DNA of 64,000 nt from Escherichia coli (GTDB lineage: Bacteria > Pseudomonadota > Gammaproteobacteria > Enterobacterales > Enterobacteriaceae). Where the stretch lies: assembly GCF_003334315.1 (NCBI RefSeq), contig NZ_QOWR01000006.1, one strand, 5' to 3'. How positions within the stretch are numbered: the first letter of the stretch is position 1; each line of letters begins with the position of its first letter. The position numbers and the translations under genes were made by a program. The notes below the pieces were generated by a model. That model had not been told where the DNA came from, made no database searches, and was given only the letters and a program-made list of their open reading frames with translations. Of the stretch, positions 1-64,000 are shown piece after piece.

Positions 1-9
1 CTCAACTCC

Positions 10-561
10 TCAGGGCAACTCCGGCGGCAGCCACTCTTCGACTTCAATCAACACCAACAACGCCGCATCACCGCCATACTCTTTTGGTGCCTGATGAAAG
101 GCCATCACATGCGGATGTTGTGCCAGCCACAGCGGTGTTTGTTGCTTCAAAATATGCTTCCCGTGCCCATGCATCACGCAGGCGCAAAACACATGTTCAC
201 GGCGGCAGGCGGCAATCAACGCCCCCAGTTCCTGCTTGGCCTGCAGCTGCGTCAGACCGTGTAAATCCAAAAACAACTCCGGCGAATAATCGCCACGGCG
301 CAGTTTCTTCGCCTCAAAATGGCTGACATCCGGGCGAACATATTTCACCGGACCTTCGGTATTTAATAACGGCTGAAACTCATCGGAGAAATAATGGCTG
401 GCATCAGCCTGCTCCTGGATCAAGCGTTTCACCGGCACTTCGCTGATTTTTTTACGCTGCGGTCGGTGGACAATCGTGTCCTGCTTAATCTTGCGAGTCC
501 CCGCCATCAACTGGCGAAACAGAGCCTGGTCCTCCTCGCTAAGTGTTGTTTTCTTTTTCAT
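10..561 (-). CDS. smrB: Smr-domain endonuclease SmrB (YfcN), 183 aa
   Basis: Full-length ORF; translation recognised as SmrB with C-terminal Smr domain; lies beside prmB as in K-12. Confidence 0.9.
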
Positions 562-726
562 TTATCTGTCTCTATTTCTAATTTTCCTACAGTTTACCCG
601 ACTCGTAGCGCAATCGATCGTTTTAAACGTATTTTTCCTCACTCACCGCGCGTGAATGCTGATTTATCGTCATCTTCATGGCAAACTAGCCGCCGAAATT
701 ATTGCGATCATGCCCTGGAGGAATAC

Positions 727-1659
727 GTGGATAAAATTTTCGTTGATGAAGCAGTAAATGAGCTGCAAACCATTCAGGACATGTTGCGCTGGTCGGTGAG
801 CCGCTTCAGCGCGGCAAATATCTGGTACGGTCACGGTACCGATAACCCGTGGGATGAAGCCGTACAGCTGGTGTTGCCTTCGCTCTACCTGCCGCTGGAT
901 ATTCCGGAAGATATGCGCACCGCGCGTCTGACCTCCAGCGAAAAACACCGTATTGTTGAACGCGTGATCCGCCGCGTCAATGAACGCATTCCGGTGGCTT
1001 ACCTGACCAACAAAGCGTGGTTCTGCGGCCATGAATTTTACGTCGATGAACGCGTGCTGGTGCCGCGCTCGCCGATTGGTGAACTGATCAACAATAAATT
1101 TGCCGGACTTATCAGCAAGCAACCGCAGCATATTTTAGATATGTGTACTGGTAGCGGCTGCATCGCCATTGCCTGTGCTTATGCCTTCCCGGATGCAGAA
1201 GTCGACGCGGTGGATATCTCTCCAGACGCGCTGGCGGTTGCTGAACAGAACATCGAAGAACACGGTCTGATCCACAACGTCATTCCGATTCGTTCCGATC
1301 TGTTCCGCGACTTGCCGAAAGTGCAGTACGACCTGATTGTCACTAACCCGCCGTATGTCGATGCGGAAGATATGTCCGACCTGCCAAACGAATACCGCCA
1401 CGAGCCGGAACTGGGCCTGGCATCTGGCACTGACGGCCTGAAACTGACGCGTCGCATTCTCGGTAACGCGGCAGATTACCTTGCTGATGATGGCGTGTTG
1501 ATTTGTGAAGTCGGCAACAGCATGGTACATCTTATGGAACAATATCCGGATGTTCCGTTCACCTGGCTGGAGTTTGATAACGGCGGCGATGGTGTGTTTA
1601 TGCTCACCAAAGAGCAGCTTATTGCCGCACGAGAACATTTCGCGATTTATAAAGATTAA
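727..1659 (+). CDS. prmB: Ribosomal protein uL3 glutamine N5-methyltransferase PrmB, 310 aa
   Basis: Six-frame ORF 394..1659 is over-extended; likely GTG start at 727 preceded by GGAGG at 716-720; NPPY methyltransferase motif (VTNPPYV). Confidence 0.9.
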
Positions 1660-1693
1660 GTAAACACGCAAACACAACAATAACGGAGCCGTG

Positions 1694-2779
1694 ATGGCTG
1701 GAAACACAATTGGACAACTCTTTCGCGTAACCACCTTCGGCGAATCGCACGGGCTGGCGCTCGGCTGCATCGTCGATGGTGTTCCGCCAGGCATTCCGCT
1801 GACGGAAGCGGACCTGCAACATGACCTCGACCGTCGTCGCCCTGGGACATCGCGCTATACCACCCAGCGCCGCGAGCCGGATCAGGTCAAAATTCTCTCC
1901 GGTGTTTTTGAAGGCGTTACTACCGGCACCAGCATTGGCTTGTTGATCGAAAACACTGACCAGCGCTCTCAGGATTACAGTGCGATTAAGGACGTTTTCC
2001 GTCCAGGCCATGCCGATTACACCTACGAACAAAAATACGGTCTGCGCGATTATCGCGGCGGTGGACGTTCTTCCGCCCGCGAAACCGCCATGCGCGTGGC
2101 GGCAGGAGCTATTGCCAAAAAATATCTCGCCGAGAAATTTGGTATTGAAATCCGTGGCTGCCTGACCCAGATGGGCGACATTCCGCTGGATATCAAAGAC
2201 TGGTCGCAGGTCGAGCAAAATCCGTTTTTTTGCCCGGACCCCGACAAAATCGACGCGTTAGACGAGTTGATGCGTGCGCTGAAAAAAGAGGGCGACTCCA
2301 TCGGCGCTAAAGTCACCGTTGTTGCCAGTGGCGTTCCTGCCGGACTTGGCGAGCCGGTCTTTGACCGCCTGGATGCTGACATCGCCCATGCGCTGATGAG
2401 CATCAACGCGGTGAAAGGCGTGGAAATTGGCGACGGCTTTGACGTGGTGGCGCTGCGCGGCAGCCAGAACCGCGATGAAATCACCAAAGACGGTTTCCAG
2501 AGCAACCATGCGGGCGGCATTCTCGGCGGTATCAGCAGCGGGCAGCAAATCATTGCCCATATGGCGCTGAAACCGACCTCCAGCATTACCGTGCCGGGTC
2601 GTACCATTAACCGCTTTGGCGAAGAAGTTGAGATGATCACCAAAGGCCGTCACGATCCCTGTGTCGGGATCCGCGCAGCGCCGATCGCAGAAGCGATGCT
2701 GGCGATCGTTTTAATGGATCACCTGTTACGGCAACGGGCGCAAAATGCCGATGTGAAGACTGATATTCCACGCTGGTAA
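1694..2779 (+). CDS. aroC: Chorismate synthase AroC, 361 aa
   Basis: Translation [20 protein letters not shown]... recognised as chorismate synthase; ATG at 1694 with GGAG upstream. Confidence 0.95.
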
Positions 2780-2782
2780 AAA

Positions 2783-3607
2783 ATGAATAAAACCGCGATT
2801 GCGCTGCTGGCTCTGCTTGCCAGTAGCGCCAGCCTGGCAGCGACGCCGTGGCAAAAAATAACCCAACCTGTGCCGGGTAGCGCACAATCGATAGGCAGTT
2901 TTTCTAATGGCTGTATTGTCGGCGCTGACACGCTGCCGATACAGTCCGAACATTATCAGGTCATGCGTACCGATCAGCGTCGCTATTTCGGTCACCCGGA
3001 TCTGGTGATGTTTATCCAGCGTCTGAGTAGCCAGGTGAGCAATCTGGGCATGGGTACGGTGCTGATTGGCGATATGGGGATGCCCGCTGGTGGGCGTTTC
3101 AACGGCGGTCATGCCAGCCACCAGACCGGACTGGATGTCGATATCTTTCTGCAACTGCCGAAAACTCGCTGGACCTCCGCGCAGCTCTTGCGCCCGCAAG
3201 CACTGGACTTAGTTTCCCGCGACGGTAAACACGTTGTCTCCACGCTGTGGAAGCCAGAAATTTTCAGCTTGATCAAACTCGCCGCCCAGGACAAAGACGT
3301 CACGCGCATTTTTGTTAATCCGGCGATTAAACAACAACTTTGCCTTGATGCGGGCACCGATCGCGACTGGTTGCGCAAAGTGCGACCCTGGTTCCAGCAT
3401 CGCGCGCATATGCATGTACGATTACGTTGCCCTGCCGATAGTCTGGAGTGTGAAGATCAACCTTTACCGCCATCAGGCGATGGTTGCGGGGCAGAACTGC
3501 AAAGCTGGTTTGAACCTCCAAAACCGGGAACAACAAAGCCTGAGAAGAAGACACCGCCTCCGTTGCCGCCTTCCTGCCAGGCGCTACTGGATGAGCACGT
3601 GATCTAA
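2783..3607 (+). CDS. mepA: Penicillin-insensitive murein DD-endopeptidase MepA, 274 aa
   Basis: Signal peptide [19 protein letters not shown]; recognised sequence; 3 bp after aroC stop. Confidence 0.93.
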
Positions 3608-4416
3608 TGGAAACGTTTAATAGCCTGTTTATGGTTTCCCCGCTGTTGCTGGGAGTTCTCTTTTTTGTCGCCATGCTGGCGGGATTTATCGACTCGATTG
3701 CCGGTGGCGGTGGGTTACTCACCATTCCGGCATTGATGGCAGCGGGGATGTCTCCCGCTAATGCGCTGGCAACCAATAAACTGCAAGCCTGCGGCGGCTC
3801 TATTTCCGCTACTATCTACTTTATTCGCCGCAAAGTGGTTAGTTTAAGCGATCAGAAACTCAATATCGCCATGACCTTTGTCGGCTCAATGAGCGGCGCA
3901 CTGCTGGTGCAATACGTTCAGGCTGATGTCTTACGGCAGATTTTGCCCATTCTGGTAATTTGTATCGGCCTCTATTTCTTGCTGATGCCAAAGCTAGGTG
4001 AAGAAGACCGCCAGCGCCGGATGTACGGTTTACCCTTCGCGTTAATAGCCGGTGGCTGCGTCGGTTTTTATGATGGATTCTTTGGCCCGGCTGCCGGGTC
4101 GTTTTACGCGCTGGCCTTCGTTACGCTGTGCGGATTTAACCTCGCCAAAGCCACGGCTCACGCCAAATTACTCAACGCAACGTCAAACATTGGCGGTCTG
4201 CTGCTGTTTATTCTCGGCGGCAAAGTGATTTGGGCGACGGGCTTTGTCATGCTGGTGGGGCAGTTCCTCGGCGCGCGCATGGGTTCACGGCTGGTGTTGA
4301 GCAAAGGACAAAAGCTGATCCGCCCGATGATTGTTATCGTCTCGGCGGTGATGAGTGCCAAATTACTTTACGATAGCCACGGACAGGAGATCCTCCACTG
4401 GTTGGGGATGAACTAA
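3607..4416 (+). CDS. yfcA: TauE/SafE-family inner membrane protein YfcA, 269 aa
   Basis: Polytopic hydrophobic ORF; TAATG overlap with mepA stop; recognised sequence. Confidence 0.9.
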   Translation: METFNSLFMVSPLLLGVLFFVAMLAGFIDSIAGGGGLLTIPALMAAGMSPANALATNKLQACGGSISATIYFIRRKVVSLSDQKLNIAMTFVGSMSGALLVQYVQADVLRQILPILVICIGLYFLLMPKLGEEDRQRRMYGLPFALIAGGCVGFYDGFFGPAAGSFYALAFVTLCGFNLAKATAHAKLLNATSNIGGLLLFILGGKVIWATGFVMLVGQFLGARMGSRLVLSKGQKLIRPMIVIVSAVMSAKLLYDSHGQEILHWLGMN

Positions 4417-4964
4417 TGAACAGTACACACCACTATGAGCAGTTGATTGAAATTTTTAATAGCTGCTTTGCCGATGAATTTAATACCCGTCTGATTAAAG
4501 GCGACGACGAACCGATCTATCTTCCTGCTGATGCGGAAGTACCGTATAACCGAATTGTCTTTGCCCACGGCTTTTATGCCAGCGCAATTCATGAGATTTC
4601 GCACTGGTGTATTGCCGGAAAAGCGCGCCGTGAGCTGGTTGATTTCGGCTACTGGTATTGCCCGGATGGGCGTGATGCCCAAACGCAAAGCCAGTTTGAA
4701 GATGTTGAAGTGAAGCCGCAGGCACTCGACTGGTTGTTCTGTGTGGCGGCGGGATATCCGTTTAACGTCAGTTGCGACAATCTGGAAGGCGACTTCGAAC
4801 CGGATCGTGTGGTGTTTCAACGGCGGGTACATGCGCAGGTGATGGAGTATCTGACAAATGGCATTCCCGAGCGTCCGGCACGCTTCATTAAAGCACTACA
4901 AAATTATTATCACACGCCGGAACTTACGGCGGAACAGTTCCCGTGGCCGGAAGCGCTCAACTGA
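4416..4964 (+). CDS. epmC: Elongation factor P hydroxylase EpmC (YfcM), 182 aa
   Basis: Recognised sequence; TAATG overlap with yfcA. Confidence 0.9.
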   Translation: MNSTHHYEQLIEIFNSCFADEFNTRLIKGDDEPIYLPADAEVPYNRIVFAHGFYASAIHEISHWCIAGKARRELVDFGYWYCPDGRDAQTQSQFEDVEVKPQALDWLFCVAAGYPFNVSCDNLEGDFEPDRVVFQRRVHAQVMEYLTNGIPERPARFIKALQNYYHTPELTAEQFPWPEALN

Positions 4965-4997
4965 AGCCGGTGCCACGTTTTACAATGAGGAAAGAAG

Positions 4998-5276
4998 ATG
5001 ATCGCGGAGTTTGAATCACGCATTCTGGCATTAATCGACGGTATGGTTGACCATGCCAGTGATGATGAGTTGTTTGCCAGTGGGTATTTGCGTGGCCACC
5101 TGACATTAGCCATCGCAGAACTGGAAAGTGGTGATGACCACTCCGCTCAGGCGGTGCATACGACCGTTAGCCAGAGTCTGGAAAAAGCCATTGGTGCCGG
5201 TGAATTGTCGCCGCGTGACCAGGCGCTGGTGACCGATATGTGGGAAAACCTGTTTCAGCAGGCGTCACAGCAGTAA
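4998..5276 (+). CDS. yfcL: Small conserved protein YfcL, 92 aa
   Basis: Recognised sequence; last gene of the co-directional cluster before a REP/BIME element. Confidence 0.85.
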
Positions 5277-5282
5277 GTTGCG

Positions 5283-5380
<98 letters not shown>

Positions 5381-5396
5381 ACACTGCGAGAGCAGA

Positions 5397-7469
<2,073 letters not shown>

Positions 7470-7478
7470 CTATTAAAT

Positions 7479-7514
7479 GGCTGATCGGACTTGTTCGGCG
7501 TACAAGTGTACGCT
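7479..7514 (+). promoter_or_regulatory. fabB control region: FadR-like site ggctgatcggacttgtt followed by FabR-like palindrome ggcgtacaagtgtacgct
   Basis: Resembles the fabA/fabB FadR activator site and the AGCGTACA-containing FabR operator as I recall them; lies ~50-80 bp upstream of the fabB ATG. Confidence 0.6.
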
Positions 7515-7561
7515 ATTGTGCATTCGAAACTTACTCTATGTGCGACTTACAGAGGTATTGA

Positions 7562-8782
7562 ATGAAACGTGCAGTGATTACTGGCCTGGGCATTGTTTCC
7601 AGCATCGGTAATAACCAGCAGGAAGTCCTGGCATCTCTGCGTGAAGGACGTTCAGGGATCACTTTCTCTCAGGAGCTGAAGGATTCCGGCATGCGTAGCC
7701 ACGTCTGGGGCAACGTAAAACTGGATACCACTGGCCTCATTGACCGCAAAGTTGTGCGCTTTATGAGCGACGCATCCATTTATGCATTCCTTTCTATGGA
7801 GCAGGCAATCGCTGATGCGGGCCTCTCTCCGGAAGCTTACCAGAATAACCCGCGCGTTGGCCTGATTGCAGGTTCCGGCGGCGGCTCCCCGCGTTTCCAG
7901 GTGTTCGGCGCTGACGCAATGCGCGGCCCGCGCGGCCTGAAAGCGGTTGGCCCGTATGTGGTCACCAAAGCGATGGCATCCGGCGTTTCTGCCTGCCTCG
8001 CCACCCCGTTTAAAATTCATGGCGTTAACTACTCCATCAGCTCCGCGTGTGCGACTTCCGCACACTGTATCGGTAACGCAGTAGAGCAGATCCAACTGGG
8101 CAAACAGGACATCGTGTTTGCTGGCGGCGGCGAAGAGCTGTGCTGGGAAATGGCTTGCGAATTCGACGCAATGGGTGCGCTGTCTACTAAATACAACGAC
8201 ACCCCGGAAAAAGCCTCCCGTACTTACGACGCTCACCGTGACGGTTTCGTTATCGCTGGCGGCGGCGGTATGGTAGTGGTTGAAGAGCTGGAACACGCGC
8301 TGGCGCGTGGTGCTCACATCTATGCTGAAATCGTTGGCTACGGCGCAACCTCTGATGGTGCAGACATGGTTGCTCCGTCTGGCGAAGGCGCAGTACGCTG
8401 CATGAAGATGGCGATGCATGGCGTTGATACCCCAATCGATTACCTGAACTCCCACGGTACTTCGACTCCGGTTGGCGACGTGAAAGAGCTGGCAGCTATC
8501 CGTGAAGTGTTCGGCGATAAGAGCCCGGCGATTTCTGCAACCAAAGCCATGACCGGTCACTCTCTGGGCGCTGCTGGCGTACAGGAAGCTATCTACTCTC
8601 TGCTGATGCTGGAACACGGCTTTATCGCCCCGAGCATCAACATTGAAGAGCTGGACGAGCAGGCTGCGGGTCTGAACATCGTGACCGAAACGACCGATCG
8701 CGAACTGACCACCGTTATGTCTAACAGCTTCGGCTTCGGCGGCACCAACGCCACGCTGGTAATGCGCAAGCTGAAAGATTAA
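7562..8782 (+). CDS. fabB: 3-oxoacyl-ACP synthase I (KAS I) FabB, 406 aa
   Basis: Recognised sequence; active-site Cys in [12 protein letters not shown] and His in [19 protein letters not shown] at 7551-7555. Confidence 0.97.
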
Positions 8783-8788
8783 TTCGCA

Positions 8789-8824
8789 GTAGGTCGGAGT
8801 AGACGCGCCAGCGTCGCATCCGAC
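8789..8824. repeat. REP element
   Basis: gtaggtcggagtagacgcgccagcgtcgcatccgac, REP-family palindrome just after fabB. Confidence 0.7.
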
Positions 8825-8860
8825 GTTACGCGCCAATGCGGCCTCCGGCACTAACGCAAA

Positions 8861-8886
8861 AGGGAACCTGATGGTTCCCTTTTTCA
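8861..8886 (+). terminator. Intrinsic terminator downstream of fabB
   Basis: Hairpin gggaacc-tgat-ggttccc followed by a T-run. Confidence 0.7.
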
Positions 8887-9043
8887 CATCATTGACAATC
8901 GCCGCCAGTTCCAGGCAAACTTCCCGCTTTGTCGATTTCCTTCTGAAAAGACGTACGCGTTAAATCCTGCCAACGCACCGTAACCCTGAAACCAGAGAGA
9001 TGAGACGGGGATACTCCTCGCCTTGCGCTGCATTCTGGAGTAA

Positions 9044-11217
<2,174 letters not shown>

Positions 11218-11315
11218 TACGTATCCTTATACCTGAAATCTTCGCAAGTATGCCTGGCCGCGAGATTATGGCACACTTGTCCGGTTAACTCTCGTCTCAT
11301 ACAGGTAACACAAAC

Positions 11316-12452
11316 GTGAAAATCCTTGTTGATGAAAATATGCCTTATGCCCGCGACTTATTTAGCCGTTTGGGTGAGGTGACCGCGGTTCCCGGGCGTC
11401 CAATCCCCGTCGCTCAACTGGCAGACGCGGATGCGCTGATGGTGCGTTCGGTCACGAAAGTGAATGAATCTTTGCTGGCAGGAAAACCCATTAAATTTGT
11501 TGGCACTGCCACTGCGGGGACCGACCATGTCGATGAAGCATGGTTGAAGCAGGCGGGAATTGGTTTTTCCGCTGCACCTGGCTGTAATGCGATTGCGGTG
11601 GTGGAATATGTTTTCTCCTCCCTGCTGATGCTTGCCGAACGCGATGGATTTTCACTGTACGACCGTACGGTGGGGATCGTGGGCGTTGGTAACGTTGGAC
11701 GTCGATTGCAGGCGCGACTGGAAGCGTTAGGGATTAAAACCTTACTTTGCGATCCGCCTCGCGCCGACCGTGGGGATGAGGGTGATTTCCGCTCGCTGGA
11801 TGAGTTAGTCCAGCGCGCGGATATTCTGACTTTCCATACGCCACTCTTTAAAGATGGTCCGTACAAAACGCTACATCTGGCGGATGAAAAACTGATCCGT
11901 AGCCTGAAGCCCGGAGCGATTCTGATTAACGCCTGCCGTGGCGCAGTCGTCGATAATACTGCGTTGCTGACCTGCCTGAATGAAGGCCAGAAGTTAAGCG
12001 TAGTGCTGGATGTCTGGGAAGGCGAACCGGAACTCAACGTCGAGCTGCTGAAAAAAGTGGATATCGGCACGCCGCATATCGCAGGCTATACCCTGGAAGG
12101 TAAAGCACGCGGTACTACGCAAGTGTTTGAAGCTTATAGCAAGTTTATTGGGCATGAACAGCACGTTGCGCTGGATACATTACTGCCTGCGCCAGAGTTT
12201 GGTCGCATTACGCTGCATGGCCCGCTCGATCAACCGACGCTGAAAAGGCTGGTGCATTTGGTGTATGATGTGCGCCGCGATGACGCACCGCTGCGTAAAG
12301 TCGCCGGGATACCGGGTGAGTTCGATAAACTGCGCAAAAACTATCTTGAGCGCCGTGAATGGTCATCTCTGTATGTAATTTGTGATGACGCCAGTGCGGC
12401 ATCATTGCTGTGTAAACTGGGTTTTAACGCCGTTCATCATCCGGCACGTTAA
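11316..12452 (+). CDS. pdxB: Erythronate-4-phosphate dehydrogenase PdxB, 378 aa
   Basis: GTG start; NAD-binding [11 protein letters not shown]; recognised sequence. Confidence 0.93.
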
Positions 12453-12517
12453 TCTCTTCTTCATGCTCTCTGCTGTAACATTGGCAGGGAGCTTTGCTAT
12501 TTCTGGAGTAAACCACC

Positions 12518-13531
12518 ATGTCTGAAGGCTGGAACATTGCCGTCCTGGGCGCAACTGGCGCTGTGGGCGAAGCCCTGCTTGAAACGCTGGCTGAACGTCA
12601 GTTCCCGGTTGGGGAAATTTATGCACTGGCACGTAACGAAAGCGCAGGCGAACAACTGCGCTTTGGTGGTAAGACAATCACCGTGCAGGATGCCGCTGAA
12701 TTCGACTGGACGCAGGCGCAGCTGGCATTTTTTGTCGCAGGCAAAGAAGCTACCGCTGCCTGGGTTGAAGAAGCGACCAACTCAGGTTGCCTGGTGATCG
12801 ACAGCAGTGGATTGTTTGCTCTCGAACCCGACGTACCGCTGGTGGTGCCGGAAGTAAACCCGTTTGTACTGACAGATTACCGGAACCGGAATGTCATCGC
12901 CGTACCAGACAGTCTGACCAGCCAGCTGCTGGCGGCACTGAAACCGTTAATCGATCAGGGCGGTTTATCACGTATCAGCGTTACCAGCCTGATTTCAGCC
13001 TCCGCCCAGGGCAAAAAAGCGGTCGATGCGTTAGCGGGGCAGAGTGCGAAATTGCTCAACGGCATTCCGATTGACGAAGAAGATTTCTTCGGGCGTCAGC
13101 TGGCGTTCAACATGCTGCCGTTACTGCCGGATAGCGAAGGTAGCGTGCGTGAAGAACGTCGTATCGTTGACGAAGTACGCAAAATCCTGCAGGACGAAGG
13201 GCTGATGATTTCGGCTAGCGTCGTCCAGGCACCGGTATTCTACGGTCATGCCCAGATGGTCAACTTTGAAGCTCTGCGTCCACTGGCAGCAGAAGAAGCG
13301 CGTGATGCGTTTGTTCAAGGCGAAGATATTGTGCTCTCTGAAGAGAACGAATTCCCAACTCAGGTAGGTGATGCTTCGGGTACGCCGCATCTTTCTGTTG
13401 GCTGCGTGCGTAATGACTACGGTATGCCGGAGCAAGTCCAGTTCTGGTCGGTGGCCGATAACGTTCGCTTTGGCGGCGCGCTGATGGCAGTAAAAATCGC
13501 CGAGAAACTGGTGCAGGAGTATCTGTACTAA
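12518..13531 (+). CDS. usg: Usg-1, aspartate-semialdehyde dehydrogenase paralogue, 337 aa
   Basis: N-terminal Rossmann motif [14 protein letters not shown]; recognised sequence; upstream of truA. Confidence 0.9.
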
Positions 13532-14343
13532 TGTCCGACCAGCAACAACCGCCAGTTTATAAAATTGCGCTGGGCATTGAGTACGACGGCAGTAAGTATT
13601 ACGGCTGGCAACGGCAGAACGAAGTCCGCAGTGTGCAGGAGAAGCTGGAAAAGGCGCTCTCCCAGGTGGCGAACGAACCCATCACCGTCTTCTGCGCCGG
13701 GCGTACTGACGCAGGGGTACACGGTACCGGGCAGGTTGTGCATTTCGAAACAACCGCGCTGCGCAAAGACGCGGCGTGGACCTTGGGCGTAAATGCGAAT
13801 TTACCTGGTGACATCGCTGTGCGTTGGGTTAAAGCTGTACCTGATGATTTTCATGCCCGATTTAGCGCCACGGCTCGCCGTTATCGCTACATCATCTACA
13901 ATCATCGGCTGCGCCCGGCGGTACTGAGTAAAGGGGTAACCCATTTTTACGAACCGCTGGACGCTGAACGGATGCATCGGGCTGCGCAATGCTTGCTGGG
14001 CGAGAATGATTTCACCTCGTTCCGTGCGGTGCAGTGCCAGTCCCGAACCCCGTGGCGCAACGTTATGCATATTAATGTCACGCGTCACGGTCCTTATGTG
14101 GTGGTAGATATTAAAGCGAATGCTTTTGTACATCATATGGTCAGGAATATTGTCGGCAGCCTGATGGAAGTCGGTGCCCACAACCAGCCGGAGAGCTGGA
14201 TAGCAGAGTTGCTGGCGGCAAAGGACAGAACGCTGGCGGCAGCAACGGCAAAAGCGGAAGGGCTGTATCTGGTCGCGGTGGATTACCCTGACCGGTATGA
14301 TCTTCCAAAACCGCCAATGGGCCCGCTATTTCTGGCGGACTAA
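13531..14343 (+). CDS. truA: tRNA pseudouridine(38-40) synthase TruA, 270 aa
   Basis: Recognised sequence; TAATG overlap with usg stop. Confidence 0.95.
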
Positions 14344-14425
14344 CGAGAATAATGCTCGGAACATTTCAGGCTGTAGCCAACGTAGTTACAGCCTGAAAGA
14401 TGACGAGTACAAGGCATAGGCAAAT

Positions 14426-15085
14426 ATGGACCTGATTTATTTCCTCATCGATTTTATCCTGCACATTGACGTGCATCTGGCAGAGCTGGTCGCGGAGTAC
14501 GGCGTCTGGGTTTATGCCATTTTGTTCTTAATTTTGTTCTGTGAAACCGGTCTGGTGGTAACGCCGTTTTTACCGGGTGATTCATTGCTGTTTGTTGCCG
14601 GAGCGTTGGCATCACTGGAAACCAACGATCTCAACGTCCATATGATGGTGGTGCTGATGCTGATCGCCGCGATTGTGGGTGACGCGGTCAATTACACTAT
14701 CGGGCGGTTGTTCGGTGAAAAGTTGTTCAGTAATCCCAATTCGAAAATTTTCCGTCGCAGTTATCTCGACAAAACCCATCAGTTTTATGAGAAACATGGC
14801 GGCAAAACGATTATTCTCGCCCGTTTTGTGCCGATCGTCAGAACGTTCGCCCCGTTTGTTGCGGGAATGGGCCACATGTCGTACCGTCATTTCGCCGCTT
14901 ATAACGTGATCGGCGCACTGTTGTGGGTACTGCTTTTTACCTACGCAGGCTATTTCTTCGGTACAATCCCGATGGTTCAGGATAACCTTAAGCTGCTGAT
15001 CGTCGGGATTATTGTGGTTTCTATTTTGCCGGGCGTCATCGAAATAATCCGTCACAAACGCGCTGCGGCACGCGCCGCAAAATAA
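14426..15085 (+). CDS. dedA: DedA-family inner membrane protein, 219 aa
   Basis: Recognised sequence; hydrophobic with DedA/SNARE-associated core. Confidence 0.92.
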
Positions 15086-15240
15086 AAAGTAACTCCGCGG
15101 TTCGACCACTTTTTTATCCAAAGTTTCGGGCTGTTATGTTTTAATGTGCAACATTCATGGTCTGTTGGGGGCAAAAATGGCATTATGCGTCCCCAAAGAT
15201 AAAACTGGCATCGAACCAGGTTCAGACAGAAAGGTCCCTA

Positions 15241-16155
15241 ATGAGCTGGATTGAACGAATTAAAAGCAACATTACTCCCACCCGCAAGGCGAGCATTCCT
15301 GAAGGGGTGTGGACTAAGTGTGATAGCTGCGGTCAGGTTTTATACCGCGCTGAGCTGGAACGTAATCTTGAGGTCTGTCCGAAGTGTGACCATCACATGC
15401 GTATGACAGCGCGTAATCGCCTGCATAGCCTGTTAGATGAAGGAAGCCTTGTGGAGCTGGGTAGCGAGCTTGAGCCGAAAGATGTGCTGAAGTTTCGTGA
15501 CTCCAAGAAGTATAAAGACCGTCTGGCATCTGCGCAGAAAGAAACCGGCGAAAAAGATGCGCTGGTGGTGATGAAAGGCACTCTGTATGGAATGCCGGTT
15601 GTCGCTGCGGCATTCGAGTTCGCCTTTATGGGCGGTTCAATGGGGTCTGTTGTGGGTGCACGTTTCGTGCGTGCCGTTGAGCAGGCGCTGGAAGATAACT
15701 GCCCGCTGATCTGCTTCTCCGCCTCTGGTGGCGCACGTATGCAGGAAGCACTGATGTCGCTGATGCAGATGGCGAAAACCTCTGCGGCACTGGCAAAAAT
15801 GCAGGAGCGCGGCTTGCCGTACATCTCCGTGCTGACCGACCCGACGATGGGCGGTGTTTCTGCAAGTTTCGCCATGTTGGGCGATCTCAACATCGCTGAA
15901 CCGAAAGCGTTAATCGGCTTTGCCGGTCCGCGTGTTATCGAACAGACCGTTCGCGAAAAACTGCCGCCTGGATTCCAGCGCAGTGAATTCCTGATCGAGA
16001 AAGGCGCGATCGACATGATCGTCCGTCGTCCGGAAATGCGCCTGAAACTGGCGAGCATTCTGGCGAAGTTGATGAATCTGCCAGCGCCGAATCCTGAAGC
16101 GCCGCGTGAAGGCGTAGTGGTACCCCCGGTACCGGATCAGGAACCTGAGGCCTGA
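15241..16155 (+). CDS. accD: Acetyl-CoA carboxylase carboxyltransferase beta subunit AccD, 304 aa
   Basis: ORF 15157..16155 trimmed to ATG at 15241 (MSWIERIK...); N-terminal Cys4 zinc finger CDSCGQ...CPKCDHH. Confidence 0.95.
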
Positions 16156-16224
16156 TAACTGATAAGGGCAGGGCCACTGGCTCTGCCCTTTTGCTATTCT
16201 CACCGTAACGAATCAGCGGATACC

Positions 16225-17493
16225 ATGATTATCAAACGCACTCCTCAAGCCGCGTCGCCTCTGGCTTCGTGGCTTTCTTATCTGGAAAACCTGCACAGTA
16301 AAACTATCGATCTCGGCCTTGAGCGCGTGAGCCTGGTCGCGGCGCGTCTTGGCGTCCTGAAACCAGCGCCATTTGTGTTTACCGTTGCGGGTACGAATGG
16401 CAAAGGTACCACCTGCCGTACGCTGGAGTCGATTCTGATGGCGGCAGGGTACAAAGTGGGCGTCTACAGTTCGCCTCATCTGGTGCGTTATACCGAGCGC
16501 GTACGTGTGCAGGGCCAGGAATTGCCGGAATCGGCCCACACCGCCTCTTTTGCGGAGATTGAATCGGCACGCGGTGATATTTCCCTGACCTATTTCGAGT
16601 ACGGTACGCTGTCGGCGTTGTGGCTGTTCAAGCAGGCACAACTTGACGTGGTGATTCTGGAAGTAGGGCTGGGCGGTCGTCTGGACGCAACCAATATTGT
16701 CGACGCCGATGTCGCGGTAGTAACCAGTATTGCGCTGGATCATACCGACTGGCTGGGTCCAGATCGCGAAAGTATTGGTCGCGAGAAAGCAGGCATCTTC
16801 CGCAGCGAAAAACCGGCAATTGTCGGTGAGCCGGAAATGCCTTCTACCATTGCTGATGTGGCGCAGGAAAAAGGTGCACTGTTACAACGTCGGGGCGTTG
16901 AGTGGAACTATTCCGTCACCGATCATGACTGGGCGTTTAGCGATGCTCACGGCACGCTGGAAAATCTGCCGTTGCCGCTTGTCCCGCAACCGAATGCCGC
17001 AACAGCGCTGGCGGCACTGCGTGCCAGCGGGCTGGAAGTCAGTGAAAATGCCATTCGCGACGGGATTGCCAGCGCAATTTTGCCGGGACGTTTCCAGATT
17101 GTGAGCGAGTCGCCACGCGTTATTTTTGATGTCGCGCATAATCCACATGCGGCGGAATATCTCACCGGGCGTATGAAAGCGCTACCGAAAAACGGGCGCG
17201 TGCTGGCGGTTATCGGTATGCTACATGATAAAGATATTGCCGGAACTCTGGCCTGGTTGAAAAGCGTGGTTGATGACTGGTATTGTGCGCCACTGGAAGG
17301 GCCGCGCGGTGCCACGGCAGAACAACTGCTTGAGCATTTGGGTAACGGCAAATCATTTGATAGCGTTGCGCAGGCATGGGATGCCGCAATGGCGGACGCT
17401 AAAGCGGAAGACACCGTGCTGGTGTGTGGTTCTTTCCACACGGTCGCACATGTCATGGAAGTGATTGACGCGAGGAGAAGCGGTGGCAAGTAA
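16225..17493 (+). CDS. folC: Dihydrofolate synthase / folylpolyglutamate synthase FolC, 422 aa
   Basis: P-loop VAGTNGKGTT; recognised sequence. Confidence 0.95.
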   Translation: MIIKRTPQAASPLASWLSYLENLHSKTIDLGLERVSLVAARLGVLKPAPFVFTVAGTNGKGTTCRTLESILMAAGYKVGVYSSPHLVRYTERVRVQGQELPESAHTASFAEIESARGDISLTYFEYGTLSALWLFKQAQLDVVILEVGLGGRLDATNIVDADVAVVTSIALDHTDWLGPDRESIGREKAGIFRSEKPAIVGEPEMPSTIADVAQEKGALLQRRGVEWNYSVTDHDWAFSDAHGTLENLPLPLVPQPNAATALAALRASGLEVSENAIRDGIASAILPGRFQIVSESPRVIFDVAHNPHAAEYLTGRMKALPKNGRVLAVIGMLHDKDIAGTLAWLKSVVDDWYCAPLEGPRGATAEQLLEHLGNGKSFDSVAQAWDAAMADAKAEDTVLVCGSFHTVAHVMEVIDARRSGGK

Positions 17494-18145
17494 GTTTCAG
17501 AATCGGTTAGTGGGCACGATCGTGCTGGTGGCGCTGGGGGTGATTGTACTTCCAGGGCTGCTGGACGGGCAGAAAAAACATTATCAGGATGAGTTCGCGG
17601 CTATCCCGCTGGTGCCGAAAGCGGGCGATCGTGATGAGCCTGATATGATGCCAGCCGCCACCCAGGCGTTACCGACGCAGCCGCCGGAAGGCGCAGCGGA
17701 AGAGGTGCGGGCAGGTGATGCCGCAGCACCGTCGCTCGATCCGGCCACTATTGCAGCCAATAACACCGAGTTTGAACCGGAACCTGCACCGGTCGCCCCA
17801 CCGAAGCCGAAACCGGTGGAGCCGCCTAAACCAAAGGTTGAAGCACCACCTGCGCCGAAGCCAGAACCGAAGCCGGTCGTGGAAGAAAAAGCTGCACCGA
17901 CGGGTAAAGCCTATGTTGTGCAACTGGGTGCGCTGAAAAATGCCGATAAAGTGAATGAGATTGTCGGTAAGCTGCGCGGTGCCGGTTATCGGGTTTATAC
18001 GTCGCCATCCACGCCAGTGCAGGGTAAAATTACCCGTATTCTGGTTGGGCCGGATGCCTCGAAAGATAAGCTGAAAGGTTCGCTGGGTGAGTTGAAGCAA
18101 CTTTCTGGCTTAAGTGGCGTGGTAATGGGCTATACGCCGAATTAA
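17483..18145 (+). CDS. dedD: Cell division protein DedD (SPOR domain), 220 aa
   Basis: ORF 17465..18145 trimmed to GTG at 17483 after GAGGAG; Pro/Lys-rich linker and C-terminal SPOR-like domain; overlaps folC 3' end. Confidence 0.85.
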   Translation: MASKFQNRLVGTIVLVALGVIVLPGLLDGQKKHYQDEFAAIPLVPKAGDRDEPDMMPAATQALPTQPPEGAAEEVRAGDAAAPSLDPATIAANNTEFEPEPAPVAPPKPKPVEPPKPKVEAPPAPKPEPKPVVEEKAAPTGKAYVVQLGALKNADKVNEIVGKLRGAGYRVYTSPSTPVQGKITRILVGPDASKDKLKGSLGELKQLSGLSGVVMGYTPN

Positions 18146-18154
18146 TACGGTCTT

Positions 18155-18238
18155 GCCTGATGCGACGCTGGCGCGTCTTATCAGGCCTACGCAGGGGTAG
18201 AACCGTAGGTCGGATAAGGCGTTTACGCCGCATCCGAC
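18155..18238. repeat. BIME: two inverted REP elements
   Basis: gcctgatgcgacgctggcgcgtcttatcaggcctac and gtaggtcggataaggcgtttacgccgcatccgac. Confidence 0.85.
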
Positions 18239-18331
18239 ACGCATTGCCCGATGCCGCAAAGGCATAAAAAGTCGATGGCGTTGAATATTTTTTCAGCGCC
18301 ATTTTTATTGATGCGCGGGAAGGAAATCCCT

Positions 18332-18347
18332 ACGCAAACGTTTTCTT
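18332..18347 (+). promoter_or_regulatory. PurR operator (PUR box) of the cvpA-purF operon
   Basis: acgcaaacgttttctt matches the PUR box core ACGCAAACGTTTNCNT; a -10-like tagaat follows at 18355-18360. Confidence 0.75.
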
Positions 18348-18403
18348 TTTCTGTTAGAATGCGCCCCGAACAGGATGACAGGGCGTAAAATCGTGGGACA
18401 CAT

Positions 18404-18892
18404 ATGGTCTGGATTGATTACGCCATAATCGCGGTGATTGCTTTTTCCTCTCTGGTTAGCCTGATCCGCGGCTTTGTTCGTGAAGCGTTATCGCTGGTGA
18501 CATGGGGTTGTGCTTTCTTTGTTGCCAGTCATTACTACACTTACCTGTCAGTCTGGTTTACGGGCTTTGAAGACGAACTGGTTCGAAATGGGATTGCCAT
18601 CGCGGTACTGTTTATCGCTACCCTGATCGTTGGTGCTATCGTGAACTTCGTGATAGGCCAGTTGGTGGAGAAAACGGGGTTGTCAGGCACCGATCGGGTG
18701 CTGGGCGTCTGTTTCGGTGCGTTGCGCGGTGTGTTGATTGTTGCTGCCATTCTCTTCTTTCTCGACTCCTTTACCGGGGTGTCGAAAAGCGAAGACTGGA
18801 GCAAATCACAGCTGATCCCGCAATTCAGTTTTATCATCAGATGGTTTTTTGATTATCTGCAAAGCTCGTCAAGTTTCTTGCCCAGAGCGTAA
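18404..18892 (+). CDS. cvpA: Colicin V production membrane protein CvpA, 162 aa
   Basis: Recognised sequence; multi-TM; immediately upstream of purF. Confidence 0.92.
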   Translation: MVWIDYAIIAVIAFSSLVSLIRGFVREALSLVTWGCAFFVASHYYTYLSVWFTGFEDELVRNGIAIAVLFIATLIVGAIVNFVIGQLVEKTGLSGTDRVLGVCFGALRGVLIVAAILFFLDSFTGVSKSEDWSKSQLIPQFSFIIRWFFDYLQSSSSFLPRA

Positions 18893-18928
18893 GTGCTCTG
18901 AGATGTGGCTTAACGAGGAAAAAGACGT

Positions 18929-20446
18929 ATGTGCGGTATTGTCGGTATCGCCGGTGTTATGCCGGTTAACCAGTCGATTTATGATGCCTTAACGGTGCTT
19001 CAGCATCGCGGTCAGGATGCCGCCGGCATCATCACCATAGATGCCAATAACTGCTTCCGTTTGCGTAAAGCGAACGGGCTGGTGAGCGATGTATTTGAAG
19101 CTCGCCATATGCAGCGTTTGCAGGGCAATATGGGCATTGGTCATGTGCGTTACCCCACGGCTGGCAGCTCCAGCGCCTCTGAAGCGCAGCCGTTTTACGT
19201 TAACTCCCCGTATGGCATTACGCTTGCCCACAACGGCAATCTGACCAACGCTCACGAGTTGCGTAAAAAACTGTTTGAAGAAAAACGCCGCCACATCAAC
19301 ACCACTTCCGACTCGGAAATTCTGCTTAATATCTTCGCCAGCGAGCTGGACAATTTCCGCCACTACCCGCTGGAAGCCGACAATATTTTCGCTGCCATTG
19401 CTGCCACAAACCGCTTAATCCGCGGCGCGTATGCCTGTGTGGCGATGATTATCGGCCACGGTATGGTTGCTTTCCGCGATCCAAACGGGATTCGTCCGCT
19501 GGTACTGGGAAAACGTGATATTGACGAGAACCGTACAGAATATATGGTCGCTTCCGAAAGCGTAGCGCTCGATACGCTGGGCTTTGATTTCCTGCGTGAC
19601 GTCGCGCCGGGCGAAGCGATTTACATCACTGAAGAAGGGCAGTTGTTTACCCGTCAATGTGCTGACAATCCGGTCAGCAATCCGTGCCTGTTTGAGTATG
19701 TATACTTTGCTCGCCCGGACTCGTTCATCGACAAAATTTCCGTTTACAGCGCGCGTGTGAATATGGGCACGAAACTGGGCGAGAAAATTGCCCGCGAATG
19801 GGAAGATCTGGATATCGACGTGGTGATCCCGATCCCAGAAACCTCGTGTGATATCGCGCTGGAAATTGCTCGTATTCTGGGCAAACCGTACCGCCAGGGC
19901 TTCGTTAAAAACCGCTATGTTGGCCGCACCTTTATCATGCCGGGCCAGCAGCTGCGTCGTAAGTCCGTGCGCCGTAAACTGAATGCCAACCGCGCCGAGT
20001 TCCGCGATAAAAACGTCCTGCTGGTCGACGACTCCATCGTCCGTGGCACCACTTCTGAGCAGATTATCGAGATGGCACGCGAAGCCGGAGCGAAGAAAGT
20101 GTACCTCGCTTCTGCGGCACCGGAAATTCGCTTCCCGAACGTTTATGGTATTGATATGCCGAGCGCCACGGAGCTAATCGCTCACGGTCGTGAAGTGGAT
20201 GAAATTCGCCAGATCATCGGTGCTGACGGGTTGATTTTCCAGGATCTGAACGATCTGATCGAAGCCGTCCGCGCGGAAAACCCGGATATTCAGCAGTTTG
20301 AATGCTCGGTATTCAACGGCGTCTACGTCACCAAAGACGTTGATCAGGGCTACCTCGATTTCCTCGATACGTTACGTAATGATGACGCCAAAGCAGTGCA
20401 ACGTCAGAACGAAGTGGAAAATCTCGAAATGCATAACGAAGGATGA
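18929..20446 (+). CDS. purF: Amidophosphoribosyltransferase PurF, 505 aa
   Basis: N-terminal nucleophile Cys (MCGIVGI); PRPP-binding [13 protein letters not shown]. Confidence 0.97.
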
Positions 20447-20540
20447 TGCCTTCGCTGAGGGTGCCGGTCTGGCACCCTGACTTGCAACTCCCGCCGAAAT
20501 CCTGCAAAGTCTGCCTGCAAGTCTGACAGGGCAACTATTT

Positions 20541-21110
20541 ATGAAACGACTCATTGTAGGCATCAGCGGTGCCAGCGGCGCGATTTATGGCGTGCGCTTA
20601 TTACAGGTTCTGCGCGATGTCACAGATATCGAAACGCATCTGGTGATGAGCCAGGCAGCGCGCCAGACCTTATCCCTCGAAACGGATTTTTCTCTGCGCG
20701 AAGTGCAGGCATTAGCCGATGTCACGCACGATGCGCGCGATATTGCCGCCAGCATCTCTTCCGGTTCTTTCCAGACGCTGGGGATGGTGATTTTACCCTG
20801 TTCAATCAAAACCCTTTCCGGCATTGTCCATAGCTATACTGATGGCTTACTGACCCGTGCGGCAGATGTGGTGCTGAAAGAGCGTCGCCCGTTGGTGCTC
20901 TGCGTGCGTGAAACACCATTGCACTTAGGCCATCTGCGTTTAATGACTCAGGCGGCAGAAATCGGTGCGGTGATTATGCCTCCCGTTCCGGCGTTTTATC
21001 ATCGCCCGCAATCCCTTGATGATGTGATAAATCAGACGGTTAATCGTGTTCTTGACCAGTTTGCGATAACCCTTCCTGAAGATCTCTTTGCCCGCTGGCA
21101 GGGCGCATAA
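20541..21110 (+). CDS. ubiX: Flavin prenyltransferase UbiX, 189 aa
   Basis: GISGASGAIYG flavoprotein motif; recognised sequence. Confidence 0.95.
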   Translation: MKRLIVGISGASGAIYGVRLLQVLRDVTDIETHLVMSQAARQTLSLETDFSLREVQALADVTHDARDIAASISSGSFQTLGMVILPCSIKTLSGIVHSYTDGLLTRAADVVLKERRPLVLCVRETPLHLGHLRLMTQAAEIGAVIMPPVPAFYHRPQSLDDVINQTVNRVLDQFAITLPEDLFARWQGA

Positions 21111-21118
21111 CTCCGCTG

Positions 21119-21141
21119 TTGCCCTGTTTCAGGGCAATTTT
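21119..21141 (+). terminator. Intrinsic terminator downstream of ubiX
   Basis: Hairpin ttgccct-gtttc-agggcaa followed by tttt. Confidence 0.65.
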
Positions 21142-21291
21142 GCAACCGCGATCAAATCCTCGACATTTTGTTTCTGCCATTCAATCGAAACGCTGCGATT
21201 CAACCGCTATACCTGCTATCTTCAACTTCAGGACAATAATGCAACGTCTTATTAACATATTTAACGTTGAATGTTACTGTTGTCGTCAAGA

Positions 21292-21307
21292 TGGCATAAG
21301 ACCTGCA
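21292..21307 (+). promoter_or_regulatory. sigma54 (-24/-12) promoter candidate for argT
   Basis: tGGcat-aagac-ctGCa: GG and GC are spaced exactly as in the TGGCAC-N5-TTGCA consensus, ~70 bp upstream of the argT ATG; argT is a known Ntr-regulon gene. Confidence 0.65.
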
Positions 21308-21375
21308 TGAAAGAGCCTGCAAACACACAACACAATACACAACATAAAAAAGCCATTTTCACTTGAGGGTTATGT

Positions 21376-22158
21376 ATGAAGAAGTCGATTCTCGCTCTGT
21401 CTTTGTTAGTCGGTCTCTCCACAGCGGCTTCCAGCTATGCGGCGCTACCGGAGACGGTACGTATCGGAACCGATACCACCTACGCACCGTTCTCATCGAA
21501 AGATGCTAAAGGTGATTTTGTTGGCTTTGATATCGATCTCGGTAACGAGATGTGCAAACGGATGCAGGTGAAATGTACCTGGGTTGCCAGTGACTTTGAC
21601 GCGCTGATCCCCTCACTGAAAGCGAAAAAAATCGACGCTATTATTTCGTCGCTTTCCATTACCGATAAACGTCAGCAGGAGATTGCCTTCTCCGACAAGC
21701 TGTACGCCGCAGATTCTCGTTTGATTGCGGCCAAAGGTTCACCGATTCAGCCAACGCTGGATTCACTGAAAGGTAAACATGTTGGTGTGCTGCAGGGATC
21801 AACCCAGGAAGCTTACGCTAACGAGACCTGGCGTAGTAAAGGCGTGGATGTGGTGGCCTATGCCAACCAGGATTTGGTCTATTCCGATCTGGCTGCAGGA
21901 CGTCTGGATGCTGCGTTACAAGATGAAGTTGCTGCCAGCGAAGGATTCCTCAAGCAACCTGCTGGTAAAGATTTCGCCTTTGCTGGCTCATCAGTAAAAG
22001 ACAAAAAATACTTCGGTGATGGCACCGGTGTAGGGCTACGTAAAGATGATGCTGAACTGACGGCTGCCTTCAATAAGGCGCTTGGCGAGCTGCGTCAGGA
22101 CGGCACCTACGACAAGATGGCGAAAAAGTATTTCGACTTTAATGTCTACGGTGACTGA
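21376..22158 (+). CDS. argT: Lysine/arginine/ornithine-binding periplasmic protein ArgT, 260 aa
   Basis: Signal peptide plus recognised sequence; paralogue of the adjacent hisJ. Confidence 0.95.
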
Positions 22159-22216
22159 TACGTCGCTGGGAAGCTGTACCTGATGGAATGATCATCATGG
22201 TGCACGCCAGGTTTGT

Positions 22217-22233
22217 TGCACTATCGTGGTGCA
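22217..22233 (+). promoter_or_regulatory. NtrC-like enhancer palindrome upstream of hisJ
   Basis: tgcactatcgtggtgca resembles the NtrC consensus TGCACCA-N3-TGGTGCA; lies ~100 bp upstream of a weak -24-like TGGCAC at 22315. Confidence 0.4.
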
Positions 22234-22378
22234 TTGAAATGCATACTTAAGCATTTTTAATGAAAAATAATACGTCTAACGGGGCGGGATATTTTGCCTT
22301 GATGGTCAATTTTATGGCACGATAAGTGTAACAAACCTGTAAATATTCCCTATAAAAAGACTGTCAGTTGAGGACATT

Positions 22379-23161
22379 ATGAAAAAACTGGTGCTATCGC
22401 TCTCTCTGGTTCTGGCCTTCTCCAGCGCAACTGCGGCATTTGCTGCGATTCCGCAAAACATCCGCATCGGTACCGACCCGACCTATGCGCCATTTGAATC
22501 AAAAAATTCACAAGGCGAACTGGTTGGCTTCGATATCGATCTGGCAAAGGAATTATGCAAACGCATCAATACGCAATGTACGTTTGTCGAAAATCCGCTG
22601 GATGCGTTAATCCCGTCCTTAAAAGCGAAGAAGATTGACGCCATCATGTCATCGCTTTCCATTACGGAAAAACGTCAGCAAGAAATAGCCTTCACCGACA
22701 AACTGTACGCTGCCGATTCTCGTTTGGTGGTGGCGAAAAATTCTGACATTCAGCCGACAGTCGAGTCGCTGAAAGGCAAACGGGTAGGCGTATTGCAGGG
22801 CACCACCCAGGAGACGTTCGGTAATGAACATTGGGCACCAAAAGGCATTGAAATCGTCTCGTATCAGGGGCAGGACAACATTTATTCTGACCTGACTGCC
22901 GGACGTATTGATGCCGCGTTCCAGGATGAGGTCGCCGCCAGCGAAGGTTTCCTCAAACAACCTGTCGGTAAAGATTACAAATTCGGTGGCCCGTCTGTTA
23001 AAGATGAAAAACTGTTTGGCGTAGGGACCGGCATGGGCCTGCGTAAAGAAGATAACGAACTGCGCGAAGCACTGAACAAAGCCTTTGCCGAAATGCGCGC
23101 TGACGGTACTTACGAGAAATTAGCGAAAAAGTACTTCGATTTTGATGTTTATGGTGGCTAA
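22379..23161 (+). CDS. hisJ: Histidine-binding periplasmic protein HisJ, 260 aa
   Basis: Signal peptide plus recognised sequence. Confidence 0.95.
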
Positions 23162-23185
23162 TCGCCATCGGTGAAAGAAAGCCCG

Positions 23186-23209
23186 CTCCCTTCGGGTAAC
23201 CGGAGGGAG
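23186..23209 (+). other. Stable stem-loop in the hisJ-hisQ spacer
   Basis: ctcccttcgg-gtaa-ccggagggag: 10-bp stem with one G-U pair and no following U-tract, so not a classic terminator. Confidence 0.55.
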
Positions 23210-23250
23210 ACAAGAGGCGGTAATTCACCACACACGACAGGACAGGCAGC

Positions 23251-23937
23251 ATGTTGTATGGGTTTTCAGGTGTTATTTTACAGGGTGCGCTCGTCACGCT
23301 GGAGCTGGCTATCAGCTCTGTAGTGCTCGCTGTAATCATCGGTTTAATTGGCGCTGGCGGTAAGCTCTCGCAAAATCGGCTTTCGGGGCTGATTTTCGAA
23401 GGGTACACCACGCTGATTCGTGGCGTGCCGGACTTAGTGTTGATGCTGCTGATTTTCTACGGTTTGCAGATTGCGCTAAACACGGTGACGGAGGCGATGG
23501 GCGTCGGGCAGATTGATATCGATCCGATGGTCGCTGGTATTATCACTCTCGGTTTTATCTACGGTGCTTATTTTACCGAAACGTTCCGTGGTGCTTTTAT
23601 GGCAGTGCCGAAAGGACATATAGAGGCGGCGACGGCGTTCGGTTTTACTCGTGGGCAAGTGTTTCGGCGGATCATGTTTCCGGCGATGATGCGTTACGCC
23701 CTGCCAGGCATTGGCAACAACTGGCAGGTGATCCTCAAATCTACCGCACTGGTTTCGTTACTCGGCCTGGAAGATGTGGTCAAAGCCACCCAACTGGCAG
23801 GCAAAAGTACCTGGGAACCGTTCTATTTCGCCATCGTCTGTGGCGTGATTTACCTGGTTTTCACCACTGTTTCCAATGGTGTGCTGCTGTTCCTTGAGCG
23901 CCGCTACTCCGTGGGTGTGAAGAGGGCTGACCTGTGA
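23251..23937 (+). CDS. hisQ: Histidine/Lys/Arg/Orn ABC transporter permease HisQ, 228 aa
   Basis: Recognised sequence; multi-TM permease. Confidence 0.95.
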   Translation: MLYGFSGVILQGALVTLELAISSVVLAVIIGLIGAGGKLSQNRLSGLIFEGYTTLIRGVPDLVLMLLIFYGLQIALNTVTEAMGVGQIDIDPMVAGIITLGFIYGAYFTETFRGAFMAVPKGHIEAATAFGFTRGQVFRRIMFPAMMRYALPGIGNNWQVILKSTALVSLLGLEDVVKATQLAGKSTWEPFYFAIVCGVIYLVFTTVSNGVLLFLERRYSVGVKRADL

Positions 23938-24650
23938 TCGAAATCTTACATGAATACTGGAAACCGCTGCTGTGGACCGACGGTTATCGCTTTACTGGTG
24001 TGGCGATCACTCTGTGGCTGCTTATTTTGTCGGTAGTGATAGGCGGAGTCCTGGCGCTGTTTCTGGCGATTGGTCGTGTCTCCAGTAATAAATACATCCA
24101 GTTTCCAATCTGGTTATTTACCTATATTTTTCGCGGTACGCCGCTGTATGTTCAGTTGCTGGTGTTCTATTCCGGCATGTACACGCTTGAGATTGTTAAG
24201 GGAACCGAATTCCTTAACGCTTTCTTCCGCAGTGGCCTGAACTGTACCGTGCTGGCGCTGACGCTTAACACCTGCGCTTACACTACCGAGATTTTTGCTG
24301 GGGCAATCCGTTCGGTTCCGCATGGGGAAATTGAAGCCGCCAGAGCCTATGGCTTCTCGACTTTTAAAATGTATCGTTGCATTATTTTGCCTTCTGCGCT
24401 GCGTATTGCGTTACCGGCATACAGCAACGAAGTGATCCTGATGCTGCACTCTACTGCGCTGGCGTTTACGGCCACTGTGCCGGATCTGCTGAAAATAGCC
24501 CGCGATATTAACGCCGCCACGTATCAACCTTTTACCGCCTTCGGCATTGCCGCGGTGCTCTATTTAATCATCTCTTATGTCCTGATCAGCCTCTTTCGCA
24601 GAGCGGAAAAACGCTGGTTGCAGCATGTGAAACCTTCTTCAACGCACTGA
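23934..24650 (+). CDS. hisM: Histidine/Lys/Arg/Orn ABC transporter permease HisM, 238 aa
   Basis: GTG start overlapping the hisQ stop; recognised sequence. Confidence 0.95.
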
Positions 24651-24657
24651 GAATACG

Positions 24658-25431
24658 ATGTCCGAGAATAAATTAAACGTTATCGATTTGCACAAACGCT
24701 ACGGCAAACATGAAGTGCTGAAAGGGGTCTCACTGCAAGCGAATGCCGGAGATGTAATAAGCATCATCGGATCGTCGGGATCGGGGAAAAGTACCTTTCT
24801 GCGCTGCATTAACTTCCTCGAAAAACCGAGTGAAGGGTCGATCGTGGTCAATGGCCAGACGATCAATCTGGTGCGCGACAAAGACGGTCAACTCAAAGTC
24901 GCCGATAAAAATCAACTGCGCTTACTGCGCACACGCCTGACGATGGTATTCCAGCACTTCAATCTCTGGAGCCATATGACGGTGCTGGAAAACGTCATGG
25001 AAGCGCCGATTCAGGTGTTGGGCCTGAGCAAGCAGGAAGCGCGCGAGCGGGCGGTGAAGTATCTGGCAAATGTCGGGATAGACGAACGTGCGCAGGGGAA
25101 ATATCCGGTGCATCTTTCCGGCGGTCAGCAACAGCGTGTTTCTATCGCGCGGGCGCTGGCGATGGAACCGGAAGTTTTACTGTTTGATGAACCTACCTCG
25201 GCGCTCGATCCTGAACTGGTAGGCGAAGTGTTGCGTATTATGCAGCAACTGGCAGAAGAGGGGAAAACCATGGTGGTAGTGACTCACGAAATGGGCTTTG
25301 CTCGCCATGTTTCTACTCATGTCATTTTCCTCCATCAGGGGAAAATAGAAGAAGAGGGCGCGCCGGAGCAGTTATTTGGCAACCCGCAAAGCCCTCGTCT
25401 GCAACGGTTCCTTAAGGGATCGCTGAAATAA
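24658..25431 (+). CDS. hisP: Histidine/Lys/Arg/Orn ABC transporter ATPase HisP, 257 aa
   Basis: Walker [13 protein letters not shown] signature LSGGQQQRV, Walker [12 protein letters not shown]. Confidence 0.97.
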
Positions 25432-25437
25432 TTTCCT

Positions 25438-25467
25438 CTCCGGTGGCTAACGCTGCCGGAGTATTTT
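25438..25467 (+). terminator. Probable terminator downstream of hisP
   Basis: ctccgg...ccggag stem with a long loop, followed by tatttt; the structure is not ideal. Confidence 0.45.
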
Positions 25468-25627
25468 CATGGGGAATTTGCGAGTCAGCTTCCGCTGAAA
25501 TGTAAAAGTTACAGTCCGCTAAAAATACTTCTGAATTCGCTGTCCAAAGATAAAAACTGCCTGCTGCATTGGGTGTTAATCGTGGTTATTGTCGCGTCAT
25601 CTTAAATTTGAGGGGTGACGGAACGCC

Positions 25628-26518
25628 ATGACAATATCGACAACTTCCACGCCGCATGATGCGGTATTTAAATCTTTTTTACGCCATCCAGACACCGCGC
25701 GGGATTTTATTGATATTCATCTTCCCGCGCCGCTGCGCAAACTGTGTGATTTAACGACGCTTAAACTGGAACCAAACAGTTTTATTGATGAAGACCTGCG
25801 GCAATATTATTCCGACCTCTTGTGGTCTGTGAAAACGCAGGAGGGAGTGGGTTATATTTATGTAGTGATAGAGCACCAAAGTAAGCCGGAAGAATTAATG
25901 GCTTTTCGCATGATGCGTTATTCCATTGCGGCAATGCAAAACCATCTTGATGCGGGCTATAAAGAGCTTCCATTGGTGATCCCGATGCTGTTTTATCATG
26001 GTTGCAGAAGTCCTTATCCTTATTCACTCTGCTGGCTTGATGAATTTGCCGAGCCTGCTATAGCCCGCAAAATATATTCATCGGCTTTTCCGTTGGTGGA
26101 TATTACCGTGGTGCCGGATGACGAGATTATGCAACACCGCAAAATGGCGCTGTTGGAGTTAATTCAGAAACATATTCGTCAGCGCGATCTGTTGGGATTA
26201 GTCGACCAAATTGTTTCGCTGCTAGTTACAGGGAACACTAATGACAGACAGCTAAAAGCCCTGTTTAATTACGTATTACAAACAGGGGATGCCCAGCGTT
26301 TTCGTGCATTTATTGGTGAGATAGCGGAACGCGCACCACAAGAAAAGGAGAAACTGATGACCATTGCTGACAGATTACGTGAAGAAGGCGCAATGCAGGG
26401 CAAACACGAAGAAGCCCTGCGTATTGCTCAGGAGATGCTGGATAGAGGTTTAGACAGAGAGTTAGTTATGATGGTGACCCGACTTTCACCAGACGATCTT
26501 ATCGCGCAAAGCCACTAA
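25628..26518 (+). CDS. rpnB: Rpn-family recombination-promoting nuclease RpnB (YfcI), 296 aa
   Basis: Recognised sequence of the YhgA/transposase_31-like PD-(D/E)XK family. Confidence 0.85.
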
Positions 26519-26565
26519 TCCTGTAACACCGGGAGTTAACTGGCGGATGTTTGCTGTAAACCACA

Positions 26566-27459
26566 TCAGCGAACGACATCCGCCAGCGCCTCTTCTAAAT
26601 CGTACCAGCGAAACGCAAAACCCGCTTCTTCCAGCCGTTTAGGCAGCGCGCGTTGTCCACCTAATACCAGTACTGAAGATTCGCCCATTAACAGTCGAAT
26701 GGCGGTCGCGGGGACGCGCAAAATGGCCGGGCGATGCAGCGCATGACCGAGCGCATGGGCAAATTGTTCATTGCGTACCGGGTAGGGCGAAACCATATTA
26801 AATGGCCCGCGCAGCTCGTTATCCAGCAGCCAGAGAATACCGTTGACCATATCATCAATATGAATCCAGGCCAGATACTGCCGACCAGAGCCAATCGGCC
26901 CGCCCAGGCCAAGACGAAACGGCGGCAGCATTTTACCGAGAATACCGCCATCCGGTGCCAGCACTACACCGGTACGCAGCAGGCACACTCGCGTTTTGTC
27001 ACTTTGCGCCCGGCAGGCAATTTCTTCCCAGCGAGCGCAGAGTTTATGGGTAAATTCGTTATGCGGCGGTTCCTCTTCGGTAACCACCACTTCACCTAAG
27101 TCACCATAATAGCCCGTTGCCGAGCCGGAAATGAGTACCGACGGTGGCGTGTCGCTGGCATTAATCAAATCGACCAGTTTTTGCGTGATATTCCAGCGGC
27201 TTTGGCAGAGACGCTCTTTTTGCTCGTGAGTCCAGCGTTTATCAGCAATCGGTTCTCCGGCCAGGTTGATTACCGCATCAACGCCGTTGAGGTTGCTTTG
27301 ATCGGCAAGCCCTTGCCATAGTGTCACCCGAGGGCCGAGAACGGAACTGGCTTTCTGCGGGTTACGCGTCACTACCGTAATTTGATGGCCCAGCTCCAGC
27401 AAACGCGGAATCAAATGGCGACCAATTAATCCTGTCCCTCCGGTGATCACTATGTTCAT
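26566..27459 (-). CDS. yfcH: NAD-dependent epimerase-family protein YfcH, 297 aa
   Basis: N-terminal Rossmann motif [12 protein letters not shown]; recognised sequence. Confidence 0.9.
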
Positions 27460-27479
27460 GCAGCCTCCCGATATGGCGA

Positions 27480-27842
27480 TTAACGCTGCCAGCTTAAGGT
27501 CATGGATACCGAATCGGCGTAGCGCAGCGCGTGCAGTTTATCGATCTCCACTTCAGCATACGTCACCCAGTGATGTTCACGTGCGATATCGAGCACATCC
27601 TGAGTTAATTTTTCCAGCAAAGAGAAACGGTTATTCTCTACATGCTGAATAATGTTTTTCGTTACGGTGCGATAATTCAGCGCATCGTTGATATCTTCGC
27701 TAGTGCGCGCTTTATCGGCGGGGTAGTGGATCGTCACATTGATAACAATATCCTGACGGTTGTTAATTTCTTCTTCCTTAATTCCGATAAACGTACGCAA
27801 ACGAAGGTTCTTTATACGAATAATAGCGGCAGGTTGTGCCAT
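27480..27842 (-). CDS. folX: Dihydroneopterin triphosphate 2'-epimerase FolX, 120 aa
   Basis: Recognised sequence; 20 bp upstream of yfcH on the same strand. Confidence 0.93.
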
Positions 27843-27898
27843 TGCAGGTTCTCCGTTGTTTTACTTAGGATGAAATAATACACGAGAACCTGTTTCTG

Positions 27899-29375
<1,477 letters not shown>

Positions 29376-29378
29376 TGA

Positions 29379-29933
29379 GTGATGAAACTGATGTTTGCAT
29401 CGGACATTCATGGGTCGTTACCGGCGACGGAACGTGTTCTGGAGTTGTTTGCCCAAAGCGGTGCCCAGTGGCTGGTGATCCTTGGCGACGTGTTGAATCA
29501 CGGCCCGCGTAATGCTTTACCGGAGGGTTACGCGCCAGCCAAAGTCGCTGAACGGCTTAATGAAGTGGCACATAAGGTTATCGCTGTGCGCGGCAACTGC
29601 GACAGCGAAGTGGATCAAATGCTGCTGCATTTCCCGATAACCGCGCCGTGGCAACAGGTATTACTGGAAAAACAACGTCTGTTTTTGACGCATGGTCATC
29701 TTTTTGGCCCGGAAAATCTGCCTGCTTTAAACCAGAACGATGTGCTGGTGTACGGTCATACCCATCTGCCAGTGGCAGAACAGCGGGGGGAGATTTTCCA
29801 CTTCAACCCCGGCTCGGTGAGTATTCCGAAAGGCGGTAATCCGGCGAGTTATGGCATGCTGGATAATGACGTACTTAGTGTAATCGCACTCAATGATCAA
29901 AGTATCATTGCGCAGGTCGCGATTAATCCGTAA
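29379..29933 (+). CDS. yfcE: Mn-dependent phosphodiesterase YfcE, 184 aa
   Basis: Calcineurin-like metallophosphoesterase motifs (DIHG, GDVLNHG, GHTH). Confidence 0.9.
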   Translation: MMKLMFASDIHGSLPATERVLELFAQSGAQWLVILGDVLNHGPRNALPEGYAPAKVAERLNEVAHKVIAVRGNCDSEVDQMLLHFPITAPWQQVLLEKQRLFLTHGHLFGPENLPALNQNDVLVYGHTHLPVAEQRGEIFHFNPGSVSIPKGGNPASYGMLDNDVLSVIALNDQSIIAQVAINP

Positions 29934-29990
29934 TTTACCCACAACTCAAAATGCGCCGTAAGAGCGCCAGAAAAAGAAGGTTTCCTGATA

Positions 29991-30533
29991 ATGGAACAGC
30001 GTCGTTTGGCAAGTACTGAATGGGTGGATATTGTCAATGAAGAGAACGAAGTCATTGCACAAGCCAGCCGGGAACAAATGCGGGCACAGTGTCTGCGTCA
30101 TCGTGCAACTTACATCGTCGTGCATGATGGCATGGGCAAAATTCTGGTCCAGCGTCGTACCGAGACAAAAGACTTTTTACCCGGCATGTTAGATGCGACC
30201 GCAGGCGGTGTAGTCCAGGCCGATGAGCAACTGCTGGAATCCGCGCGTCGCGAAGCGGAAGAAGAGTTGGGCATTGCCGGTGTCCCCTTTGCCGAGCACG
30301 GGCAGTTCTATTTCGAAGATAAAAATTGCCGTGTCTGGGGCGCATTGTTCAGCTGCGTCTCTCACGGTCCCTTCGCACTACAGGAAGATGAAGTCAGTGA
30401 AGTTTGCTGGCTGACGCCGGAAGAAATCACCGCACGCTGCGATGAGTTCACTCCAGACTCGCTGAAAGCGCTAGCGTTGTGGATGAAGCGCAATGCCAAA
30501 AATGAAGCCGTAGAGACTGAAACGGCAGAATGA
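29991..30533 (+). CDS. yfcD: Nudix hydrolase YfcD, 180 aa
   Basis: Nudix box-like segment ([24 protein letters not shown]); recognised sequence. Confidence 0.9.
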
Positions 30534-30537
30534 AAAA

Positions 30538-30557
30538 AGAGCCGCAATTGCGGCTCT
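30538..30557. terminator. Bidirectional intrinsic terminator between convergent yfcD and yfcC
   Basis: agagccgc-aatt-gcggctct hairpin flanked by an A-run upstream and a T-run downstream. Confidence 0.7.
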
Positions 30558-30565
30558 TAACATTT

Positions 30566-32086
30566 TTAGTGGTAGCCCATCAACTGAGCGCCGATCACTA
30601 CGACGCTGGACATAATAAACAGCAGTCCAAGTAGGGTCGCGCCCACCTTCAGCCAGTTACGGAAGTCCACCCTGCACACACCGAGCGTTGCCATTAACGA
30701 CGCTGAGGTTGGGTAAATGATGTGACTGAAGCCATCACCAAACTGGAACGCCAGCACGGTAACCTGACGGTTAACACCGACCAGATCGCCAAGCGGTGCC
30801 AGTAACGGCATGGTTAACGCCGCCTGACCAGAACCGGACGTCACGAAGAAATTAAATACCGCCTGGAAGAGCAACATAAACCAGGCCGCGACCGCGTTGT
30901 CCAGACCGCTAATGGCATTGGCAATGCTGTTGAGGATGGTATTTAACACGCTGGCATCACCCGCTTCACCATTACCGACCAGCAGCAAAATCCCTTTGGC
31001 GAAACCCACCAGCAGGGCAGGGGCGATCATCATTCGCGCCCCTTCGGTAAAGGATGAAGCCATGGTATTAACCGTCATGCCGTTAAGGCGGAAAACAACG
31101 CCGATGATGCCAATCACCAGACCCATGGTGAAGAACTGGCTGGCAATTTCTGGAATAAACCAGGCATTAACGATCACGCCCCAAATCACCCAGACCATTA
31201 CGGCGGTCAGGACAATCAATACCAGCCAGTCACCAAAGGTAAACGGACGTTGTTCAACATCAGCCTGCTTTTCACGAAAGAAGCGGTCGGACTCATGCAC
31301 GCGTGACAGAAGAGGATTCTTTTTCACTCGTGAGGCGTACACCATGGTAAAGATCAGGCCAATCAGAGTGGCGATAACCCACACCACGATGCGCAACCCG
31401 GAGCCAGAAAGCACCGGAACGCCGGCAATCCCCTGAGCAACGACCACACAAAACGGGTTCATCCACGAACTGGCAAAACCGATTTGCGTGGCAATATAGG
31501 TCACCAGGACGGTGGTAATACTGTCATAGCCCAGCCGGACCATTAGCGGTGCGATGATAATGGCAAAGGCGACGGCCTCTTCTCCCATACCAAATACCGC
31601 GCCGCCAAGTGAAAACAGAATAAACAGCGCAGGAATAAAGAGAATTTCATTCCCGCGGGTATGGCGAATAAGCGCCAGGATACCGTTATCAATGGTTCCT
31701 GTACGCATCACAATGCCAAACGCGCCGCCAATCACCAGCATAAACATGATGATGCCAACGGCTGTCCCGTATTTCGATCCTGAGGTTAATCCTTCAAACG
31801 GGAAGTTCATCAGGCCCGGGCGTTCATCGCCCGTCGTGAACAGCTGTACGCGGTGATACTCAGGTTCGCCTGCTTCGTTAGTCAGAATGCGAAATGAGTG
31901 TGGATCTACGACTTTGCGTGTTTTTGTTTGACCATCAACCTGATACTGCACTTCCTGACTGTCAAACATCCCCACCGGAACTACCCAGGTGGCAAGGCTG
32001 GTTAAAATAGCAACAAAAAAGATAATCACCAACGTATCGGGCATTGCCCATCTTCTTGTTGGTTTGGATTCAGTGATTGCGGACAT
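30566..32086 (-). CDS. yfcC: Inner membrane transporter YfcC (DcuC-like C4-dicarboxylate anaerobic carrier family), 506 aa
   Basis: ORF 30566..32107 trimmed to ATG at 32086 (MSAITESKPTRRW...); polytopic membrane protein. Confidence 0.85.
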   Translation of the reverse strand: MSAITESKPTRRWAMPDTLVIIFFVAILTSLATWVVPVGMFDSQEVQYQVDGQTKTRKVVDPHSFRILTNEAGEPEYHRVQLFTTGDERPGLMNFPFEGLTSGSKYGTAVGIIMFMLVIGGAFGIVMRTGTIDNGILALIRHTRGNEILFIPALFILFSLGGAVFGMGEEAVAFAIIIAPLMVRLGYDSITTVLVTYIATQIGFASSWMNPFCVVVAQGIAGVPVLSGSGLRIVVWVIATLIGLIFTMVYASRVKKNPLLSRVHESDRFFREKQADVEQRPFTFGDWLVLIVLTAVMVWVIWGVIVNAWFIPEIASQFFTMGLVIGIIGVVFRLNGMTVNTMASSFTEGARMMIAPALLVGFAKGILLLVGNGEAGDASVLNTILNSIANAISGLDNAVAAWFMLLFQAVFNFFVTSGSGQAALTMPLLAPLGDLVGVNRQVTVLAFQFGDGFSHIIYPTSASLMATLGVCRVDFRNWLKVGATLLGLLFIMSSVVVIGAQLMGYH

Positions 32087-32275
32087 AGCGCAAATATTCC
32101 CTTGCACAAAACAAAGTGGTAAGTATGCAAAGTGGGATGGCGCAATTCATTGATGCAGCGCAGTTAAGCAAGATAATCAGAAAGGATTAATGCAAATTAA
32201 GAGAATAAAAAACCGGAAATAGTGATTATTTCCGGTTCAGATATCCGCAGCGCAAAGCTGCGGATGATGACGAGA

Positions 32276-34420
32276 TTACTGCTGCTGTGCAGACTGAATC
32301 GCAGTCAGCGCGATGGTGTAGACGATATCGTCAACCAGTGCGCCACGGGACAGGTCGTTAACCGGCTTGCGCATACCCTGCAGCATCGGCCCGATGGAGA
32401 TCAGGTCGGCAGAACGCTGTACCGCTTTGTAGGTGGTGTTACCGGTGTTCAGATCCGGGAAGATGAACACGGTAGCGCGACCTGCAACCGGAGAGTTCGG
32501 CGCTTTGGATTTCGCAACGTCAGCCATTACCGCAGCGTCGTACTGCAGCGGACCGTCGATCATCAGGTCAGGACGTTTTTCCTGCGCCAGACGAGTTGCT
32601 TCGCGAACTTTTTCTACGTCGCTACCTGCACCAGAAGTACCGGTGGAGTAGGAGAGCATAGCAACGCGCGGTTCGATACCGAAGGCCGCAGCGGAATCAG
32701 CGGACTGAATCGCGATTTCTGCCAGCTGTTCAGCGGTCGGATCCGGGTTGATCGCACAGTCACCGTAAACGTAAACCTGTTCCGGCAGCAGCATGAAGAA
32801 CACGGAAGATACCAGGGAGCTGCCCGGTGCAGTTTTGATCAGCTGCAGCGGCGGACGGATGGTGTTTGCGGTAGTGTGAACAGCACCGGAAACCAGACCA
32901 TCAACTTCATCCTGTTCCAGCATCAGCGTACCGAGCACCACGTTGTCTTCCAGCTGTTCGCGGGCAACGGTTTCGGTCATGCCTTTGTTCTTACGCAGTT
33001 CGACCAGACGACCAACATAGCTTTCGCGAACCACTTCTGGATCAACGATTTCAATCCCTGCACCCAGTTCTACACCCTGAGACGCTGCAACACGGTTGAT
33101 CTCTGCCGGATTACCCAGCAGTACGCAAGTTGCGATACCACGTTCAGCACAGATAGCGGCTGCTTTAACGGTACGCGGTTCGTCACCTTCCGGCAGTACG
33201 ATACGTTTGCCCGCTTTGCGCGCAAGTTCAGTCAGCTGATAACGGAACGCAGGCGGAGACAGACGACGGCTGCGCTCAGAAGTGGCAGTCAGAGATTCGA
33301 TCCAGTCAGCGTTGATGTAGTTAGCAACGTATTCCTGAACTTTCTCGATACGTTCGTGATCGTCAACCGGAACTTCCAGGTTGAAGCTCTGCAGGCTCAG
33401 AGAGGTCTGCCAGGTGTTGGTGTTCACCATAAATACCGGCAGGCCGGTAGCGAAAGCACGTTCGCACAGTTTAGAAATGCGCGCGTCCATTTCGTAACCG
33501 CCAGTCAGCAGCAGGGCACCGATTTCTACGCCGTTCATGGCTGCCAGGCAAGCGGCCACCAGCACGTCAGGACGGTCTGCGGAAGTCACCAGCAGAGAAC
33601 CGGCACGGAAGTGCTCCAGCATGTGCGGAATGCTGCGTGCGCAGAAAGTGACGGATTTAACGCGGCGAGTATTGATGTCGCCTTCGTTGATGATGGTCGC
33701 ATTCAGGTGGCGAGCCATATCGATCGCACGAGTCGCGATCAGGTCAAAGCTCCACGGCACAGCGCCGAGAACCGGCAGCGGGCTGGATTCTTGCAGCTTC
33801 GCCGGATCAACATTGTTTACTTTAGCTTTGGAAGAGTCGTCGAAAATCTCGGACAGATCCGGGCGAGTACGACCCTGTTCATCAACCGGTGCGTTCAGTT
33901 TGTTAACGATAACGCCGGTGATGTTGGTGTTTTTGGCACCGCCGAAGCTGTTGCGGGTCAGTTCGATACGCTCTTTCAGCTGTTCCGGGGTGTCAGTGCC
34001 CTGAGACATAACGAAGACGATTTCCGCATTCAGCGTTTTAGCGATTTCGTAGTTCAGAGACTGGGCAAACTGGTGCTTACGTGTCGGGACCAGACCTTCA
34101 ACCAGAACGACTTCAGCGTCTTTGGTGTTAGCGTGGTAGTTTGCGACGATCTCTTCCATCAGCACATCTTTCTGATTGCTGGAAAGCAGACCTTCAACGT
34201 AGCTCATTTTCAGCGGTTCAGCGGCCGTCGTGGTGGAAGAGTTCGCACGCACGATAGTCGTAGTCTGATCGGGCGCATCGCCACCGGTACGCGGCTGAGC
34301 GATAGGTTTGAAAACGCTCAGACGAACGCCTTTGCGTTCCATTGCACGGATCACGCCAAGGCTGACGCTGGTCAGACCGACGCTGGTTCCGGTAGGGATC
34401 AGCATAATAATACGGGACAC
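32276..34420 (-). CDS. pta: Phosphate acetyltransferase Pta, 714 aa
   Basis: Recognised sequence; three-domain Pta architecture; downstream of ackA on the same strand. Confidence 0.97.
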
Positions 34421-34494
34421 GGTTTATCCTCTTTCGTTACCGCCGATTTGGCGGGTTACAAAACAGCACCGCCAGCTGAGCTGGCGGTGTGAAA

Positions 34495-35697
34495 TCAGGC
34501 AGTCAGGCGGCTCGCGTCTTGCGCGATAACCAGTTCTTCGTTGGTTGGGATAACCACCGCAGGACGGGTACCTTCTTTGTTGATGAAACCAGATTTGCCG
34601 AAACGTGCAGCCAGGTTGCGTTCATGATCAACTTCAAAGCCCAGCACGCCCAGTTTGCCCAGAGACAGTTCACGAACCATTGCGGCATTTTCACCGATAC
34701 CACCAGTGAATACAACAGCGTCCAGACGACCATCCATCAGCGCAGTGTAGGCACCGATGTATTTCGCCAGGCGGTGGCAGTAAACGTCCATTGCGCGCTT
34801 CGCGTCTTCTTTCGTCGCGTAGTTGTCTTCAACATAGCGGCAGTCGCTGGTCACTTCGGTCAGACCCAGCAGGCCAGACTCTTTGGTCAGCAGTTTGTTG
34901 ATTGCGTCAACGCTCATGCCCAGGGTGTCGTGCAGGTGGAAGATGATCGCCGGATCGATATCACCAGAACGGGTACCCATGACCAGACCTTCCAGCGGGG
35001 TCAGGCCCATAGAGGTGTCAACGCATTTACCGTTGCGGATAGCAGAAACGGAACCACCGTTGCCCAGGTGGCAGGTGATGATGTTCAGTTCTTCTACCGG
35101 TTTGTTCAGCATTTTTGCCGCTTCCTGGGTTACATAGAAGTGGCTGGTGCCGTGCGCGCCGTAACGACGGATGCCGTGCTCTTTGTACAGGTTGTAAGGC
35201 AGGGCGTAGAGGTAAGACTCTTCCGGCATAGTCTGGTGGAACGCGGTGTCAAATACAGCAACGTTTTTGTCTTTCAGCTGTGGGAAAGATTTCAGAGCTT
35301 CTTCGATACCGATCAGGTGAGCCGGGTTGTGCAGCGGTGCAAAAGAAGCTGCATCTTTGATACCCTGAATAACAGACTCATCGATCACTACGGAGCTGGT
35401 ATACTTTTCGCCGCCGTGTACGATACGGTGACCGATAGCAGTCAGCTGCGCAGACAGTTCTGGTTTTTGTGCCAGAATAGTATTAACGATAAAGTTGAGC
35501 GCTTCGCTGTGAGCGGCGCCTGCACCTAAAGCCGCTTCCTGTTTATTGCCGTCCATTTTCCATTTGATACGTGCTTCGGGCAGGTGGAAACATTCGGCTA
35601 AACCAGAAAGGTACTCTTCACCATTTACTGCATCGATGATGGCAAATTTCAGTGAAGAACTACCGCAGTTCAGAACCAGTACTAACTTACTCGACAT
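34495..35697 (-). CDS. ackA: Acetate kinase AckA, 400 aa
   Basis: Recognised sequence ([20 protein letters not shown]...). Confidence 0.97.
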
Positions 35698-36034
35698 GGA
35701 AGTACCTATAATTGATACGTGGCTAAAAAAACGTCAGGGAGCCATAGAGCGTAGCGCATGATGACACCGACATTTATGATTAACATCATGCACTGCAAAT
35801 TTTTTTTGCATGATGGAAGAAATATCTTGAGTCTATGCCATTTTGCGTAATTTTCAGCCAATGGCATAATGTATATGAATTTGACGACTCAATGAATATG
35901 TACTACTTAGGCCTTCAGGCTGCTAAAGGATACCTGATAGTGGGTATGGAAGACAAAATGTTTTGAACGTTGTCCCGCTGAGTTGTGAATTTGCACAAAT
36001 TTTTGAATCTTTGTATGTGAAGTTGAGGTGAGGC

Positions 36035-36490
36035 ATGTCAACGCCGGATAATCGTTCTGTTAATTTTTTTAGCTTGTTTCGCCGGGGACAGCATTACTCA
36101 AAGACGTGGCCGCTGGAAAAACGCCTTGCCCCGGTCTTTGTCGAAAATCGCGTTATCAAGATGACGCGTTATGCGATCCGTTTTATGCCGCCGATCGCCG
36201 TATTTACTCTCTGCTGGCAGATTGCCCTGGGCGGTCAGCTTGGGCCGGCAGTTGCCACTGCCCTGTTCGCCTTAAGTTTACCCATGCAGGGATTGTGGTG
36301 GCTGGGCAAGCGTTCTGTCACGCCATTACCCCCTGCAATCCTTAACTGGTTTTATGAAGTTCGCGGTAAATTGCAGGAGTCTGGACAGGTGTTGGCACCC
36401 GTTGAAGGCAAGCCTGATTACCAGGCATTAGCTGACACGCTTAAGCGCGCCTTCAAACAACTGGATAAAACTTTCCTTGATGATTTGTAA
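36035..36490 (+). CDS. yfbV: UPF0208 inner membrane protein YfbV, 151 aa
   Basis: Recognised sequence; divergent from ackA. Confidence 0.88.
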
Positions 36491-36494
36491 TTGA

Positions 36495-37067
<573 letters not shown>

Positions 37068-37077
37068 GGAGGCCCGC

Positions 37078-37728
37078 GTGCGGTGCAAAGGTTTTCTGTT
37101 TGATCTTGATGGAACGCTGGTGGATTCCCTGCCTGCGGTAGAACGGGCGTGGAGCAACTGGTCCAGACGTCATGGGTTAGCGCCGGAAGAGGTGCTGGCT
37201 TTCATTCACGGTAAACAGGCGATCACCTCTCTGCGCCATTTTATGGCGGGCAAATCCGAGGCTGATATTGCCGCCGAGTTTACGCGTCTGGAGCACATTG
37301 AGGCCACGGAAACCGAAGGTATTACCGCGCTTCCGGGGGCAATCGCCTTACTCAGTCATTTGAATAAAGCAGGTATTCCGTGGGCCATTGTGACTTCTGG
37401 CTCCATGCCGGTAGCGCGAGCGCGCCATAAAATAGCTGGGCTTCCCGCACCAGAGGTGTTTGTAACCGCTGAGCGAGTGAAGCGCGGAAAACCAGAACCT
37501 GATGCGTATCTGTTAGGCGCGCAGCTGCTGGGGCTTGCGCCGCAGGAGTGTGTGGTGGTGGAAGATGCTCCCGCTGGCGTGCTTTCTGGCCTGGCGGCGG
37601 GTTGTCATGTCATTGCGGTTAACGCTCCGGCAGATACCCCGCGCCTGAATGAGGTCGATTTGGTCCTCCACAGTCTGGAGCAAATTACTGTGACCAAACA
37701 GCCAAATGGCGATGTTATTATTCAGTGA
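37078..37728 (+). CDS. hxpA: HAD-family sugar/hexitol phosphatase YfbT (HxpA), 216 aa
   Basis: ORF 37060..37728 trimmed to GTG at 37078 after GAGGAGG; HAD motif I FLFDLDGTLVDS. Confidence 0.88.
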   Translation: MRCKGFLFDLDGTLVDSLPAVERAWSNWSRRHGLAPEEVLAFIHGKQAITSLRHFMAGKSEADIAAEFTRLEHIEATETEGITALPGAIALLSHLNKAGIPWAIVTSGSMPVARARHKIAGLPAPEVFVTAERVKRGKPEPDAYLLGAQLLGLAPQECVVVEDAPAGVLSGLAAGCHVIAVNAPADTPRLNEVDLVLHSLEQITVTKQPNGDVIIQ

Positions 37729-37746
37729 AACACCTGATCATGATTT

Positions 37747-37771
37747 AGCCCCGTCTCGTCGGGGCTTTTTT
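37747..37771 (+). terminator. Intrinsic terminator downstream of yfbT
   Basis: agccccg-tctcgt-cggggct hairpin followed by ttttt. Confidence 0.75.
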
Positions 37772-37814
37772 ATGGCAGAATCAAGTCATCCCCCTCAATT
37801 AACAAGGATAAGTT

Positions 37815-39647
37815 GTGAACGGTGAATTGATTTGGGTTCTTTCATTACTGGCCGTTGCCATCGTCTTGTTTGCGACGGGCAGAGTGCGTATGGATGCGGT
37901 CGCTTTGTTTGTTATTGTCGCGTTTGCATTAAGCGGAACGCTGACAGTCCCAGAAGTATTTTCCGGCTTTTCTGATCCTAACGTTGTCCTGATTGCCGCC
38001 TTGTTTATTATTGGCGATGGTTTGGTCCGTACCGGTGTTGCCACCGTAATGGGAACATGGCTGGTCAAAGTTGCGGGCAATAGTGAAATCAAAATGTTGG
38101 TTTTGTTGATGCTGACCGTCGCGGGGCTTGGCGCGTTTATGAGTTCAACCGGCGTTGTCGCTATCTTTATTCCCGTGGTGTTAAGCGTTGCCATGCGTAT
38201 GCAAACGTCGCCGTCACGTCTGATGATGCCGTTAAGTTTTGCCGGGCTGATTAGCGGCATGATGACGCTGGTGGCGACGCCGCCGAACCTGGTAGTCAAC
38301 AGTGAATTGCTGCGTGAAGGCTATCACGGCTTCAGTTTCTTTAGCGTAACACCTATTGGCCTGGTCGTGCTGGTGCTGGGTATTTTGTATATGTTAGTGA
38401 TGCGTTTCATGCTGAAAGGGGATACCCAGACCCCGCAGCGCGAAGGCTGGACGCGTCGAACCTTTCGCGATCTTATCCGTGAATATCGACTGACCGGGCG
38501 TGCGCGACGTCTGGCTATTCGCCCCGGATCGCCAATGATTGGTCAACGGCTGGATGATCTCAAATTACGTGAGCGTTATGGCGCTAACGTCATCGGTGTT
38601 GAACGCTGGCGGCGTTTTCGTCGCGTTATCGTGAACGTTAATGGGGTTTCTGAATTTCGCGCGCGTGACGTTTTGCTTATTGATATGTCTGCGGCTGATG
38701 TCGATCTCCGGCAATTTTGTAGTGAGCAATTGCTGGAGCCGATGGTACTGCGCGGCGAGTATTTTTCTGACCAGGCCCTTGATGTGGGCATGGCAGAGAT
38801 TTCATTAATTCCTGAGTCAGAACTGATTGGTAAATCGGTGCGCGAAATTGGTTTTCGTACCCGCTACGGACTGAATGTGGTGGGGCTAAAGCGCAATGGC
38901 GTGGCGCTGGAAGGTTCGCTGGCGGATGAGCCTCTGCTGCTGGGCGATATCATCCTGGTTGTGGGTAACTGGAAACTGATCGGTATGCTGGCCAAACAGG
39001 GCCGCGACTTCGTAGCGCTGAACTTACCGGAAGAGGTGAGTGAAGCATCACCCGCGCACAGCCAGGCACCCCATGCCATTTTCTGTCTGGTGCTAATGGT
39101 GGCGTTAATGCTGACAGATGAAATTCCTAATCCTGTTGCCGCTATCATCGCCTGCCTGCTGATGGGGAAATTCCGCTGTATAGATGCTGAAAGCGCCTAT
39201 AAATCCATTCACTGGCCGAGCATTATTTTGATCGTTGGGATGATGCCGTTTGCTGTGGCATTACAGAAAACGGGAGGTGTCGCGCTGGCGGTGAAAGGGC
39301 TGATGGACATTGGCGGTGGTTACGGGCCACATATGATGCTGGGGTGTTTGTTTGTCTTGTCGGCGGTTATTGGGCTATTTATCTCTAATACCGCGACGGC
39401 GGTGTTGATGGCTCCGATTGCGCTGGCTGCTGCCAAAACGATGGGGGTGTCGCCTTATCCATTCGCGATGGTCGTGGCGATGGCAGCATCCGCCGCCTTT
39501 ATGACACCGGTTTCTTCACCTGTTAACACACTGGTTTTAGGTCCGGGAAATTACAGCTTCAGTGACTTTGTGAAGTTGGGGGTACCGTTCACCATTATCG
39601 TGATGGCGGTTTGTGTGGTGATGATCCCGATGCTGTTTCCGTTTTGA
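37815..39647 (+). CDS. yfbS: Putative DASS/SLC13-type transporter with central TrkA-C domains, YfbS, 610 aa
   Basis: GTG start; two hydrophobic halves separated by a soluble region; recognised sequence. Confidence 0.88.
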
Positions 39648-39679
39648 CAAGAGCCTGATGCGACGCAGACTCCGGCTGC

Positions 39680-40279
39680 TTACAGCGGTGAATCCTGGCT
39701 AATCTCATCGAGCGAAAGATGGAAGCTGGGAACAAATATTTCCATGAAGTAGTCCATCTCCTGGCTGCGACGCGCTTCAAGCGTCGCTTCCAGTCGCGTT
39801 TTTGCCAGCAAGAATTCATTATTTCCGGCCGCGAGTTCTTCCAGACATTTCAGATATGCACACAGTGCATCTGCCTGTTTCACCAGCGATTTTTCTTCAT
39901 CGCTATATGCATGCTCGTCAATTAACGGCGCAAAGATATCCCGCAGCTCTTCCGGAACCATATCGACCAGTTTTTGCTGAGCGATTTTTTCAATAGCCTT
40001 GTACTCCTGAGCGATTTGCGAATTGAAGTATTTCACCGGAGTAGGGAGATCGCCGGTGAGCACTTCTGAGGCATCGTGGTACATCGCCAGTAAAGCGATA
40101 CGTTCGGCGTTGACATTACCGCCAAATTTTCGATTTTTGATAGCTGCCAGCGCATGGGCGACCATCGCTACCTGCAAACTGTGTTCGGACACATTTTCCG
40201 TCAGCACGTTGCGCATTAGCGGCCAGCGGTTAATGAGTTTCAGGCGGGAGAGATGGGCAAAAAAATGGCTCTGTTTCAT
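39680..40279 (-). CDS. yfbR: 5'-deoxynucleotidase YfbR (HD domain), 199 aa
   Basis: HD-domain residues ([29 protein letters not shown]); recognised sequence. Confidence 0.93.
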
Positions 40280-40362
40280 AGTGACCTTACGTATGATGAC
40301 ATCATCAGGTCATTGTGGCGGGATAACGCTGCCGGATGCAATCTCCGGCAGTGAAATTAAGA

Positions 40363-41580
40363 TTACAGCTGATGATAACCAGAAAGGAAACGCGCGAACT
40401 TGCTCAAAGACAGCTCGATATCATCGACACGCGGTAGCGTGACAATGCGGAAGTGATCCGGCCACGGCCAGTTGAATGCCGTCCCTTGCACCAACAGAAC
40501 TTTTTCCTGCAACAGGAAATCCAGCACCATTTTCTGATCGTCGTGAATGTTAAAGCGTTTGGCGTCGATTTTCGGGAACATATACAGCGCACCACGAGGT
40601 TTCACGCAGGAAACGCCCGGAATATCGTTGATCAGTTCCCACGCGCGGTTACGCTGCTCATAAAGACGACCGCCAGGGGTAATAAATTCACTGATGCTCT
40701 GATAACCACCCAGCGCGGTCTGAATTGCGTGTTGCGCAGGAACGTTAGCACACAGGCGCATTGAAGCCAGCATTTCCAGACCTTCGATGTAGCCTTTGGC
40801 GTGTTTTTTCGGCCCGTTCAACACCATCCACCCCTGACGGAAGCCTGCAACGCGGTACGTTTTCGACAGTCCGTTAAAGGTAATGGTCAGCAGGTCAGGT
40901 GCCAGCGGCGCAATTGAGTGATGCTCAGCGTCGTCGTAAAGAATTTTGTCATAAATTTCATCGGCGAAGATAATGAGATTATGCTGACGTGCAATCTCCA
41001 CAATCTCCATTAAAAGCTCTTTGGAATATACCGCGCCGGTTGGGTTATTTGGGTTGATAATAACGATCCCACGCGTACGAGGCGTAATTTTAGCGCGAAT
41101 ATCATCGAGGTCCGGGAACCAGTCAGAGGATTCATCGCAAAGATAATGCACCGCTTTACCGCTGGAAAGCGAAACCGCCGCGGTCCATAGTGGGTAATCT
41201 GGTGCAGGAACCAACATTTCGTCCCCGCTGTTCAGCAATGCCTGCATTGCCTGAACGATAAGCTCCGATACACCATTGCCGATGTAAATATCTTCCACGG
41301 TAACATCACGCATGCCACGAGCCTGGTAGTGCTGCATGATGGCTTTACGCGCGGAGTAAAGACCTTTGGAATCGCAATACCCTTGAGCGGTAGGCAGGTT
41401 GCGTATCACGTCAACGAGGATTTCATCTGGCGCGTCAAAACCGAACGGGGCTGGGTTGCCGATGTTCAGTTTCAGTACCTTGTTACCTTCTTCTTCCAGG
41501 CGTTTTGCTTCTTTCAGCACCGGACCACGGATGTCATAACAGACATTCTCTAATTTGCTGGATTTTTCAATGGGGGACAT
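40363..41580 (-). CDS. alaA: Glutamate-pyruvate aminotransferase AlaA (YfbQ), 405 aa
   Basis: Class I PLP aminotransferase; Lys in NGLSKTYRVAGFRQGW; recognised sequence. Confidence 0.95.
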   Translation of the reverse strand: MSPIEKSSKLENVCYDIRGPVLKEAKRLEEEGNKVLKLNIGNPAPFGFDAPDEILVDVIRNLPTAQGYCDSKGLYSARKAIMQHYQARGMRDVTVEDIYIGNGVSELIVQAMQALLNSGDEMLVPAPDYPLWTAAVSLSSGKAVHYLCDESSDWFPDLDDIRAKITPRTRGIVIINPNNPTGAVYSKELLMEIVEIARQHNLIIFADEIYDKILYDDAEHHSIAPLAPDLLTITFNGLSKTYRVAGFRQGWMVLNGPKKHAKGYIEGLEMLASMRLCANVPAQHAIQTALGGYQSISEFITPGGRLYEQRNRAWELINDIPGVSCVKPRGALYMFPKIDAKRFNIHDDQKMVLDFLLQEKVLLVQGTAFNWPWPDHFRIVTLPRVDDIELSLSKFARFLSGYHQL

Positions 41581-42496
41581 GAATCTTGACCTTTTTTGCT
41601 GTTATCGCCACTCCCTGCCGTGGAAGTCAGCTTAGAACAATGTACTCCCCCAGGACGGTGTTTTGAAGGTCTGCAGAATAAGATTTTGCCAGAGGGGAAG
41701 GCTCGATTGTGCTGTTAATAACTTAATAATGACAAAATAATGAGGTGTATATGCTTTACATGCAATGTTATATAGTGAATTGTTCTGATTCTTAATTGTA
41801 AGTCTGGTTTTTTTATCTGTAAGATAATTGTGTGAAAATGCCTCATTTAAGAATTCACTAATGAAACGCGATGATGATATTTCCGCATTACGGAGAGTTT
41901 AACAGCGTGATGATTTCCGAGGTGTCGTAATGGGGGCAAGGTGTGAAACTATTGTTAAGCGGAATTAATGAATGAGGATGATGCTAATTAATTATTATTT
42001 AATATTCAAAAAGGTTTTGATGTGCTTATTAATAATAGAAGATTACTTTGCCTAACATAACATAACTTTGCATCAGATAATTCGCAATGACCCTTATAAA
42101 TAAAAGGTTTTTGGGGTAAAATGCTCGCATAAATGACGGATCCCTGCTCTTGATGCCGCCTCACCATTGCTGTTTGTACGTGTTCGCGTATGACCAGCGA
42201 TGCTGCACGAGAGTGGAACAAGGACTCACATTTACATTTATACAAACACGCGCATGTCATAAATAGAAAAGAGTGAGTAACTTAATAGATATGCGATCCC
42301 TGAAGATATATTCTGTGATCTACTTCAGGCATTATAACGGAACAATGTGAGTCGCTTTTTTAGTGCAACTCATATGCATTTTTACTTTCGTCCGGGTTCC
42401 GGATGAAACTGCCAGGGAGGCACATTACAAATGGAATTGCTTGTTTGTGTGTGCACAGCATTAACCAGCTCAGTATGAGTCGCCAGTAAGTGATAA

Positions 42497-43438
<942 letters not shown>

Positions 43439-43484
43439 TCGACGGACGATAGATAATTCCTGAGACAATAGTGTAAAAAACGAG

Positions 43485-43522
43485 CCGCTGGGGGTGTTTT
43501 AAACCCCAGCGGCTTTTTTTTA
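43485..43522 (+). terminator. Intrinsic terminator downstream of lrhA
   Basis: gccgctgggg...ccccagcggc stem followed by a T8 run. Confidence 0.8.
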
Positions 43523-44068
43523 GTAAAAATCCTTCCTCGCATAGTGCAGAACGTACAAAACTGTTCATTTTTCAATCACCAGAGATTCACGTCCCGAACG
43601 CACAAATAATCGCCTGAAAAAAATCACCTGCTACAATGATGTTAAAAAATACGTAAATTTGTTGCTGCGTTTTTGTTATGGAATGACAAAAGCGTGTCAC
43701 AGATCAAGAAAATACTCTCTTTTGGGGGGAGGAATCGACACAAATTCCTGTCAAAATAGACCCGTATTTTTTCCATTGCTTCACAACGGACACGATTCAA
43801 CAACATCTAATTATCCTGGAGTCGTCAAGGATCTGGGGTGAAAGGGCATTAAATGCTAATGGTGTTGATATTATGTAAACTAATGTGAAGAAACTTTTGT
43901 TAAAGTTGACAAAAGGTTATAGAAAGGAGTAAAAGACCACATCAATTAGCTGTATAAAAGAATTTCTACAGTGATTGTAAGGTTTTTTTTATTCCTCCCC
44001 ATGAATCGATGTGGCGTCCATCTGCCGTGAAGAGCAGTGAATCTGGCGCTACTTTTGATGAGTAAGCA

Positions 44069-44512
44069 ATGAGTATGTCAACATCCACTGAAGTCATCGC
44101 TCATCACTGGGCATTCGCTATCTTTCTTATCGTTGCCATTGGCCTGTGTTGCCTGATGCTGGTAGGCGGTTGGTTTTTAGGCGGTCGCGCACGCGCGAGG
44201 TCGAAAAACGTGCCGTTTGAATCCGGTATCGACTCGGTCGGCTCCGCCCGCTTACGCCTGTCCGCCAAGTTTTATCTGGTGGCCATGTTCTTCGTTATCT
44301 TCGACGTTGAAGCGCTGTATCTGTTCGCATGGTCAACCTCTATCCGCGAAAGCGGCTGGGTAGGCTTTGTGGAAGCTGCAATTTTTATTTTTGTGTTACT
44401 GGCAGGTCTGGTTTATCTGGTGCGTATTGGCGCGCTGGACTGGACGCCCGCGCGTTCACGCCGCGAGCGTATGAACCCGGAAACGAACAGTATCGCTAAT
44501 CGTCAACGCTAA
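44069..44512 (+). CDS. nuoA: NADH:quinone oxidoreductase subunit A, 147 aa
   Basis: Recognised sequence; first gene of a 13-gene co-directional nuo operon. Confidence 0.95.
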
Positions 44513-44527
44513 CCGCGAGGCATTAAG

Positions 44528-45190
44528 ATGGATTATACGCTCACCCGCATAGATCCCAACGGTGAGAACGACCGTTACCCCCTGCAAAAGCAGGAGATCG
44601 TAACCGACCCTCTGGAGCAAGAAGTTAACAAAAACGTGTTTATGGGCAAGCTCAATGACATGGTTAACTGGGGTCGTAAAAACTCAATTTGGCCGTATAA
44701 CTTCGGTCTTTCCTGCTGTTACGTTGAGATGGTGACTTCGTTTACCGCGGTGCATGACGTAGCGCGTTTTGGCGCAGAAGTATTGCGTGCTTCGCCGCGT
44801 CAGGCTGACCTGATGGTGGTTGCAGGAACCTGCTTTACCAAAATGGCACCGGTTATTCAGCGTCTGTATGACCAGATGCTGGAACCAAAATGGGTTATCT
44901 CAATGGGTGCCTGTGCCAACTCCGGCGGTATGTACGATATTTATTCCGTTGTGCAGGGCGTCGATAAATTCATCCCGGTTGATGTGTATATCCCGGGCTG
45001 CCCGCCGCGTCCTGAAGCGTACATGCAGGCACTGATGCTGTTGCAGGAATCTATCGGCAAAGAACGTCGTCCGCTCTCCTGGGTGGTTGGCGATCAGGGC
45101 GTTTATCGCGCCAATATGCAATCAGAGCGCGAACGCAAGCGCGGTGAACGCATTGCCGTAACCAACCTGCGTACACCTGACGAGATTTAA
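44528..45190 (+). CDS. nuoB: NADH:quinone oxidoreductase subunit B, 220 aa
   Basis: Cluster N2 cysteines ([22 protein letters not shown]). Confidence 0.97.
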
Positions 45191-45283
45191 TTTGCGCCTG
45201 TCGGCAAAGGGATTTTTCTTCGCTTATTCCTAAATCTATTTCGCGAAGCTTACTGCGCCGACAGTCACCACGGACCATTTGCA

Positions 45284-47086
45284 ATGGTGAACAATATGAC
45301 CGACTTAACCGCGCAAGAACCCGCCTGGCAGACCCGCGATCATCTTGATGATCCGGTGATTGGCGAACTGCGCAACCGTTTTGGGCCGGATGCCTTTACT
45401 GTTCAGGCGACTCGCACCGGGGTTCCCGTTGTGTGGATCAAGCGTGAACAATTACTGGAAGTTGGCGATTTCTTAAAGAAACTGCCGAAACCTTACGTCA
45501 TGCTGTTTGACTTACACGGCATGGACGAACGTCTGCGCACACACCGCGAAGGGTTACCTGCCGCGGATTTTTCCGTTTTCTACCATCTGATTTCTATCGA
45601 TCGTAACCGCGACATCATGCTGAAGGTGGCGCTGGCAGAAAACGACCTGCACGTACCGACCTTCACCAAACTGTTCCCGAACGCTAACTGGTATGAGCGT
45701 GAAACCTGGGATCTGTTTGGCATTACTTTCGACGGTCACCCGAACCTGCGCCGCATCATGATGCCGCAAACCTGGAAAGGTCACCCGCTGCGTAAAGATT
45801 ACCCGGCGCGCGCTACCGAATTCTCGCCGTTTGAGCTGACCAAAGCCAAACAGGATCTGGAGATGGAAGCCCTGACCTTCAAACCGGAAGAGTGGGGGAT
45901 GAAGCGCGGCACCGAAAACGAGGACTTCATGTTCCTCAACCTCGGTCCGAACCACCCGTCGGCGCACGGGGCTTTCCGTATCGTTTTACAACTCGACGGC
46001 GAAGAGATTGTCGACTGCGTACCAGACATCGGCTACCACCACCGTGGTGCGGAGAAAATGGGCGAGCGCCAGTCCTGGCACAGCTACATTCCGTATACCG
46101 ACCGTATTGAATACCTCGGCGGCTGCGTTAACGAAATGCCTTACGTGCTGGCGGTAGAGAAACTGGCCGGGATCACCGTGCCGGATCGCGTTAACGTCAT
46201 TCGCGTTATGCTCTCCGAACTGTTCCGCATCAACAGTCACCTGCTGTATATCTCGACCTTTATTCAGGACGTCGGCGCAATGACGCCAGTGTTCTTCGCC
46301 TTTACCGATCGTCAGAAAATTTACGATCTGGTGGAAGCAATCACTGGTTTCCGTATGCACCCGGCGTGGTTCCGTATTGGCGGCGTAGCGCACGACCTGC
46401 CGCGCGGCTGGGATCGCCTGCTGCGTGAGTTCCTCGACTGGATGCCGAAACGTCTGGCGTCTTACGAGAAAGCGGCGCTGCAAAACACCATTCTGAAAGG
46501 TCGTTCCCAGGGCGTTGCCGCCTATGGCGCGAAAGAGGCGCTGGAGTGGGGCACCACTGGCGCGGGCCTGCGTGCTACCGGGATCGACTTCGACGTGCGT
46601 AAGGCGCGTCCTTATTCTGGCTATGAAAACTTCGACTTTGAAATCCCGGTGGGTGGTGGCGTTTCTGACTGCTACACCCGCGTAATGCTTAAAGTGGAAG
46701 AGCTGCGCCAGAGTCTGCGCATTCTTGAGCAGTGCCTCAACAACATGCCGGAAGGCCCGTTCAAAGCGGATCACCCGCTGACCACGCCGCCGCCGAAAGA
46801 GCGCACGCTGCAACATATCGAAACCCTGATCACCCACTTCCTGCAAGTGTCGTGGGGTCCGGTGATGCCTGCCAATGAATCTTTCCAGATGATTGAGGCG
46901 ACCAAAGGGATCAACAGTTACTACCTGACCAGCGACGGCAGCACCATGAGTTACCGCACCCGTGTTCGTACCCCGAGCTTTGCGCATTTGCAGCAAATTC
47001 CGGCGGCGATCCGCGGCAGCCTGGTGTCTGACCTGATTGTTTATCTGGGCAGTATCGATTTTGTTATGTCAGATGTGGACCGCTAA
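45284..47086 (+). CDS. nuoC: NADH:quinone oxidoreductase fused subunit C/D, 600 aa as drawn
   Basis: Recognised fused NuoCD; start could instead be the in-frame ATG at 45296 (MTDLT...), since no clear SD marks either. Confidence 0.93.
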
Positions 47087-47088
47087 TT

Positions 47089-47589
47089 ATGCACGAGAAT
47101 CAACAACCACAAACCGAGGCTTTTGAGCTGAGTGCGGCAGAGCGTGAAGCGATCGAGCACGAGATGCACCACTACGAAGACCCGCGTGCGGCGTCCATTG
47201 AAGCGCTGAAAATCGTTCAGAAGCAGCGTGGCTGGGTGCCGGATGGTGCGATCCACGCGATCGCCGATGTGCTGGGTATTCCGGCAAGCGACGTCGAAGG
47301 TGTGGCAACGTTCTACAGTCAGATCTTCCGCCAGCCGGTTGGTCGCCATGTGATCCGTTATTGTGACAGCGTGGTCTGTCATATCAACGGTTATCAGGGT
47401 ATTCAGGCGGCGCTCGAGAAAAAGCTGAACATCAAACCAGGGCAAACGACATTTGATGGCCGCTTTACGCTGCTGCCAACTTGCTGCCTGGGGAACTGTG
47501 ATAAAGGGCCAAACATGATGATCGATGAGGACACTCACGCGCATCTGACCCCGGAAGCGATCCCTGAACTGCTGGAGCGGTATAAATGA
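47089..47589 (+). CDS. nuoE: NADH:quinone oxidoreductase subunit E (2Fe-2S), 166 aa
   Basis: Cys ligands (CDSVVCH...CCLGNC); recognised sequence. Confidence 0.96.
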
Positions 47590-48923
47590 AAAACATTATC
47601 CGTACTCCCGAAACGCATCCGCTGACCTGGCGTCTGCGCGATGACAAACAGCCAGTGTGGCTGGACGAATACTGCAGCAAAAACGGTTACGAAGGCGCGC
47701 GTAAGGCGCTGACCGGGCTGTCTCCGGACGAAATCGTTAATCAGGTAAAAGACGCTGGTCTGAAAGGGCGCGGCGGCGCGGGCTTCTCGACTGGCCTGAA
47801 ATGGAGCCTGATGCCGAAAGACGAATCCATGAACATCCGTTACCTGCTGTGTAATGCCGATGAAATGGAGCCGGGCACCTATAAAGACCGCCTGTTGATG
47901 GAGCAACTGCCGCACCTGCTGGTGGAAGGTATGCTCATCTCCGCGTTTGCGCTGAAAGCTTACCGTGGCTACATCTTCCTGCGTGGCGAATATATCGAAG
48001 CGGCAGTTAATCTGCGCCGTGCCATTGCCGAAGCCACCGAAGCGGGTCTGCTTGGCAAAAACATTATGGGAACAGGTTTCGATTTCGAACTGTTCGTCCA
48101 TACCGGGGCAGGGCGCTACATCTGCGGGGAAGAAACAGCGTTAATCAACTCCCTGGAAGGACGTCGTGCTAACCCACGCTCGAAGCCACCCTTCCCGGCA
48201 ACCTCCGGCGCATGGGGTAAACCGACCTGTGTCAACAACGTCGAAACCCTGTGTAACGTTCCGGCGATCCTCGCTAACGGCGTGGAGTGGTATCAGAACA
48301 TCTCGAAAAGTAAAGATGCTGGCACCAAGCTGATGGGCTTCTCCGGTCGGGTGAAAAATCCGGGACTGTGGGAACTGCCGTTCGGCACCACCGCACGCGA
48401 GATCCTCGAAGATTACGCCGGTGGTATGCGTGATGGTCTGAAATTTAAAGCCTGGCAGCCAGGCGGCGCGGGGACTGACTTCCTGACCGAAGCGCACCTT
48501 GACCTGCCGATGGAATTCGAAAGTATCGGTAAAGCGGGAAGCCGTCTGGGTACGGCGCTGGCGATGGCGGTTGACCATGAGATCAACATGGTGTCGCTGG
48601 TGCGTAACCTGGAAGAGTTTTTCGCCCGTGAGTCCTGCGGCTGGTGTACGCCGTGCCGCGACGGTCTGCCGTGGAGCGTGAAAATTCTGCGTGCGCTGGA
48701 GCGTGGTGAAGGTCAGCCGGGCGATATCGAAACACTTGAGCAACTGTGTCGATTCTTAGGCCCGGGTAAAACTTTCTGTGCCCACGCACCTGGTGCAGTG
48801 GAGCCGTTACAGAGCGCCATCAAATATTTCCGCGAAGAATTTGAGGCGGGAATCAAACAGCCGTTCAGCAATACCCATTTGATTAATGGGATTCAGCCGA
48901 ACCTGCTGAAAGAGCGCTGGTAA
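47586..48923 (+). CDS. nuoF: NADH:quinone oxidoreductase subunit F (NADH/FMN-binding), 445 aa
   Basis: [19 protein letters not shown] motif and C-terminal 4Fe-4S cysteines; ATGA overlap with nuoE. Confidence 0.97.
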
Positions 48924-48975
48924 CCGAATTTCGATTAACGCTCGGTCCCTGACCGAGAAAACTGGAAGCATGCTA

Positions 48976-51702
48976 ATGGCTACAATTCATGTAGACGGCA
49001 AAGAATACGAGGTCAACGGAGCGGACAACCTGCTGGAAGCTTGTCTGTCTCTGGGCCTTGATATTCCTTACTTTTGCTGGCATCCGGCGCTGGGAAGCGT
49101 CGGTGCTTGCCGCCAGTGTGCGGTGAAGCAATACCAAAACGCGGAAGACACGCGTGGTCGCCTGGTGATGTCCTGTATGACACCGGCTTCCGATGGCACC
49201 TTTATTTCCATTGACGACGAAGAAGCGAAACAGTTCCGTGAAAGTGTGGTCGAGTGGTTAATGACCAACCACCCGCACGACTGTCCGGTATGTGAAGAAG
49301 GCGGTAACTGCCATCTTCAGGATATGACCGTGATGACCGGACACAGCTTCCGTCGCTACCGTTTCACCAAACGTACCCACCGTAATCAGGATTTGGGGCC
49401 ATTCATCTCTCACGAAATGAACCGCTGCATCGCCTGCTACCGCTGCGTGCGTTACTACAAAGATTACGCTGACGGTACGGATCTGGGCGTTTACGGTGCG
49501 CACGACAACGTCTACTTCGGTCGCCCGGAAGACGGCACGCTGGAAAGCGAATTTTCCGGTAACCTGGTCGAAATTTGCCCGACCGGCGTATTTACCGACA
49601 AAACGCACTCCGAGCGTTACAACCGTAAATGGGATATGCAGTTTGCGCCGAGCATCTGCCAGCAATGTTCCATCGGCTGTAACATCAGCCCCGGTGAACG
49701 TTACGGCGAACTGCGTCGTATCGAAAACCGTTACAACGGTACGGTAAACCACTACTTCCTCTGCGACCGTGGTCGTTTCGGTTACGGTTACGTCAACCTG
49801 AAGGATCGTCCGCGTCAGCCAGTACAGCGTCGTGGCGATGATTTCATTACCCTCAACGCCGAACAGGCAATGCAGGGCGCGGCAGATATTCTGCGTCAGT
49901 CGAAGAAAGTGATCGGTATTGGTTCTCCGCGTGCCAGCGTGGAAAGCAACTTTGCGCTGCGTGAACTGGTGGGCGAAGAAAACTTCTACACCGGTATCGC
50001 TCACGGTGAGCAGGAACGTCTGCAACTGGCGCTGAAAGTGCTGCGTGAAGGCGGCATTTATACTCCGGCTCTGCGCGAAATCGAATCTTACGATGCGGTA
50101 CTGGTGCTGGGCGAAGACGTTACCCAGACCGGCGCGCGCGTCGCGCTGGCAGTGCGTCAGGCTGTGAAAGGTAAAGCGCGCGAAATGGCGGCAGCACAGA
50201 AAGTGGCTGACTGGCAGATTGCGGCAATCCTCAACATCGGTCAACGTGCGAAGCATCCGCTGTTTGTTACCAACGTTGATGACACCCGTCTGGATGATAT
50301 CGCGGCGTGGACTTACCGCGCACCGGTTGAAGATCAGGCGCGTTTAGGTTTTGCCATCGCCCATGCGCTGGATAACTCTGCACCAGCGGTTGACGGTATC
50401 GAACCTGAGCTGCAAAGCAAAATCGACGTCATCGTGCAGGCACTGGCAGGTGCGAAGAAACCGTTGATTATCTCCGGGACGAACGCCGGTAGCTTAGAGG
50501 TGATTCAGGCGGCGGCTAACGTCGCGAAAGCCCTGAAAGGTCGCGGCGCTGACGTCGGTATCACCATGATTGCCCGTTCCGTCAACAGCATGGGGCTGGG
50601 CATTATGGGTGGCGGTTCGCTTGAAGAAGCGTTAACCGAACTGGAAACCGGACGCGCCGACGCGGTGGTGGTGTTGGAAAACGATCTGCATCGTCACGCT
50701 TCTGCTATCCGCGTGAATGCTGCGCTGGCTAAAGCACCGCTGGTGATGGTGGTTGATCATCAACGCACAGCGATTATGGAAAACGCCCATCTGGTACTTT
50801 CTGCTGCCAGCTTTGCTGAAAGCGACGGTACGGTGATCAACAACGAAGGCCGCGCCCAACGTTTCTTCCAGGTTTACGATCCTGCTTATTACGACAGCAA
50901 AACTGTCATGCTGGAAAGCTGGCGCTGGTTACACTCGCTGCACAGCACCCTGCTGAGCCGTGAAGTGGACTGGACGCAGCTCGACCATGTGATTGACGCT
51001 GTTGTGGCGAAAATCCCGGAACTGGCAGGTATCAAAGATGCTGCGCCGGATGCGACATTCCGTATTCGTGGGCAGAAACTGGCCCGTGAACCGCACCGTT
51101 ACAGCGGTCGTACCGCCATGCGCGCCAATATCAGCGTTCATGAGCCGCGTCAGCCGCAGGATATTGACACCATGTTCACCTTCTCGATGGAAGGTAACAA
51201 CCAGCCGACTGCGCACCGTTCGCAAGTGCCGTTTGCCTGGGCGCCGGGCTGGAACTCCCCGCAGGCGTGGAACAAATTCCAGGACGAAGTGGGCGGCAAA
51301 CTGCGCTTTGGCGATCCGGGCGTGCGTCTGTTTGAAACCAGCGAAAATGGTCTGGATTACTTCACCAGCGTACCGGCACGCTTCCAGCCGCAGGACGGGA
51401 AATGGCGTATCGCGCCGTATTACCACCTGTTTGGCAGCGATGAATTGTCACAGCGTGCTCCGGTCTTCCAGAGCCGTATGCCGCAGCCGTACATCAAACT
51501 CAACCCAGCGGATGCCGCGAAGTTGGGTGTGAACGCAGGTACACGCGTCTCCTTTAGTTACGATGGCAACACGGTCACGCTGCCGGTTGAAATCGCCGAA
51601 GGACTGACGGCAGGGCAGGTGGGCTTGCCGATGGGTATGTCCGGCATTGCTCCGGTGCTGGCTGGCGCGCATCTTGAGGATCTCAAGGAGGCACAACAAT
51701 GA
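48976..51702 (+). CDS. nuoG: NADH:quinone oxidoreductase subunit G, 908 aa
   Basis: ORF begins at 48970 (MLMATIHV...); second ATG at 48976 chosen to match the remembered [12 protein letters not shown]-terminus; N-terminal Fe-S cysteine clusters. Confidence 0.95.
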
Positions 51703-52676
51703 GTTGGATATCACCGGAACTGATTGAGATCCTGCTGACCATCCTCAAAGCGGTGGTGATCCTGCTGGTGGTTGTCACCTGCGGGGCATTCATGAGCTTT
51801 GGCGAACGTCGCCTGCTGGGTCTGTTCCAGAACCGTTACGGACCTAACCGTGTTGGCTGGGGCGGTTCGCTCCAGCTGGTTGCGGACATGATCAAAATGT
51901 TCTTTAAAGAAGACTGGATCCCGAAATTCTCGGATCGCGTCATCTTTACCCTGGCACCGATGATTGCCTTTACCTCGCTGCTGCTGGCCTTTGCGATTGT
52001 GCCAGTCAGTCCGGGTTGGGTGGTTGCCGACCTGAACATCGGGATTTTGTTCTTCCTGATGATGGCAGGTCTGGCGGTTTACGCGGTGCTGTTTGCGGGC
52101 TGGTCAAGTAACAACAAATACTCGTTGCTGGGTGCGATGCGTGCTTCTGCGCAGACCCTGAGCTACGAAGTGTTCCTCGGGCTTTCCTTGATGGGCGTGG
52201 TGGCGCAGGCCGGTTCATTCAACATGACCGACATCGTCAACAGCCAGGCGCATGTGTGGAACGTTATCCCGCAATTCTTTGGTTTTATTACCTTTGCCAT
52301 CGCGGGCGTGGCGGTATGTCACCGTCACCCGTTTGACCAGCCGGAAGCCGAGCAGGAACTGGCGGATGGTTACCACATTGAATATTCCGGTATGAAGTTC
52401 GGTCTGTTCTTCGTGGGTGAGTACATCGGGATTGTGACCATCTCTGCATTGATGGTGACGCTGTTCTTCGGTGGCTGGCAAGGCCCGTTGTTACCGCCAT
52501 TCATCTGGTTCGCGCTGAAAACCGCGTTCTTTATGATGATGTTCATTTTGATTCGTGCGTCGTTACCGCGTCCGCGTTATGACCAGGTAATGTCCTTCGG
52601 CTGGAAAATCTGCCTGCCGCTGACGCTGATCAACTTGCTGGTAACGGCGGCTGTCATTCTCTGGCAGGCGCAATAA
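51699..52676 (+). CDS. nuoH: NADH:quinone oxidoreductase subunit H, 325 aa
   Basis: Polytopic membrane subunit; ATGA overlap with nuoG. Confidence 0.96.
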
Positions 52677-52690
52677 GGGGCAATAAGACC

Positions 52691-53233
52691 ATGACCTTAA
52701 AAGAATTGTTAGTAGGTTTCGGCACCCAGGTTCGTAGTATCTGGATGATCGGCCTGCACGCGTTCGCCAAACGCGAAACGCGAATGTACCCGGAAGAGCC
52801 GGTCTATCTGCCGCCCCGTTATCGTGGTCGTATCGTTCTGACCCGAGACCCGGACGGCGAAGAGCGTTGCGTAGCCTGTAACCTCTGCGCGGTAGCCTGC
52901 CCGGTCGGCTGTATCTCGCTGCAAAAAGCAGAAACCAAAGACGGTCGCTGGTACCCGGAATTTTTCCGCATCAACTTCTCACGCTGCATTTTCTGTGGTC
53001 TGTGCGAAGAAGCCTGTCCGACCACGGCGATTCAGTTAACCCCGGATTTCGAAATGGGGGAATACAAGCGCCAGGATCTGGTTTACGAGAAAGAGGATCT
53101 GCTGATCTCCGGTCCGGGCAAATACCCGGAATATAACTTCTACCGGATGGCAGGTATGGCAATCGACGGCAAAGATAAGGGCGAAGCAGAGAACGAAGCC
53201 AAGCCTATCGACGTCAAGAGCCTGTTACCGTAA
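52691..53233 (+). CDS. nuoI: NADH:quinone oxidoreductase subunit I (2x 4Fe-4S ferredoxin), 180 aa
   Basis: [12 protein letters not shown] and [12 protein letters not shown] motifs. Confidence 0.97.
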
Positions 53234-53244
53234 GGAGAGGGGCA

Positions 53245-53799
53245 ATGGAGTTCGCTTTTTATATCTGTGGCCTGATAGCCATACTTGCGACCTTGCGAGT
53301 GATCACCCATACCAATCCGGTACACGCACTGCTGTACCTGATTATTTCGCTGCTGGCGATTTCCGGGGTGTTCTTCTCACTGGGCGCTTACTTCGCCGGT
53401 GCGCTGGAAATTATCGTCTACGCGGGTGCCATTATGGTGCTGTTCGTGTTCGTGGTGATGATGCTCAACCTGGGCGGTTCAGAAATCGAACAGGAACGCC
53501 AGTGGCTGAAACCGCAGGTGTGGATTGGTCCGGCAATTTTGTCGGCCATCATGCTGGTGGTGATTGTTTACGCCATCCTCGGTGTTAACGATCAGGGTAT
53601 CGACGGTACGCCAATCAGTGCTAAAGCAGTGGGTATTACGCTGTTCGGGCCTTACGTACTGGCGGTGGAACTGGCTTCTATGCTGCTGCTCGCAGGTCTG
53701 GTTGTGGCCTTCCACGTCGGTCGTGAAGAGCGTGCGGGTGAAGTGCTGAGCAATCGTAAAGACGACAGCGCGAAAAGAAAAACGGAGGAGCACGCATGA
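53245..53799 (+). CDS. nuoJ: NADH:quinone oxidoreductase subunit J, 184 aa
   Basis: Membrane subunit; recognised sequence. Confidence 0.95.
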
Positions 53800-54098
53800 T
53801 CCCCTTACAACATGGACTGATCCTCGCGGCAATCTTATTCGTTCTTGGCTTAACCGGTCTGGTTATCCGTCGCAATCTGCTGTTTATGTTGATTGGTCTG
53901 GAAATCATGATTAACGCCTCCGCGCTGGCCTTCGTGGTCGCCGGAAGCTACTGGGGCCAGACCGACGGTCAGGTGATGTACATTCTCGCCATCAGCCTCG
54001 CGGCGGCAGAAGCGAGTATCGGCCTTGCGCTGCTGCTGCAACTTCACCGTCGTCGCCAGAACCTGAACATCGATTCAGTAAGTGAGATGCGCGGATGA
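53796..54098 (+). CDS. nuoK: NADH:quinone oxidoreductase subunit K, 100 aa
   Basis: Three-TM small subunit; ATGA overlap with nuoJ. Confidence 0.95.

Positions 54099-64000: not shown

What the first reader, a model, noticed from the sequence alone, without database searches (positions are those of the whole stretch)
7479..7514. Adjacent FadR-like and FabR-like operators upstream of fabB
ggctgatcggacttgtt closely resembles the FadR activator site, and the adjacent near-perfect palindrome gcgtacaa-g-tgtacgc fits the FabR operator type. The activator and repressor sites abut, consistent with dual control of unsaturated fatty acid synthesis.
Basis: partly seen in the sequence, partly recalled or inferred. 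Interest (0 to 1): 0.2.

Follow-up and report, generated by a model that had tools for sequence, protein, structure and literature searches.

The report
Known FadR and FabR operators of fabB

Summary
Nothing here is new.

- **Location.** The window is E. coli chromosome. Positions 7562-8782(+) encode fabB and 5397-7403(-) encode mnmC. The finding lies in the 158-bp region between them.
- **Sequence.** GGCTGATCGGACTTGTT (7479-7495) is followed after one base by the 18-mer GGCGTACAAGTGTACGCT (7497-7514). Its core, GCGTACA-AG-TGTACGC, has perfect 7-bp inverted arms.
- **Match to bound DNA.** Window 7469-7525 is identical, 57 of 57 bases, to the published "fabB" gel-shift probe used to show FadR binding.
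- **Matrix scan.** A matrix built from six other published FadR sites ranks the site 1st of 127,968 window positions. It ranks 3rd when the near-identical fabA site is left out.
- **FabR match.** The fabA FabR 18-mer finds its best window match here, at 14 of 18 bases.
- **Conservation.** In 13 Enterobacterales from six genera, sampled through a coding motif rather than the operator, 7481-7514 is the most conserved 34 bases of the intergenic region. 31 of 34 positions are invariant, while the flanks diverge and carry indels.
- **Promoter geometry (inferred).** The only promoter-like pair on the + strand is TTGTTC(-35)-17-TATTGT(-10). This puts FadR near -40 and FabR across the spacer and onto the -10.

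Two small corrections apply. The palindrome reads 7+2+7, not 8+1+7. The first two bases of the FadR site (GG) are not conserved.

The parts
7479..7495 (+). FadR (GntR-family) activator site, GGCTGATCGGACTTGTT. The conserved core is CTGATCGGACTTGTT (7481-7495).
   Evidence: It lies inside the published FadR gel-shift probe, matched 57/57. The matrix scan ranks it 1st of 127,968 positions, or 3rd without fabA. All 15 core positions are invariant in 13 Enterobacterales, whereas 7479-7480 vary.
7497..7514 (+). FabR (TetR-family) repressor operator, GGCGTACAAGTGTACGCT. The palindromic core is GCGTACA-AG-TGTACGC (7498-7513).
   Evidence: It is the best window match to the fabA FabR 18-mer, 14/18 on both strands. 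It is marked as the predicted FabR palindrome in the probe of PMC4537474. 15 of 18 positions are invariant across six genera.
7491..7496 (+). Putative fabB -35 hexamer TTGTTC, overlapping the 3' end of the FadR site (inferred).
   Evidence: It belongs to the only + strand -35/-10 pair found in the intergenic region at a relaxed threshold: 7 of 12 matches, 17-bp spacer. Nothing was found at the standard threshold, as expected of an activator-dependent promoter.
7514..7519 (+). Putative fabB -10 hexamer TATTGT, sharing its first T with the last base of the FabR 18-mer (inferred).
   Evidence: Yersinia and Photorhabdus have TAAAGT at the same place, so the TAnnGT pattern is kept. The transcription start was not mapped here.
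7562..8782 (+). fabB coding sequence (beta-ketoacyl-ACP synthase I, 406 aa), the regulated gene.
   Evidence: ORF and translation; RefSeq annotation of identical DNA.
5397..7403 (-). mnmC, the divergently transcribed neighbour that bounds the 158-bp intergenic region.
   Evidence: RefSeq annotation mapped onto the window; translation.

Best explanation
This is the composite regulatory module of the E. coli fabB promoter.

**FadR.** A FadR dimer binds the 17-bp site at 7479-7495, centred about 40 bp upstream of the inferred transcription start and overlapping a poor -35 hexamer. From there it activates a weak sigma-70 promoter. Long-chain acyl-CoA made from exogenous fatty acids releases FadR from the DNA, and activation is lost.

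**FabR.** One base downstream, FabR binds the 18-bp palindromic operator at 7497-7514. This operator fills the -35/-10 spacer and touches the -10 hexamer. FabR represses from there, presumably by excluding RNA polymerase or blocking open-complex formation. [quoted passage not shown]

**What is shown and what is inferred.** Shown here: sequence identity to bound DNA, matrix scores, conservation, and the shared design with fabA. Taken from the literature: binding, ligands, and the direction of regulation. Inferred: the exact -35, -10 and start positions, and the steric mechanism of repression.
For: - The window is E. coli. The DNA around the finding is present in 5,426 of 5,426 complete genomes, between mnmC and fabB.
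- Window 7469-7525 equals the published fabB FadR gel-shift probe, 57/57.
- Wild-type FadR shifts that probe, and fabB-lacZ falls 2 to 2.5-fold in a fadR mutant (PMC4259882).
- The matrix from six published FadR probes ranks the site 1st of 127,968 positions at 17.7 bits. Without fabA it ranks 3rd at 10.2 bits, comparable to held-out fabA at 10.6 bits.
- The fabA FabR 18-mer has its best window match at 7497-7514.
- The fabA and fabB modules align without gaps, with 32 of 36 bases identical and the same spacing.
- An unbiased sample of fabB loci was found through the coding motif GIVSSIGNN. All 12 Enterobacterales in it (Escherichia albertii, Citrobacter, Enterobacter, Superficieibacter, Yersinia, Photorhabdus) keep the block. 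Including the window, 31 of 34 positions are invariant. This is the most conserved 34-nt stretch of the intergenic region, and the flanks diverge with indels.
- Polymorphisms within E. coli fall in the flanks, not in 7481-7519.
- The literature read here supports the roles. FadR activates and FabR represses fabA and fabB. FabR with C18:1-ACP represses fabB and C16:0-ACP relieves repression. ChIP shows FabR at fabB in Salmonella. At fabA, FadR overlaps the -40 region and FabR the -10 region.
Against: No result contradicts this. The limits are:
- The fabB transcription start was not determined here, and the primary papers that mapped the sites were not available to read (Campbell & Cronan 2001; Zhang et al. 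2002; Feng & Cronan 2011). The -40 and spacer positions therefore rest on a weak 7/12 promoter prediction and on analogy with fabA.
- With only the five fad repressor sites, the matrix score is moderate (10.2 bits), and two coding-region positions score higher.
- The FabR 'matrix' is in effect a single reference site, that of fabA.
Confidence: 0.96

Rival explanations
1. The two motifs are chance resemblances in an intergenic region and bind no regulator.
For: 7+7 inverted repeats are common: 29 in the window against about 20 expected. The fad-only matrix gives two higher-scoring positions inside coding sequence. Motif matches alone are therefore weak evidence.
Against: The region is an exact match to DNA that FadR shifts in published gel-shift assays. 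31 of 34 positions are invariant across six genera while the flanks diverge. The same module with the same spacing sits at fabA. ChIP places FabR at fabB in Salmonella.
Confidence: 0.01
2. The conserved block mainly serves the divergent mnmC gene, as its promoter or operator, rather than fabB.
For: The intergenic region is only 158 bp and is shared by both genes. The block would lie roughly 50-60 bp upstream of a candidate mnmC start.
Against: A separate conserved -35/-10-like pair for mnmC lies further left: TTGCGC at 7463-7458 and TAAGAT at 7440-7435. The same block occurs upstream of fabA, which has no mnmC neighbour. fabB-lacZ responds to fadR. In Yersinia a 10-bp insertion separates the block from the mnmC side, yet its distance to the -10 is kept.
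Confidence: 0.02
3. The palindrome acts as an RNA hairpin (attenuator or terminator) rather than as a protein operator.
For: It can in principle form a 7-bp stem with a 2-nt loop.
Against: A 2-nt loop is sterically unfavourable. No terminator-like site was found in 7380-7600. By the inferred promoter geometry the palindrome lies upstream of the fabB start and would not be in the mRNA. The substitutions seen across species (G/T at 7500, G/C at 7506) are not compensated on the other arm, whereas a stem under selection would be expected to keep its pairing.
Confidence: 0.01

Closest known systems
The E. coli K-12 fabB promoter FadR and FabR sites themselves (Campbell & Cronan 2001; McCue et al. 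2001; Zhang, Marrakchi & Rock 2002; Feng & Cronan 2011; cited)
   Same: It is the same locus and the same sequence. The published 57-nt fabB probe matches the window 57/57.
   Different: Nothing. Strain-level polymorphisms occur only outside 7481-7519.
The E. coli fabA promoter FadR/FabR module
   Same: The order (FadR then FabR) and the spacing are the same. The 16-nt CTGATCGGACTTGTTC is identical and 32 of 36 bases match overall. FadR lies at about -40 and FabR over the -10 region (PMC3462791).
   Different: The fabA palindrome is less perfect: AGCGTACAC / GTGTTAGCT against perfect 7-bp arms at fabB. According to the literature, FadR dominates at fabA and FabR at fabB (PMC3896788).
fabB upstream regions of Alteromonadales-like and Vibrionaceae genomes
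   Same: In Colwellia, Rheinheimera and related genomes, a FabR-like palindrome (e.g. AGTGTACAAGTGTACGCT) and a FadR-like palindrome are both present.
   Different: In those genomes the order is reversed, with the FabR-like element upstream of the FadR-like element. Vibrio and Aliivibrio fabB upstream regions lack the module altogether. This agrees with PMC4537474, which says the fabB FadR site is not conserved in Vibrio and Shewanella.
Pseudomonas aeruginosa DesT (FabR homologue) site upstream of fabAB
   Same: It is a TetR-family repressor palindrome controlling genes of unsaturated fatty acid synthesis (PMC3462791).
   Different: No FadR homologue is involved. The repressor site lies upstream of the putative activator site, and the genes form an operon.

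Membership tests
FadR (GntR-family) binding sites of the E. coli fad/fab regulon | A 17-bp site resembling the experimentally bound FadR sites (core CTGGTC/CTGATC ... GAC ... TGTT). | tested here: met
   A matrix from six published probe sites (PMC4259882) scores it 17.7 bits, rank 1 of 127,968. A fad-only matrix scores it 10.2 bits, rank 3, about equal to held-out fabA.
FadR (GntR-family) binding sites of the E. coli fad/fab regulon | The DNA is physically bound by FadR and released by long-chain acyl-CoA. | not testable with these tools
   Published gel shifts use a probe identical to window 7469-7525. Release by acyl-CoA is taken from the literature.
FadR (GntR-family) binding sites of the E. 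coli fad/fab regulon | Activator-type placement, centred near -40 of the target promoter, as opposed to repressor placement over the -10/+1 of fad genes. | tested here: inconclusive
   The only + strand promoter-like pair puts the site centre about 40 bp upstream of the predicted start. The start was not mapped here, and the promoter match is weak at 7/12. The fabA analogue is reported at -40.
FadR (GntR-family) binding sites of the E. coli fad/fab regulon | Conservation in orthologous promoters of related genomes (phylogenetic footprint). | tested here: met
   15 of 15 core positions are invariant in 13 Enterobacterales from six genera. The loci were sampled through a coding motif, independently of the operator.
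FabR (TetR-family) operators (fabA, fabB) | An 18-bp palindromic site of the type AGCGTACACGTGTTAGCT. | tested here: met
   It is the best match in the window on both strands, 14/18, with the next best at 13/18. It has perfect 7-bp inverted arms. It is marked as the predicted FabR palindrome in the published probe.
FabR (TetR-family) operators (fabA, fabB) | Placement immediately downstream of the FadR site, overlapping core promoter elements. | tested here: met
   It is one base from the FadR site and has the same spacing as at fabA. The overlap with the spacer and -10 is inferred from the predicted promoter and from the fabA description.
FabR (TetR-family) operators (fabA, fabB) | Bound by FabR, with binding modulated by unsaturated or saturated acyl-ACP/CoA, and fabB derepressed in a fabR mutant. 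| not testable with these tools
   From the literature only: ChIP and transcriptomics in Salmonella, and ligand effects.
FabR (TetR-family) operators (fabA, fabB) | Conservation in orthologous promoters. | tested here: met
   15 of 18 positions are invariant in 13 Enterobacterales. FabR-like palindromes also occur upstream of fabB in Colwellia, Rheinheimera and an Alteromonadaceae MAG.

The most novel reading that the evidence does not exclude
The FadR/FabR module may also modulate the divergently transcribed tRNA-modification gene mnmC. Its candidate promoter (TTGCGC-17-TAAGAT, 7463-7435 on the minus strand) starts only about 16 bp from the FadR site. That would couple wobble-uridine modification to fatty-acid status. 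Nothing found here supports this beyond proximity, and nothing excludes it.
Probability: 0.05. Interest if true: 0.3.

Novelty: already known. Interest (0 to 1): 0.04.

Why it matters
It matters only as a positive control for the scan. A reader working from raw sequence correctly recognised a classic bacterial regulatory module: opposing activator and repressor sites that set the ratio of unsaturated to saturated fatty acids, and so membrane fluidity. No new biology follows. The cross-genus footprint made here re-derives, with many more genomes, the phylogenetic footprinting that first predicted the FabR site in 2001.

Tried and rejected
- **Standard promoter and terminator scan of 7380-7600.** It found nothing. 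A relaxed scan was needed to locate the weak -35/-10 pair.
- **Primary papers.** I tried to read Campbell & Cronan 2001 (DOI and PMC99677), McCue 2001 (PMC30389), Zhu 2009 (PMC2787350) and Feng & Cronan 2011 (PMC4072462). None is held. Site coordinates relative to the mapped start site could therefore not be checked against the original data.
- **PMC3460868.** It contained no site sequences in its text.
- **Palindrome rarity as evidence.** Rejected, because 7+7 inverted repeats are about as common as chance predicts.
- **Other high matrix hits as extra FadR sites.** The hits at 26594-26610(-) and 23532-23548(+) were rejected because both lie inside long ORFs.
- **RNA hairpin reading of the palindrome.** Rejected; see the rival explanations.

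Full report
**1. What is in the sequence**

- GGCTGATCGGACTTGTT occupies 7479-7495.
- C7496 follows.
- GGCGTACAAGTGTACGCT occupies 7497-7514. Its core, 7498-7513, reads GCGTACA-AG-TGTACGC.

The core has perfect 7-bp inverted arms around a non-symmetric dinucleotide.

A 406-codon ORF starts at 7562. A 401-bp query around the site matches all 5,426 complete E. coli genomes in the collection. In each it lies between genes annotated mnmC and fabB (beta-ketoacyl-ACP synthase I). Mapping that annotation onto the window puts mnmC at 5397-7403 on the minus strand, so the intergenic region is 7404-7561 (158 bp).

**2. Identity with experimentally studied DNA**

Two papers from the Feng laboratory list a 57-nt "fabB" gel-shift probe:

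TCTATTAAATGGCTGATCGGACTTGTTCGGCGTACAAGTGTACGCTATTGTGCATTC

The FadR site is marked in both lists, and the predicted FabR palindrome in PMC4537474 (PMC4259882). The probe matches window 7469-7525 exactly, 57 of 57 bases, and no match is expected by chance.

In PMC4259882 wild-type FadR shifts this probe, while the W60G mutant protein does not. fabB-lacZ expression falls 2 to 2.5-fold in the fadR mutant strain.

**3.

I took the 17-mers of six other published FadR probes: fadL site 1, fadL site 2, fadD site 1, fadD site 2, fadBA and fabA. I built a log-odds matrix from them and scored every 17-mer on both strands of the window.

| Matrix | Score of the fabB site | Rank among 127,968 positions |
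|---|---|---|
| Six sites, including fabA | 17.7 bits | 1 |
| Five fad repressor sites only | 10.2 bits | 3 |

Held-out fabA scores 10.6 bits on the fad-only matrix, about the same as fabB. The two positions that outrank fabB on that matrix lie inside long ORFs and are probably chance.

For FabR the only independent reference site is the fabA 18-mer AGCGTACACGTGTTAGCT. Its best match in the window, on both strands, is 7497-7514 at 14 of 18 bases. The next best match is 13 of 18.

The palindrome would not be significant by itself. There are 29 perfect 7+7 inverted repeats with a spacer of 0-4 in the window, against about 20 expected.

**4. Same module at fabA**

From CTGATCGG onward the fabA and fabB probes align without gaps. 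32 of the first 36 bases are identical, including an identical 16-mer CTGATCGGACTTGTTC. The distance between the FadR and FabR elements is the same.

**5. Phylogenetic footprint**

To sample orthologous promoters without bias toward the operator, I scanned the species-representative genome collection for a degenerate DNA pattern.

Twelve loci were Enterobacterales: Escherichia albertii, two Citrobacter, four Enterobacter, Superficieibacter, two Yersinia and two Photorhabdus. All twelve carry CTGATCGGACTTGTTC(G/A)GC(G/T)TACAA(G/C)TGTACGCTA at 80-100 bp before the ATG.

In an alignment of these loci with the window:
- Positions 7481-7514 have 31 of 34 invariant columns, and the mean majority fraction is 0.99.
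- This is the most conserved 34-nt stretch of the intergenic region. It is more conserved than the first 30 nt of fabB coding sequence (0.94).
- Both flanks average 0.74 and contain indels. One is a 10-bp insertion directly upstream of the block in Yersinia.

Within E. coli the 57-mer is at least 99% identical in 3,081 genomes, 95-99% in 2,317 and 90-95% in 28. In the two variant strains examined, the differences are at 7477-7480 and after the -10, never within 7481-7519.

Alphaproteobacterial and Vibrio fabB loci lack the module. This fits the statement in PMC4537474 that the fabB FadR site is not conserved in Vibrio and Shewanella.

**6. Promoter geometry (inferred)**

The standard scan finds no consensus promoter in 7380-7600. 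With relaxed criteria, the only + strand candidate in the intergenic region is TTGTTC (7491-7496), a 17-bp spacer, then TATTGT (7514-7519). It matches 7 of 12 consensus positions. Yersinia and Photorhabdus have TAAAGT at the -10 position.

This geometry has three consequences:
- The start falls near 7526.
- The FadR site centre (7487) falls near -40 and overlaps the poor -35.
- The FabR operator spans the spacer and shares its last base with the -10.

This is the arrangement described for fabA, with FadR overlapping -40 and FabR overlapping the -10 region (PMC3462791). A weak core promoter is what one expects of an activator-dependent gene.

**7. Mechanism**

From the literature read here:
- FadR activates fabA and fabB and is released from DNA by long-chain acyl-CoA.
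- FabR, a TetR-family protein, represses both genes. Unsaturated acyl-ACP strengthens its binding and saturated acyl-ACP weakens it.
- FabR is the dominant regulator of fabB, and FadR of fabA.
- ChIP with transcriptomics shows direct FabR repression of fabB in Salmonella.

Repression by steric exclusion of RNA polymerase is my inference from the overlap with the spacer and -10.

**8. Rivals**

- **Chance resemblance.** Excluded by the identity with bound DNA and by the footprint.
- **A primary role for mnmC.** Unlikely. A separate conserved -35/-10-like pair exists for mnmC further left, and the same block occurs at fabA.
- **An RNA hairpin.** Unlikely. The element lies upstream of the inferred start and would have a 2-nt loop. 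The substitutions observed are not compensated on the other arm.

**9. Verdict**

The feature is already known in full and interest is very low. The only untested idea left open is that the module might also affect the divergent mnmC promoter. I give this about a 5% chance.

Noticed in passing
window 7434-7467 (minus strand: TTGCGC 7463-7458, TAAGAT 7440-7435): Two further blocks of the mnmC-fabB intergenic region, GCAAATTT and GATCTTAGCGATG, are conserved in Escherichia, Citrobacter, Enterobacter and Superficieibacter. On the minus strand they form a -35/-10-like pair with a 17-bp spacer. This is a plausible mnmC promoter, about 16 bp from the FadR site.
   Followed up: partly
L035 8315-8467(-), L080 8851-9003(+), L018 5776-5928(-), L110 8874-9026(-), L016 11226-11378(-): In fabB upstream regions of Colwellia, an Alteromonadaceae MAG, a gammaproteobacterial MAG and Rheinheimera, a FabR-like palindrome (e.g. 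AGTGTACAAGTGTACGCT) lies upstream of a FadR-like palindrome (e.g. AACTAGTACTACCAGTT). This is the reverse of the order in Enterobacterales. In Colwellia a TATAAT lies about 16 nt after the FadR-like element.
   Followed up: partly
L022 5501-5653(+), L083 6056-6208(-) (also L029, L085): Vibrio and Aliivibrio fabB upstream regions lack the FadR/FabR module. They share a conserved GAAAGCTGACCACTTT about 72 nt before the ATG, a weak FadR-half-site-like sequence scoring only 2-4 bits. Its function is unknown to me.
   Followed up: no
window 26594-26610(-) and 23532-23548(+): These are the next-best FadR-matrix hits, CGCTGGTACGATTTAGA and CGCTGGTATTATCACTC. Both fall inside long ORFs (26566-27459 on the minus strand, 23251-23937 on the plus strand). 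They are most likely chance matches.
   Followed up: partly
window 7477-7480 and 7520: E. coli strain polymorphisms in the promoter are confined to the operator flanks. Position 7477 is A or T (T in Nissle 1917 and in about 2,300 genomes with one mismatch). Strain Ec-U18 has AATGG changed to ATCGT at 7476-7480 and a 1-nt insertion just after the -10.
   Followed up: partly
many alphaproteobacterial loci, e.g. L004, L084, L120, about 296 nt upstream of fabB: A recurring FadR-matrix hit, AAATGGTCGGCTTTTAT, appears at a fixed distance upstream of alphaproteobacterial fabB. Given the constant offset it probably lies in conserved coding sequence of an upstream gene and is not an operator. This was not checked.
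   Followed up: no

Follow-up and report, generated by a model that had tools for sequence, protein, structure and literature searches.

The 16-bp sequence ACGCAAACGTTTTCTT, at positions 18332-18347 of the window (the whole stretch of Escherichia coli DNA analysed, 64,000 nucleotides), is almost certainly the PurR operator of the cvpA-purF-ubiX transcription unit, known as the purF operator, and corepressor-loaded PurR bound there very probably blocks initiation at the promoter cvpAp1. The site, the promoter and the transcription start are already known. The enzyme encoded by purF catalyses the committed step of the de novo purine pathway, and its operator has been a model site for PurR genetics, biochemistry and crystallography. 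The present analysis adds no new biology except a clear view of how strictly Enterobacterales keep the operator-promoter unit. It also serves as a positive control: a functional regulatory site was found and read correctly from raw sequence.

The PUR box and its locus

The window carries the gene order accD-folC-dedD-cvpA-purF-ubiX, as read from open reading frame (ORF) translations, and is part of the E. coli chromosome. The elements that frame the box are the following.

18274-18303, plus strand: terminator-like hairpin and T-run, end of the folC-dedD transcript (scan; T-runs conserved in the anchored alignment)
18332-18347, no strand assigned: PUR box, PurR operator of cvpA-purF (PurR matrix, published ChIP motif, 91/91 Enterobacterales loci)
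18404-18892, plus strand: cvpA, first gene of the repressed operon (ORF; E. coli RefSeq annotation)
18929-20446, plus strand: purF (amidophosphoribosyltransferase), beginning 36 bp after cvpA (ORF; NC_000913.3 annotation)
20541-21110, plus strand: ubiX, third gene of the transcription unit (ORF; annotation; unit name cvpA-purF-ubiX in PMC3159470)

The hairpin at 18274-18303 bounds the cvpA promoter region on its upstream side. A 301-bp query across the site finds a match in every one of 5,426 complete E. coli genomes, many of them with 100% identity, and the annotated feature is cvpA. In K-12 MG1655 the box is on the other strand, at NC_000913.3 2,430,820-2,430,835. Across the dedD-cvpA intergenic region (18146-18403) the window and MG1655 show zero base differences, so that published experiments with that strain apply directly to the window. 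Between 17500 and 20400 there are 15 substitutions relative to MG1655, all in cvpA or purF coding sequence (18844-20338) and many of them spaced at multiples of three. The window strain is therefore a non-K-12 E. coli with an identical regulatory region.

Other elements of the intergenic region lie outside the box. REP/BIME repeats occupy 18119-18264, between dedD and the cvpA promoter, and give three overlapping sub-threshold Rfam matches to naRNA4 (35-38 bits, where the gathering score is 59.5). According to a published survey, the BIMEs preceding cvpA, gatY and rbfA may act as attenuators (PMC2965389). In vitro run-off microarray data record transcription in the opposite direction upstream of cvpA, preferred by the sigma-S holoenzyme (probe IG2428784_2429041-f, 1.71; PMC3141248); this probe corresponds to window 18148-18405, minus strand, and its entry is ambiguous because the same identifier recurs as lying between yobD and yebN (3.10). 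An Rfam scan of 17400-19000 found no family at or downstream of the box, and explanations by a leader RNA or riboswitch were dropped on that account. No terminator-like site was found by scan between cvpA and purF. Together these two results fit a single transcript from cvpAp1.

The box was located by string search on the plus strand, and AAGAAAACGTTTGCGT is its reverse complement. It is a 16-bp imperfect palindrome matching ACGNAAACGTTTGCNT, self-complementary at 12 of 16 positions, with a CpG at 18339-18340 as its centre. A string search allowing up to three mismatches gave one match against 0.67 expected, which says little alone. The PurR matrix (PWM) was built from 27 of the 28 ChIP-defined motifs of Cho 2011 (PMC3159470, Table 1), the cvpA entry being omitted to give a leave-one-out score. 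By this matrix the box reaches 21.49 bits, the top score of the 64 kb on both strands; the runner-up among distinct sites has 13.6 bits, about 8 bits less. From the exact score distribution, p is 2.0e-8 per position, and the expected count at this score is 0.0026 per window (both strands) and about 0.19 per whole E. coli genome. Among the 28 published sites scored by leave-one-out, the box ranks fifth, tied with codBA.

Weaker matches occur elsewhere in the window. Three sub-threshold sites, at 34322-34337 (13.6 bits), 45370-45385 (13.2 bits) and 38199-38214 (12.5 bits), were set aside as PurR sites; they are probably chance matches, since their scores fall within the range of the control windows described below (99.9th percentile 14.6 bits). 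Of these, the 34322 site falls within a long ORF, and the 45370 site where another one begins. The sequence ACCAAAGCGATGGCAT at 7964-7979 equals the motif given by Cho 2011 for a weak PurR ChIP peak at fabB-mnmC (log2 0.97). It scores 9.9 bits by leave-one-out and is not intergenic, lying within a 406-aa ORF (7562-8782) that fits fabB in size and position. This may be a weak peak that covers a chance motif.

PurR binding and the cvpAp1 promoter

Binding of PurR to this region in vivo has been reported by ChIP-chip. The peak for cvpA-purF-ubiX spans 2,428,603-2,428,965 in older coordinates (log2 1.77) and was detected solely with exogenous adenine; the motif assigned to it, AAGAAAACGTTTGCGT at 2,428,842-2,428,857, lies within the peak, and the unit is counted among previously characterised PurR sites (PMC3159470, Table 1). 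Coordinate arithmetic converts the peak to window 18224-18586. ChIP-chip resolves a few hundred base pairs, and the peak therefore places PurR in the region, not on the 16 bp; within it the PurR matrix picks out nothing else of 12 bits or more. Purified PurR shifts a cvpA-purF fragment extending from -171 to +56 (EMSA, PMC5829826), and co-crystal structures of PurR with the purF operator have reportedly been solved (Schumacher 1994, 1997). Repression has likewise been documented: Cho 2011 names purF as one of the IMP-pathway genes that PurR-hypoxanthine represses (PMC3159470), and deletion of purR in Yersinia pestis raises purF about 4-fold (log2 1.98 and 2.24; PMC10673613). Relatives of Y. 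pestis in the locus set described below carry a box identical to that of E. coli.

Corepressor-dependent occupancy in vivo and binding in vitro are on record for the region that holds this PUR box, and derepression of purF on loss of purR for Y. pestis; nothing was found arguing against PurR binding at 18332-18347. The purF promoter and operator were reportedly first defined in the work of Makaroff & Zalkin in 1985 and of Rolfes & Zalkin in 1988, and operator-constitutive point mutations in the box are said to have abolished repression in the 1988 study. The original prediction had claimed a PUR box matching the PurR operator core at these positions, and the sequence is indeed in place and equals the reverse complement of the published motif. 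A scan with the PurR matrix, which it had set as a test, puts the box at the top of the window (21.5 bits, p 2e-8). The purine repression of cvpA-purF that it ascribed to the box is borne out by the adenine-dependent peak and by the PurR-hypoxanthine repression of purF (PMC3159470).

A different repressor might use the same DNA. Operators of the LacI family have a central CG and related half-sites in common, and RbsR reportedly affects purine genes, so the site could be shared with, or mainly used by, a LacI/GalR paralogue such as RbsR or CytR, with control that is not purely purine-responsive. We regard this as very unlikely, given that the ChIP experiment used tagged PurR and its peak here required adenine, that the site stands near the top of a PurR-specific matrix, and that the literature consulted revealed no other regulator at the cvpA-purF promoter.

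The start of transcription has been mapped by two methods. Nuclease mapping with S1 nuclease placed the known start of cvpA promoter p1 at -37 from the ATG (Makaroff 1985, Nonet 1987; PMC2760140, Table 1), and 5' RACE placed it at -36 (Mendoza-Vargas 2009, PMC2760140). With the ATG at 18404, +1 is therefore 18367 or 18368, 20-21 bp downstream of the box. The promoter elements are as follows.

18331-18337, plus strand: nominal -35 of cvpAp1, no good hexamer (computed geometry; within the box or at its edge)
18352-18360, plus strand: extended -10 TGtTAGAAT of cvpAp1, sigma-70 (PMC2760140 Table S1; near-invariant across Enterobacterales)
18361-18366, plus strand: G+C-rich discriminator GCGCCC, between -10 and start (sequence read; partly conserved)
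18367-18368, plus strand: transcription start of cvpA-purF-ubiX (start from PMC2760140 converted to window coordinates)

Counted from these starts, the box covers -36 to -21 (or -35 to -20) with its centre at -28.5 or -27.5, so that it takes in the -35 position and the greater part of the spacer. The hexamer TAGAAT (18355-18360) occupies -13 to -8 (or -12 to -7), the TG -16/-15 (or -15/-14), and 7 bp, TTTCTGT at 18348-18354, lie between box and hexamer. Table S1 of PMC2760140 lists the -10 as ttctGTTAGAATgcgc (PATSER 4.77) with an extended -10 TG, names the promoter 'Known cvpAp1' and reports no -35. These are the features of an extended -10 sigma-70 promoter: TGt is joined to TAGAAT, which agrees with TATAAT at five of six positions, and the start follows 6-7 nt past the hexamer. 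The best -35 candidates agree poorly with TTGACA, TACGCA matching at 3/6 with an 18-bp spacer and ACGCAA at 2/6 with 17 bp. A generic -35/-10 consensus scan of 18100-18950 found no promoter pair, because cvpAp1 has no recognisable -35. The box occupies the place of a -35 without overlapping a good one, and cvpAp1 is of the extended -10 type.

Two details of the original prediction need adjustment in this light. It had the box about 8 bp upstream of a tagaat hexamer: the hexamer is at 18355-18360 and coincides with the published -10, but the gap is 7 bp. It also had the box over the -35 region, and the -35 position is indeed covered, but there is no good -35 hexamer to overlap. Start-site mapping, its second test, does not refute it, since +1 is near the box and not far from it.

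The discriminator is a further feature of this promoter. Positions 18361-18367 read GCGCCCC, and the Enterobacterales pattern is TAGAAT followed by G/T-CGCC; conservation of the discriminator averages 1.39 bits/column in the anchored Enterobacterales alignment. G+C-rich discriminators are typical of promoters inhibited by ppGpp/DksA.

The proposed mechanism of repression has four steps. (i) When hypoxanthine or guanine is abundant, a corepressor-loaded dimer of PurR, a member of the LacI/GalR family, binds the imperfect palindrome. (ii) On -36 to -21 of cvpAp1, bound PurR would take the place of sigma region 4 and of the upstream spacer contacts. This displacement is proposed because the box covers those positions and the only strong promoter elements are TGn and TAGAAT. 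(iii) RNA polymerase would be denied DNA that it needs, and initiation would be blocked. (iv) Synthesis of glutamine-PRPP amidotransferase, which opens the de novo purine pathway, is in this way repressed. Binding, its dependence on corepressor, the place of the box relative to +1 and the repression of purF are shown by the evidence above. From the position of the box and the general description of promoter-overlapping PurR sites, we infer that the step blocked is probably RNA polymerase binding, by steric occlusion.

The block might instead fall later, at open-complex isomerisation or promoter escape, with polymerase still docking on the -10 while PurR is bound. The promoter has TGn and TAGAAT and lacks a usable -35, extended -10 promoters are generally known to tolerate lost -35 contacts, and the box stops at -21, with 4-5 bp between it and the TG, leaving the -10 region uncovered. 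A PurR dimer on -36 to -21 would nonetheless overlap sigma region 4 and the spacer-proximal surface of polymerase. Reviews describe promoter-overlapping PurR sites as the usual arrangement for blocking initiation, and no data for a post-binding mechanism were found. A later block is accordingly judged quite unlikely, and occlusion of polymerase binding is the preferred reading.

Conservation across Enterobacterales

Loci for comparison were fetched by a degenerate coding pattern for the CvpA peptide LIRGFVREA, a procedure that avoids selection on the box. It yielded 120 loci, one genome per species. The CvpA start was located by tblastn and the 200 nt upstream were scanned with the PurR matrix. 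The usable Enterobacterales set comprises 91 loci whose CvpA is at least 76% identical, and the box is present in all 91. At least seven families are represented: Enterobacteriaceae, Erwiniaceae, Yersiniaceae, Pectobacteriaceae, Hafniaceae, Budviciaceae and Morganellaceae. The genera include Escherichia, Citrobacter, Enterobacter, Raoultella, Erwinia, Pantoea, Tatumella, Yersinia, Serratia and Rahnella, and also Dickeya, Pectobacterium, Hafnia, Edwardsiella, Budvicia, Proteus, Providencia, Xenorhabdus and Arsenophonus. The score is at least 21.4 bits in 89 of the 91, the lowest being those of Edwardsiella ictaluri (16.4) and Arsenophonus nasoniae (19.0). The Morganellaceae variant ACGCAAACGTTTTCGT, with T15 changed to G, is nearer the consensus and reaches 24.7 bits. 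For comparison, the best scores in 4117 control 200-bp windows from the same loci have a 99.9th percentile of 14.6 bits and a maximum of 16.7. Eleven distant gammaproteobacterial loci (CvpA at most 61% identical), among them Gilliamella, Thorsellia, Aliidiomarina and Cellvibrio, carry no site, their best score being 4.9 bits.

The arrangement of box and promoter is as constant as the box itself. In 91/91 loci the register is fixed, the box being followed by exactly 7 nt and then TA(G/A)AAT, that is TGnTA(G/A)AAT. Across the same loci the ATG follows the box at anything between 41 and 179 nt. The near-invariant block of 30 bp reads T-ACGCAAACGTTTTC(T/G)T-TTTCTGT-TAGAAT and extends through at least seven Enterobacterales families. 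When the 82 distinct sequences are anchored on the box, conservation is 1.93 bits/column in the box and 1.95 in the spacer and extended -10, against 0.65 for the upstream 50 nt and 0.57 for the leader.

Leader length is variable in its own right. Six loci of Erwinia, Serratia and Rouxiella (L041, L050, L032, L073, L113 and L055) have 99-179 nt between the promoter block and the ATG, and most other loci have 53-74 nt; the long leaders imply insertion in the 5' UTR.

A regulatory role for the box could be denied in two ways. On the first, the string is PUR-box-like by chance, as the uninformative three-mismatch search (1 against 0.67 expected) would allow when taken alone. The matrix p of 2e-8, the ChIP peak in vivo, the EMSA and the register with the -10, fixed in 91/91 species of at least seven families, refute this reading, whose probability we regard as negligible. 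On the second, the block is kept solely as a core promoter, PurR acts from another site or indirectly, and the match to a PUR box is incidental. The block does correspond exactly to -37 to -8 of the promoter, positions at which PurR tolerates variation are also invariant, and 16 bp is below the resolution of ChIP-chip. Against this, a match of 21.5 bits is expected only about 0.003 times per window and 0.2 times per genome, and in 89/91 species the 260 nt preceding cvpA contain nothing else that reaches 12 bits, and neither does the ChIP peak. Where other families have substitutions in the box, the PurR score is mostly maintained or higher, and it falls below 21 bits solely in E. ictaluri and A. 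nasoniae. Binding and crystal studies have, moreover, used this very site as the purF operator. Conservation as a core promoter alone is therefore extremely improbable, and the box is best regarded as an operator within a promoter.

The pattern of invariance bears on how the two functions share the block. Invariant positions include the N positions of the PurR consensus and the T at box position 13, which is sub-optimal for PurR. Because this invariance goes beyond the degenerate specificity of PurR, the overlapping promoter must account for some of the conservation. It is most simply explained by double duty of the same bases as operator and core promoter. The constraint on the 30 bp may alternatively record a tuned, weaker operator, suggested by the occupancy seen solely with added adenine, or a further, undescribed contact of polymerase or a second factor with the spacer; either is unlikely.

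The 260 nt upstream of cvpA were also scanned for a second site of at least 12 bits, which is absent in 89 of the 91 species, E. coli included. With no second operator of that score in this interval, a looping model for E. coli was dropped. In Budvicia diplopodorum (L014) and B. aquatica (L040) there is a second strong PUR box, exactly 32 bp upstream of the conserved one. These second boxes, ACGATAACGTTTGCTT (19.2 bits) and ACGGTAACGTTTGCTT (17.8 bits), lie at about -140 from the cvpA start, some three helical turns away from the conserved box. The double box of Budviciaceae may be a cooperative or tandem operator.

Comparison with known operators

Operators of the lac O1/LacI type resemble the PUR box in being palindromes with a central CG, recognized by a dimeric LacI/GalR-family repressor whose affinity is controlled by a small ligand. 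The ligand acts in the opposite sense: hypoxanthine or guanine is a corepressor that promotes binding of PurR, whereas the ligand of LacI is an inducer that releases the repressor from lac O1. A single operator is seen at E. coli cvpA-purF, with no auxiliary operator of at least 12 bits in the 260 nt scanned ahead of cvpA.

Within the PurR regulon, the purB and purR boxes have the same repressor and motif as cvpA-purF. They differ in position, lying downstream of the start in transcribed or coding DNA, where they block elongation, whereas the cvpA-purF box is upstream of +1. Closer counterparts are the boxes of purHD, purL, purMN, purEK, purC and purT. These share the 16-bp imperfect palindrome with consensus ACGNAAACGTTTGCNT, and are placed between or over the -35 and -10, where PurR blocks initiation. 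The right half-site of the cvpA-purF box, GTTTTCTT, differs from the consensus GTTTGCGT at two positions. In ChIP experiments purC, purMN, purEK and purT were occupied also without adenine, whereas cvpA-purF was occupied solely when adenine was added (PMC3159470).

The closest match is the purF operator of the E. coli PurR regulon itself (Makaroff & Zalkin 1985; Rolfes & Zalkin 1988; Cho 2011), to which the site in the window is identical. MG1655 and the window share the same intergenic region, the same cvpAp1 and the same start, with no difference at the site.

Follow-up and report, generated by a model that had tools for sequence, protein, structure and literature searches.

A conserved stem-loop without a U-tract forms a leaky 3' boundary between purF and ubiX in Escherichia coli

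How the cvpA-purF message ends in Escherichia coli, and how ubiX is expressed behind it, is the question raised by a GC-rich hairpin that lies between purF and ubiX and is not followed by a U-tract. The original prediction, made from a 64,000-nucleotide stretch of E. coli DNA (NZ_QOWR01000006.1; hereafter the window), took the hairpin for a partial terminator, a protein-dependent terminator or a stability element separating the cvpA-purF unit from ubiX. In the window, the genes follow each other in the order dedD, cvpA, purF, ubiX, argT, hisJ (ORF list and RefSeq annotation of MG1655), with cvpA at 18404-18892, purF at 18929-20446 (stop codon TGA at 20444-20446) and ubiX at 20541-21110 (ATG at 20541-20543); these three genes and the hairpin, promoters and RNA ends associated with them are on the + strand. 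The 401 bases around the hairpin were matched in 5426 of 5426 complete E. coli genomes, where the match falls on annotated purF and ubiX, and the purF-ubiX spacer of the window is that of MG1655 without a single base difference. Published K-12 data could therefore be used directly for the window, with coordinates converted as MG1655 (NC_000913.3) = 2449167 - window position. Transcripts reaching the hairpin originate in the purF-operon control region (18333-18368), which contains a PurR box ACGCAAACGTTTTCTT (18333-18348), published as the PurR site of the operon (PMC3159470), a -10 hexamer TAGAAT identified from the sequence (18355-18360) and a transcription start site (TSS) at ~18368 (MG1655 2430799; Yan 2018, PMC6131387). 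A terminator-like hairpin with a T run is found at 18274-18303, just 5' of the PurR box.

The hairpin between purF and ubiX occupies 20458-20478 and consists of a 5' arm AGGGTGCC (20458-20465), a five-nucleotide loop GGTCT (20466-20470) and a 3' arm GGCACCCT (20471-20478), forming a stem of 8 perfect base pairs, six of which are G-C. Eleven nucleotides separate the stem from the purF stop codon, so that it begins at the 12th nucleotide after TGA. Right 3' of the stem follows GACTTGCAACTCC, with two U in the next 9 nt, the first three nucleotides being G, A and C (tail GACUUGCAA). The coordinates, stem and loop, the distance of 12 nt from the purF stop and the lack of a U-tract had all been predicted exactly. 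The 21-nt hairpin alone has a folding energy of -15.0 kcal/mol; in a 37-nt context this is -17.4 kcal/mol compared to -10.5 ± 2.4 kcal/mol for dinucleotide shuffles (z = -2.9; equalled by 2 of 200 shuffles), while the fold of the whole purF-ubiX spacer gives z = -1.8. A search for perfect hairpins with a stem of 8 bp or more and six or more G-C pairs returned 10 rows in the window versus 1.5 ± 1.1 in shuffled windows. Since about 1.5 are expected per shuffled window, one GC-rich 8-bp hairpin in 64 kb is unremarkable by itself, and it is position and conservation that raise the purF-ubiX hairpin above chance. The hairpin was not called in a consensus terminator scan because it has no T run, and it is unannotated in RefSeq MG1655.

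With the REP/BIME elements that stabilise mRNA 3' ends the hairpin shares the form of an intergenic GC-rich palindrome able to stall 3' exonucleases, but it is present in single copy, at one place per genome in 5422-5425 E. coli genomes. An Rfam scan of 18000-22500 at E ≤ 10 detected nothing at the hairpin and only sub-threshold REP-type matches in the dedD-cvpA spacer, to which the hairpin is unlike in this respect. Membership of REP or another repeat family was rejected on the basis of the single copy and of the missing naRNA4/REP model match at the site. The dedD-cvpA spacer itself (18119-18264) carries REP/BIME-type palindromes, with three sub-threshold Rfam naRNA4 matches (38 bits versus a gathering score of 59.5).

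Two published K-12 datasets, obtained by Term-seq and SMRT-Cappable-seq, place the 3' ends of cvpA-purF RNAs at 20482-20484, 4-6 nt past the stem. In the Term-seq data, the 'primary' purF 3' end is 2428685(-), corresponding to window 20482 and 4 nt past the stem (Adams 2021, PMC7815308, Supplementary file 1). This end is present in two of the three growth-condition tables which, judged from the entry positions in the file, are those for LB OD 0.4 and M63, the end being absent from LB OD 2.0. SMRT-Cappable-seq, by which whole primary (capped) transcripts are read, identified a 'novelTTS' at 2428683 (~window 20484) for transcripts starting at TSS 2430799 (window 18368; Yan 2018). In M9 medium, 868 reads were counted at the TSS, of which 254 stop at the site and 191 pass, with 68 reads ending ≤50 bp past the TTS and a median read-through of 99 nt; the corresponding numbers in rich medium are 190 reads at the TSS, 113 stopping, 25 passing, 29 ending ≤50 bp past the TTS and a median read-through of 126 nt (Yan 2018). 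Expressed relative to the purF-promoter reads that reach the site, the fraction that ends there is 57% in M9 and 82% in rich medium. Many of the passing reads end within the next ~100-126 nt and a minority represents the full cvpA-purF-ubiX transcript. The zone in which read-through ends (20479-20610) covers the untranslated spacer, which is C-rich, and extends 40-70 nt into ubiX; the C/G ratio is 1.47-1.58 in 60-nt windows covering 20460-20539 and ~0.7-0.8 beyond, a modest bias over a short stretch. The SMRT-Cappable-seq operon table contains both b2313-b2312 and b2313-b2312-b2311 from the purF-operon TSS (Yan 2018). The hairpin is thus a partial 3'-end-forming element and the leaky 3' boundary of the cvpA-purF message. 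The original prediction had proposed Term-seq or RNA-seq coverage as a check, and the mapped ends at 20482 and ~20484, the share of reads that stop there and the existence of both transcription units all agree with it, although these data do not choose among a partial terminator, a protein-dependent terminator and a stability element. No entry for the site was present in the supplementary 3'-end and TSS tables of PMC12207403 and PMC4782308.

The original prediction had overlooked a second element. It is strongly supported that ubiX has a weak, conserved sigma-70 promoter of its own that starts immediately after the stem, with a -35 hexamer TTGCAA (20482-20487), a -10 hexamer CAAAGT (20505-20510) 17 bp further downstream, and a TSS at G20517, 35 nt from the -35 hexamer. 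This promoter was predicted from the alignment described below before the published TSS was found, and the TSS lies exactly 7 nt past the end of the predicted -10 hexamer. The TSS was reported at 2426672(-) in U00096.2 with 8 reads and a 24-nt 5'UTR, and the quoted 51-mer ends at window G20517 (Kim 2012, PMC3415461). Read support for this ubiX-only mRNA is thin (8 reads, one dataset), yet its start coincides exactly with conserved elements. A Shine-Dalgarno-like AGGG (20528-20531) was identified from the sequence at a 9-nt spacing from the ATG, and (A/G)GGGC is kept upstream of the ubiX start in relatives. The 17-bp spacer between the hexamers and the TSS 7 nt past the -10 element are within the 16-18 bp and 6-8 nt expected of a sigma-70 promoter; TTGCAA matches the consensus at 4/6 positions and CAAAGT at 3/6 (A2 and T6 kept). 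The match of 7/12 positions in total is weak, and because of this the promoter was not called in a consensus promoter scan of the window. SMRT-Cappable-seq size-selects against RNAs as short as the ubiX-only mRNA. No ubiX-only unit is listed in the operon table obtained by that method (Yan 2018). A second 5' end assigned to ubiX in the same study as the TSS (Kim 2012; 10 reads, 108-nt leader) maps to window 20433, inside the last purF codons. It has no convincing -10 element upstream, could be a processing product or noise, and together with the 3' end at 20482 would bound a 50-nt RNA ending in the hairpin. With regard to the idea of a small RNA from the purF 3'UTR, no paper joining purF with Hfq or RIL-seq was found in the literature.

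For comparison, species-representative genomes with UbiX were collected, giving 80 Enterobacteriaceae loci, in 70 of which purF is directly upstream; the window and these 70 relatives make up 71 purF-linked sequences. The -35 hexamer is TTGCAA in 61 of the 71 sequences, TTGCGT in 7 and TTGCAT in 3, and the -10 hexamer is CAAAGT in 48, CACAGT in 20 and CATTGT in 3, the spacer always being 17 bp. The block TTGCAAC...AAATCCTGCA(A/C)AGTC after the hairpin is the most conserved stretch of the spacer. It is also kept in Klebsiella and Raoultella, where it is preceded by a separate canonical terminator, and in 7 of the 10 loci in which the upstream gene is not purF but encodes a LacI-type regulator, a HypC-like protein or a membrane protein. 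A LacI-family-like or HypC-like gene is inserted between purF and ubiX, upstream of position 2001 of the extracted locus, in L020, L047, L051, L054 and L075 and in L043 and L067, and in several genera the 3' end of the inserted gene runs into the conserved promoter block.

A strong hairpin (-11.7 to -27.5 kcal/mol), starting 1-18 nt past the purF stop codon, is present in 70 of the 70 purF-linked loci. The sequence of the stem differs between genera, as in TCAGGGTGCC/GGCACCCTGA of Escherichia, GCAAGCAAGGGCGC/GCGCCCTTGCTTGC of the Citrobacter freundii group, GCAGGTGAGGGCG/CGCCCTCACTTGC of Enterobacter and GCGCCCCTC/GAGGGGCGC of Kosakonia, and about 17 distinct versions of the hairpin 3' side occur among the purF-linked loci. 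MAFFT alignment followed by RNAalifold recovered a 4-bp core alone, the stems being out of register between genera, and conservation was judged from folds of each locus against shuffles. With loci treated as independent, the region from the stop codon to the -35 hexamer has a median z of -3.9 relative to its own dinucleotide shuffles, and 87% of the loci are below -2. Within Escherichia, differences concern the loop, a G.U pair (E. albertii) or the base of the stem. With a G at 20457, as in K-12, the stem is 8 bp, and the exact K-12 61-mer was found in 3026 of 5426 genomes. A C at this position lengthens the stem to 10 bp (20456-20480; -19.5 kcal/mol) and makes it ~4.5 kcal/mol more stable; it was found in 1736 of the 5426 E. 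coli genomes (32%) and also occurs in other species of Escherichia. The G disrupts two outer pairs retained by most other Escherichia, and the common K-12 allele is apparently the weaker, derived state.

The turnover of sequence with pairing kept across genera points to an RNA structure and not to a protein-binding DNA site, and these comparisons indicate that the purF-ubiX hairpin is real and is selected as an RNA stem. That it would be a chance inverted repeat without function, the mapped 3' ends being inconsequential exonuclease stalls, is very improbable: the number of such hairpins expected per shuffled 64-kb window and the K-12 allele, the weakest of all versions (region z only -1.9), could be cited for it, but a hairpin stands at the same place in all 70 relatives despite sequence turnover and with the low median z given above, its stem is preserved within Escherichia, and in two datasets the predominant 3' end of an abundant mRNA is found at it. 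We give as little credence to a signal at the DNA level, in which the palindrome would be an operator for a regulator of the ubiX promoter (centre at ~-49) or TGGCAC...TTGCA would be the -24/-12 elements of a sigma-54 promoter. The palindrome is indeed just 5' of the mapped ubiX promoter; its sequence nevertheless changes freely across genera while pairing is kept, the opposite of the sequence-invariant hairpin after ubiX, and the DNA operator was rejected for this reason. The 3' arm with its flank, TGGCACCCTGACTTGCA, is near the sigma-54 consensus TGGCAC-N5-TTGCW, and a genuine sigma-54 promoter (argT) is 800 bp downstream, but the spacing between GG and GC is one base too long (TGGCAC-N6-TTGC instead of the required N5), TGGCAC is confined to Escherichia with unrelated stems in other genera, and RpoN genomic SELEX peaks are in the dedD/cvpA and ubiX/argT spacers with none in purF/ubiX. 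A sigma-54 promoter at TGGCACCCTGACTTGCA was therefore rejected as well. In one of the 5426 E. coli genomes, NZ_AP027424.1 (strain B27; positions 1360-1680 of locus L082) the ubiX region is scrambled and shortened and no ubiX is annotated, while the hairpin and TTGCAA are kept; this is either true gene decay or an assembly artefact.

The comparison also offers an explanation for the missing U-tract. The Term-seq 3' end (20482) falls on the first T of the -35 hexamer, and it is strongly supported that the -35 hexamer occupies the space of a U-tract, which is absent because its position is taken. The wider the gap between stem and -35 hexamer, the more U the 8-nt tail contains (Spearman 0.85; 71 sequences, treated as independent). 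The median is 1 U in the 45 loci with a gap of ≤3 nt, which include Escherichia, Citrobacter and Enterobacter, 4 U in the 18 loci with a gap of 4-9 nt, and 6.5 U in the 8 loci with a gap of ≥20 nt, which include Klebsiella, Raoultella and Siccibacter. U-tracts are restricted to genera with the hairpin at least 20 nt from the ubiX -35 hexamer: the canonical U-tract terminators of Klebsiella and Raoultella have a gap of 26-36 nt, and in Enterobacter and Citrobacter the terminator stem overlaps the hexamer. The purF end in the Enterobacteriaceae thereby ranges from a complete U-tract terminator through all intermediate states to a stem alone, with the U content tracking the nearness of the next promoter.

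As to the mechanism by which the 3' ends arise, we lean towards the explanation that the hairpin is the 3'-end stem-loop of the cvpA-purF mRNA, protecting ends that result from a factor-dependent stop further downstream, with the ubiX promoter abutting it. Transcripts from the PurR-controlled purF-operon promoter run through purF, and at steady state most of those reaching the hairpin end at 20482-20484; a minority passes, and only some of these become full cvpA-purF-ubiX mRNA. The stem alone would be a poor intrinsic terminator because it is followed by GACUUGCA instead of a U-tract. Polymerases would mostly stop in the next ~100 nt, in the C-rich untranslated spacer and the first ubiX codons, and this stop would depend on a factor, Rho being the most likely candidate, that acts ahead of ribosome loading at the weak ubiX ribosome-binding site. 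Exonucleases working 3' to 5' would then trim the RNA back to the stem, by which the purF message would be protected. The weak sigma-70 promoter (TTGCAA-17 bp-CAAAGT, TSS G20517) very probably provides ubiX expression independent of purine repression. The annotated cvpA-purF-ubiX operon would accordingly consist of two overlapping units, the hairpin setting the leak of purF-promoter transcription into ubiX.

Such elements have been described in E. coli, where Rho-dependent transcripts end right after stable stem-loops without U-rich tails, with a mild C-over-G enrichment downstream, and the ends are made by PNPase/RNase II trimming (Dar & Sorek 2018, PMC6061677). The purF hairpin shares with these protective stem-loops a stable GC-rich stem right before a precisely mapped 3' end, the lack of a U-rich tail and of an upstream A-tract, a possible mild C-over-G bias downstream and heterogeneous ends in the ~100 nt beyond. 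The protective-stem reading appears to fit the G, A and C next to the stem, the C/G ratio of ~1.5 in the next 60 nt and the ragged read-through ends, short ragged read-through being the pattern expected from diffuse termination and trimmed-back ends. In contrast to the described class, however, the purF-ubiX site is missing from one bicyclomycin-based table, and the likeness is one of sequence and mapped ends: the table of Rho-termination regions, which gives the top position per 800-nt window, has no purF/ubiX entry (Adams 2021, Supplementary file 2). This missing entry would mildly disfavour an involvement of Rho. No bicyclomycin paper was found for ubiX in the literature.

A weak non-canonical intrinsic terminator has to be weighed against this explanation. 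The hairpin, possibly with NusA/NusG, would then release RNA polymerase at ~20482-20486 with 55-80% efficiency, and the downstream ends would be decay intermediates; we regard this as possible but doubtful. The same missing purF/ubiX Rho region (Adams 2021) speaks for it, as do the 3' ends found 4-6 nt past the stem by two independent methods, but ends just past a stem in vivo are common to canonical terminators and protective stem-loops and therefore do not discriminate, and the mapped ends are nearer to the stem than the usual 7-9 nt. At the orthologous position, canonical or semi-canonical intrinsic terminators are present in Klebsiella, Raoultella, Franconibacter, Siccibacter and others, forming a continuum in U content, and in the 32% of E. 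coli that carry the 10-bp allele, CUU follows the stem. The canonical intrinsic terminators of Klebsiella and Raoultella follow the purF stop at the same place as the E. coli hairpin, with stems comparable in length and energy (-15 to -26 kcal/mol) and a 3' end few nucleotides past the stem, and the function of ending the purF message is apparently the same. They differ in the tail, with 6-7 U in 8 nt compared to 2 U in 9 nt in E. coli. The E. coli element thus has the GC-rich stem of ~5-14 bp and the short loop of a canonical terminator and does not have the U-rich tract of 7-8 nt. Intrinsic termination requires a weak rU:dA hybrid adjoining the stem for release. Against an intrinsic terminator, G, A and C are found directly past the stem and only 2 of 9 tail positions are U, and E. 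coli terminal stem-loops of the U-less class are mainly protective (Dar & Sorek 2018). In vitro run-off array data, in which cvpA, purF and ubiX behave alike, do not separate the models. Taken together, a protective stem is somewhat more likely than a weak intrinsic terminator, and the two are not mutually exclusive: the E. coli stem might still terminate weakly by itself or with NusA/NusG. The intermediate tails (e.g., CUUUCCUUG) and full U-tracts of the relatives suggest that direct intrinsic termination may have been the ancestral or general role.

This leads to a broader proposal, which we put forward only tentatively and consider rather unlikely as a whole, namely that hairpin and promoter form a compact terminator-promoter module. 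The promoter would have displaced the U-tract, and an ancestral intrinsic terminator, of which Klebsiella and Raoultella keep the intact form, would thereby have become leaky and factor-dependent, the amount of read-through into ubiX being set by competition between Rho and the ribosomes that load at the weak ubiX start. That the two types of terminators are readily interchanged in evolution has been predicted (Dar & Sorek 2018), and, if the proposal holds, the purF end would be a natural, dated case of this Rho-independent/Rho-dependent switching, and the supply of the ubiquinone cofactor would be linked to purine status and translation capacity.

The 3' arm and its flank at 20475-20486 are complementary to the start of the ubiX-only transcript at 20516-20531 (12 pairs and a 4-nt bulge; -17.3 kcal/mol). 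The 5' arm and the ubiX leader are near direct repeats, with 13 nt identical in C. werkmanii, and three-way matching changes are found in Citrobacter, both in a lineage-restricted manner. These relations could be read as a translational switch in which the 3' arm with flank (CCCUGACUUGCA) has two alternative pairing partners, the 5' arm and the ubiX leader (UGCAAGUCUGACAGGG), so that read-through mRNAs and promoter-proximal mRNAs translate ubiX differently. The duplex with the cognate leader is strong in Escherichia (-17.3 versus -11.3 kcal/mol with non-cognate leaders) and in Citrobacter (-19 to -23 kcal/mol), and all three segments carry matching changes (CCCTGACTT/AAGTCAG versus CCCTTGCTT/AAGCAAG). 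We nevertheless judge the switch improbable. It is limited to Escherichia and Citrobacter, a cluster-level permutation test gave p = 0.58, and the apparent covariation comes down to no more than one or two changes in evolution. In addition, the partition-function accessibility of AGGG and AUG is no lower in the read-through RNA than in the short transcript, and the fold of the whole spacer reaches only the z of -1.8 mentioned above.

Returning to the protective stem-loop, the purF hairpin differs from a typical gene-end element in that it is inside an annotated operon and abuts a promoter, and because of this read-through is productive and not wasteful. With intra-operon attenuating terminators combined with internal promoters it shares a partial stop between cistrons and a downstream promoter, which uncouple ubiX, a gene of the ubiquinone pathway, from PurR; it differs from these in that stem and -35 hexamer are contiguous in E. 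coli, and no regulatory input on the stop is indicated. A ubiquinone-pathway gene behind a PurR-repressed operon can thus escape purine shut-off through the combination of its weak promoter and limited read-through. For annotation, the textbook cvpA-purF-ubiX operon resolves into a cvpA-purF unit from which read-through is limited and a weak promoter specific to ubiX, and for prediction the locus provides a clean comparative example of true gene ends missed by terminator predictors. The consequences are modest and leave current models unchallenged: the type of element is well described, and the purF-ubiX instance is already contained in public 3'-end and TSS tables, where it was never discussed individually.

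Downstream of ubiX, a further hairpin TTGCCCTG-TTT-CAGGGCAA followed by TTTT is present within 21119-21175, and its sequence is near-invariant in ~70 Enterobacteriaceae loci. The block that follows it, TTTTGYAAC-GCGATCAWATCCTCRACATTTAAT, is equally conserved. From this conservation the post-ubiX hairpin looks like a terminator that may double as, or adjoin, a site at which a protein binds in the control region of argT. In E. coli, the sequence past this hairpin at 21137-21160 (TTGCAAC-N7-AAATCCT) resembles that past the purF hairpin at 20482-20504 (TTGCAAC-N8-AAATCCT). A kinship between the two blocks was dismissed as probably coincidence, other genera having TTGTAAC...ATATCC after ubiX. The argT sigma-54 promoter TGGCATAAGACCTGCAT (21293-21309) has the correct spacing, and a strong Term-seq 'orphan' 3' end maps to the argT leader at MG1655 2427825 (window 21342; Adams 2021).

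Follow-up and report, generated by a model that had tools for sequence, protein, structure and literature searches.

The motif ahead of argT and its genomic setting

Is the -24/-12-like motif between ubiX and argT a working sigma-54 promoter, what would activate it, and which genes would it serve? A sequence-only reading had proposed a nitrogen-regulated, enhancer-dependent promoter at this position in the window, by which we mean the whole 64,000-nucleotide stretch of E. coli DNA that was analysed. We conclude, with a probability of roughly 93%, that this is the E. coli K-12 promoter argTp, through which sigma-54 (RpoN) directs transcription of argT. The promoter is already known, as argTp in EcoCyc and as argTr in Salmonella, and is not novel; it carries little weight as a discovery, being catalogued and even used as an engineering part. 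The published data agree with the reading of the motif, which makes the finding both correct and already known. Experimental proof in Salmonella is reportedly due to Ames & Nikaido 1985 and Schmitz et al. 1988. What the present analysis establishes is the exact sequence of the site, its rank within the window and its conservation across the family.

The 1.6-kb stretch around the motif matches E. coli K-12 MG1655 at 100% identity and was found in every complete E. coli genome searched (5,426/5,426). RefSeq places the genes purF, ubiX, argT, hisJ, hisQ, hisM, hisP and rpnB in this order, all on the + strand of the window. The window + strand corresponds to the MG1655 minus strand, and positions were converted as U00096.2 coordinate = 2447189 - window position. 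This conversion recovers both the published limits of the argT gene and the published 58-nt distance discussed below. The features around the motif are the following:

20541-21110, + strand: ubiX (RefSeq annotation)
21291-21307, + strand: very probable sigma-54 core of argTp, aTGGCAtaagaccTGCA (sequence, OS22 ChIP-seq motif, Salmonella ChIP-chip site, top matrix match and conservation)
21318, + strand: predicted sigma-54 transcription start, 19 nt past the motif centre and 58 nt before the ATG (rule of Bonocora Table 1)
21376-22158, + strand: argT coding sequence, lysine/arginine/ornithine periplasmic binding protein (open reading frame and RefSeq annotation)
22379-23161, + strand: hisJ (RefSeq annotation)
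22379-25431, + strand: hisJQMP, with the shared membrane and ATPase components, downstream in the cluster (annotation)

The motif tGGcataagacctGCa (also written TGGCATAAGACCTGCA) occupies exactly 21292-21307 on the + strand, within the 265-bp ubiX-argT spacer and oriented toward argT. Its -24 GG (21293-21294) and -12 GC (21305-21306) are separated by a gap of 10 nt, just as the sequence-only reading had described, and the distance which that reading gave as about 70 bp upstream of the argT start measures 68 nt from the end of the motif to the ATG at 21376. Compared with TGGCACGNNNNTTGCW, TGGCATAAGACCTGCA has three mismatches among the 12 specified positions; both doublets are intact, and the core deviates from the consensus at TGGCAT and CTGCA. 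The predicted sigma-54 start at 21318 would give the E. coli transcript a leader of 58 nt. No mapped sigma-54 start of argT in E. coli was found in the accessible literature, where the sole mapped argT start that we found is a sigma-70 start at about 21286, recorded in rich medium.

How often would such a motif be expected by chance? The window holds 12 copies of the pattern TGGC-N8-TGCW, where 7.7 +/- 2.9 are expected, and 88 of the full consensus with up to three mismatches, where 129 are expected, so that the latter is depleted if anything. We also scored the window with a weight matrix built from the 32 other intergenic sigma-54 ChIP-seq motifs of Bonocora et al. 2015, from which argT was excluded. 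The argT site ranked first among the 127,968 positions of the window with 15.2 bits, below the median of the training sites (17.7 bits, range 11.4-22.2), and about 0.91 equally good matches are expected per random 64 kb, as estimated from first-order Markov shuffles. Sequence alone does not set the argT motif apart from chance. The runner-up makes the same point:

110-126, - strand: second-best matrix match, CTGGCACAACATCCGCA, 15.0 bits, overlapping predicted open reading frames

This match is not among the sigma-54 sites in the main-text tables of the Bonocora ChIP-seq study and is probably a chance occurrence. Since it is not a reported sigma-54 site, calls made from the motif only can mislead. 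The locus nevertheless has some value for calibration, as the sequence-only reading picked the single best sigma-54 site of the 64 kb. The motif by itself is statistically uninformative at argT, and it is cross-species conservation and public ChIP data that decide the case.

Conservation and occupancy of the site

A scan with the ArgT protein across species-representative genomes yielded 80 loci from Enterobacteriaceae species, covering Escherichia, Citrobacter, Salmonella, Enterobacter, Klebsiella, Raoultella, Kosakonia, Trabulsiella, Pluralibacter, Franconibacter and other genera. All 80 loci carry exactly one TGGC-N8-TGCW within the 300 nt before argT, with an identical GG-N10-GC spacing (80/80) and at a position between -66 and -105 from the ATG. 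In a MAFFT alignment of these loci, the nine specified bases (TGGCA and TGCA) are 99.9% identical and the seven spacer bases 87.7%, while the remainder of the ubiX-argT spacer reaches 68.4%. When a mask of five plus four bases was moved along the alignment, one of 249 placements attained 99.9% identity, and this placement was the true site. The variants seen across species take the form TGGCA(T/C), a variable middle and (C/A/G)TGCA, a pattern that matches the one predicted from sigma-54 contacts. Taken together, motif, position and conservation are far beyond chance. In the accessible part of supplementary file 6 of Bonocora et al. (PMC4591121), which gives matrix scores of the site in other species, more than half of the scores exceed 9.

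Direct occupancy by sigma-54 has been reported in two species. Bonocora et al. 2015 (PMC4591121) list in their Table 1, as OS22, a sigma-54 ChIP-seq peak at 2425886 (FAT 12) with the motif ATGGCATAAGACCTGCA centred at 2425890 on the minus strand, argT as the downstream gene and a distance of 58 nt from the predicted start. Upon conversion, the motif centre falls at window position 21299 and the predicted start at 21318. The argTp entry of EcoCyc/RegulonDB for E. coli K-12 is the same object, its 17-mer and coordinates matching OS22; its EcoCyc status in 2015 was 'P', for predicted (PMC4591121). In Salmonella Typhimurium, ChIP-chip located sigma-54 on TGGCATAAGACCTGCATG (PMC3844500), the 18-mer of the argTr promoter at the STM2355 site, which is identical to that of E. 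coli. Samuels et al. 2013 (PMC3844500) count Salmonella argT among four operons earlier shown to be sigma-54-dependent, with NtrC as the activator and expression in the wild type 3.5-fold above that in delta-rpoN. In vitro, Shimada et al. 2021 (PMC8743547) obtained a gSELEX peak in the argT/ubiX spacer with the RpoN holoenzyme alone (61%) and with NtrC added (55%); argT and hisJ are not listed in the NtrC-alone gSELEX table of the main text.

NtrC has also been found at this promoter. Peak 13 of the NtrC ChIP-seq of nitrogen-starved E. coli (2425861-2425941; Brown et al. 2014, PMC4066584) converts to 21248-21328 and is centred on the argT promoter. The enrichment there is weak, at 5.4-fold versus 24-75-fold for other Ntr promoters, and all 21 listed units, argT included, were upregulated with RNA polymerase bound under nitrogen starvation (PMC4066584). 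Nguyen Le Minh et al. 2019 treat the nitrogen-regulated sigma-54 promoter of argT as an accepted fact. Others have demonstrated occupancy by sigma-54 and NtrC, induction in nitrogen-starved cells and, for Salmonella, dependence on rpoN, and the proposal of a sigma-54, nitrogen-regulated, enhancer-dependent argT promoter agrees with the published ChIP-seq, gSELEX, ChIP-chip, NtrC and expression data.

These results bear on the alternative that the motif is a functionless chance match. In the window, neither the number of pattern matches nor their matrix scores exceed chance level, and the second-best match is not a reported sigma-54 site, as such a reading would have it. Against it stand a core, spacing and position that are invariant in 80 species over a background of 68% identity, and sigma-54 has been detected directly on the site in two species as well as in vitro. 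The occupancy data and the 80-species conservation rule this alternative out, and we give it practically no chance of being true.

The spacer contains three other blocks that are conserved across genera: A (21139-21170), B (21207-21222) and C (21240-21268). Matches to the IHF and NtrC consensus were looked for in these blocks and none was found; a scan of 21100-21320 for IHF sites (WATCAANNNNTTR, up to one mismatch) gave no match, and a search of 21050-22450 against Rfam returned no known RNA family. A literature search on control of argT by ArgP or lysine yielded nothing usable for block C, which bears the inverted repeat ATGCAACGT-N16-ACGTTGAAT. Block B contains CTGCTATCTT, which is about 97% identical across genera.

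An overlapping sigma-70 promoter and the argT leader

A second promoter complicates the picture. Schaefer et al. 2015 (PMC4551910) found argT among the genes expressed more strongly in the absence of sigma-54: in rich medium, argT expression with rpoN was 23% of that in the delta-rpoN strain carrying the vector alone. Their Table S3 puts the sigma-54 motif between +6 and +22 relative to an active sigma-70 start and assigns it to class II, and sigma-54 lowered sigma-70 initiation in vitro (PMC4551910). The positions given there place the sigma-70 start at about 21286 in the window. The corresponding promoter elements, read by hand, and a further element of the leader are the following:

21252-21280, + strand: putative sigma-70 promoter, with a -35 TTAACA (21252-21257), a 17-bp spacer and an extended -10 TGtTACTGT (21272-21280)
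21320-21345, + strand: C/A-rich stretch of the argT 5' UTR, caaacacacaacacaatacacaacat (sequence)

An automated scan of the ubiX-argT spacer for sigma-70 promoters and terminators returned nothing. The -10 region of the putative sigma-70 promoter is 35% conserved and already varies within Escherichia, and the -35-like hexamer falls inside a strongly conserved block. As argT expression is about four-fold lower with rpoN in rich medium, much of it must be independent of the sigma-54 promoter.

The site could then be chiefly a brake, with the sigma-54 holoenzyme at +6 to +22 repressing the sigma-70 promoter of argT and with NtrC activation secondary or absent in E. coli. The class II assignment, the drop to 23% expression with rpoN and the reduced sigma-70 initiation in vitro all speak for this, as do the weakness of the NtrC ChIP peak and an upstream region without a consensus NtrC site. 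However, the sigma-70 -10 region, at 35% conservation, differs among Escherichia, and all 80 species keep the sigma-54 core unchanged. Repression of the sigma-70 promoter therefore cannot be why the core is conserved; it is maintained for its own sake. Furthermore, nitrogen starvation induces argT in cells that have NtrC, and argT is rpoN-dependent in Salmonella. We consider it very unlikely that braking is the main role of the site; the brake is best seen as an effect added to the promoter role, not as a replacement for it. Among the class I and II repressing sites of Schaefer et al. 2015 (patA, chaC and mdfA are others), argT itself is in class II, yet its site is more than a roadblock and also acts as a productive promoter that depends on an activator.

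The same overlap affects the reading of reporter data. Ma et al. 2020 (PMC7045595) employed 'argTp' as a metabolic engineering part. Mapping of the primers showed that their fragment spans 21120-21317 and includes the sigma-70 promoter too. Because the fragment holds both promoters and was used without an rpoN control, its high activity is not creditable to sigma-54 alone, and we discarded these reporter data as proof of sigma-54 dependence.

Downstream of the predicted start, the leader contains the C/A-rich stretch at 21320-21345, whose core ACACAACA is kept across genera. This stretch is likely the pairing site of the sRNA GcvB through its R1 seed. The argT mRNA is an R1-seed target of GcvB, verified in Salmonella and described as 'conserved' in E. 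coli, and its RIL-seq counts are very high.

NtrC sites and the extent of the unit

In the mechanism that we propose for argTp, the sigma-54 holoenzyme would settle on the -24 GG and -12 GC (21293-21306) as a stable closed complex. Under limiting nitrogen, phosphorylated NtrC would reach this complex by DNA looping and open it through ATP hydrolysis, and transcription would begin at about 21318, giving an mRNA with the 58-nt C/A-rich leader that is itself a likely target of GcvB. Part of the transcripts would probably run on into hisJQMP. When NtrC is inactive, the silent bound holoenzyme, lying just downstream of the sigma-70 start at about 21286, would dampen sigma-70 initiation.

From where would NtrC act? 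An NtrC enhancer is expected to be of the type TGCACC-N5-GGTGCA and to lie within looping distance, usually some 100-200 bp upstream; as a strict consensus we used TGCACC(W4)TGGTGCA, scored at 13 positions. The sequence-only reading had proposed a search for NtrC half-sites at 21140-21290. Our scan of this interval did not bear the idea out, as the best matches had four mismatches of 12 and nothing was convincing. The best upstream candidate lies at the end of ubiX:

21118-21142, + strand: palindrome GTTGCCCTG-TTT-CAGGGCAAT followed by TTTG, a 9-bp stem and then a U-run, 8 nt past the ubiX stop
21120-21136: weak NtrC-like 17-mer, TGCCCTGTTTCAGGGCA, within the palindrome

The palindrome is likely the intrinsic terminator of ubiX, to judge from its stem and U-run. 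The 17-mer has two mismatches against a degenerate NtrC pattern and five of 13 against the strict consensus, and the latter is the background level within the argT coding sequence. Near-consensus NtrC sites, such as TGCGCCCAGATGGTGCA, align with the position of the palindrome in 13 other species. The 'argTp' fragment of Ma et al. 2020 also begins in the palindrome, at 21120.

A far stronger NtrC site is found on the other side of argT, and with it a set of elements ahead of hisJ:

22217-22233, strand not applicable: TGCACTATCGTGGTGCA, a strong NtrC site located between argT and hisJ, some 0.9 kb downstream of argTp
22315-22330, + strand: TGGCACGATAAGTGTA, a second -24/-12-like element 49 nt upstream of the hisJ ATG, whose -12 doublet is GT instead of GC
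22328-22356, + strand: sigma-70-like GTAACA-N17-TATAAA ahead of hisJ, overlapping the -12 part of the TGGCACGATAAGTGTA element

TGCACTATCGTGGTGCA is the sole perfect match to the degenerate NtrC consensus in the 64 kb. It is covered by peak 12 of the NtrC ChIP-seq data, which converts to 22168-22248 and is enriched 23.7-fold (Brown et al. 2014, PMC4066584). Of 81 sequences, 67 carry an NtrC site with up to two mismatches in the 160 nt that follow the argT stop, and six carry one upstream of argT.

The arrangement recalls that of glnAp2, the textbook model of an NtrC-activated sigma-54 promoter, which likewise has a -24/-12 core bound by the sigma-54 holoenzyme, is activated by NtrC under nitrogen limitation and has a neighbouring sigma-70 promoter (glnAp1). 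At glnAp2, two strong NtrC sites lie at about -140 and -108. In contrast, argTp has no strong upstream NtrC site, and its nearest consensus site is 0.9 kb downstream. Activation of argTp may proceed by looping from this downstream site, by weak binding to the palindrome, or at high NtrC levels without any strong site.

The motif had also been read as the promoter for the whole argT-hisJQMP cluster. This holds for argT but needs to be qualified for hisJQMP, which has its own ArgR-repressed sigma-70 promoter (Nguyen Le Minh et al. 2019) and a strong NtrC site ahead of it; the GTAACA-N17-TATAAA at 22328-22356 is consistent with this published hisJ promoter. Between argT and hisJ there is no strong terminator, and we found only a weak hairpin at 22273-22286. 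Several papers, including Shimada et al. 2021 (PMC8743547), handle argT-hisJQMP as one unit. The missing terminator and this treatment as one unit make read-through from argTp into hisJQMP plausible.

Alternatively, argTp might drive argT alone, with nitrogen control of hisJQMP coming from the NtrC site at 22217-22233 and the element at 22315-22330. The consensus NtrC site stands about 95 bp upstream of this element, which ranks third by the sigma-54 matrix in the window, and the strongest local NtrC ChIP peak is found there, ahead of genes that have a promoter of their own. Across the 80 species, TGGCAC keeps a fixed distance from the hisJ ATG, -63 to -67, in nearly every genus, and the -12 GC of the element is retained in Citrobacter, where it has the canonical form TGGCACGATAACTGCA, in Salmonella (…CCGCA) and in others. 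In Escherichia, however, this GC is GT, and no sigma-54 ChIP-seq, ChIP-chip or gSELEX signal at hisJ has been reported in E. coli or Salmonella. The lack of a strong terminator between argT and hisJ, and their treatment as one unit in databases and papers, also argue against separate control, which we regard as possible but doubtful. Our preferred reading remains that argTp serves argT and that some of its transcripts probably continue into hisJQMP.

The two sides of argT may be connected in another way. The working enhancer of argTp could be the strongly conserved site at 22217-22233 itself, acting by looping from 0.9 kb downstream, past argT, and the TGGCAC...GT element close to hisJ in Escherichia could be what is left of a second sigma-54 promoter, now decayed, that formerly used the same enhancer. 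We think this combination rather unlikely. If the enhancer did act from downstream, the weak NtrC signal over the argT promoter would arise indirectly, from crosslinking through the loop.

Follow-up and report, generated by a model that had tools for sequence, protein, structure and literature searches.

The argT-hisJ-hisQMP locus of Escherichia coli: a classic tandem duplication of binding-protein genes serving one polar-amino-acid ABC importer under different control

Two genes for periplasmic binding proteins, argT and hisJ, lie side by side ahead of a single set of permease genes in the window analyzed here (the whole stretch of 64,000 nucleotides from Escherichia coli contig NZ_QOWR01000006.1). 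Their arrangement raises the question of whether the pair arose in place from one ancestral gene, serves the same transporter and is controlled in the same way. The locus is one of the founding models for ABC transporters and for the idea that duplicating a binding protein lets one permease take up more substrates. We conclude with high confidence that argT and hisJ are tandem paralogues encoding two periplasmic binding proteins of one polar-amino-acid ABC importer, that they are differently regulated and that they were duplicated locally. The features on which the argument draws are collected in Table 1.

Table 1. Genes and candidate control elements of the argT-hisJ-hisQMP locus, with positions in the window
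Feature	Position	Strand	Description
argT sigma-54 promoter	21291-21307	+	ATGGCATAAGACCTGCA; GG-N10-GC intact; 69-85 nt upstream of argT ATG
C/A-rich argT leader stretch	21316-21345	+	CCTGCAAACACACAACACAATACACAACAT; type targeted by the GU-rich R1 seed of small RNA GcvB
argT	21376-22158	+	precursor of periplasmic lysine/arginine/ornithine-binding protein (LAO), 260 aa; signal peptide residues 1-22, mature 238 aa
NtrC consensus site	22217-22233	.	TGCACTATCGTGGTGCA; 146-162 nt upstream of hisJ ATG
ARG-box-like 18-mer pair	22238-22255 and 22259-22276	.	presumed ArgR operator of hisJ; boxes 3 bp apart
hisJ core promoter block	22294-22330	+	TTGCCT at 22294-22299 (likely sigma-70 -35) and sigma-54-like box TGGCACGATAAGTGTA at 22315-22330
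hisJ	22379-23161	+	260-aa precursor; signal peptide residues 1-22, mature 238 aa
hisJ-hisQ intercistronic hairpin	23186-23209	+	10-bp stem, GUAA loop
C/A-rich hisQ ribosome-binding region	23226-23250	+	CACCACACACGACAGGACAGGCAGC; read directly from the sequence
hisQ	23251-23937	+	integral membrane subunit; NCBIfam 479 bits (cutoff 319)
hisM	23934-24650	+	second integral membrane subunit; NCBIfam 465 bits (cutoff 306)
hisP	24658-25431	+	ATP-binding subunit; NCBIfam 573 bits (cutoff 466)
Operon-end hairpin	25438-25461	+	intrinsic terminator-like hairpin, then T-run; z = -4.6

All five proteins were identified from NCBIfam equivalog scores, PDB matches and the RefSeq and K-12 annotations. ArgT scored 582 bits against an equivalog cutoff of 440 and matched the LAO protein (PDB 1LAF/2LAO), while HisJ scored 599 bits against a cutoff of 459 and matched 1HSL/2M8C. 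The mature PDB chains begin at residue 23 of both precursors, and both translations have hydrophobic N-termini ending in A-x-A. HisQ and HisM each cross-match the NCBIfam model of the other, as two homologous membrane subunits encoded beside the binding-protein genes, and hisM begins with GTG in a 4-nt overlap with the hisQ stop. The HisP translation carries a Walker A motif (GSSGSGKST), the LSGGQQQR signature and a Walker B motif, and it matched PDB 1B0U with E = 1e-158. A sequence-only reading of the window had described tandem argT and hisJ genes for proteins of 260 residues each, followed by one hisQMP set. This is the arrangement that we found: the two genes are adjacent, co-oriented and 220 nt apart, and exactly one hisQ, one hisM and one hisP lie downstream.

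The segment is E. coli chromosome. RefSeq annotates these genes at matching coordinates in an E. coli genome that is 100% identical over positions 21100-25500, and the locus was matched in 5,426 of 5,426 complete E. coli genomes, with at least 80% of the query covered in 5,425 of them. Compared with E. coli K-12 MG1655, the window carries 11 substitutions in 4,390 nt. Both control regions are unchanged, and consequently K-12 data apply directly to the window.

The two binding proteins had also been called closely similar, with low pairwise identity named as the observation that would count against a duplication; what the alignment returned was high identity. Over the full length, without gaps, 175 of 260 residues are identical (67%), rising to 165 of 238 (69%) for the mature proteins, and BLASTP gave 164/236 identities with E = 1e-129. 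At the DNA level the genes are 68.6% identical, with a saturated dS of approximately 2.1 and a dN of 0.23, and their longest identical run is 14 nt. Among the residues that differ is pocket position 52, which is Phe in ArgT and Leu in HisJ by sequence comparison, a pocket difference that has been named previously (PMC10609312).

The literature reports ArgT and HisJ as 70% identical and docking on the same HisQMP2 complex (PMC6640053, PMC3102756, PMC5708682), and the K-12 annotation assigns HisQ, HisM and HisP to the Lys/Arg/Orn transporter as well as to the His transporter. The ligand specificities are likewise established in the literature. On this basis, the 22-residue signal peptide would export each binding protein to the periplasm, where ArgT (the LAO protein) would close around lysine, arginine or ornithine and HisJ around histidine, with arginine bound weakly. 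Either loaded protein would then dock on the HisQ-HisM-HisP2 complex encoded immediately downstream, in which ATP hydrolysis would drive uptake.

The window locus is the same system as the histidine permease argT-hisJQMP of Salmonella Typhimurium and E. coli (TC 3.A.1.3, polar amino acid uptake), with which it has in common the gene order, the protein lengths, the identity of about 70%, the common HisQMP2, the sigma-54/NtrC promoter of argT and the separate hisJ promoter. A second polar-amino-acid ABC importer of E. coli, the ArgR-regulated artPIQM-artJ, also has two paralogous binding proteins; by analogy with HisQMP2, ArtI and ArtJ are presumed to work with one ArtQMP2 complex (PMC6640053). 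ArtI and ArtJ were the next-best NCBIfam matches to ArgT and HisJ (E of about 1e-52), with scores far below the equivalog cutoffs. Unlike argT and hisJ, however, their genes are not adjacent tandem copies ahead of the permease genes, and that system is without a sigma-54/NtrC promoter.

The two genes differ in the signals that precede them. The non-coding region 5' of argT spans 265 nt and contains a sigma-54 motif with -24 GG and -12 GC at 10-nt spacing (TGGCATAAGACCTGCA at 21292-21307 in the motif scan). In E. coli, ChIP-seq for sigma-54 reported exactly the 17-mer of Table 1 as the binding site ahead of argT (PMC4591121), and the same promoter sequence is bound by sigma-54 in Salmonella (PMC3844500). 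Among the matches listed, 21 of the 22 assessable Enterobacteriaceae loci keep the motif between -75 and -97, and a similar one precedes the single binding-protein gene of other Enterobacterales. Regulation by NtrC, sigma-54, ArgR and GcvB is known from the literature; argT would accordingly be transcribed from its sigma-54 promoter and activated by NtrC under nitrogen limitation.

In E. coli, no NtrC site with up to three mismatches occurs in the 265-nt region upstream of argT, save for a palindrome resembling a ubiX terminator. The latter, a 3-mismatch hit at 21120-21136, is followed by a T-run, lies directly after ubiX and is probably the terminator of that gene. The reported NtrC ChIP signal at argT is weak, at 5.4-fold (PMC4066584). 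The sole strong NtrC site is in the argT-hisJ spacer, about 0.9 kb past the argT promoter. Farther into the argT leader, a C/A-rich stretch is conserved across genera and is one of only five of its type in the 64-kb window; argT is a verified or conserved target of the GcvB R1 seed (PMC9299463).

The 220-nt spacer between argT and hisJ is non-coding, and its NtrC site is the only match to the NtrC consensus with one mismatch in the whole window. A 23.7-fold NtrC ChIP-seq peak has been assigned to hisJQMP (PMC4066584), and the site falls inside this peak after coordinate conversion. Near-consensus NtrC sites also occur in the argT-hisJ spacer of most genera among the matches listed. The ARG-box-like pair is weak and not significant by sequence alone, with four mismatches per box over the 14 specified positions; one other tandem pair in the window scores better. 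In the literature, the hisJ -35 element is preceded at a distance of 17 bp by two ARG boxes with a 3-bp gap (PMC6640053), and applying this published spacing to the pair places the -35 exactly at 22294, on the conserved TTGCCT. From the sequence, we infer this -35 and the corresponding -10 assignment.

The same block contains a box resembling a sigma-54 element, but Escherichia has GT where the -12 GC is expected, which leaves the box outside the definition of a sigma-54 promoter. Among the matches listed, TGGCAC aligned in 17 of 21 genera and the -12 GC was present in only about half. Sigma-54 binding at this box is unreported in the E. coli (PMC4591121) and Salmonella (PMC3844500) studies. 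A simple scan for sigma-70 promoters gave no consensus match in the argT or the hisJ control region, and a terminator and anti-terminator scan between the two genes returned nothing convincing. A 21-bp long-range inverted repeat in the spacer (z = -5.8), a candidate for an RNA or DNA structure, is not taken to be a conserved functional element, being present in E. coli and E. albertii only and absent from 20 other genera. Taken with the published regulation, hisJQMP would have its own promoter in the spacer, composed of the NtrC site, the ArgR operator and a sigma-70 promoter. Read-through from argT into hisJQMP is also probable, judging only from the listing of an argT-hisJQMP unit in the literature.

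The earlier proposal that each gene has its own control region holds, in that regions of 265 and 220 nt carry different signals, but the two cannot be recognized as copies of one another. In the pairwise comparison suggested along with that proposal, the best local alignment between them scored 18, against 17.5 +/- 2.4 for shuffled sequences, a score reached by 216 of 500 shuffles, and a global MAFFT alignment was meaningless.

Beyond hisJ, the spacer before hisQ folds with -33.4 kcal/mol (z = -3.4). A strong hairpin occurs in the hisJ-hisQ spacer of nearly all taxa examined, with unrelated sequences; the hairpin sequence has turned over between taxa. The corresponding spacer of Salmonella carries a REP element, and a REP/BIME-like sequence was found in Citrobacter. 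In contrast, the E. coli hairpin is non-REP and differs from REP in sequence: the REP consensus was absent from its hisJ-hisQ spacer and matched the window only once, at 5299-5335. By analogy with the Salmonella REP literature, from which this role is drawn, the hairpin is probably an mRNA-stabilizing or attenuating element that would keep the binding protein in excess over the membrane subunits.

Within the hisQ ribosome-binding region, ACGACAGGAC is conserved across genera, and hisQ is repressed by GcvB via the R1 seed (PMC9299463). GcvB would therefore be expected, from that literature, to repress both argT and hisQ post-transcriptionally. The hairpin after hisP was the only convincing hit of the terminator scan, and an Rfam scan of the locus found no RNA family.

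To place the duplication, the locus was compared with 120 stretches from other genomes, chosen by a C-terminal peptide pattern and forming a listed rather than exhaustive set. Among the matches listed, the argT-hisJ tandem occurs only in Enterobacteriaceae, whose genera have the order ubiX-argT-hisJ-hisQMP. Yersinia, Serratia, Rahnella, Hafnia, Erwinia, Pantoea, Mixta, Tatumella, Dickeya, Pectobacterium and Brenneria have ubiX, one binding-protein gene (SBP) and hisQMP. Besides this ubiX-SBP-hisQMP context, the single-binding-protein loci have in common with the tandem loci a sigma-54 motif placed similarly far upstream of the start codon and a hairpin between the SBP gene and hisQ. Their protein has a mixed pocket signature, with Phe52 like ArgT and Glu18 like HisJ. 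Neighbor-joining recovered an ArgT clade with 99.5% bootstrap support and a HisJ clade with 100%. The classic tandem duplication that had been proposed from the window is borne out by the equal length of the two proteins, their gap-free and significant full-length similarity, and their adjacent, co-oriented genes. We infer that one ancestral binding-protein gene was duplicated at the site between ubiX and hisQ, at or near the base of the Enterobacteriaceae.

The timing is the point at which an alternative deserves most weight. Every alternative for the branching among ArgT, HisJ and the single-copy proteins received at most 11% bootstrap, and so the duplication could be older, with later losses: the ancestor of the Enterobacterales would have had both genes, and the families of Yersinia, Erwinia, Pectobacterium and Hafnia would each have lost one. 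An ArgT plus HisJ clade excluding the single-copy proteins appeared at only 2.5% bootstrap, and the single-copy proteins show nearly the same identity to ArgT (73.8%) as to HisJ (72.9%), both of which an older origin would accommodate. However, it would need several independent losses, and in every case the surviving gene would have to sit at the same site and keep that sigma-54 promoter; the tandem was found in no genome outside the Enterobacteriaceae among the matches listed. Moreover, identity between ArgT and HisJ (70.6%) is below that of either protein with the single-copy proteins, a pattern that faster divergence of both following a later duplication would produce. We therefore consider the older date unlikely.

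That the copy arose locally, whatever its date, is questioned by a second alternative, in which argT is a homologous gene inserted beside hisJ by horizontal transfer from another lineage. The lack of detectable homology between the two upstream regions would suit such an insertion, and the saturated dS indicates copies old enough for traces of a duplication junction to be gone. Nevertheless, all binding proteins at the locus group together, at 100% bootstrap, to the exclusion of the Pseudomonas, Leeia and Trinickia outgroups, which supports a local origin. In addition, argT holds the ancestral position beside ubiX with the ancestral sigma-54 promoter, and the two genes are of the same length without gaps. 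Horizontal transfer is thus very improbable.

Finally, ongoing gene conversion (concerted evolution), rather than selection on diverging copies, might have kept argT and hisJ alike, as two segments at gene positions of about 241-330 and 511-600 with 82-87% DNA identity could suggest, but it is effectively refuted by the comparison within and between genomes: these segments are equally alike between genomes (for example, 0.82 within E. coli versus 0.84 between genera) and lie where the proteins reach 85-90% amino-acid identity, overall identity within genomes (0.719; 0.481 at third codon positions) barely exceeds that between genomes (0.711; 0.455), and identical runs are short while the ArgT and HisJ clades separate cleanly.

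For local duplication at the ubiX-hisQ site, the comparison also suggests an order of events. From the sequences, the ancestral state seems to have included the sigma-54 promoter and a Phe52 pocket, and the hisJ box looks like a sigma-54 element decaying under a retained NtrC site. Tentatively, the duplicated unit may first have included the sigma-54 promoter, so that hisJ would once have been driven by NtrC and sigma-54. The -12 GC would have decayed in Escherichia and some other genera, leaving what is now a sigma-70/ArgR promoter with its NtrC site retained, and histidine specialization, with Leu52, would be derived from an LAO-type Phe52 pocket in the ancestral single protein. We regard this sequence of events as a possibility rather than the expected course. 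It is in keeping with the hisJ -24 box (TGGCACGATAA) and the NtrC enhancer about 100 bp upstream of it, both still conserved across the Enterobacteriaceae.

These results describe the textbook argT-hisJ-hisQMP locus, which is real and already well known as a classic tandem duplication, and its presence in this E. coli window is no new finding. The comparisons across genera contribute minor refinements on regulatory rewiring after duplication: if hisJ did lose an original sigma-54 promoter, the retained NtrC site would either enhance argTp from a downstream position or modulate the hisJ promoter used by sigma-70.

The locus is a well-characterised one, the classic argT-hisJQMP system. The RefSeq annotation, from a genome identical across the stretch, gives the order ubiX, argT, hisJ, hisQ, hisM, hisP, rpnB, with the same gene coordinates as the window ORFs. 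Of 5,426 RefSeq complete genomes of E. coli, all matched the 4.4 kb around the locus, many of them at 100% and all records but two at 95% or more; compared with K-12 MG1655, 11 positions differed in 4,390 nt, none of them in the two non-coding control regions. The sequence-only reading had described two closely similar 260-aa binding proteins feeding a single hisQMP set, and this description was borne out. ArgT and HisJ, equal in length, are identical at 175 of 260 positions (67%), or 165 of 238 in their mature parts, and BLASTP aligned them with 0 gaps (164/236 identities, 69%; 84% positives; E = 1e-129). The HisQ, HisM and HisP encoded after hisJ each exceed curated NCBIfam cutoffs, and HisP resembles PDB 1B0U (E = 1e-158). 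The GTG start of hisM and the stop codon of hisQ overlap as GTGA (23934-23937), which suggests translational coupling of both membrane subunits.

Features of the argT-hisJQMP locus in window coordinates
Feature	Position	Strand	Details
Palindrome after ubiX	21120-21136		perfect, 7 bp: TGCCCTG-TTT-CAGGGCA, then ATTTTG
Conserved block	21250-21267		TTATTAACATATTTAACG
argT sigma-54 motif (argTp)	21292-21307		TGGCATAAGACCTGCA; GG-N10-GC intact; motif scan
C/A-rich stretch, argT leader	21316-21345		downstream of promoter; 1 of 5 such stretches in window
argT ORF	21376-22158	+	260 aa
Inverted repeat, arms	22208-22228, 22319-22339		21 bp, long-range; CAGGTTTGTTGCACTATCGTG / CACGATAAGTGTAACAAACCTG
NtrC site	22217-22233		TGCACTATCGTGGTGCA; 1 mismatch to consensus; sole such match in 64 kb
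ARG-box-like 18-mer pair	22238-22255, 22259-22276		4 mismatches each
TTGCCT	22294-22299		kept across genera
Sigma-54-like box	22315-22330		TGGCACGATAAGTGTA; GT where -12 GC expected
hisJ ORF	22379-23161	+	260 aa
Hairpin	23186-23209		10-bp stem, GUAA loop; fold, z = -3.4
hisQ ribosome-binding region	23226-23250		C/A-rich
hisQ ORF	23251-23937	+	228 aa
hisM ORF	23934-24650	+	238 aa; GTG start, 4-nt overlap with hisQ stop
hisP ORF	24658-25431	+	257 aa
Hairpin then T-run, 3' of hisP	25438-25461

The paralogy is real and, judged by sequence divergence, old: DNA identity is 68.6% and falls to only 43% at third codon positions, with dN 0.23 and a saturated dS of about 2.1. NCBIfam equivalog models separate the two proteins cleanly, ArgT scoring 582 bits on the ArgT model (cutoff 440) and 425 on the HisJ model (cutoff 459), and HisJ 599 on its own model and 435 on that of ArgT. 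Structure matches were the LAO protein (1LAF/2LAO/1LST) for ArgT and 1HSL/2M8C for HisJ; all begin at residue 23, so the signal peptide is 22 residues long. The window proteins carry exactly the published pocket residues, namely the Tyr14 and Phe52 that sandwich the LAO ligand (PMC3102756) and the equivalent Leu52 of HisJ (PMC10609312).

It had also been proposed that each gene has its own control region. This stood insofar as the signals are separate and different; the regions themselves are unlike, and the ubiX-argT (265 nt) and argT-hisJ (220 nt) spacers do not align (local score 18; shuffles 17.5 ± 2.4). Upstream of argT, the 17-mer ATGGCATAAGACCTGCA, the same in the window, is a sigma-54 ChIP-seq site in E. 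coli (PMC4591121), also bound in Salmonella (PMC3844500). The published motif coordinate, 2425890, is the motif centre if the numbering runs 1,978 below NC_000913.3, and this offset was applied to convert NtrC ChIP-seq peaks from K-12 (PMC4066584). The 5.4-fold peak at argT then falls at 21248-21328, with the sigma-54 promoter inside it; this signal is weak, and the motif scan found no good NtrC consensus site upstream of argT. The conserved block lies under this peak, 25-40 nt upstream of the sigma-54 box, is kept in many Enterobacteriaceae genera, and may be an IHF-type bending site or low-affinity activator site. The palindrome 10 nt past the ubiX stop codon matched the NtrC scan with 3 mismatches but was rejected, as it is probably the ubiX terminator. 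The C/A-rich leader stretch is of the kind bound by the GU-rich R1 seed of the small RNA GcvB, of which argT is a verified or conserved target (PMC9299463).

The hisJ region differs in its signals. A sigma-70 promoter weakly repressed by ArgR has been described for hisJQMP, with two ARG boxes 3 bp apart and 17 bp upstream of the -35 element (PMC6640053). The predicted pair ranks second among tandem pairs in the window and is thus weak by sequence alone; its position fits that layout exactly, since TTGCCT begins 17 bp after its end. The 23.7-fold NtrC peak assigned to hisJQMP (PMC4066584) converts to 22168-22248, a span that includes the NtrC consensus site. No sigma-54 binding at hisJ is reported in E. 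coli (PMC4591121) or Salmonella (PMC3844500). About 0.9 kb separates argTp, the sole sigma-54-bound promoter of the locus, from the strongest NtrC site, which lies downstream. Most of the hisJ control region lies between the two arms of the inverted repeat, of which one overlaps the NtrC site and the other the sigma-54-like box; as RNA, the 146-nt region folds at -50.7 kcal/mol (z = -5.8). E. coli and E. albertii share the repeat, 0 of 20 other genera examined have it, and it may be an Escherichia-specific promoter rearrangement.

The hairpin in the 89-nt hisJ-hisQ spacer was rejected as a REP element; the sole REP-consensus match in the window, a perfect one, lies at 5299-5335 in the yfcL-mnmC intergenic region. 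Among the matches listed (about 40 loci), nearly all taxa have a strong hairpin between the substrate-binding protein (SBP) gene and hisQ, stable and GC-rich, with unrelated sequences. Citrobacter (e.g. locus L004) carries a REP/BIME-like insert, and the spacers of Erwinia (e.g. locus L057) and Pantoea are structured and 185-245 nt long. In these comparisons, the predicted hairpin retains its position and structure while its sequence is replaced. Elsewhere in the window, the Rfam scan gave the nuoG RNA motif RF01748 within the nuo operon (48926-48968; 48 bits, gathering score 33) and no other gathering-level match.

According to PMC6640053, PMC3102756 and PMC5708682, three papers citing the original work of the Ames laboratory, ArgT binds lysine, arginine and ornithine, and HisJ binds histidine tightly and arginine weakly; both proteins dock on HisQMP2, whose ATP hydrolysis powers import. 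Motifs and cited experiments together point to control of argT by nitrogen limitation, of hisJ by arginine, and of argT and hisQ by GcvB, whose R1 seed mediates the repression of hisQ (PMC9299463). Transcription from argTp probably continues into hisJQMP, since the literature lists an argT-hisJQMP unit and a terminator scan found no convincing terminator in the argT-hisJ spacer.

A pattern scan of species-representative genomes with the shared C-terminal peptide KKYFDF(N/D)VYG gave at least 120 stretches, on which the E. coli proteins were mapped by tblastn. Two arrangements were found among the matches listed: ubiX-argT-hisJ-hisQMP in Escherichia, Citrobacter, Enterobacter, Kluyvera, Pseudocitrobacter, Superficieibacter, Pseudescherichia, Pluralibacter, Siccibacter, Cedecea and Shimwellia, and ubiX-one SBP-hisQMP in Yersinia, Serratia, Rahnella, Hafnia, Erwinia, Pantoea, Mixta, Tatumella, Dickeya, Pectobacterium and Brenneria. 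Mangrovibacter and Phytobacter have argT then hisJ, with ubiX outside the retrieved stretches. A tree built by neighbour joining from 238 columns, with 200 bootstraps, supported the ArgT clade at 99.5%, the HisJ clade at 100%, and all SBPs of the locus at 100% against Pseudomonas, Leeia and Trinickia homologues, without resolving how ArgT, HisJ and the single-copy proteins branch relative to one another. Mean identities were 70.6% (ArgT-HisJ), 73.8% (ArgT-single) and 72.9% (HisJ-single). These data fit duplication of the gene close to the base of Enterobacteriaceae, both copies then diverging; an older duplication with later losses is a less likely alternative. Gene conversion between argT and hisJ is unsupported (identity 0.719 within genomes versus 0.711 between genomes).

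The comparative refinements to the system are modest. Upstream of hisJ, TGGCAC aligned in 17 of 21 genera, the -12 GC in only about half, and among the matches listed most genera's argT-hisJ spacers hold near-consensus NtrC sites. The single-copy loci (L007, L036, L043, L046, L053, L057, L060, L066, L067, L074, L076, L099, L107, L113, L114 and L121, from sampled stretches of other genomes), which belong to Enterobacterales of families other than Enterobacteriaceae, often have their SBP gene labelled hisJ. Of the 22 assessable tandem loci among the matches listed, 21 have an argT-type sigma-54 motif between -75 and -97, and 15 of the 16 assessable single-copy loci have a similar one between -77 and -134 (chance expectation, about 0.06 matches per 300 nt); at the level of sequence comparison, this indicates that argT retains the ancestral position and promoter. 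In the same matches, Phe occupies position 52 of all ArgT and all single-copy proteins, and Leu at this position is confined to HisJ of Enterobacteriaceae, suggesting an ancestral LAO-type pocket. The single-copy pocket is mixed: Phe52 is ArgT-like, Glu18, replaced by Ser18 in Hafnia alone, is HisJ-like, and residue 190 varies; these residues suggest a broader, LAO-like specificity despite the hisJ label.

Follow-up and report, generated by a model that had tools for sequence, protein, structure and literature searches.

The genes argT and hisJ stand in tandem in Escherichia coli, and a sigma54 promoter precedes the first of them. Does hisJ have an NtrC/sigma54 module of its own, as had been proposed from the sequence alone, or do the elements between the two genes belong to something else?

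We analyzed a 64-kb stretch of DNA, referred to here as the window, which is identified as the purF-ubiX-argT-hisJQMP region of E. coli. Its positions 21000-23300 are 100% identical to many E. coli chromosomes, were found in 5426 of 5426 complete E. coli genomes and match the annotation ubiX-argT-hisJ-hisQ:

20541-21110: ubiX
21292-21307, + strand: argT sigma54 promoter TGGCATaagacCTGCA, sigma54 ChIP-seq site OS22, the first module
21376-22158: argT
22379-23161: hisJ
23251 (start): hisQ

The argT-hisJ spacer measures 220 bp and houses both the palindrome and the hexamer TGGCAC that had given rise to the proposal. A window position p corresponds to 2447189 - p in the U00096.2 version of MG1655 and to 2449167 - p in NC_000913.3; this conversion is backed by the gene coordinates and by the published centre of the argT sigma54 motif, 2425890, which is the centre of window 21291-21307. 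For comparison we used 80 Enterobacteriaceae loci obtained with HisJ as query. Of these, 78 reach far enough upstream, and all 78 have argT and hisJ in tandem. Counts out of 79 refer to these 78 loci and the window itself, and all comparative counts across loci are phylogenetically non-independent. Sigma54 motifs were scored with a position-specific matrix (PSSM) built from 42 intergenic sense motifs of the sigma54 ChIP-seq study in E. coli (Bonocora et al.).

NtrC sites in the argT-hisJ spacer

Two stretches of the spacer resemble the NtrC dyad:

22217-22233, no strand assigned: high-affinity NtrC (GlnG) binding site TGCACTATCGTGGTGCA, based on its consensus match (13/14), a ChIP-seq peak and conservation
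22188-22204, no strand assigned: candidate second NtrC site ATGATCATCATGGTGCA, tentative, with 10/14 consensus positions and a perfect right half-site

The near-consensus palindrome that had been noted at 22217-22233 is exact in sequence. It agrees with the 17-bp dyad consensus TGCACCAnnnTGGTGCA in 13 of 14 positions and is the sole match with one mismatch in the 64-kb window, where 0.03 are expected from shuffles. In nitrogen-starved E. coli, Brown et al. (2014) observed an NtrC ChIP-seq peak (peak 12, 2424941-2425021, 23.7-fold), which they assigned to hisJQMP; in our coordinates it covers 22168-22248 and thus includes the palindrome. An NtrC-like site with at most three mismatches is present in the spacer of 73 of the 78 Enterobacteriaceae loci, for a chance expectation estimated at about 1%. 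Since the palindrome is close to the consensus, far beyond chance, occupied in vivo and conserved in the family, we conclude that it is a genuine NtrC site, and one already documented in the literature. In published gSELEX with NtrC alone, the hisJ-proximal site is not among the listed targets.

The same evidence bears on the notion that two functionless motif-like strings merely co-occur here by chance. TGGCAC taken alone does appear at the chance rate, with 49 copies in the window against 43 expected, but for the palindrome the notion is refuted by its rarity, occupancy and conservation, and we give it virtually no credence.

The histidine transport operon of Salmonella typhimurium (dhuA/hisJ) resembles that of E. 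coli in having a site at the orthologous position between argT and hisJ, where Salmonella loci carry TGCACCATTTTGGTGCA. The control region of Salmonella dhuA (hisJ) reportedly contains an NtrC-binding site. In the spacer alignment of 25 genera, two or three NtrC-like sites are visible. In genera other than Escherichia, their distances to TGGCAC, measured from the start of each site, are about 97, 118 and 148 bp; they are thus 21 and 30 bp apart, on one helix face, the kind of phasing that permits NtrC to oligomerise. The strong E. coli site occupies the 97-bp position. E. coli has one site fewer than Salmonella, since it lacks a stretch of about 31 nt that most genera, Salmonella included, possess.

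The weaker candidate, ATGATCATCATGGTGCA, lies 29 bp upstream of TGCACTATCGTGGTGCA, and the NtrC ChIP peak is centred between them, at 22208. Its left half is variable within Escherichia. The 17-mer of TGCACTATCGTGGTGCA varies within this genus solely at its central, unspecified base, in the midst of a variable spacer, and by this pattern the site appears to be under selection. The arrangement is similar to that of glnAp2 in E. coli and Salmonella, where a pair of 17-bp dyads of the same consensus, spaced by about 30 bp, precedes the centre of the -24/-12 motif by roughly 90-125 bp. At hisJ, the distance from palindrome to TGGCAC is 98 bp from start to start, in agreement with the earlier figure of about 100 bp, and about 91 bp from the palindrome centre to the GG. 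The argT-hisJ spacer thus carries an NtrC enhancer element, made up of the strong site (22217-22233) and probably also of the weaker candidate (22188-22204).

At the RNA level, the spacer (22150-22335) folds better than shuffled sequences (z = -4.1); an Rfam scan of 21000-23400 gave no match. One hairpin, at 22173-22207, includes the upstream NtrC half-site and precedes GGUUUGUUG; it may act as a weak terminator of argT or simply mirror the many DNA palindromes in the spacer. The sole output of a promoter/terminator scan within the spacer was a weak terminator-like hairpin at 22273-22286.

Sigma70 and sigma54 elements upstream of hisJ

Between the NtrC sites and hisJ, we placed the following elements:

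22238-22255 and 22259-22276, + strand: two ARG boxes (ArgR operator), placed by eye, with a conserved ATGCATAsTTAAGCA core
22294-22299, + strand: sigma70 -35 hexamer TTGCCT upstream of hisJ, separated by 17 bp from ARG box 2; TTTGCC is invariant in the 25-genus alignment
22314-22330, + strand: sigma54-like motif ATGGCACGATAAGTGTA, with an intact -24 and a degenerate -12 element (GT for GC), 13.0 bits
22315-22323, + strand: extended -10 element TGgCACGAT of the hisJ promoter, which includes TGGCAC (22315-22320) and fits the start at 22330
22330, + strand: hisJ transcription start site (TSS), position 2424859 of Kim et al. (2012) mapped onto the window

For cells grown to mid-log phase in M9 glucose with NH4Cl, the TSS data of Kim et al. 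(2012) contain one hisJ start, at 2424859 on the minus strand of NC_000913.2, with a 49-nt 5' UTR, and print the sequence upstream of it, ending in ...TTTTGCCTTGATGGTCAATTTTATGGCACGATAAGTGTA. Counted from this start, at 22330, a TG falls on -15/-14 (22315-22316) and is followed by g and by CACGAT at -12 to -7 (22318-22323), with an 18-nt spacer to TTGCCT. The hallmarks of a sigma70 promoter with an extended -10 element (a -35-like hexamer, a spacer of 16-18 nt, TGn, a hexamer with A2 and T6, and a start about 7 nt downstream) are thus all found at hisJ, and TGGCAC constitutes positions -15 to -10. A simple consensus promoter scan missed this promoter, whose -10 element matches in just 3 of 6 positions. 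The architecture TTGCYN-N14-16-TGn-NAnnnT recurs in 63 of 79 sequences, and the spacer alignment shows, besides the invariant TTTGCC, an invariant TGGCAC(G/A)(A/T)TA and the conserved ARG-box core.

The two ARG boxes at 22238-22255 and 22259-22276 were placed by eye against the ARG-box consensus. According to the Charlier laboratory, hisJQMP is transcribed from a sigma70 promoter, and ArgR acts on two ARG boxes that end 17 bp upstream of its -35 element; in agreement with this distance, the 17-bp gap that follows ARG box 2 (22276) ends exactly at TTGCCT. The best explanation of the arrangement is that ArgR modulates the sigma70 hisJ promoter from two boxes between the NtrC site and the -35 element. 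In gSELEX, RpoD holoenzyme binds to the argT-hisJ spacer. The sigma70 promoter predicted in that study, TTGAAA-16-TTTAAT, overlaps the ARG boxes and conflicts with both the mapped start and the 17-bp distance from ArgR to the -35 element, and we rejected it. hisJ is absent from the supplements of the sigma-factor network paper. We conclude that TGGCAC belongs to the sigma70 promoter that transcribes hisJ. The sequence-only reading had named a start of this type in advance as evidence against its proposal, and for nitrogen-replete cells this is what the map shows, a map that covers NH4Cl medium only.

The T at 22293, which is 1 nt 5' of the -35 hexamer TTGCCT and at -86 from the hisJ start codon, is a recurrent hot spot of adaptive evolution in co-cultures of hisD auxotrophs. 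On the hisJ-coding strand, the mutation table of the paper has T->C and T->G, and its text refers to all three substitutions; glnG (NtrC) V18E also arose in hisD-auxotroph co-culture lines. The position sits in the T-run after the weak hairpin at 22273-22286. Further downstream, the start 2422798 assigned to hisP (267-nt UTR) in the data of Kim et al. (2012) corresponds to window 24391, inside hisM, and suggests an internal promoter in hisJQMP.

How much of a sigma54 promoter is left at the same place? The perfect -24 hexamer at 22315-22320 is as it had been described. It continues as gataaGTGTA and so deviates from the GG/GC pattern (TGGCAC-N5-TTGCW) in its -12 element, GTGTA, whose lack of the canonical GC had likewise been recognized. 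On the PSSM, ATGGCACGATAAGTGTA reaches 13.0 bits, where real sites range from 6 to 21 bits (leave-one-out), and ranks fifth among 128,000 window positions; the argT promoter is first with 16.0 bits. The missing GC alone is not disqualifying, because pspA and pspG of E. coli (TTGTA at -12) and hydN of Salmonella (GTGTA) work with or bind sigma54 with GT in this place, sharing the TGTA of hisJ. Unlike hisJ, these promoters are sigma54-bound in vivo, and at -15 pspA and pspG differ from hisJ by a T in place of G.

A separate string, TGGCACcctgacTTGCA at 20470-20486 in the purF-ubiX junction, is also sigma54-promoter-like, with a spacer that is one base too long, and lies outside the top PSSM matches.

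Sigma54 holoenzyme should occupy its promoters under any growth condition. Occupancy data give no sign of sigma54 at hisJ. None of the 50 intergenic sigma54 ChIP-seq peaks of Bonocora et al., some of which have very weak motifs, is near 2424866, and neither is anything in the supplements; argT is present (OS22), and the cells were in M9. Published gSELEX with RpoN holoenzyme, with and without NtrC, yielded the argT/ubiX spacer only and nothing at hisJ. For Salmonella, Samuels et al. include hisJ (TGGCACGATAGTCGCATC) among the predicted sigma54 promoters, with a footnote on evidence of inactivity that cites Ames & Nikaido, and their sigma54 ChIP-chip table has argT and not hisJ. The title of Ames & Nikaido (1985, EMBO J 4:539) announces that an NtrC-binding site was identified in Salmonella, and subsequent work refers to this paper as the source of the consensus and for argT and hisJ. 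Sigma54 transcripts begin about 11-13 nt beyond the -12 element. A sigma54 start that used the GG at 22316-22317 would be expected near 22341, whereas the start mapped in nitrogen-replete cells, 22330, is inside the -12-like element.

The second NtrC/sigma54 module that had been proposed upstream of hisJ thus stands in its NtrC half (ChIP-seq, 73/78 loci), and in E. coli finds no support in its sigma54 half, where the mapped start, ChIP-seq, gSELEX, the work of the Charlier laboratory and the Salmonella footnote all point the other way. In E. coli, the sigma54 element at hisJ is a remnant or no more than a weak promoter. The change at -12, together with competition by sigma70, would explain why sigma54 is not used.

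The position of NtrC itself points in the same direction. At 11 accepted NtrC operons, the NtrC peak centre of Brown et al. is always -11 to +48 bp from the sigma54 motif centre of Bonocora et al. (-11 at argT), and this holds even at glnA and nac, with consensus NtrC sites 89-133 bp upstream. At hisJ, the peak centre precedes the sigma54-like motif by 114 bp, and the peak lies right over the NtrC sites. With the caution due to the uncertain resolution of these 80-bp called peaks, NtrC seems to sit on the hisJ-proximal sites without engaging a promoter at 22322. For all its similar layout, glnAp2 differs from hisJ: it has strong sigma54 occupancy and its NtrC peak on the promoter, whereas hisJ has a sigma70-type start and no sigma54 signal.

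These results weigh on the reading in which the palindrome serves as enhancer for a working sigma54 promoter, TGGCAC-N5-GTGTA, that starts hisJQMP near 22341 under nitrogen limitation and alternates with the overlapping sigma70 promoter as at glmY. Sigma70 and sigma54 elements do lie on the same DNA at glmY and glmZ, as they do at hisJ, and the two holoenzymes would compete. The geometry is also suitable, with site centres at about -116 and -145 from the predicted start, compared to glnA, whose sites precede the motif centre by 89 and 121 bp. Further, the motif has 13 bits, GT at -12 is found in other promoters, most genera have a canonical motif at the orthologous place, and hisJQMP appears in published lists as NtrC-induced, RNAP binding being increased in nitrogen-starved cells. 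Yet sigma54 leaves no signal in ChIP-seq or gSELEX, the start at 22330 is of the sigma70 type, the Salmonella orthologue is noted as inactive although it has kept the GC, and the NtrC peak is on the sites and off the promoter, unlike in the 11 true NtrC operons. The parallel with glmY is also limited, since glmY has a canonical CTGCA at -12 and is among the three strongest sigma54 ChIP-seq sites (FAT 200), whereas hisJ has a degenerate -12 element and no signal. We consider it unlikely that E. coli hisJ retains a functional sigma54 promoter.

The hisJ promoter across the Enterobacteriaceae

At the position of the E. coli motif, TGGCAY-N7-GC is present in 58 of 79 sequences. Citrobacter, Buttiauxella and other genera have a canonical TGGCAC-N5-CTGCA there, preceded by phased NtrC sites, two or three in number. 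Motif scores are highest, at 18-19 bits, in Citrobacter, Franconibacter, Superficieibacter, Buttiauxella and Shimwellia. They amount to 13-15 bits in Salmonella and to 13.0 in every Escherichia, whereas K. pneumoniae and Raoultella reach 8-9 bits, and Enterobacter, Leclercia, Phytobacter and Pseudescherichia 3-10. The Citrobacter orthologue ATGGCACGATAACTGCA, for example, reaches 18.9 bits compared to 13.0 in E. coli, and the -12 element, GTGTA in E. coli, reads CCGCA or TCGCA in Salmonella.

Buttiauxella, Dryocola, Shimwellia and Mangrovibacter have a clean sigma54 promoter of the TGGCAT type without the TTGCCT/TGnCAYrwT architecture of sigma70. Loss of the GC at -12 is confined to sequences with the sigma70 architecture (17 of 63, as opposed to 0 of 12 with sigma54 elements only), counts that are phylogenetically non-independent. 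The NtrC-like sites are retained in all 19 of the 19 loci in which the hisJ sigma54 motif is below 12 bits. Four loci of the Cedecea group (L051, L052, L055, L059) have neither TGGCAC nor the TTGCCT architecture upstream of hisJ, and still carry an NtrC-like site, 82-109 bp from the start codon.

The simplest reading of this comparison is an ancestral sigma54 promoter that was overlaid by a sigma70 promoter. The ancestor of hisJ would have had an NtrC/sigma54 promoter, of the kind still canonical in many Enterobacteriaceae, onto which a sigma70 promoter was superimposed, reusing the -24 element as its extended -10 element. After this superimposition, the -12 element would have been free to decay in several lineages, including Escherichia, where it became GTGTA.

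Taken together, a real NtrC enhancer and a sigma70 hisJ promoter that reuses the -24 element of a decayed sigma54 promoter are in our view the best explanation for the locus, with a probability of roughly 0.6. NtrC occupies the argT-hisJ enhancer element in nitrogen-starved cells, and hisJ starts at 22330 from the sigma70 promoter (-35 TTGCCT, extended -10 TGgCACGAT). The same TGGCAC would represent the -24 half of the ancestral NtrC/sigma54 hisJ promoter, whose -12 element presumably drifted until sigma54 binding was no longer detectable. NtrC occupancy, the sigma70 start, the lack of a sigma54 signal and the cross-genus pattern are observations of this analysis or of the cited papers. Several points stand against this explanation. 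The E. coli motif, at 13 bits, is within the range of sigma54-bound sites, and pspA, pspG and hydN show that GT at -12 can go with sigma54; the hisJ start was mapped in nitrogen-replete medium, where the sigma54 start of argT is also unseen; in the sigma54 ChIP-seq of M9 cells, sigma54 might have been hidden by sigma70 holoenzyme on the overlapping promoter; and the strong conservation of the NtrC site in Escherichia would imply a continuing role, which the explanation does not account for.

Possible targets of the NtrC sites

If NtrC sites persist next to a sigma70 promoter, what do they serve? The candidate targets of the hisJ-proximal site at present are a weak hisJ sigma54 promoter and the argT sigma54 promoter 0.9 kb upstream. 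The latter, in the ubiX-argT spacer (21110-21375), scores at least 12 bits in 78 of 78 Enterobacteriaceae loci. The 330 bp upstream of argT hold no NtrC-like site with three or fewer mismatches in Escherichia, Salmonella or Citrobacter, and the closest match in E. coli has five; in many other genera, a good NtrC-like site is present about 200 bp upstream.

In nitrogen-replete cells, the data of Kim et al. (2012) give an argT start at NC_000913.2 2425959 (window 21230), with 303 reads and a 146-nt UTR. Since this start precedes the sigma54 promoter, argT also has a sigma70-type start; the sigma54 start of argT does not appear in the nitrogen-replete map. For nitrogen induction of hisJQMP in E. 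coli, we infer mainly read-through from the argT sigma54 promoter.

A second explanation builds on this promoter: the hisJ-proximal NtrC sites could form a remote downstream enhancer that reaches the argT sigma54 promoter, about 926 bp upstream, by DNA looping, hisJQMP being transcribed by read-through. Consistent with it are the conservation of the argT promoter in all 78 loci, the lack of near-consensus sites upstream of it in Escherichia, Salmonella and Citrobacter, and the retention of the spacer sites in all 19 loci with a decayed hisJ sigma54 motif. NtrC ChIP at the argT promoter is weak (5.4-fold, a manually added peak) and centred on the promoter itself, no convincing intrinsic terminator is seen between argT and hisJ, and the literature handles argT-hisJQMP as one operon. 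NtrC sites can act at kilobase distances and from either side. A parallel is the NtrC site of relA, located inside rlmD (Brown et al. 2014): like the hisJ sites, it lies within or behind a different gene, hundreds of bp away from the start codon of its target. It differs in lying upstream of its sigma54 promoter, whereas hisJ-proximal sites that served argT would act from downstream.

Against such a remote enhancer, an argTp-lacZ fusion at the lac locus responded to glnK deletion about like native argT. Near-consensus sites are also missing at 5 of the 11 known NtrC operons, and their absence upstream of argT is therefore weak evidence; and the spacer sites are no better in genomes without upstream argT sites (mean best mismatch about 2.4, compared to 2.1 in the others). 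We regard the remote enhancer as possible, on the doubtful side. Its evolutionary form is slightly more tentative still: in Escherichia, Salmonella and Citrobacter, the spacer sites may act as a downstream intra-operon enhancer that loops about 0.9 kb to the argT sigma54 promoter, left for this neighbour after the ancestral hisJ sigma54 promoter had been overwritten by sigma70.

Another possible role lies closer at hand. NtrC bound at 22217-22233 might hinder or reshape the ArgR-DNA complex and thereby relieve repression of the sigma70 hisJ promoter under nitrogen limitation. The NtrC site is 4 bp from ARG box 1, and the two also abut in genera with a promoter-proximal third site; ArgR repression at hisJ is weak and has been described as dependent on the conformation of the DNA and on contacts made about 90 bp upstream. 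The literature that we consulted on this locus holds no experimental hint of such an interplay. To our knowledge, activation of sigma70 promoters by NtrC is without precedent, and we consider the interplay improbable.

Under the preferred explanation, that of an NtrC enhancer next to a sigma70 promoter built on sigma54 remains, annotations of the spacer between argT and hisJ in E. coli should show an NtrC site, two ARG boxes and a sigma70 promoter, and no second sigma54 promoter, which is a correction rather than a discovery. The locus offers a case in which one hexamer is both the -24 element of sigma54 and the extended -10 element of sigma70. Across the Enterobacteriaceae, the sigma54 half is canonical only where it is presumably still in use, while the NtrC sites persist everywhere, and hisJ thus provides a handy natural series for the study of sigma-factor promoter turnover and enhancer retargeting.

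Follow-up and report, generated by a model that had tools for sequence, protein, structure and literature searches.

The spacer between hisJ and hisQ in Escherichia coli carries a stable hairpin that is real and functional-looking, ordinary in kind, and already published as a prediction. We lean, with some reserve, towards the view that this hairpin is a cis-acting element of the argT-hisJQMP mRNA, which would act as a barrier to 3'-to-5' exonucleases and so preserve hisJ mRNA. This reading, which covers both the exonuclease block and an altered hisJ:hisQMP mRNA ratio, is drawn from anatomy, conservation and analogy. It relies on a stable, non-random structure devoid of a U-tract, on a position that is kept while the stem sequence turns over with pairing maintained, on the better fold of the sense strand, and on the content of the same slot in Salmonella and Citrobacter freundii, and its complex, namely a REP, an element with a proposed role in stabilising upstream mRNA. 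ABC binding proteins must outnumber their translocators although both are encoded in one operon, the excess being 10- to 200-fold in type I importers (PMC12094219), and intercistronic hairpins are among the classic answers to this need.

The window, i.e., the whole 64-kb stretch of DNA that was analysed, is from E. coli and carries on its + strand the block ubiX, argT, hisJ, hisQ, hisM and hisP. The features considered here are as follows.

22379-23161, + strand: hisJ, histidine-binding periplasmic protein (ORF list; K-12 b2309), the upstream gene and the candidate for protection.
23162-23250: hisJ-hisQ spacer, 89 nt.
23170-23229, + strand: predicted extended structure around the hairpin (spacer MFE -33.2 kcal/mol, z = -3.3).
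23186-23195, + strand: hairpin 5' arm CUCCCUUCGG (fold), its first base 24 nt past the hisJ stop codon.
23196-23199, + strand: hairpin loop GUAA (fold), not conserved.
23200-23209, + strand: hairpin 3' arm CCGGAGGGAG (fold), followed by ACAAGAGGCG, without T.
23225-23250, + strand: C/A-rich element and hisQ Shine-Dalgarno region, target of the GcvB R1 seed (PMC9299463 and duplex prediction).
23251-23937, + strand: hisQ, first permease gene (ORF list, K-12 annotation), in the downstream, lower-expressed part of the operon.
25438-25461, + strand: canonical terminator-like hairpin with T-run after hisP, at the operon end (terminator scan), taken as a contrast case.

The spacer is identical to that of K-12 MG1655, whose RefSeq annotation places no feature within it, and the hisJ-hisQ region was found at 95% identity or more in 5426/5426 complete E. 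coli genomes. In a single one of these genomes (E. coli TUM14697, NZ_CP128888.1, L084:1962-3335), the IS4-like element ISEc13 interrupts the hairpin within its 5' arm, at the equivalent of window position ~23192, and splits hisJ from hisQMP.

The preliminary description had proposed a stable 10-bp hairpin at this place, which the fold, the shuffles and its rarity in the window all bear out. Positions 23186-23209 (CUCCCUUCGG-GUAA-CCGGAGGGAG) form 10 contiguous pairs (7 G-C, 2 A-U and 1 G-U), with an MFE of -18.6 kcal/mol and 0.92 of the ensemble in that structure. The z-score is -4.23, none of 200 dinucleotide shuffles folding equally well. Only 20 uninterrupted + strand hairpins at -15 kcal/mol or better occur across the whole 64-kb window, so that finding one within an 89-nt spacer is unexpected by chance. 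The strongest palindrome of the window lies elsewhere, at 60732-60767 (GTTCGACCAGTCAGCATATTTGCTGACTGGTCGAAT; -28.6 and -26.4 kcal/mol for the + and - strands, respectively), and has no T-run on the + strand. The GUAA loop is formally GNRA, as had been pointed out, but it is replaced by GCUA in another E. coli (L003) and by the 6-nt AAGAGC in E. albertii; since the loop varies even within Escherichia, its type carries no weight and is probably irrelevant.

Around the hairpin, the fold adds an inner flank helix, which pairs GCC (23181-23183) with GGC (23216-23218), and a predicted outermost helix, devoid of covariation support, which pairs GGUGAA (23170-23175) with UUCACC (23224-23229). The inner helix covaries, being GCC/GGC in Escherichia and Citrobacter versus GUG/CAC in Enterobacter (RNAalifold pairs 34-74 and 35-73). 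Farther downstream, at 23234-23257, a weak ACGACA/UGUUGU pairing would loop in the hisQ ribosome-binding site and AUG, and most species have it in an ACAG/CUGU version. This pairing is not necessarily selected as structure, as the conserved Met-Leu-Tyr codons constrain its 3' half.

Conservation of the hairpin was then considered beyond E. coli. Species-representative genomes were scanned with HisQ, every spacer being extracted from the resulting 80 Enterobacteriaceae loci, and six further genera (Erwinia, Pantoea, Cronobacter, Buttiauxella, Cedecea and Trabulsiella) were fetched separately. A stable G+C-rich hairpin was present at the hisJ-hisQ position in all 86 of the 86 Enterobacteriaceae/Erwiniaceae species examined. 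Short spacers (57-100 nt) all hold such a hairpin (63/63), 8-24 nt past the hisJ stop, with a stability of -14 kcal/mol or better in all but one and between -14 and -28 kcal/mol in almost all; the separately fetched genera follow the same pattern. Whole-spacer z-scores were negative in 26 representatives out of 26. By contrast with this constancy of position, the apical hairpin varies in length (20-35 nt, or ~115 nt with REPs) and in distance to the ATG (21-60 nt, 41 nt in the window), and its stem differs between clades: CUCCCUYC in Escherichia and some Citrobacter, CCCCUCCC in Enterobacter, Lelliottia, Leclercia and Kosakonia, CCAUCGCGCGC in Klebsiella and Raoultella, CCCAUCG... in Kluyvera, and unrelated stems in Atlantibacter, Pluralibacter, Superficieibacter, Cronobacter, Trabulsiella and others.

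Covariation was counted inside clades only, in Klebsiella-type and Enterobacter-type alignments, because a MAFFT alignment of the Escherichia and Enterobacter clades set their stem registers one column apart. In the alignment of Klebsiella, Raoultella, Kluyvera and Pseudocitrobacter, a 12-bp helix had 93.5% of its cells paired, versus 29-51% in slid controls, and both sides had changed in 7 of its 12 pairs. The Enterobacter-clade stem was 95% paired and nearly invariant. When the Escherichia and Enterobacter stems are aligned by sequence, their registers are i+j = 58 and 59, respectively (window 23185-23209), and this one-column offset suggests that the helix may have slipped within its C-run/G-run arms during evolution. 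The covariation does not discriminate between an exonuclease barrier and other roles that require a hairpin.

Several spacers depart from the common layout. That of Pantoea sp. A4 (171 nt; L086:1330-1470) contains a very long composite palindrome (-71.6 kcal/mol, z = -7.9). That of 'Citrobacter freundii' M-21 (289 nt; L056:2212-2500) contains an Atlantibacter-type hairpin and then ~190 nt of structured sequence that is not REP-like; judging from its HisJ and HisQ identities, this strain label may be wrong. In Erwinia billingiae (L085:1399-1500), the hairpin is followed by GUUUUG and resembles a weak terminator, and the Buttiauxella hairpin has a U-containing tail.

The strand on which the hairpin folds best was also informative. 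The sense strand was the more stable one in 37 spacers, versus 10 for the antisense (Wilcoxon p = 4e-5, for spacers that are not phylogenetically independent), and sense stems contained 31 G-U pairs. For the E. coli hairpin, the values were -19.9 kcal/mol (sense) versus -13.6 kcal/mol (antisense). This bias towards the sense strand makes RNA the probable functional form, i.e., a transcript-level element on the mRNA strand.

Several known classes of element resemble this hairpin in part. Its G+C-rich stem-loop is that of an intrinsic (Rho-independent) terminator; this class was rejected, as the 10 nt past the stem hold 0 T and as the stem is never followed by a T-run in the 63 short orthologous spacers. 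The preliminary description had noted the missing U-tract and deduced that termination would hardly be efficient. Both points held: efficient intrinsic termination is unlikely when no U-run follows the stem, and the scan that calls the hisP terminator skips the hairpin on the + strand. Being extragenic, palindromic and devoid of a U-tract, the hairpin also recalls REP / BIME elements, which were rejected on copy number and consensus. Indeed, a 41-nt query around the hairpin found a median of 1 place per genome (5426 E. coli genomes, E up to 10), and the REP consensus CTTATCCGGCCTAC, searched with up to 2 mismatches, has 5 sites in the window and 0 in 23162-23250. The REP-like units of the window itself, found at 5322-5358, 18177-18218 and 55975-55988 with 1 mismatch to CTTATCCGGCCTAC, form two inverted, BIME-like pairs and one single unit (5 matches versus 0.3 expected). 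The hairpin belongs to no Rfam family, a cmscan of 20500-26000 (E up to 10) returning only a chance match at 22225-22243. Two published descriptions do apply to it: a stable stem-loop without downstream uridines (Dar and Sorek, 2018), and a stable stem-loop between a 5'-proximal binding-protein gene and the translocator genes (Wu et al., 2022).

That the hairpin might act on RNA polymerase rather than on exonucleases is the strongest of the other explanations, although we consider it unlikely. The hairpin would then pause or partly terminate polymerase, intrinsically with low efficiency or with Rho/NusG, so that fewer polymerases reach hisQMP; protection of the upstream RNA would be a by-product, as in the 'dual' element proposed for REP325. 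Wu et al. (2022) indeed read stem-loops after binding-protein genes, that of hisJ included, as internal terminators, REP325 is reported to be both a partly Rho-dependent terminator and a stabiliser, and the tails in Erwinia billingiae and Buttiauxella are nearer to weak terminators. The tails of E. coli and of the short spacers, devoid of T and of T-runs, respectively, nevertheless argue against it, as does the reporter system of Wu et al. (2022), where a stem-loop deprived of its U-tract failed to stop transcription (PMC9045158). A C-rich, G-poor rut region, sought just downstream, was absent: 23210-23290 holds 16 C and 24 G, the 78-nt C-minus-G value downstream of the hairpin is negative (12th percentile of the operon), and C/A-rich sequence is limited to one 14-nt stretch. 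With G exceeding C across the 80 nt past the hairpin, there is no rut-like signature or bubble. Nor, with bicyclomycin, did Adams et al. (2021) list a Rho region at the hisJ-hisQ junction, and a Rho-dependent model was rejected on these two grounds. The same dataset places bicyclomycin-sensitive (Rho) regions at K-12 2423859, inside hisP, and at 2427233, inside argT, on the minus strand.

The slot occupied by the hairpin can be filled in another way. Long spacers (138-190 nt) were found in 16 loci, from 2 Salmonella subspecies and 14 Citrobacter, and the hairpin slot of Salmonella and of the C. freundii complex is taken by one REP unit or by a pair of them. Alignment showed that ~115 nt with one or two REP units replaces the 24-nt hairpin between flanks common to E. 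coli and to the REP-filled spacers, namely TAAUC... and AAAGCCC on the left, and AAAAGAGGC...CACCACACACGACAGGACAGGC-AUG on the right. Matches to the insert of Salmonella lie in unannotated intergenic places of E. coli genomes, with a median of 7 and a maximum of 19 per genome, so that the insert is a dispersed repeat. The Citrobacter strains R56, Awk4, NCU1 and FP75 retain a simple hairpin of the Escherichia type, which makes the simple hairpin the more widespread state and the REP one interchangeable filling. Every related genus keeps some hairpin, and REPs are interchangeable with it; at the level of sequence comparison, this indicates that the selected feature would be the structure and not the REP sequence. 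In the account given in PMC3184786, the hisJ-hisQ spacer of Salmonella typhimurium is where REPs were first described (Higgins, 1982; Stern, 1984), and a role of REPs in upstream mRNA stability was proposed for this very spacer (Stern, 1988, as cited there).

From a mechanistic point of view, the sequence of events would be as follows. The hairpin would block PNPase and RNase II, RNA polymerase itself not being stopped. The hisQMP part of the message would be lost through endonucleolytic cleavage in the single-stranded spacer or, alternatively, through GcvB-triggered repression and decay at the adjacent C/A-rich site, or through occasional premature termination. Exonucleolytic decay would run back from the end left by the lost hisQMP part and stall at the hairpin, so that a translatable hisJ (or argT-hisJ) message would persist and help to keep the binding protein in large excess over the membrane permease. 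This contribution may be quantitatively small: Stern et al., in 1988, are said to have found that the hisJ/hisQ difference in Salmonella is mostly translational, with a modest effect of the REPs on hisJ.

The preliminary description had already suggested that the hairpin could shield the hisJ message and shift the hisJ:hisQMP ratio towards hisJ. The idea fits the positional conservation with compensatory changes, the sense bias, the REP-filled slot and the class of U-less protective stem-loops (Dar and Sorek, 2018); the barrier effect is the part that we infer. In E. coli, U-less stem-loops keep PNPase and RNase II from degrading transcripts (Dar and Sorek, 2018, PMC6061677), and REP325 (yjdMN) stabilises its upstream gene (bioRxiv 10.64898/2026.03.23.713779). 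Among the curated Term-seq 3' ends of Adams et al. (2021), which cover LB at two densities and M63 glucose and were searched by gene name and coordinate prefix (24258xx-24260xx), none lies at the hairpin (K-12 ~2425958, minus strand). The operon's own terminator, after hisP, is likewise absent, no entry falling between K-12 2418606 and 2427825 on the minus strand in the lists consulted, so that the missing 3' end at the hairpin carries little weight. In the searchable literature, we found no direct report of an E. coli 3' end, coverage step or half-life difference at the hairpin.

The spacer also contains a regulatory site. The sRNA GcvB represses hisQ via its R1 seed, in a hisJ-hisQ intra-operon fusion (Miyakoshi et al., PMC9299463). 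Our duplex prediction was confined to R1 (GcvB nt 62-92), the full-length sRNA having given a meaningless duplex, and it pairs this region at 23225-23250 with -23 kcal/mol, ~15 nt 3' of the hairpin. Elsewhere in the operon, the argT 5' UTR contains a very strong 3' end in the Term-seq data of Adams et al. (2021) (K-12 2427825, minus strand; window ~21342), 34 nt upstream of argT and directly past the C/A-rich tract ACACACAACACAAUACACAACAUAAAAAAG, which looks like the GcvB target region of argT.

Proximity to this site raises another explanation, in which the hairpin and outer helices would act as a scaffold that presents, or partly sequesters, the C/A-rich enhancer/GcvB site and the weak hisQ ribosome-binding site, setting a low hisQ translation uncoupled from the ribosomes that terminate on hisJ. 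The 15-nt spacing, the overlap of the predicted outer helix with the start of the C/A-rich element, and the retention of the flanks (AAAGCCC...GAGGC) even where REPs substitute for the hairpin speak for it. We nevertheless hold it to be improbable, more so than an effect on polymerase: the apical hairpin is free in sequence, length and ATG distance, a latitude more in keeping with a generic barrier than with a precise scaffold, the outermost helix has no support from covariation, and Klebsiella and Kluyvera have a short C/A-rich tract.

Last, a DNA-level element (cruciform or protein-binding palindrome) or a minus-strand terminator of antisense transcription is very improbable: BIMEs do bind IHF and gyrase (PMC3184786) and the A-rich 5' flank GAAAGAAAG (23172-23180) amounts to a U-rich tail on the minus strand, but the sense strand folds better, its G-U pairs being A-C mismatches in antisense RNA or in a cruciform, the A-rich flank is missing in Klebsiella, Kluyvera and other clades, and both neighbouring genes lie on the + strand, with no convergent promoter detected. 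Owing to this A-rich flank, the minus strand reads as an extended stem followed by CUUUCUUUC, an arrangement that resembles an intrinsic terminator and whose conservation stops at the limits of the Escherichia, Citrobacter and Salmonella clade.

A broader proposal can also be put forward, which we regard as tentative and rather doubtful: the hairpin and the C/A-rich GcvB site might form a two-part intra-operon switch, conserved across Enterobacteriaceae, that insulates HisJ (and ArgT), with recruitment of REPs. By pairing at 23225-23250, GcvB would switch hisQMP off and destabilise it, and the hairpin would halt the ensuing 3'-to-5' decay, thus insulating HisJ/ArgT synthesis from sRNA control of the permease. 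The slot would need merely 'a hairpin', and a selfish REP would have been recruited into a pre-existing site in Salmonella and Citrobacter, which would help explain where REPs are retained.

As far as we found, the points that appear new in the searchable literature are a position conserved across 86 species while the stem turns over, a bias towards the sense strand, the exact replacement of the hairpin by REPs and the adjacency to a verified GcvB site. These comparative points are useful but incremental, and they open no new question, the function of the class being broadly understood.

The element and the general idea are already in the literature through its listing as a predicted internal terminator. 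Table S3 of Wu et al. (2022; Microbiol Spectr, PMC9045158) gives the exact sequence CTCCCTTCGGGTAACCGGAGGGAGA after hisJ, at -19.8 kcal/mol and as a prediction only, together with entries for potF, oppA, araF, mglB, livK, xylF, pstS, malE and others. The frame is the same, i.e., control of the stoichiometry of binding protein to translocator; however, the experiments of that study were conducted in Ruminiclostridium, where the active elements have U-containing tails and terminate transcription, whereas the E. coli entries are predictions. The stem-loops of Dar and Sorek (2018) are likewise stable, have no uridines after the stem and are expected to block PNPase and RNase II. They differ in lying at transcript ends with a rut just downstream, whereas the hisJ-hisQ hairpin is intra-operon and no C>G region follows it.

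The closest relative is the REP pair of Salmonella typhimurium, which occupies the orthologous slot between conserved flanks, forms a stable palindromic RNA without a U-tract and has a proposed role in hisJ stabilisation; it is, however, ~115 nt long and dispersed, whereas the hairpin of E. coli spans 24 nt and occurs once per genome. The intercistronic malE-malF REPs, reportedly the subject of work by Newbury et al. in 1987, and REP325 are also intra-operon palindromes past a highly expressed gene, raising the upstream:downstream mRNA ratio. Unlike the hisJ-hisQ hairpin, which is single-copy and whose role is predicted, they are repeated elements, REP325 being moreover a partly Rho-dependent terminator. 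Finally, the gltI-sroC-gltJKL spacer is another binding-protein/permease spacer of an amino-acid ABC operon in the GcvB regulon, which is said to be processed into distinct RNA species, SroC reportedly being a sponge of GcvB. SroC is a stable sRNA with its own terminator, whereas in the hisJ-hisQ spacer it is a GcvB site that lies 3' of the hairpin.

Follow-up and report, generated by a model that had tools for sequence, protein, structure and literature searches.

The rpnB locus and its neighborhood

The DNA analyzed here, referred to as the window, is a stretch of 64,000 nucleotides of an Escherichia coli chromosome (contig NZ_QOWR01000006.1, assembly GCF_003334315.1), which is collinear over its whole length with positions 2390048-2449166 of K-12 MG1655 in reverse orientation, at 99.6-99.8% identity. 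The gene under study is an open reading frame on the plus strand that starts with ATG, encodes 296 amino acids and begins 196 nt past the stop codon, at 25431, of hisP (24658-25431), the final gene of the hisJ-hisQ-hisM-hisP transporter operon. On its other side it converges with yfcH (26566-27459, minus strand), which encodes an oxidoreductase of the TIGR01777 family, and the resulting order argT-hisJQMP-rpnB-yfcH-folX-yfcG is the same in MG1655. The coordinates of all features discussed below are collected in Table 1.

It is nearly certain that this reading frame is E. coli rpnB (yfcI, b2305), whose K-12 product has been described as toxic and SOS-inducing (PMC5350276, PMC10400941). The window protein is identical to K-12 MG1655 RpnB at 295 of 296 residues, the sole difference being I118 in the window for L118 in K-12, and L118 is found in K-12 alone among the 13 E. 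coli alleles compared. Moreover, the 1134-nt interval between hisP and yfcH is 100% identical to that of several E. coli chromosomes in which the gene is annotated as rpnB (PGAP). At the level of protein families, Pfam family PF04754 (Transposase_31, YhgA-like) matches residues 8-209 over model positions 1-202 of 203, and the protein clears the curated cutoff (52.1 bits) of the NCBIfam model TIGR01784, 'Rpn family recombination-promoting nuclease/putative transposase', with 188.1 bits; matches of this strength lie far outside what chance would produce. The NCBIfam equivalog model for RpnA, on the other hand, reaches 468 bits, which is under its cutoff of 583, and the window protein is therefore not RpnA; a further NCBIfam model, carrying the description 'ISNCY family transposase', gives 460 bits, likewise under a cutoff of 583. 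The original prediction had named the gene as rpnB of the YhgA/Transposase_31-like family, had placed it beside the his transporter operon and had described it as intact and full length, and all of this is borne out by the family matches, by the upstream position of hisP with synteny as in MG1655, and by the 296-residue frame with its near identity to K-12 RpnB. A minus-strand reading frame of 81 amino acids within rpnB (25782-26027) was also listed and is without support.

Table 1. Position, strand and description of the features at the rpnB locus (window coordinates).
Feature	Position	Strand	Description
Terminator-like hairpin after hisP	25438..25461	+	10-bp stem with 7 G-C pairs, followed by TATTTTCA
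Presence/absence segment bearing rpnB, ~1.0 kb	25538..26539		Boundaries by alignment with the FCI5 empty site
rpnB, full-length coding sequence (RpnB_L, 296 aa)	25628..26518	+	Predicted PD-(D/E)XK DNA endonuclease toxin
PF04754 domain, residues 8-209	25649..26254	+	E 5.8e-91; holds the catalytic positions and the PDDE motif
Catalytic codons D11; D63; E82	25658-25660; 25814-25816; 25871-25873	+	Read directly in the DNA
Catalytic codons Q84; R94; D165 (PDDE)	25877-25879; 25907-25909; 26120-26122	+	Read directly in the DNA
Shine-Dalgarno sequence for rpnB_S	26345..26350	+	AAGGAG (consensus), 6 nt upstream of the internal ATG
rpnB_S, M244 to H296, 53 aa	26357..26518	+	Predicted cognate antitoxin; in-frame; small helical domain (HTH_Rpn_C)
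Hypervariable part of RpnB_S/RpnB_L	26390..26476	+	4-aa insertion point and substitution cluster
Strong stem-loop between rpnB and yfcH	26540..26586		11-nt perfect arms; spans the yfcH stop codon

The nuclease core

Alignment to characterized Rpn proteins, with attention to the PD-(D/E)XK catalytic residues, had been put forward as the check on the original prediction, and these residues are retained: D11, D63, E82, Q84, R94 and D165 are invariant when the window protein is aligned with K-12 RpnA, RpnB, RpnC and RpnE, and the first five are also invariant in an alignment of 28 sequences. The functional weight of these positions has been established in RpnA by Kingston et al. 2017, who found that the substitutions D11A, D63A, E82A and Q84K abolish all phenotypes, that R94A and Q84A abolish the promotion of recombination and leave toxicity in place, and that D165A, in the PDDE motif, produces a protein that is hyperactive in vitro (PMC5350276). 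Magnesium-dependent DNA endonuclease activity in vitro has been demonstrated for RpnA only, and the corresponding record for RpnB consists of SOS induction and toxicity in vivo (PMC5350276); the biochemistry of RpnB as a nuclease is thus inferred by analogy with RpnA.

Structural modeling is consistent with this analogy. An AF2 model of RpnB, built from the 28-sequence alignment, is of moderate confidence (mean pLDDT 61.5, rising to 70-82 over residues 10-125) and contains a predicted core of the order alpha-beta-beta-beta-alpha-beta, in which D63 lies just ahead of the strand formed by residues 64-70 and E82 and Q84 lie inside the strand formed by residues 76-84. This placement is as expected for a PD-(D/E)XK site and may be taken as weak, directionally consistent support. 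A Foldseek comparison of the nuclease core with the PDB gave no match at E<=1e-3, and the weak top matches, all short of that threshold, were mostly PD-(D/E)XK nucleases, including PaqCI, Nt.BspD6I, Card1, Cap4 and XisH.

A second gene within rpnB

It has been reported by Zhong et al. 2023 that rpn genes are genes within genes (PMC10400941), and the window allele carries the corresponding signals. An ATG at 26357, codon M244 of the full-length frame, follows a consensus Shine-Dalgarno sequence and opens an in-frame reading of the last 53 residues, so that the short protein, RpnB_S, has the sequence of the C-terminus of the long one, RpnB_L, as a shared domain in one reading frame. The start of full-length rpnB, for its part, is preceded, at a distance of 5 nt, only by a GGA that weakly resembles a Shine-Dalgarno sequence. 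At the DNA level, the GGAG and the ATG of the internal start do not vary among the five K-12 rpn paralogs, rpnA to rpnE, and M244 is invariant in 28 homologues. Counted from this start, residue 29 of the 53-residue protein is an aspartate, in agreement with the published 'D29 stop' mutant of RpnB_S (PMC10400941).

The predicted product resembles the antitoxin of RpnA. By phmmer, residues 244-295 align with chain A of PDB entry 7th0, which is RpnA_S, at E 0.0026, and the predicted fold of RpnB_S matches 7th0 in Foldseek with a probability of 0.99, a TM score of 0.72 and 40% identity. Close homologues, among them the 93%-identical protein of Escherichia marmotae, carry precomputed assignments to the Pfam family PF27070 (HTH_Rpn_C), which was not reported for the window protein in the Pfam profile search. 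A separate set of PDB sequence matches, to designer pentatricopeptide-repeat proteins with E values down to 3e-10, was rejected as a repeat-summing artefact, because it is weak matches of residues 253-287 to each repeat, about ten in all, that add up to the score, and no single stretch is significant.

The RpnB_S region of the window is identical to that of K-12, in which the two proteins have been studied directly. There, RpnB_S and RpnB_L are both detected from the chromosome, the former by means of a chromosomal SPA tag; RpnB_L* alone inhibits growth more than the co-expressed pair RpnB_LS; and the induction of a dinD-lacZ (SOS) reporter by RpnB is suppressed by RpnB_S and not by RpnA_S (PMC10400941). 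Equivalent mutations of the ribosome-binding site and start codon in rpnA abolish RpnA_S (PMC10400941), Ribo-RET places start peaks in all rpn genes, and an internal transcription start for rpnS has been reported from dRNA-seq, the published gene-within-gene scheme including an internal promoter whose short rpnS transcript is the more abundant one (PMC10400941). A two-protein toxin-antitoxin arrangement at rpnB is thus well supported, with its signals read from the window sequence and its translation published for K-12 with an identical S region. The functional account given by the original prediction had missed both the nested rpnB_S and the toxin-antitoxin and antiphage reading that comes with it, and in this respect it is outdated (PMC10400941).

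Transcription signals and the 3' stem-loop

The hairpin that follows hisP (fold energy -19.6 kcal/mol, z -3.7) appears to end the his transporter operon, and rpnB is therefore regarded as a separate transcription unit. Strict and relaxed scans for the sigma-70 consensus gave no convincing promoter upstream of rpnB, and upstream of the internal start no match of at least 9 of 12 positions was found, the best relaxed match there agreeing at 8 of 12 and placing the -10 hexamer at 26140.

At the other end of the gene, the stem-loop between rpnB and yfcH is more stable still (-31.8 kcal/mol, z -5.5) and is kept in a genome that lacks rpnB, that of strain FCI5. It was considered as an intrinsic terminator of either gene and rejected, there being no T-run on either strand. 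The pair yfcH-rpnB is one of 165 convergent 'excludon' pairs, with overlapping transcripts, that have been recorded for MG1655; rpnA-bioH and rpnC-panC are others.

Variation and selection along the gene

A comparison of 13 E. coli rpnB alleles revealed that the two parts of the protein evolve at very different rates. Between pairs of alleles the protein sequence diverges by 0.008 across the PF04754 domain, by 0.017 across the linker and by 0.135 across RpnB_S, the last being 16 times the value of the nuclease domain; nucleotide diversity rises in the same order (0.018, 0.032 and 0.087, respectively). The Nei-Gojobori method gives a dN/dS of 0.05 over codons 1-243 and of 0.43 from codon 244 to the end, with dN in the S part about 19 times higher than in codons 1-243 and dS about twice as high. 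Because dN/dS is as low as 0.05 over codons 1-243, the nuclease part is judged from these alignments to be under strong purifying selection; by the same measure the S domain is fast-evolving, with a dN/dS that stays below 1 and does not demonstrate positive selection. The doubling of dS in the S region may reflect the exchange of alleles by recombination.

The variation of the S region is concentrated at two places. The first is a 4-residue insertion point after residue 254, where the window reads AMQGKH and other strains read RNDGLILGKR; the insertion, which lies 11 residues after M244, is present in 5 of the 13 alleles in the haplotype REEGRNDGLILGKREE. The second is a cluster of substitutions at residues 271-283, the variant haplotype carrying MEKGFDHEVILTL. 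Altogether three RpnB_S haplotypes are distinguished among the 13 alleles: the K-12 type, to which the window belongs, the type with the additional four residues (RNDG-LILG), and the EKGFDHEVILTL type with substitutions at 271-283.

Beyond E. coli alleles, the length of the protein changes in steps of four. A length divisible by four (296, 300, 304 and so on up to 320) was found in 83 of 100 full-length homologues with 61% identity or more, and the tails of homologues measure 53, 57, 61, 65, 69, 73, 77 or 81 residues and are made of xxxG repeats such as LQEG and KQEG. Zhong et al. 2023 have described an S region whose length changes by four amino acids at a time, at a point 8-20 residues beyond the internal methionine (PMC10400941); this behavior, published for Rpn, is reproduced in the RpnB lineage, of which the window allele is the minimal-length form.

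A bolder interpretation would take the three haplotypes as antitoxin specificities incompatible with one another, which balancing selection by phages would maintain and recombination would exchange; under it, RpnB would be antiphage at its native level and lost from about 12% of genomes. Such specificities, if exchanged by recombination, would explain why dS as well as dN is raised in the S region. We put this forward tentatively, as a possibility that is on balance rather doubtful.

The same pattern bears on the role for which the family is named. According to the recombination reading, RpnB is a recombination-promoting nuclease whose breaks help incoming DNA to integrate without RecA, and it would be mainly a factor of horizontal gene transfer. 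In a conjugal assay RecA-independent recombination did rise 19-fold on overexpression of RpnB, which also induced SOS (PMC5350276), and the window protein has its catalytic residues intact, as this reading would expect. However, the effect on recombination was seen only under rhamnose-driven overexpression (PMC5350276), from constructs that, as recognized later, unknowingly co-expressed RpnB_S (PMC10400941), and a strain without rpnA, rpnB, rpnC and rpnD showed an unchanged frequency of recombinants (PMC5350276). The promotion of recombination, which the original prediction had also mentioned for these genes, is thus seen upon overexpression, whereas basal recombination does not change when rpn genes are deleted (PMC5350276). 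Moreover, this reading leaves unexplained a hypervariable inhibitor domain that matches part of its own target, for which an arms race or a role in defense is a better fit. As the main function of rpnB, recombination is therefore considered unlikely.

Presence, absence and the empty site

Of 5426 complete E. coli genomes, 4745 contain at least 80% of the rpnB interval, always on the chromosome, and in 670 (about 12%) hisP and yfcH are contiguous and the site is empty. The interval occupies a median of one place per genome and at most two, and the one two-place record that was inspected (NZ_OY754409.1) holds a single copy split by IS1. All sampled rpnB loci lie between hisP and yfcH, and the 93%-identical rpnB of E. 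marmotae occupies the same site.

The structure of the empty site was read from strain FCI5, in which the intergenic region between hisP and yfcH measures 159 nt and the boundaries of the segment fall at about 25537/25538 and 26539/26540 of the window. No terminal inverted repeats lie at or near 25538 and 26539, a repeat search having given only short internal matches at chance level, and the junction sequences have no target-site duplication in common. A filler of about 27 nt at the FCI5 junction, taken with the bases that follow it, agrees at 29 of 35 positions with codons 148-159 of rpnB (about 26070-26104). The score of its core 21-mer, 15, is borderline, the highest among 200 shuffles being 14, and the right junction falls within a TGG(T/C)GGAT that occurs both in the interior of the gene and in the left arm of the hairpin downstream. 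Because a remnant of about 35 nt of rpnB appears to be retained there, this one sequenced example, with its borderline alignment score, points to the empty site being a deletion scar, that is, to ancestral presence followed by loss.

These observations may be set against the possibility that rpnB is a transposase gene, domesticated or in decay, left behind by an ISNCY-like insertion sequence that landed between hisP and yfcH. The Pfam family name Transposase_31 and the 460 bits obtained with the 'ISNCY family transposase' model, although below the cutoff of 583, speak for it, as does the presence or absence of rpnB as a discrete block of about 1 kb. Yet the boundaries of this block have neither terminal inverted repeats nor a target-site duplication; remnants of inverted repeats, for which the original prediction had suggested inspecting the flanks, do not occur there. 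Across the 4745 genomes the gene occurs as one copy per genome, at the same site, and on no plasmid, E. marmotae has the gene in the same place, the empty site holds an internal rpnB remnant that argues for its origin by deletion and not for a pre-insertion state, and the nuclease domain, with its dN/dS of 0.05, is under strong selection. In addition, Zhong et al. 2023 regard autonomous transposition as unsupported and Rpn proteins as very unlikely to be transposases (PMC10400941). An origin as a relic of this kind is accordingly held to be highly improbable; the relationship to transposase-associated proteins in the original prediction survives in the family name, but the link is one of historical naming only.

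With about 12% of genomes having lost the gene and a few further copies being pseudogenes, rpnB is dispensable, and it might be asked whether it is simply on its way to being lost, with no current function in the window strain. The absence of rpnB from 670 of the 5426 genomes would agree with this, as would the pseudogene of strain 8600, in which W66 is replaced by a stop codon and the S frame is intact, the IS1-interrupted copy in NZ_OY754409.1 and the failure to find a good sigma-70 promoter. On the other side of the balance, the window frame is intact and one residue away from K-12, its catalytic residues and internal start are conserved, dN/dS is 0.05, and both proteins are detectable from the K-12 chromosome (PMC10400941). 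That the gene is without function in this strain is hardly credible. The recombination, insertion-sequence and decaying-gene explanations are all less likely than the toxin-antitoxin explanation.

A probable toxin-antitoxin module with a likely role in defense

Taken as a whole, the evidence makes it highly probable that chromosomal rpnB is a gene-within-gene toxin-antitoxin module for which antiphage defense is the most likely role. Under the toxin-antitoxin explanation the gene would give rise to two proteins from one reading frame, the 296-residue RpnB_L and the 53-residue RpnB_S. RpnB_L would be a DNA endonuclease of PD-(D/E)XK type, with an unusual E-x-Q in place of (D/E)-x-K, probably magnesium-dependent and of little sequence specificity if it behaves as RpnA does, and when left unchecked it would damage DNA, induce SOS and inhibit growth. 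Translation starting inside the gene, at the ATG of codon 244 with its own ribosome-binding site, would yield RpnB_S separately and probably in larger amounts, and RpnB_S would bind the matching C-terminal domain of RpnB_L and block it specifically, the variable helix determining the specificity. Antiphage defense would be the most likely physiological role, with RpnB_L being freed from RpnB_S upon infection or by a physiological cue. Phage defense by chromosomal RpnB is inferred from the plasmid-borne RpnP2, which is the only Rpn with demonstrated antiphage activity and gives a modest protection, of about 10-fold, against T-even phages (T2, T4 and BASEL #40), mainly at pH 8.5 (PMC10400941). 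By annotation, none of the genes near rpnB is a defense gene, its neighbors being housekeeping genes.

The rpnB gene, its family, its catalytic residues, the nested antitoxin and the variation by four-residue repeats are already known from Kingston et al. 2017 and Zhong et al. 2023. The value of the present locus is that of a clean annotated example of a gene for which standard annotation gives one protein where two are made, and for which the 'transposase_31' name is still misleading. Curated defense libraries do not flag it either: a scan of RpnB with PADLOC-DB v2.0.0 (2023), which predates or omits Rpn, returned 0 families. Small additions concern chromosomal rpnB itself, namely the 19-fold higher dN of the antitoxin, the three S haplotypes and the apparent deletion scar in about 12% of genomes.

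Comparison with known Rpn proteins and toxin-antitoxin systems

The closest known counterpart is K-12 RpnB (YfcI, b2305), which is the same gene with an identical RpnB_S and the same neighbors, within 59 kb of surrounding sequence at 99.6-99.8% identity. RpnA (YhgA) is 66% identical to RpnB and shares with it the PF04754 domain, the catalytic residues and the internal Shine-Dalgarno sequence with an ATG at M244, and its antitoxin RpnA_S, solved as PDB 7th0, has a three-helix S domain homologous to RpnB_S. The two differ in their loci, rpnA lying in the order feoC-rpnA-bioH, and in the size of their antitoxins, RpnA_S having 49 residues and RpnB_S 53; the antitoxins are not interchangeable, RpnA_S failing on RpnB and RpnB_S failing on RpnA (PMC10400941), and RpnB is the more toxic of the two proteins (PMC5350276). 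RpnP2, found on a plasmid of E. coli ECOR13, belongs to the same family and has the same L/S gene-within-gene architecture, the likeness to RpnB being drawn at this level of family and architecture. With classical type II toxin-antitoxin systems the Rpn proteins have in common a protein antitoxin that binds and neutralizes a toxic enzyme as a cognate-specific pair. In contrast to those systems, the Rpn antitoxin is not encoded by a separate adjacent gene but from an internal in-frame start, and because it is translated from that start in the same frame, it is identical to the C-terminal domain of its toxin, and the toxin and the antitoxin must co-evolve.

Apparent loss and decay of rpnB

As judged from its sequence, the interval between hisP and yfcH in strain FCI5, which is devoid of rpnB, looks like a deletion scar rather than a site that never carried this gene. 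It contains a stretch of about 35 nt in which 29 of 35 positions agree with the rpnB interior (window 26070-26104, codons ~148-159) and which meets the arm of the downstream hairpin (window 26540-26550) at a common TGG(T/C)GGAT. Damaged alleles were also found: in strain 8600 the gene has acquired a premature stop at W66, with the frame, SD and ATG of RpnB_S, the antitoxin read from the internal start, all intact, so that this strain potentially retains an orphan antitoxin left behind once the toxin was lost, and in the genome match NZ_OY754409.1 rpnB is interrupted by IS1.

Expression of rpnB and convergent transcription

No sigma-70 consensus of at least 9/12 was detected upstream of the full-length rpnB start (25462-25627) or of the internal start (26080-26356). 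In K-12, expression has been reported for full-length and internal-start proteins alike, and the promoters of both starts must be weak or non-canonical. Of the five rpn genes in K-12, rpnA, rpnB and rpnC all feature in a published catalogue of convergent gene pairs with overlapping transcripts ('excludons'), 165 pairs in total. Each of the three is separated by a very short gap from a convergent housekeeping gene, and these overlaps may represent read-through of an abundant rpnS transcript.

Other features of the window

Downstream of nuoN the window differs from K-12: the yfbN-yfbO-yfbP block (~2.6 kb in K-12) is missing, yfbK is mostly absent, yfbM is retained, and yfbL is fragmentary, consisting of a 116-aa ORF followed by a stretch of only 80% identity. 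The sole Rfam match in the 64-kb window lies inside the nuo operon, and the window contains no tRNA genes.

Coordinates of the features discussed (window positions unless stated otherwise)
Feature	Position	Strand	Remark
rpnB-yfcH excludon gap	26519-26565		published list
rpnA-bioH and rpnC-panC excludon gaps			MG1655; published list
Putative rpnB remnant, FCI5	5107-5141 of locus L007
rpnB allele, strain 8600	197-1087 of locus L013
nuoG RNA cis-regulatory motif (RF01748)	48926-48968	+	Rfam, 48 bits vs gathering score 33
Region differing from K-12	59142-60780
116-aa yfbL ORF	59789-60139
elaD	60783-61994	-	directly after yfb region; then rbn/elaC and elaA

The RpnB_S region and S-type tails

Residues 253-287 of RpnB (window 26384-26488), the helix-turn region of RpnB_S, gave summed phmmer E values down to 3e-10 against the PDB, the matches being designer pentatricopeptide-repeat proteins with no single stretch significant; this likeness was rejected as a repeat-summing artefact, which could misdirect automated annotation. 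A 361-aa Rpn homologue of E. coli (P0028), named 'ISNCY family transposase' by NCBI, carries the S-type tail in two tandem copies (MTIAERLRQEGHQIGWQEGMHEQAIKIALRMLEQG... twice). It looks like an rpnE-type gene fused to its downstream small rpnESs/ypaA-like gene, and a fusion event of an rpnE-type gene with the small downstream gene is mentioned by Zhong et al. (PMC10400941).
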